A DNA stretch of 10,084 bases. It comes from Candidatus Micrarchaeia archaeon. GTDB taxonomy: Archaea; Micrarchaeota; Micrarchaeia; Anstonellales; J096. The notes under the pieces were generated by a model. The model made no database searches and was not told where the DNA came from. It worked only from the letters and a program-made list of their open reading frames with translations. The stretch covers positions 1 to 10,084 of the forward strand of contig JBGQMB010000032.1 of assembly GCA_041500405.1 (NCBI GenBank), in the 5' to 3' direction. The position numbers and the translations under genes are program-made. This document shows positions 1 through 10,084 of the stretch, one piece after another; the first letter of the stretch is position 1, and every line of letters begins with the position of its first letter.

Positions 1-2
1 AT

Positions 3-542
3 AGCGAGAAGATGCTGCGCACAATGGAGGAATTCGAGGTTGCCTCAAAGCTTGACATCAGCAAGGTCAAGGACAACAGGGCAGAGCGCAAGAACGCGGT
101 CGCGTTCATGCTTTCGACAGGAAAACAAGGCATGCGCTGGACAGCGCCTTTTCTTGACATGCTCCTGTACTATCAGATTTACCACGACTGGAACCAGGTT
201 GGAACGCTTGCGAACGACGCAAAAGGAGCCGCTTATCTCAAGCCCTATATAGAGGAATGGGTGGCAAGGGGCTTCATACCGGAAGACTACAAGTTCACCT
301 ACCAGCCAGGCGCAAAGCCGGCAACAGACAACGTCAAGCGCTTTTTGAAGGCCCTCGAAGGCGGAATGGACGCGCTTGCAATCCACAACGCGGTTTTTGA
401 GTTTTCCAAGGCAAACAGCGTCGAGCCGAAAACAATATTCCGCGAGCTTTACGACGCGCTGCTCGGCAAGGAGCGCGGGCCAAGGCTCGGAAAGCTCATA
501 TGCGCGATAGGCATCGACAAAATCAAGCGTGACATGCCATGA
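3..542 (+). CDS. lysS: Class I lysyl-tRNA synthetase, C-terminal anticodon-binding region (5'-truncated by the window edge)
   Basis: The frame is open from position 3 (S-E-K-M-L-R...). The C-terminal FRELYDALLGKERGPRLGKLI matches the F..lY..LlG...GPRlG signature of class I LysRS. The stop overlaps the next start (ATGA, 539-542). Confidence 0.85.
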   Translation, partial: SEKMLRTMEEFEVASKLDISKVKDNRAERKNAVAFMLSTGKQGMRWTAPFLDMLLYYQIYHDWNQVGTLANDAKGAAYLKPYIEEWVARGFIPEDYKFTYQPGAKPATDNVKRFLKALEGGMDALAIHNAVFEFSKANSVEPKTIFRELYDALLGKERGPRLGKLICAIGIDKIKRDMP

Positions 543-1126
543 TAATATCGCTTGCGCAAGAATGGGACAAGGCGCTTGAGGAATGCGTAAATGCCATTAA
601 GGCAGGCAGGCTCATCGTCTATCCTACGGACACCGTTTATGGCCTGGGCGGAAACGCGCTGGACAAAGGCGTTGTTGAAAAGGTCTGCAAGGCAAAGAAC
701 AGGGGCAAGTCCGCGTCCTTTTCAGTGATGATACCAAACCTTGAGATGCTGCTGAAATATTTCGATGTTACTGACGCTGAAAGGGACCTGATGGTCAACA
801 GCCTGCCCGGCCCTTTCACGTTCATACTCAAGGCAAAAATCACCATGCCGGTGCAAAGCGAAAACAAGACTGTAGGGGTAAGGATACCGAACCACATCTT
901 CATGAGAAGGGTGTGCTTTGAGTCCGGAGTTCCAATAATAACGACGTCCGCGAACCTGCACGGAAATCCCGCGCCAACCAAGTTCTCGGATGTGCCAAAA
1001 GAGATAATCAACGCCGCGGAGGTTGCGGTTGACGGCGGGGAAACAATGCTCAAGGGGCCTTCAACAGTCGTCAACCTTAAGGAAAAAAGGATTGAAAGGA
1101 AAGGCGTTGCGGATTTCCAGTTCTGA
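539..1126 (+). CDS. tsaC: L-threonylcarbamoyladenylate synthase (TsaC/YrdC/Sua5 family, single-domain form, 195 aa)
   Basis: Motifs YPTDTVYGL, KxR (KNR), PGPFT, TVGVRIP, TTSAN and PSTVV are present. There is no C-terminal SUA5 domain. Confidence 0.93.
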   Translation: MIISLAQEWDKALEECVNAIKAGRLIVYPTDTVYGLGGNALDKGVVEKVCKAKNRGKSASFSVMIPNLEMLLKYFDVTDAERDLMVNSLPGPFTFILKAKITMPVQSENKTVGVRIPNHIFMRRVCFESGVPIITTSANLHGNPAPTKFSDVPKEIINAAEVAVDGGETMLKGPSTVVNLKEKRIERKGVADFQF

Positions 1127-2095
1127 CTATCTTATCAGCTTTGTCCCGCAGATGCTGTCTTCCTCAAGGTACATTGAAATGAACAGCTTGTAATATCCGA
1201 GGTACGGAATCTTGAATACAATCCTTCCCTTGGCCTGGTTCGGGCTGACAGGCGAATTGAACATGCCTATTGAGTCCAGATAGAACTGGATGTCAAACAC
1301 GTTGTTGTTGTCCCCTTTTGTAAGGATATAAGTCTCGTTTCCGGCATTTATCTTAACGACAGCCCTGTGCACTATGTCCCCGTAAAGCGAGAAAAGGTCT
1401 GTTTTCTTTGGCGCGTAAATGATGGTGTCGCTTGACCTGTCTGCCTGGACATTGACAGTCTGGTTCCTGTATGAAAGGGAAACGACGCACGGCTCTGCGG
1501 AAAGCACATCGGAGCTTGACGTGCTTGCCCTGTAGCACCTGCCGTAATTGAAAATAAACTCCCCCCTGCGCTCTGAAAACAGCGCCGGATTGCTGTAGAA
1601 AAGATTGCACGTTTCATTGTCATCAGCGTTCATACAATGGCTGTAAATGGAGCCGTTCACTTCCATCGTTTCATTTCCAAAATAAACAGTGGGGTTGCGG
1701 AACAAGGCCTGCGCGCCGGAATAGCTTGCAGCTATTTTATTTCCCGTGTAGCTTTGCTCGCCCTTGACTATTATCATGTCCCCCCTGCTCAGGTCAGGAA
1801 CCATGGAACAGGAGACAACCGCGCTTATGGGCGTCGGCGTTGAAAGCGCGAACTGCAGCGCAAACCAGGCAACAATCGCAACCACAACAGTGGCAGCAAT
1901 GTCCTTCAGCTCCGCCTTCCAGCCATTCTTCCTGATGCCCTCCGAAAGCTCGACCAAAACCATCAAAACAATGGCAACCGCGGTAAGGAACCCGAAGATT
2001 GCGCTCTTTGTGAGCAGATAAAGCAGAAGCAGGAAGGCGGCAAGGCCAACCTGAAAATAGGAGTTCTGCAGAAGCGCAACCAGTTTTTGATCCAT
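1127..2095 (-). CDS. Archaeal/ER-type signal peptidase I (S26, Ser-His) with extra N-terminal TM helices and a large insertion
   Basis: PISAVVSCSMVP (catalytic Ser box), RGDMIIVKG, DIVHR (His), TKGDNN and GRIVFKIPYLG are present. There are three N-terminal hydrophobic segments. The ATG is 1 nt after the rpoL stop, and the stop abuts the tsaC stop. Confidence 0.88.
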   Translation of the reverse strand: MDQKLVALLQNSYFQVGLAAFLLLLYLLTKSAIFGFLTAVAIVLMVLVELSEGIRKNGWKAELKDIAATVVVAIVAWFALQFALSTPTPISAVVSCSMVPDLSRGDMIIVKGEQSYTGNKIAASYSGAQALFRNPTVYFGNETMEVNGSIYSHCMNADDNETCNLFYSNPALFSERRGEFIFNYGRCYRASTSSSDVLSAEPCVVSLSYRNQTVNVQADRSSDTIIYAPKKTDLFSLYGDIVHRAVVKINAGNETYILTKGDNNNVFDIQFYLDSIGMFNSPVSPNQAKGRIVFKIPYLGYYKLFISMYLEEDSICGTKLIR

Positions 2096-2096
2096 C

Positions 2097-2372
2097 TTAT
2101 TCAGCTTTCTTCACAGCTTCCTTTAGAGAGCCTATATCTCTCCTTATGTCATCTATCGTGTCAAGAAGCGCGGTCATGGCCTTGTGGTCTCCAGTAGTCT
2201 TTACCACTACCTTCGGAAAGCTCGCAAGCGGATGCTCCCAAACGTATCCGGCGAATTCGATGTCATGCCTCTGGTTCAAATAGTGAACAAGCATCTCCGG
2301 GACTGTCGGGTCCTTCTTCTTTATGAGCAGCTCAACTTCGTTCTTTGTGTTGCTGACGATACTTATCTCCAT
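2097..2372 (-). CDS. rpoL: DNA-directed RNA polymerase subunit L (Rpo11)
   Basis: About 91 aa with an MEISIVSNTKNEVELLI start and the EFAGYVWEHPL motif (family pattern FAxYxxxHPL). The usual EDHT motif is diverged to KDPT. A GGTGG SD-like site at 2382-2378 favours ATG 2372 (or 2375) over GTG 2381. Confidence 0.85.
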   Translation of the reverse strand: MEISIVSNTKNEVELLIKKKDPTVPEMLVHYLNQRHDIEFAGYVWEHPLASFPKVVVKTTGDHKAMTALLDTIDDIRRDIGSLKEAVKKAE

Positions 2373-2401
2373 CATTTCCACCTTGCAAATGGGGGTGGCA
2401 T

Positions 2402-2422
2402 GGAAGTATTTATAAACATTTT
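2402..2422. promoter_or_regulatory. Palindromic TATA box (TTTATAAA, 2409-2416) between divergent rpoL and DUF373 genes
   Basis: TTTATAAA has purine-rich flanks on both strands (GGAAG on +, AAAATG on -) and lies 30 nt before GTG 2439. Confidence 0.65.
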
Positions 2423-2438
2423 AGGTCAAAATTGGCTT

Positions 2439-3692
2439 GTGAAGAAGCTAATCATCGTTATAGACATCGATGACGACCTCGGCAAGAAGGCCAAAATTGC
2501 CGGTCCGGTCATAGGCAGGGAGGAGAATCTCTCCGCCGCAATCAGCCTTGCCATAGCGGATCCGGAGGACCCGGACGCGAACGTGATATTCAAGGCAATC
2601 TCCGTCTATGACAGGATGAAGAAAGAGAACGAGGACGTTGAGATAGTCTCCCTTACCGGAGACCAGAAACTGGGAATAACGGCAACATCCAAGATATCCA
2701 GGCAGCTGGACAGGGTCCTTGCGGACATTCCGGCGACATCCTGCTTCCTTATAACAGACGGGGCAAGCGACGAGAGCGTTTTGCCTGTCATTCAGAGCAG
2801 GCTGAAGGTGGACGGCATCCACAATATCTACATCAAGCAGGCCAGGGAGCTTGAAAAGACCTATTTTGTCATCATTGAGAAGCTCAGGGACCCGACGTAC
2901 GCCAAGATACTGCTTGGGGGGCCGGCTATCATCCTTCTTGCGATATCGCTTATGTACCTCCTGTCCCTGCCATGGCAGCTGATGGGCCTTTTGCTTGGCG
3001 TCATCCTTTTGGTTTACGGCTTCGGGCTTAACCATTATGCGGAAAGGATAAAGCACGCAATTGAGATAAAGAAGAACCGTTCGCTAAACTACGCGGTGTG
3101 GATAATCCTGTTCATGCTCACTGCGATAGGCGCAATGACGGTAAGCGCTGCATTCACGCAGGCGCAGGGCCTTGGATACACGGGCATAGAGGTCTGGGCA
3201 TATGCCGCCGACGTCACATTGAACATCCTGCTGTTCATGGCGCTGATTCTCGCATTTGCGAAGTTCGTTGACTCGTATTTCAAGAAGAGCGGCATAAATC
3301 AGATTGCGGCAATCAGCATGACCGTAAGGGGGCTTACGCTTTTCCTTATAGCGAAGATTTGCGCGCAATGGATAATGAACAGCCCGTCCGGGCTGCTCAG
3401 CCTCCAGTACGTTTCATTCGGCACGTTCCTTGAGACGAGCCTTGCGATAGCGGTTGCGTCCTATATAATAGCAAAGTACCTTGACAACATAAAGGCGGAC
3501 CTGCTCATGACGTCCATAGAAGGCGGGGCAAACGTGATGTCGGAGGACGGGAGCATGATAGGCGCGAGCGTGGGAGTGGACCCCAAGGAGCAGACCATGA
3601 TAGTCAAGACCCAGCTCAACAGGATAACGAAGATACCGATAGACAAGGTCCTTTCGATTTCGCCGAACAACGACATAATAGTTGAGGAATGA
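2439..3692 (+). CDS. DUF373-family archaeal membrane protein (417 aa) with a C-terminal PRC-barrel-like extension
   Basis: GTG start gives MKKLIIVIDIDDDLGKKA..GPVIGREEN...DPEDPDAN, then LITDGASDESVLPVIQSR and IKQARELEKTY, which are typical DUF373 motifs. About 6 TM segments follow. The ORF-track start at 2184 overlaps rpoL and was rejected. Confidence 0.85.
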   Translation: MKKLIIVIDIDDDLGKKAKIAGPVIGREENLSAAISLAIADPEDPDANVIFKAISVYDRMKKENEDVEIVSLTGDQKLGITATSKISRQLDRVLADIPATSCFLITDGASDESVLPVIQSRLKVDGIHNIYIKQARELEKTYFVIIEKLRDPTYAKILLGGPAIILLAISLMYLLSLPWQLMGLLLGVILLVYGFGLNHYAERIKHAIEIKKNRSLNYAVWIILFMLTAIGAMTVSAAFTQAQGLGYTGIEVWAYAADVTLNILLFMALILAFAKFVDSYFKKSGINQIAAISMTVRGLTLFLIAKICAQWIMNSPSGLLSLQYVSFGTFLETSLAIAVASYIIAKYLDNIKADLLMTSIEGGANVMSEDGSMIGASVGVDPKEQTMIVKTQLNRITKIPIDKVLSISPNNDIIVEE

Positions 3693-3697
3693 CCCTT

Positions 3698-3744
3698 TGG
3701 GCTTTTTCAAAAAAAGCCCAGCTGAAACTTTTTCAAAAAGCTTC
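3698..3744. repeat. Two adjacent palindromes sharing a CTTTTTCAAAAA core (possible terminator, operator or REP/MITE-like remnant)
   Basis: TGGGCTTTTT-CAA-AAAAAGCCCA (3698-3720) is a perfect 10-bp stem. GAAACTTTTT-C-AAAAAGCTTC (3724-3744) has 9/10 pairs. The core repeats at 3702-3713 and 3728-3739. Confidence 0.7.
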
Positions 3745-3786
3745 TGGTTCAACGAAAAGAAAACTATGGATGGCGCTGTGGCGCTA

Positions 3787-3812
3787 TTTTTAAACAGTTG
3801 CTGACACAACAA
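3787..3812 (+). promoter_or_regulatory. TATA-containing promoter motif of ankyrin gene 1
   Basis: TTTTTAAACAGTTGCTGACACAACAA starts 30 nt before ATG 3817 and is 21/26 identical to 4393-4418. Confidence 0.7.
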
Positions 3813-3816
3813 AGCC

Positions 3817-4389
3817 ATGCAGGAAAGGAAGGGCTTGCTCAGGCGCACACTTGAGAAGATGCGCATAATAAAACGCATCAAGGAGCCTGCGCCAAGCGAA
3901 AAACCGCATATTTCCGAAGAAGAGCAGAAAAGGCTCAACAACGAACTGCTGGAAGCCGCAGAGAATGGCTACAACGAAGAAATAAGCCGGCTGCTCAAAA
4001 AAGGCGCAAACCTCGAGGCAAAGAACAGCGACGGCTGGACTGCGCTCATGCATGCCGCAGCGTACGGACACGCCCCAGCCTGCGCCTTATTGCTTGAAAA
4101 AGGCGCAAACATAGAGGCAAAGGACAAAGACGGCTGGACCGCGCTCATGTTTGCCGCATACTGCGGACGCACCCCAACCTGCGCTTTGCTGATTGAAAAA
4201 GGCGCAGATGTGAACGCGAAGATTGAAAAAGGAGATTATAAAGGCAAGACCGCGTCCTCAATCGCCGAAGCAAACGACAAAAGGGAAACGGCCGCATTCC
4301 TCAAGTCCATTAAAATATTGCAGGGCTGGATTGGCAATAACGGGATGCAGGATTTCCTTGCTGATTTTAGGGCATGCCTAGGAAAATAG
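3817..4389 (+). CDS. Ankyrin repeat protein (about 4 repeats, 190 aa) with a basic N-terminal leader
   Basis: GWTALMHAA..G....ALLLEKGANIEAKD 33-aa repeats. The protein ends FLADFRACLGK. Confidence 0.93.
   Translation: MQERKGLLRRTLEKMRIIKRIKEPAPSEKPHISEEEQKRLNNELLEAAENGYNEEISRLLKKGANLEAKNSDGWTALMHAAAYGHAPACALLLEKGANIEAKDKDGWTALMFAAYCGRTPTCALLIEKGADVNAKIEKGDYKGKTASSIAEANDKRETAAFLKSIKILQGWIGNNGMQDFLADFRACLGK
4000..4197 (+). repeat. Two tandem 99-bp ankyrin-coding repeats
   Basis: 4000-4098 and 4099-4197 are 80/99 nt identical by manual codon alignment. Confidence 0.85.
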
Positions 4390-4392
4390 CGT

Positions 4393-4418
4393 TTTTTAAA
4401 CCGTTCTTCACACAATAA
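4393..4418 (+). promoter_or_regulatory. TATA-containing promoter motif of ankyrin gene 2
   Basis: TTTTTAAACCGTTCTTCACACAATAA starts 31 nt before ATG 4424 and matches the motif before ankyrin gene 1. Confidence 0.7.
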
Positions 4419-4423
4419 CCCAT

Positions 4424-5041
4424 ATGGCGCAGCTAAAGGGAATGGCACCAAGGAATATGCCCAGCGCAAAGCTGTCCCACAAGCCAGAAGGCAACGTTCC
4501 AAAAAGGCCCACCGAGGAGTCGCAGACTGAGCTCAACCTCAGATTGCTGGGCGAGGTCCAGTACGAGCTCAAAAAGGTGAGCCCAAGCCATGGTGATTTA
4601 TTTGACTATATCACCGATCTTGCAATCGTCGACTTGAAGAACTTTGCCGCAATGGCGCGCATAAGGCTGCTGCTGAAAAAGGGCGCGGACGTCAATGCAA
4701 AAGACGGGAACCGCAGGACGCCGCTCATGCATGCGGCTCAGGGGGGCCATGATGCATTGTGCAGGCTGCTGATCAAGAAAGGCGCAGACATAGACGCAAG
4801 GGACGACGGCAACGAGACTGCGCTGATGAAGGCCGCGATGTGCGGCCACTCGAAAATCTGTGCCCTGCTGATAAGGAGCGGCGCAAGCATGGGCTTTGTG
4901 AACAGCCTCGGCAACAGCGCATTGAAGCTCGCAATGCTGAATAACCGTTCCAAGGTCGTGAAAGTGATGCTAAAGGCGGTTTTTGGGAATAAGATAGGCA
5001 GCGCATTGCTGTACAATTTGAAAAAATGCATCTCACTTTGA
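4424..5041 (+). CDS. Ankyrin repeat protein (205 aa) with an insertion in the first repeat
   Basis: Contains LLLKKGADVNAKD..RTPLMHAA.GGH...LLIKKGADIDARD..ETALMKAA..GH...LLIRSGA. The protein ends LLYNLKKCISL and overlaps the convergent downstream gene by 9 nt. Confidence 0.92.
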   Translation: MAQLKGMAPRNMPSAKLSHKPEGNVPKRPTEESQTELNLRLLGEVQYELKKVSPSHGDLFDYITDLAIVDLKNFAAMARIRLLLKKGADVNAKDGNRRTPLMHAAQGGHDALCRLLIKKGADIDARDDGNETALMKAAMCGHSKICALLIRSGASMGFVNSLGNSALKLAMLNNRSKVVKVMLKAVFGNKIGSALLYNLKKCISL

Positions 5042-5626
5042 CAGAATCATTTTTGCGAAAAAGAACCTCTGAATTGTGCCTATGAACGCGACAATCGCCA
5101 ATATCCAAAGCCCTGCGCTTATCGTGCTGTATCCGTAAACCATCGGATAGAATATCGCGGCCAACATCGCCAGCATCACTATTATTAGCCTTTCAGCCCT
5201 TTCTCCGATTGACGGCCAGTCCATGTTGCCGAGCGGCTTAATCATCTCCGCCCTTGCCTTTGCGTAGCTCACCATGAAGCTTGCAGAAACCGCAACAAAC
5301 GCCTCAACCGCGTAGCCTGAAAGCGCAAAGCCCAATAATATAAAGAACTCCTGCACCCTATCTGTTACGGCGTCAAAGTACGAGCCAAACGACGTCTTTT
5401 TGTTGTTTGCCTTGGCTATCGCGCCGTCAAGGTTGTCTACAACGGACGAAAGGATTACGAAAACAAGCGCAAGCGGATAGTCCTTTGCAAAAACAAGATA
5501 GCCGGCGATTGCGCAAAGAGGGTACGTGAGCGCGGTTACAAAATTTGGGTCAAGGAACGAAAGCGACCTCCCTATCGGGAAAAAAGCCTTCTCATTCAGC
5601 CAGTCCCTGAGCTTGCCTGATATCAT
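5033..5626 (-). CDS. CDP-alcohol phosphatidyltransferase (archaetidylinositol-phosphate synthase/PgsA-like)
   Basis: The signature DNLDGAIAK...FGSYFDAVTD (DxxDGxxA[R/K]...GxxxDxxxD) is present, with SYAKARAE, ERAERL and multiple TM segments. Confidence 0.92.
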   Translation of the reverse strand: MISGKLRDWLNEKAFFPIGRSLSFLDPNFVTALTYPLCAIAGYLVFAKDYPLALVFVILSSVVDNLDGAIAKANNKKTSFGSYFDAVTDRVQEFFILLGFALSGYAVEAFVAVSASFMVSYAKARAEMIKPLGNMDWPSIGERAERLIIVMLAMLAAIFYPMVYGYSTISAGLWILAIVAFIGTIQRFFFAKMILSK

Positions 5627-5641
5627 AGTTCTGGTGTTCTG

Positions 5642-5657
5642 GCAAAAGGTTTAAATT
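5642..5657. promoter_or_regulatory. BRE-TATA (GCAAAAGG-TTTAAA), probably bidirectional
   Basis: The TTTAAA palindrome at 5650-5655 lies exactly 29 nt from both divergent ATGs (5626 on -, 5679 on +). Confidence 0.7.
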
Positions 5658-5678
5658 GCATGGTGCCGACAGATAGGC

Positions 5679-6170
5679 ATGGAAACAAAACACGTCGGGT
5701 ATCTGCTGATAGTGGTAGCCTTGCTGATAGGGTTCATAACGTTCATATTCAACAGCGCGCTTACAGAGATAGTCAGCACATCCTGTTCGCACGGGCCCAC
5801 TTGCCCGATGTGGGGAACCATAGACGCGCAGACGATGGTTGCGCTCGGAATAACCGCATTCATACTCCTTGTCGGGGTTTATCTTGCCTTTTTCTTCAAG
5901 GCAGGCGCAGCCGTGCCCATGCAGAAGCCGACAAAGGAGCAGTTTGCAGGCGCCATGAAGCTGCTTTCGCAGGACGAGAGGGCGATAGTGGAGAAGCTTA
6001 TAGAGCACGAGGGCGCGATGTTCCAGTCTGATTTGGTTGATAAGACAGGCATGCAGAAGGTCAAGGTCACAAGGCTCTTGGACAGGCTTGAAGGGTTGAA
6101 GCTCATAGAGCGCAAGAGAAGGGGCATGACCAACGTTGTAATCCTAAAGGCGCCCCAGCACAAGGCCTGA
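5679..6170 (+). CDS. Membrane-anchored winged-HTH protein (2 TM + MarR-like/COG2512-like HTH), putative metal-responsive regulator
   Basis: TM segments at about aa 6-24 and 54-73 flank the loop CSHGPTCPM. The C-terminal LSQDERAIVEKL..HEG.MFQSDLVDKTGMQKVKVTRLLDRLEGLKLIERKRRGMTNVV fits a wHTH fold. Confidence 0.82.
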   Translation: METKHVGYLLIVVALLIGFITFIFNSALTEIVSTSCSHGPTCPMWGTIDAQTMVALGITAFILLVGVYLAFFFKAGAAVPMQKPTKEQFAGAMKLLSQDERAIVEKLIEHEGAMFQSDLVDKTGMQKVKVTRLLDRLEGLKLIERKRRGMTNVVILKAPQHKA

Positions 6171-6250
6171 AACCAGTTTGGCACAAATCCTTATATGCAG
6201 TTTCGCCTGTGAAACCAGTTTCATACAATATTTAATATGCCGTTTCAGCC
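6168..6250 (+). promoter_or_regulatory. Tandem 42-bp-period operator+TATA modules with a TGAAAC-N2-GTTTCA palindrome
   Basis: TGAAACCAGTTT occurs at 6168 and 6210, and the second copy is a perfect palindrome (6210-6223). Each is followed by ACAA, a TATA-like stretch, ATATGC and a GTTTC half-site. The units are 28/37 identical. Confidence 0.75.
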
Positions 6251-6261
6251 GCAAGCAAGGC

Positions 6262-6960
6262 ATGGAACAAAAAAACGGGTGCTGCGAAACAGGGAAGGAT
6301 AGCGGCCTTGGGAAAGGCAGTGAAGGAAAGAAACCAAATGGCCTGCTTGAAGGCGTAATATACGGCTTGATTCCGCATATGGGATGCATTGCGTTCATAT
6401 TGCTTGCGATATTGGGCGCAACGACAATGAGCGCACTGTTCCAGCCGCTGCTTATGAACAGGAACCTCTTTTATGGGCTGATACTGCTGTCGTTCGCATT
6501 TGCAACGCTTTCGGCAATCATCTACCTAAACAAGAGGGGACTGCTTTCAGCCCAAGGGATAGCAAAGGCCAAGGGATACCTGTCAGTGTTGTACGGAACC
6601 ACAATCGGGGTCAATCTCCTGTTTTTCTTTGTGGTATTCCCGATATTGGCGAATGCGGTGCCGAGCGGACAGCTCAACCAGGCCATCAGCGCCGATGTGT
6701 GCCCGCTGAACTCAACGTCGGAATGCAGCCAGACAGCGCAACTGAGCACATTGGTCATCAAGGTCGACATCCCCTGTTCCGGCCATGCGCCTTTGATAAC
6801 AACGGAGCTATACAAGCTGAGTGGCGTAAGGAACGTGAAATTCACCCCCACGAACCAGTTCACGGTGTCATATGACCCGTCGGTAACCACCAAGGACGGC
6901 ATACTAAGCCTCGGGATATTTAAGACTTATCCCGCAAAAGACATCGGGGGGCAACAATGA
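6262..6960 (+). CDS. 3-TM membrane protein with a C-terminal HMA-like domain (MerT/MerP-fusion-like, 232 aa)
   Basis: N-terminal CC, PHMGC in TM1, three TM segments, then a ferredoxin-like HMA pattern (LVIKVDIPCSGHAPLI..EL.KLSGV.NV...FTVSYDP). ATG 6262 is 31 nt after TTTAATAT (6231). Confidence 0.72.
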   Translation: MEQKNGCCETGKDSGLGKGSEGKKPNGLLEGVIYGLIPHMGCIAFILLAILGATTMSALFQPLLMNRNLFYGLILLSFAFATLSAIIYLNKRGLLSAQGIAKAKGYLSVLYGTTIGVNLLFFFVVFPILANAVPSGQLNQAISADVCPLNSTSECSQTAQLSTLVIKVDIPCSGHAPLITTELYKLSGVRNVKFTPTNQFTVSYDPSVTTKDGILSLGIFKTYPAKDIGGQQ

Positions 6961-7175
6961 AAAAGGCAAGATTATTTATAACGGGGATGGACTGCACAGC
7001 ATGCGCGACGGCCATCGAAAACGCAGTTGGAAAGCAGAAGGGCATTGTTTCCATTGGCGTGAATTCCGTAACCGGCAGGGCCGTTGTAGAGCTTGACGAA
7101 ACGAAAATCCAAATCAAGGACATAATAAAGATAATAAAGGGCCTTGGCTACAAGGCATCCGAGGCGGCAACGTGA
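6957..7175 (+). CDS. copZ: Stand-alone HMA metallochaperone (CopZ-like)
   Basis: 72 aa with GMDCTAC and a terminal LGY loop. ATGA overlap with the upstream gene and a G-rich SD-like site. Confidence 0.88.
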   Translation: MKKARLFITGMDCTACATAIENAVGKQKGIVSIGVNSVTGRAVVELDETKIQIKDIIKIIKGLGYKASEAAT

Positions 7176-7180
7176 TGGCA

Positions 7181-7214
7181 CATATAATGATATTTAGGAT
7201 TTATCCTAAAATAT
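7181..7214 (+). promoter_or_regulatory. Putative internal copA promoter with a palindromic operator
   Basis: ATATAA (7182-7187) is followed by the perfect inverted repeat TTTAGGAT-TT-ATCCTAAA (7193-7210). An SD-like GGTGGGGGAG precedes ATG 7231. Confidence 0.6.
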
Positions 7215-7230
7215 ACGGTGGGGGAGCACA

Positions 7231-9462
7231 ATGAAAACATCAAGGTTACTTATATCCGGCATGCACTGCGCCTCATGCGCAAGCAACATCCAGTCGTCCC
7301 TTGAGAGGGAAGAAGGAATGAAGTCGTTCAAGATAAGCTTCACTGAGGGAAAGGCCCTGGCGGAGTTTGACGAAAAGAGCATAACGGAAGAGGAGATAAT
7401 GAAAAAGGTCGAGGACCTCGGCTACTGGGCCACGGCGGAAGAGGAAATCCTGGAAAAGGAAAAGGAGCAGAAGGCAAAGGAAACCAAGAAAATAGGCGAC
7501 ATGTTCCTTTTGTCATTGCTTTTCTCGCTTCCTGCATTCATAATCGCAATGCCTTTGGCATGGATGGGAATGGAGATTCCCTATGCCCCATACGTCCTTT
7601 TCGCGCTTGCAACGCCCGTGCAATTCGTCGCCGGATTCAGGTTCTACAGGGGCGCGTTCTATGCGCTGAAATCTTTAAGCGCCAACATGGACACGCTCAT
7701 AGCGGTTGGAACGTCGGCCGCCTATTTCTACAGCGCCGCAGTCCTTCTTCTGGGAATGGAGCTGTCCAGCAACATCTATTTTGAGACGTCATCGCTTATC
7801 ATAACAATAGTGCTGTTCGGCAACTGGCTTGAAGCCGTTGCAAAGGGAAAGGCGTCAGAGGCGATAACAAAGCTGGCCCAGCTCCGGCCGGCAATGGCAA
7901 TAGTGAAAAGGAACGGCAAGGACGAGGAGATGCCGGCTGAAAAAATCAAGGCCAGGGACATTGTGATTGTCAAGCCAGGGCAGAAAATACCCGTGGACGG
8001 CATTGTCACGGAGGGCCTTTCCTATGTTGACGAGTCCATGGTCACCGGCGAAAGCATGCCTGTCAGAAAAGTGGAGGGAAGCGCAGTCATAGGCGGCACC
8101 TTGAACGGGTCCGGCTATATCGAGTTCGAGGCGACAAAGGTCGGCAAGGACACTATATTAAACCAGATAATACGGCTGGTCGAGGACGCGCAGACCAGCA
8201 AGGCGCCGATACAAAGGCTTGCGGACAAGGTCAGCGGAATATTTGCAATTGCTGTCATTGCGATTGCGGTAATCGCGTTCTGCGTCTGGCATTATGTATT
8301 GGGCCAGAGCTTTGCGTTTTCAATCGGCATATTCGTCGCAATCCTGGTGATTGCGTGCCCGTGCGCGCTGGGCCTTGCAACGCCTACCGCAATACTTGTC
8401 GGAAGCGGAGTGGGCGCAAGGGACGGCATACTGTTCAAGAGCGCAAGGGCGCTGGAGAACGCGCACAAGGTGACAACCGTTGTTTTCGACAAGACAGGGA
8501 CGCTTACGACCGGCAGGATAGTGGTAACTGACATAGTGCCGCTTGACAAGAAGCTTTCAAGCAAGGACGTGCTTGACCTTGCCGCAATCGCGGAAAGCAA
8601 GTCCGAGCATCCGCTCGCAAAATCAATAATGGAAAGGGCGGCGATGAGCGGCATAACGGTGGAAAAGCCTATGTCATTCGAGTCCATGCCGGGCAAGGGC
8701 ATTGTCGCGGCTTACAAGGGAAAAAACATAACGGCAGGCAGCATTGTGCTGCTGAAGGAGCGCAAAATCGGCTTCACCCAGGACGACGAGAACGCGATAC
8801 TTGCGATAGAAAGGGAGGGCAAGACCGCGATACTTATAGGATATGGAAGGAAGCTCGCAGGCATAGTCGGGGTTGCGGACGAGGTGCGGGACGACGCAAT
8901 AATGGCGGTTTCCGAACTGAAGGCGATGGGCAAGGAAATAACAATGATGACTGGAGACAATGAAAGGGTCGCAAATGCGGTTGCAGCCAAGCTCGGCATA
9001 GGCACGGTCATATCCAGCGTCCTGCCGCAGGAAAAGGAGGCGGAGATAGCAAAGCTCCAGCAGAGCGGCCGCATTGTAGCCATGGTCGGGGACGGCGTCA
9101 ACGACGCGCCCGCATTGGCGAAAGCGGATATCGGCATAGCGATGGGCTCTGCCACCGATGTCGCGCTTGAGGCTGGCGAGATAGTCCTTGTAAGAAACGA
9201 TGTGAAGGACATCGCCGCGGCATTTGACCTTAGCAAATACGTTTTAAGCAAAATAAAGCAGAACCTGTTCTGGGCGTTTTTCTACAACAGCATAGGCATA
9301 CCGATTGCCGCCGGAATCCTTTTCTATCCGCTCGGGTTCCTGCTTAACCCCATGATAGGGGCTGCAACAATGGCATTCAGCTCGCTGTCCGTGGTAACCA
9401 ACGCGCTTCTCATGAGGCGTTATAAAAGAGGAAAGGGCGCCAAGCCCGCTTCCCCAATCTGA
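7231..9462 (+). CDS. copA: Cu(I)-translocating P1B-1 ATPase CopA
   Basis: One N-terminal GMHCASC HMA domain, plus TGES, CPC, DKTGT, SEHP, GDGVND, the TM YN motif (FFYN) and MxxSS (MAFSS). Confidence 0.96.
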   Translation: MKTSRLLISGMHCASCASNIQSSLEREEGMKSFKISFTEGKALAEFDEKSITEEEIMKKVEDLGYWATAEEEILEKEKEQKAKETKKIGDMFLLSLLFSLPAFIIAMPLAWMGMEIPYAPYVLFALATPVQFVAGFRFYRGAFYALKSLSANMDTLIAVGTSAAYFYSAAVLLLGMELSSNIYFETSSLIITIVLFGNWLEAVAKGKASEAITKLAQLRPAMAIVKRNGKDEEMPAEKIKARDIVIVKPGQKIPVDGIVTEGLSYVDESMVTGESMPVRKVEGSAVIGGTLNGSGYIEFEATKVGKDTILNQIIRLVEDAQTSKAPIQRLADKVSGIFAIAVIAIAVIAFCVWHYVLGQSFAFSIGIFVAILVIACPCALGLATPTAILVGSGVGARDGILFKSARALENAHKVTTVVFDKTGTLTTGRIVVTDIVPLDKKLSSKDVLDLAAIAESKSEHPLAKSIMERAAMSGITVEKPMSFESMPGKGIVAAYKGKNITAGSIVLLKERKIGFTQDDENAILAIEREGKTAILIGYGRKLAGIVGVADEVRDDAIMAVSELKAMGKEITMMTGDNERVANAVAAKLGIGTVISSVLPQEKEAEIAKLQQSGRIVAMVGDGVNDAPALAKADIGIAMGSATDVALEAGEIVLVRNDVKDIAAAFDLSKYVLSKIKQNLFWAFFYNSIGIPIAAGILFYPLGFLLNPMIGAATMAFSSLSVVTNALLMRRYKRGKGAKPASPI

Positions 9463-9495
9463 CGCGCATGTCCCCAGGGGCGCTTAGCCAGTTTC

Positions 9496-10083
9496 TTAAA
9501 TTGACGTCTTGGAAAACAGGTATGACGCCACGCCAAGCGATGCCACAAGCGAAACCCCTACAACAGCCGCATCAAGCATCAGCGGGAAACTGCCCTGGCC
9601 TATCAGCAGGAATCTCAGCCCGTCAACGGCATAGCTTATCGGGTTAAGCTGGCTCAATGTACTTAGCCAACTGGGCATCTGGTCCATCGGGAAAAGCGCG
9701 TTTGAAAGGAAGAACAGCGGCATTATCAGCAGGTTCATTATCAGCTGGAATGTCTCAACCTCCTGGACAACCGACGCTATCGCGATTCCAACCGCAACAA
9801 GGAAGCATAAAAACGCCACCATCAGCGCAAGCATGCCCGCAAGATGCAGGACAGAAGGGATTTGGATTCCCGTTATCAGTATGCCCAATATCAAAATCAC
9901 GATTCCCTGCAATATCGCTGTCGTCGCCCCGCCGAGCGTCCTGCCTATGACGATTGTTTCGCGGCTTGCAGGCGCGACCAGCATCTCCTTCAAAAACCCG
10001 AACTCGCGGTCCCATATTATGGATATGCCCGAGAAAATCGAAGTAAAAAGAAGGCTCATTGCCAGTATTCCCGGAAGTATGAA
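9496..10083 (-). CDS. ABC-2 type exporter permease (DrrB/YadH-like), 5'-truncated by the window edge
   Basis: The frame is open to the right edge (FILPGILAMSLLF...). Contains WDREFGFLKEMLVAP, PLFFLSNALFP and NPISYAVDGLR. Confidence 0.92.
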   Translation of the reverse strand, partial: FILPGILAMSLLFTSIFSGISIIWDREFGFLKEMLVAPASRETIVIGRTLGGATTAILQGIVILILGILITGIQIPSVLHLAGMLALMVAFLCFLVAVGIAIASVVQEVETFQLIMNLLIMPLFFLSNALFPMDQMPSWLSTLSQLNPISYAVDGLRFLLIGQGSFPLMLDAAVVGVSLVASLGVASYLFSKTSI

Positions 10084-10084
10084 C

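Follow-up and report, generated by a model that had tools for sequence, protein, structure and literature searches.

The window, the whole stretch of 10,084 nucleotides analysed here, comes from a Candidatus Micrarchaeia archaeon and carries four genes in the same direction, an arrangement described by the earlier note and confirmed here. The features of the locus are the following.

5650..5657, + strand: TATA-like box TTTAAATT, read from the sequence, 29 nt before the regulator ATG
5679..6170, + strand: gene 1, two-TM/DUF7343 winged-helix regulator, 163 aa (PF24034, 42.7 bits against a gathering cut-off of 27.6; AlphaFold2 model)
5784..5810, + strand: C36-x-H38-x3-C42-x-M44 at the hairpin tip, family core C-x5-C-x-[M/H] (119 close homologues, 126 distant rows)
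6168..6204, + strand: upstream degenerate copy of the composite, with one palindrome mismatch, 42 bp before the main copy
6210..6223, no strand assigned: main operator palindrome TGAAACCAGTTTCA, family consensus TGAAACTAGTTTCA
6231..6240, + strand: TATA box of the cop promoter, from a position profile
6242..6247, + strand: conserved GTTTCA half-site directly behind the TATA box and 19 nt beyond the palindrome
6262..6960, + strand: gene 2, 3-TM protein, 232 aa (hydropathy; low-confidence model)
6957..7175, + strand: gene 3, CopZ-like HMA chaperone (CTAC), 72 aa (PF00403, 59.9 bits)
7193..7210, no strand assigned: palindrome TTTAGGATTTATCCTAAA, in a decayed copy of the gene 2 3′ end
7231..9462, + strand: gene 4, CopA, Cu(I)-type P1B ATPase, 743 aa (TIGR01511, 594.5 bits, cut-off 397)

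Gene 4 is a CopA by its profile score and by its motifs, an N-terminal CxxC together with CASC, CPC, DKTGT, YN, and MAFSS; we take the CPC, YN, and MxxSS-type motifs to be those of Cu(I) pumps. The gene 2 product has an N-terminal CC, a PHMGC before or in TM1, and a C-terminal HMA-like domain with C172-x2-H175, which is predicted to be located outside. Its earlier label, MerTP-like, reflects a weak resemblance only, and membership was rejected because the NF033556 score is 15.2 bits (E = 0.012) against an equivalog cut-off of 180 bits; the HMA profile (E = 0.018) is also below its cut-off. The single-sequence structure model of this protein is poor (pLDDT 52) and was left out of the fold searches. 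Gene 3 likely originated by tandem duplication of the gene 2 3′ end together with the CopA N-terminal HMA, as suggested by a DNA alignment and by the related locus L002, which is without gene 3.

Palindromic operators had been proposed for both intergenic gaps. The proposal holds for the first gap (6168-6250) but not for the second, where the palindrome at 7193-7210 is unconserved. Among 55 loci, only the present one has it upstream of CopA, and it is missing from the same-genus locus L001. The surrounding region matches the gene 2 3′ end at 29 of 45 bases, compared with 23 at the next best place in the window, and the genome contains 170 perfect palindromes of this size. A role as an operator was rejected given the single occurrence and the position in a duplication relic. 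The palindrome has what we take to be a resemblance to a DtxR-type operator, a role also rejected on the count of 1 in 55 loci and the lack of a PF01325 match in the genome (G000, 86% complete). It is best read as a chance feature of the relic. Profile searches of the same 86% complete genome returned no match to TRASH (PF08394), CsoR, MerR, or DtxR, and a single CopY/BlaI match below its cut-off, on a 343-aa frame. Genome-wide, these family searches agree with the earlier note, which had seen no known copper regulator in the window.

The hydropathy of the regulator peaks at residues 6-24 and 54-72, and its AlphaFold2 model consists of a helical hairpin (3-35/43-72) and a winged helix (98-156). 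The mean number of Lys and Arg residues over 119 homologues is 1.9 in the N-terminus, 0.32 in the loop, and 7.2 in the segment following TM2, and this positive-inside bias predicts an N-in, loop-out, C-in topology. The winged helix belongs to DUF7343, a family without assigned function, and all Atlas neighbours of the regulator are DUF7343 hypothetical proteins. Foldseek gave nothing at E ≤ 0.001, only weak, generic wHTH matches, and a sequence search of the PDB yielded no more than weak MarR/CodY matches. Proteins of this kind carry the database label MarR, and they share the winged-helix fold with MarR, with weak sequence and structure matches. Unlike MarR, the regulator is below both Pfam cut-offs (24.2 < 24.6 and 26.5 < 27), has a membrane hairpin, and shows no helix after residue 156 in the model, i.e., no C-terminal dimerisation helix. 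The homodimer prediction score is 0.01 in a run without controls, and an HTH-only tree (41 rows, 67 columns) is mostly unresolved, with bootstrap values that had not settled; neither enters the argument. The box at 5650..5657 is likely a constitutive, leaderless promoter of the regulator; no operator was found near it and no palindrome upstream of the regulator gene.

In ToxR and CadC, an OmpR-type wHTH at the N-terminus is joined by a single TM to a large periplasmic domain; ArnR is among the archaeal transmembrane regulators of motility and pilin genes. The regulator had been likened to ToxR and CadC, and the shared logic stands; the architecture differs, with a C-terminal DUF7343 wHTH, two TMs, and a 25-residue loop in place of a periplasmic domain. 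Transmembrane transcription regulators (ToxR, TcpP, CadC, and archaeal motility/pilin regulators) are described, in the available text of PMC10269533, as combining a DNA-binding domain and a TM in one chain. The protein studied here has a predicted DNA-binding domain and at least one predicted TM in the same chain, and regulation from within the membrane is predicted. Judged from sequence, the 163-aa protein is very probably a dedicated transmembrane one-component regulator of the cop operon.

The Cys/His/Met loop reported earlier is real, with C36, H38, C42, and M44 lying between the two hydrophobic peaks. C36, G39, C42, and M44 are invariant in the 119 close homologues. Among 126 distant full-length rows, the first and second Cys are present in 123 and 122, and the residue two positions after the second Cys is His in 39, Met in 38, and neither in 49. 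H38 is retained in at least ~29 of these 126 rows, in a gappy column; the loop is conserved in its Cys pair, but H38 is no family-wide ligand and the core reduces to C-x5-C-x-[M/H]. All 10 aligned subfamily-2 proteins carry C-x5-C-x-H, and six cop-linked Cys-free relatives carry H-x3-M at the outer start of TM2, an argument weakened by the fact that Met is common in membrane helices. C36, C42, and M44 likely form a Cu(I) site, and the His/Met alternation, the subfamily-2 motif, and the H-x3-M of the Cys-free relatives suggest a metal ligand rather than a disulfide.

Two peptide patterns of the regulator's subfamily selected 80 related loci, which are kin and not independent. CopA lies within 6 kb in 53 of them and HMA-containing genes are present in 67, which places the homologues beside cop genes. 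Where at least 4 kb of downstream sequence is available (61 loci), the counts are 55 for HMA genes and 50 for CopA; HMA genes are missing in 13 of the 80 loci, 6 of which have less than 2 kb downstream. The operator stands ahead of the cop genes also in loci with 0.3-1.7 kb of intervening genes. It is also found before non-copper genes, namely DsbA (L088/L153), an ArsR-like gene with a DNA-alkylation-repair gene (L079), and heme-synthesis genes (L143, L146).

Redox genes recur near the regulator, with thioredoxin-like genes in 7 loci, DsbA in 3, and VKOR in 3, along with rubrerythrin and DsbD_2 fusion genes. They speak for a Cys pair acting as a thiol-disulfide switch for envelope redox, with copper as an indirect oxidant and the genes forming a copper-plus-redox stress regulon, as do the direct placement of the operator before DsbA and the two Cys being the best conserved loop residues. 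This explanation is improbable, however, given the His/Met residues after the second Cys, the Cys-free relatives with His/Met on the same face beside the same cop operons, and the much smaller number of loci with redox genes than with CopA/HMA genes.

In most loci the regulator is followed by a membrane protein that bears an HMA domain (cluster c1, 56 of 81). The membrane part of the regulator might then be an anchor or docking element, the signal being supplied by a partner, for instance the 3-TM/HMA protein, by the logic of CadC/LysP or ToxR/ToxS, or by proteolytic release, and the Cys pair being structural; the Cys-free relatives, which share the same HTH and operator, would fit as well. 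The loop is nevertheless constant across changes in the type of the downstream membrane protein (3-TM/HMA, HMA-DsbD_2-cupredoxin, cupredoxin, DUF411), a protein whose own gene lies under the operator. We give an anchor of this kind a slim chance, and direct sensing by the loop is preferred.

In the gap at 6168-6250, a unit of palindrome, TATA box, and half-site is directly repeated at a distance of 42 bp, with 28 of 38 bases identical; comparable tandem copies are present in L001 and L002. The order in the composite promoter is TGAAACYRGTTTCA, which ends 10 bp upstream of the cop TATA box, then the TATA box and the GTTTC half-site. Exact GAAAC-N2-GTTTC matches number 72 in 70 of 81 loci, against 0-3 per replicate in a Markov control, and the spacing from palindrome to half-site is 19 nt in 63 of the 72. 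Counting from the palindrome G, the gene 2 ATG is at position 52, a distance of 52-53 being found in 35 of 73 sites, and the cop transcript is therefore likely leaderless, with a predicted start at 6262. A perfect match to what we take to be the TATA consensus is seen in 6 of 73 composites vs. 23 of 80 regulator promoters. At no site does the full palindrome reach into the cop TATA box or the start site.

Of the 28 genomes that have the regulator, 16 contain the exact composite, spread over 7 families; of the 126 CopA-positive genomes without the regulator, 0 do. The link that the earlier note drew between the regulator and the adjacent palindrome is supported by this co-occurrence, and each of the computational checks that the note had set for its reading came out in its favour. 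In 4 of the 28 regulator genomes no exact palindrome was found in the DNA near the gene, one being at a contig end and one having a single mismatch. One-mismatch composite matches in 8 genomes outside this set were taken as chance because a reversed control pattern matched 11 genomes. In 11 cop-linked relatives the recognition helix and wing are altered; every one of these has GTTTC arrays at 21+22 bp, and 7 of them have GAAAC-N4-GTTNC (N allowing T, A, or G), while the N2 form is present in 69 of the 80 loci of the regulator's subfamily. Cys-free relatives in heme loci and in haloarchaea retain the palindrome, HTH and palindrome also occur together in loci without cop genes, and relatives with the same palindrome are found in two cultured species, Haloferax mediterranei, where the relative is HFX_RS18645, and Haloarcula hispanica. 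Because the altered-helix relatives have altered spacing and the Cys-free relatives keep the palindrome, the site in these comparisons follows the winged helix and not copA. The same HTH and operator are predicted to serve non-copper genes as well in the Cys-free relatives.

If the regulator gene were a passenger, the palindrome would be bound by another copper regulator, an idea that can draw on the incompleteness of the genome and on binding deduced from patterns of occurrence. It is very unlikely in view of the absence of the exact composite from CopA genomes lacking the regulator subfamily, the co-variation of the site with the HTH, which it follows into non-cop loci, and the searches of G000 for TRASH, CsoR, MerR, and CopY, none of which turned up a known copper regulator.

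We assign a probability of roughly 60% to the reading that the two-helix winged-helix protein binds the palindrome from the membrane, senses Cu(I) with its outer C-x5-C-x-[M/H] tip, and switches on copper export. That copper or silver is the direct signal, with Cu(I) sensed at the outer tip, is fairly likely. In the proposed mechanism, the regulator would be made constitutively from its own operator-free promoter. A candidate dimer, presumably formed via the TM hairpins, would occupy TGAAACYRGTTTCA upstream of a sub-optimal TATA box and additionally contact the GTTTC half-site downstream of that box, as co-occurrence and co-variation suggest. Cu(I) bound to C36, C42, and M44, with H38 as a local extra ligand, would then move the helices and allow TBP/TFB to engage; de-repression at this step has a little under an even chance. 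A single leaderless transcript would finally give the 3-TM/HMA protein, CopZ, and CopA.

We lean slightly towards activation because the operator lies upstream of the regulator's own gene in only 2 co-directional regulators among 81 loci (L034, L041), because there are parallels with CopR, Ptr2, and BarR, and because perfect TATA boxes are few. According to the available text of PMC7830388, the site bound by the activator CopR of Pyrococcus is immediately upstream of the BRE, and two further activators, Ptr2 and BarR, make contacts below the TATA box. A repressor with the same protein, site, and signal, in which two dimers on palindrome and half-site enclose the TATA box until Cu(I) releases them, is unlikely: the regulator is outside the controlled unit in nearly all co-directional loci, and the cop TATA box and start site stay free of the full palindrome. 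The half-site, on the other hand, is nearly invariant and abuts the TATA box, the paralogues in L034 and L041 are under their own operator, and the Thermococcus onnurineus CopR is reported as a repressor in the same text (PMC7830388). The palindrome also covers the regulator's own likely start in 6 divergent loci, but the activator CopR likewise autorepresses from a divergent promoter (PMC7830388, same text).

CsoR, CueR, and CopY are cytoplasmic one-component sensors that control copA/copZ through Cys/His/Met ligands, and the two-component CusRS/CopRS systems, in which copper is sensed outside the cytoplasm, need a kinase and a response regulator. To our knowledge, copper-sensing transcription factors read the cytoplasm, and sensing outside requires two proteins. 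No contrary case, a one-protein sensor of outside copper, was found in the literature searched, in so far as its text was available. The archaeal CopR/CopT proteins (Pyrococcus PF0739, Saccharolobus SSO2652, Thermococcus TON_0836) share with the present system the layout of regulator, chaperone, and CopA in a cop cluster, a (semi-)palindromic site just upstream of BRE/TATA, and a divergent or tandem arrangement (PMC7830388, available text). In CopR, however, the HTH is N-terminal, the sensor is a TRASH domain, and the motif is TTNNCAWWWTGNNAA (same source), whereas the regulator here has a C-terminal wHTH, two TMs, no TRASH, a predicted outside sensor, and the site TGAAACYRGTTTCA. The words "copper" and "metal" have 0 occurrences in the main text, as available, of the survey of transmembrane transcription regulators (PMC10269533).

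The literature searched yielded neither the term DUF7343, nor a paper on the regulator family (the available text of PMC10694973 and PMC9239133 does not describe it), nor one on a copper regulon of Woesearchaeota/Micrarchaeota, nor another characterised role that would count against the reading in the earlier note. It likewise yielded no description of a membrane-anchored copper switch of this design. There is about an even chance that the regulator is the first membrane-embedded one-component metal sensor, coupling outside Cu(I) to direct TATA-box control across the membrane. It would then be one branch of a pan-archaeal DUF7343 family with a shared GAAAC/GTTTC half-site and swapped outer sensors, C-x5-C-x-M/H or H-x3-M for copper and other loops for heme synthesis and haloarchaeal envelope genes. 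If this is true, a 163-residue protein that does both sensing and regulation would represent a metal switch of minimal size working across the membrane, of use in studies of transmembrane signalling and as a biosensor part. The DPANN archaea would gain a predicted regulon that has at least 566 matching stretches in species-representative genomes, and DUF7343 would gain a function and a DNA site, with the operator defined to the base.

The source genome of the window is 0.92 Mb and 86% complete, and the nearest named relatives of the window, among the matches listed, are Micrarchaeota/DPANN assemblies. ORF calling recovers the four genes that the earlier note assigned to a copper regulon, at the positions below.

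Features of the window
5679-6170 (+): gene 1, the regulator, 163 aa, two TM helices and a DUF7343 winged helix
6210-6223: operator palindrome in the gene 1/gene 2 gap
6262-6960: gene 2, 3-TM/HMA protein
6957-7175: gene 3, CopZ-like HMA chaperone
7193-7210: second palindrome, before CopA
7231-9462: gene 4, CopA
6896-7290: putative tandem duplication (gene 2 3' end and CopA N-terminal HMA)

A family-profile match and the P1B motifs identify gene 4 as CopA, and a family match places gene 3 among the HMA chaperones. Gene 2 had been called MerTP-like, a weak resemblance, its score being far under the MerTP cut-off; it has three TM helices by hydropathy and a weak HMA match. The flanking genes are housekeeping or unrelated by Pfam (Sua5, an RNA polymerase L-type subunit, DUF373, two ankyrin proteins, a CDP-alcohol phosphatidyltransferase, and an ABC-2 permease). 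Known copper regulators had been reported absent from the window, and family searches of the 86%-complete genome likewise give no TRASH, CsoR, MerR, or DtxR matches and a single sub-cut-off match to CopY/BlaI.

Elsewhere in the window, a 322-aa membrane protein (1127-2095, minus strand) adjoining the RNA polymerase L-type gene has a split signal-peptidase-like appearance and a weak Peptidase_S24 match (E = 0.04). The ankyrin-repeat genes lie in tandem (3817-4389 and 4424-5041), each preceded by a TTTTTAAAC box, and the same-genus locus L001 carries five genes similar to this pair. Between the ankyrin pair and DUF373, the intergenic DNA (3692-3760) is rich in A/T runs with recurring CTTTTTCAAAAA(A)AG words, and similar runs occur upstream of regulators in other loci.

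In the regulator, DUF7343 is the only Pfam family that passes, with MarR models narrowly below cut-off. The AlphaFold2 model (119-row alignment input; pLDDT 81, pTM 0.45) shows the Cys motif at the turn of a long helical hairpin, and a winged helix at the C-terminus. As proposed, C36, H38, C42, and M44 sit between hydrophobic peaks at 6-24 and 54-72. Averaged over 119 homologues, the 25-residue loop has 0.32 K+R, compared with 1.9 ahead of TM1 and 7.2 following TM2; the positive-inside rule therefore predicts that the loop faces outward. The homologue set comprises 1192 of 1339 candidates at E ≤ 0.001, and the close alignment takes the best 120 less one fragment (119 rows). In this alignment C36, G39, C42, and M44 are invariant, and P43 and W45 are each at least 90% conserved. 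H38 is kept in at least 90% of the 119 close homologues but in only ~29 of 126 distant rows (≥140 aa, query included, from the best 150 of 2434 profile matches). The same distant rows retain the loop Cys in 123 and 122 cases and have His (39) or Met (38) at the M44 position. Since the Cys pair is kept, the M44 site is often His or Met, and H38 is kept far less often, the loop core is best written C-x5-C-x-[M/H], with varying spacing in distant members.

Among 590 pattern matches in species-representative genomes, 566 encode regulator relatives, and 80 of these were taken as the locus sample. The 80 loci are mostly from Woesearchaeota/Nanoarchaeota, Aenigmarchaeota, Micrarchaeota, and Pacearchaeota, with some from Methanofastidiosum and records labelled Methanosarcinales. 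Neighbourhood counts (own ORF calling and clustering; Pfam on 49 cluster representatives) bear out the expected link to cop genes, with HMA-cluster genes in 67 of 80 loci and CopA in 53; where at least 4 kb of downstream DNA is present (61 loci), the figures are 55 and 50. Additional neighbours are HMA-DsbD_2-cupredoxin fusions, plastocyanin-like, DUF411, and DUF302 proteins and, more rarely, thioredoxin-like, DsbA, VKOR, and rubrerythrin genes. In many loci the fusion stands in place of the 3-TM/HMA protein, and both would put metal-binding domains on both membrane faces. At L150:3439-4675 a CP-H-type regulator lies immediately 5' of a CobW/COG0523 GTPase, and the exact operator was not found in the DNA fetched there.

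Features at loci of relatives
L022:8280-9680; L006:6772-8226; L026:2112-3824: HMA-DsbD_2-cupredoxin fusion
L079:6485-8044: exact operator before an unknown 79-aa gene, an ArsR-like gene, and a DNA alkylation repair gene
L153:2065-2862: exact operator directly before DsbA
L152, L160-L170, L172-L176: cop-linked, regulator mostly divergent from the operon: 11 loci with C-x5-C-x-H, 6 with Cys-free H-x3-M
L143:4140-6490; L144:310-5683; L145:4248-5952; L146:816-3691: heme-linked Cys-free variant
L141:41-3834; L142:3896-6123: DGHMM[M/V] variant
L180:4564-5207; L181:3890-5213; L182:3890-5189: haloarchaeal relatives (H. mediterranei HFX_RS18645, H. hispanica, H. mukohataei)

The palindrome in the first gap is conserved. 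Exact GAAAC-N2-GTTTC is present in 70 of 81 loci (window included), with 72 occurrences in total; 20 Markov resamplings gave 0-3 matches each. It forms part of a composite, in the order TGAAACTAGTTTCA, ~9 bases, a TWATAAG box, 2 bases, and GTTTCA, with the half-site following the palindrome by 19 nt in 63 of 72. Of the 73 composite sites, 35 have an ATG at position 52-53, which would fit a leaderless start ~29 nt from the TATA box. The composite precedes the cop genes even where other genes part them from the regulator, and the window has two copies 42 bp apart. A survey of 251 genomes of the phylum finds the regulator subfamily (E < 1e-20) in 28, CopA in 152, and the exact composite in 16. 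All 16, which include non-independent kin and span 7 families whose members mostly lack both composite and regulator, are among the 28; the composite is absent from all 126 genomes that have CopA but not the subfamily. Of these 28 genomes, 24 have an exact core palindrome close to a regulator gene. An exact palindrome within an RNA polymerase subunit gene of a relative's genome (L156:2611) is probably due to chance.

The second gap had also been credited with an operator, which fails on comparison, as 1 locus of 55 has this palindrome upstream of CopA, and the same-genus genome lacks it. It resembles a DtxR box. In alignment, the gap (7176-7230) matches the final codons of gene 2 at 29 of 45 bases, against 23 for the next best place, and the starts of copZ and copA match at 43 of 60. 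In L002, gene 2 is joined straight to copA and stand-alone copZ is absent. The simplest reading of these alignments is that a tandem duplication created copZ and left the second palindrome as its relic.

Twenty extra CopA loci were chosen, 13 by a weak regulator match near CopA and 7 by CopA alone; 5 of the latter also have a 2-TM wHTH protein. Two very divergent regulators, L171 and L177, were left out of the site comparison. A divergent subfamily at 11 loci (L152 included) has a K[AS]HR recognition helix and a different wing, with C-x5-C-x-H in 10 of 10 aligned proteins. In all 11 loci, GTTTC-type half-sites recur with periods of 21 and 22 bp, and the palindrome spacer is 4 nt in 7 of 11, versus 2 nt in 69 of 80 loci of the window subfamily. 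In another six cop-linked relatives, all Cys-free, H-x3-M lies where TM2 begins on the outer side, and their loci have half-sites paired at 22 bp. Other Cys-free variants (three genomes, one Micrarchaeota genus) share the HTH, have a longer membrane segment, and carry the site before heme-synthesis and HxlR genes; their neighbours are hemA, hemB, hemE, ferrochelatase, an ABM protein, HxlR, and cytochrome b, and they are possibly membrane heme or respiration sensors. L141 and L142 combine DGHMM[M/V] in the first loop with the exact composite operator; in L141 (HMMM) the site precedes a cluster with a YHS protein and small membrane proteins, and CopA was not found in its genome. DUF7343 relatives on haloarchaeal plasmids lack the Cys loop and have two hydrophobic segments. 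They are flanked by GAAACGCGTTTC, in 3 of 4 records examined (18 found), and by uncharacterised secreted or anchored proteins, and these records have no annotated copper genes. This co-variation, the Cys-free variants, and the haloarchaeal relatives suggest that the site goes with the winged helix, the loop being the variable sensor; the regulator is thus predicted to bind the operator palindrome.

Based on these comparisons, we propose that the regulator is a Cu(I)-sensing transmembrane activator. It would act as a dimer, its outer loop would bind Cu(I), and it would bind DNA and activate the cop genes. The DsbA and VKOR neighbours, and the operator immediately before DsbA in L153, speak for redox sensing as the alternative, but the His/Met alternation and the Cys-free His/Met relatives beside the same operons favour copper. 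The regulator is somewhat more likely an activator than a repressor, since it lies outside the controlled unit, its site is upstream of BRE/TATA as in Pyrococcus CopR, and the TATA boxes are weaker (perfect matches to the consensus in 6 of 73 composites versus 23 of 80 regulator promoters). Repression is slightly less favoured; two paralogues under their own operator speak for it, as does the invariant half-site that abuts the TATA box. According to PMC7830388, CopR (HTH and TRASH) binds upstream of BRE and activates in Pyrococcus, Saccharolobus, and Halobacterium, and repression is reported for T. onnurineus CopR.

Word searches of the first half of PMC11672702 gave no membrane-anchored one-component metal sensor, and passages of PMC10694973 and PMC9239133 say nothing relevant to the family. 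In the literature covered, which lies mostly outside subscription papers, neither the family nor its site was found described; lists of predicted transmembrane transcription regulators in survey supplements may include members. The regulator resembles ToxR/CadC in logic though not in architecture, and the pair combines two known kinds, the transmembrane transcription regulator and the cop-cluster regulator. The haloarchaeal plasmid relatives offer a tractable test system for what is a real, widespread, and apparently undescribed regulator-operator pair heading archaeal cop operons.
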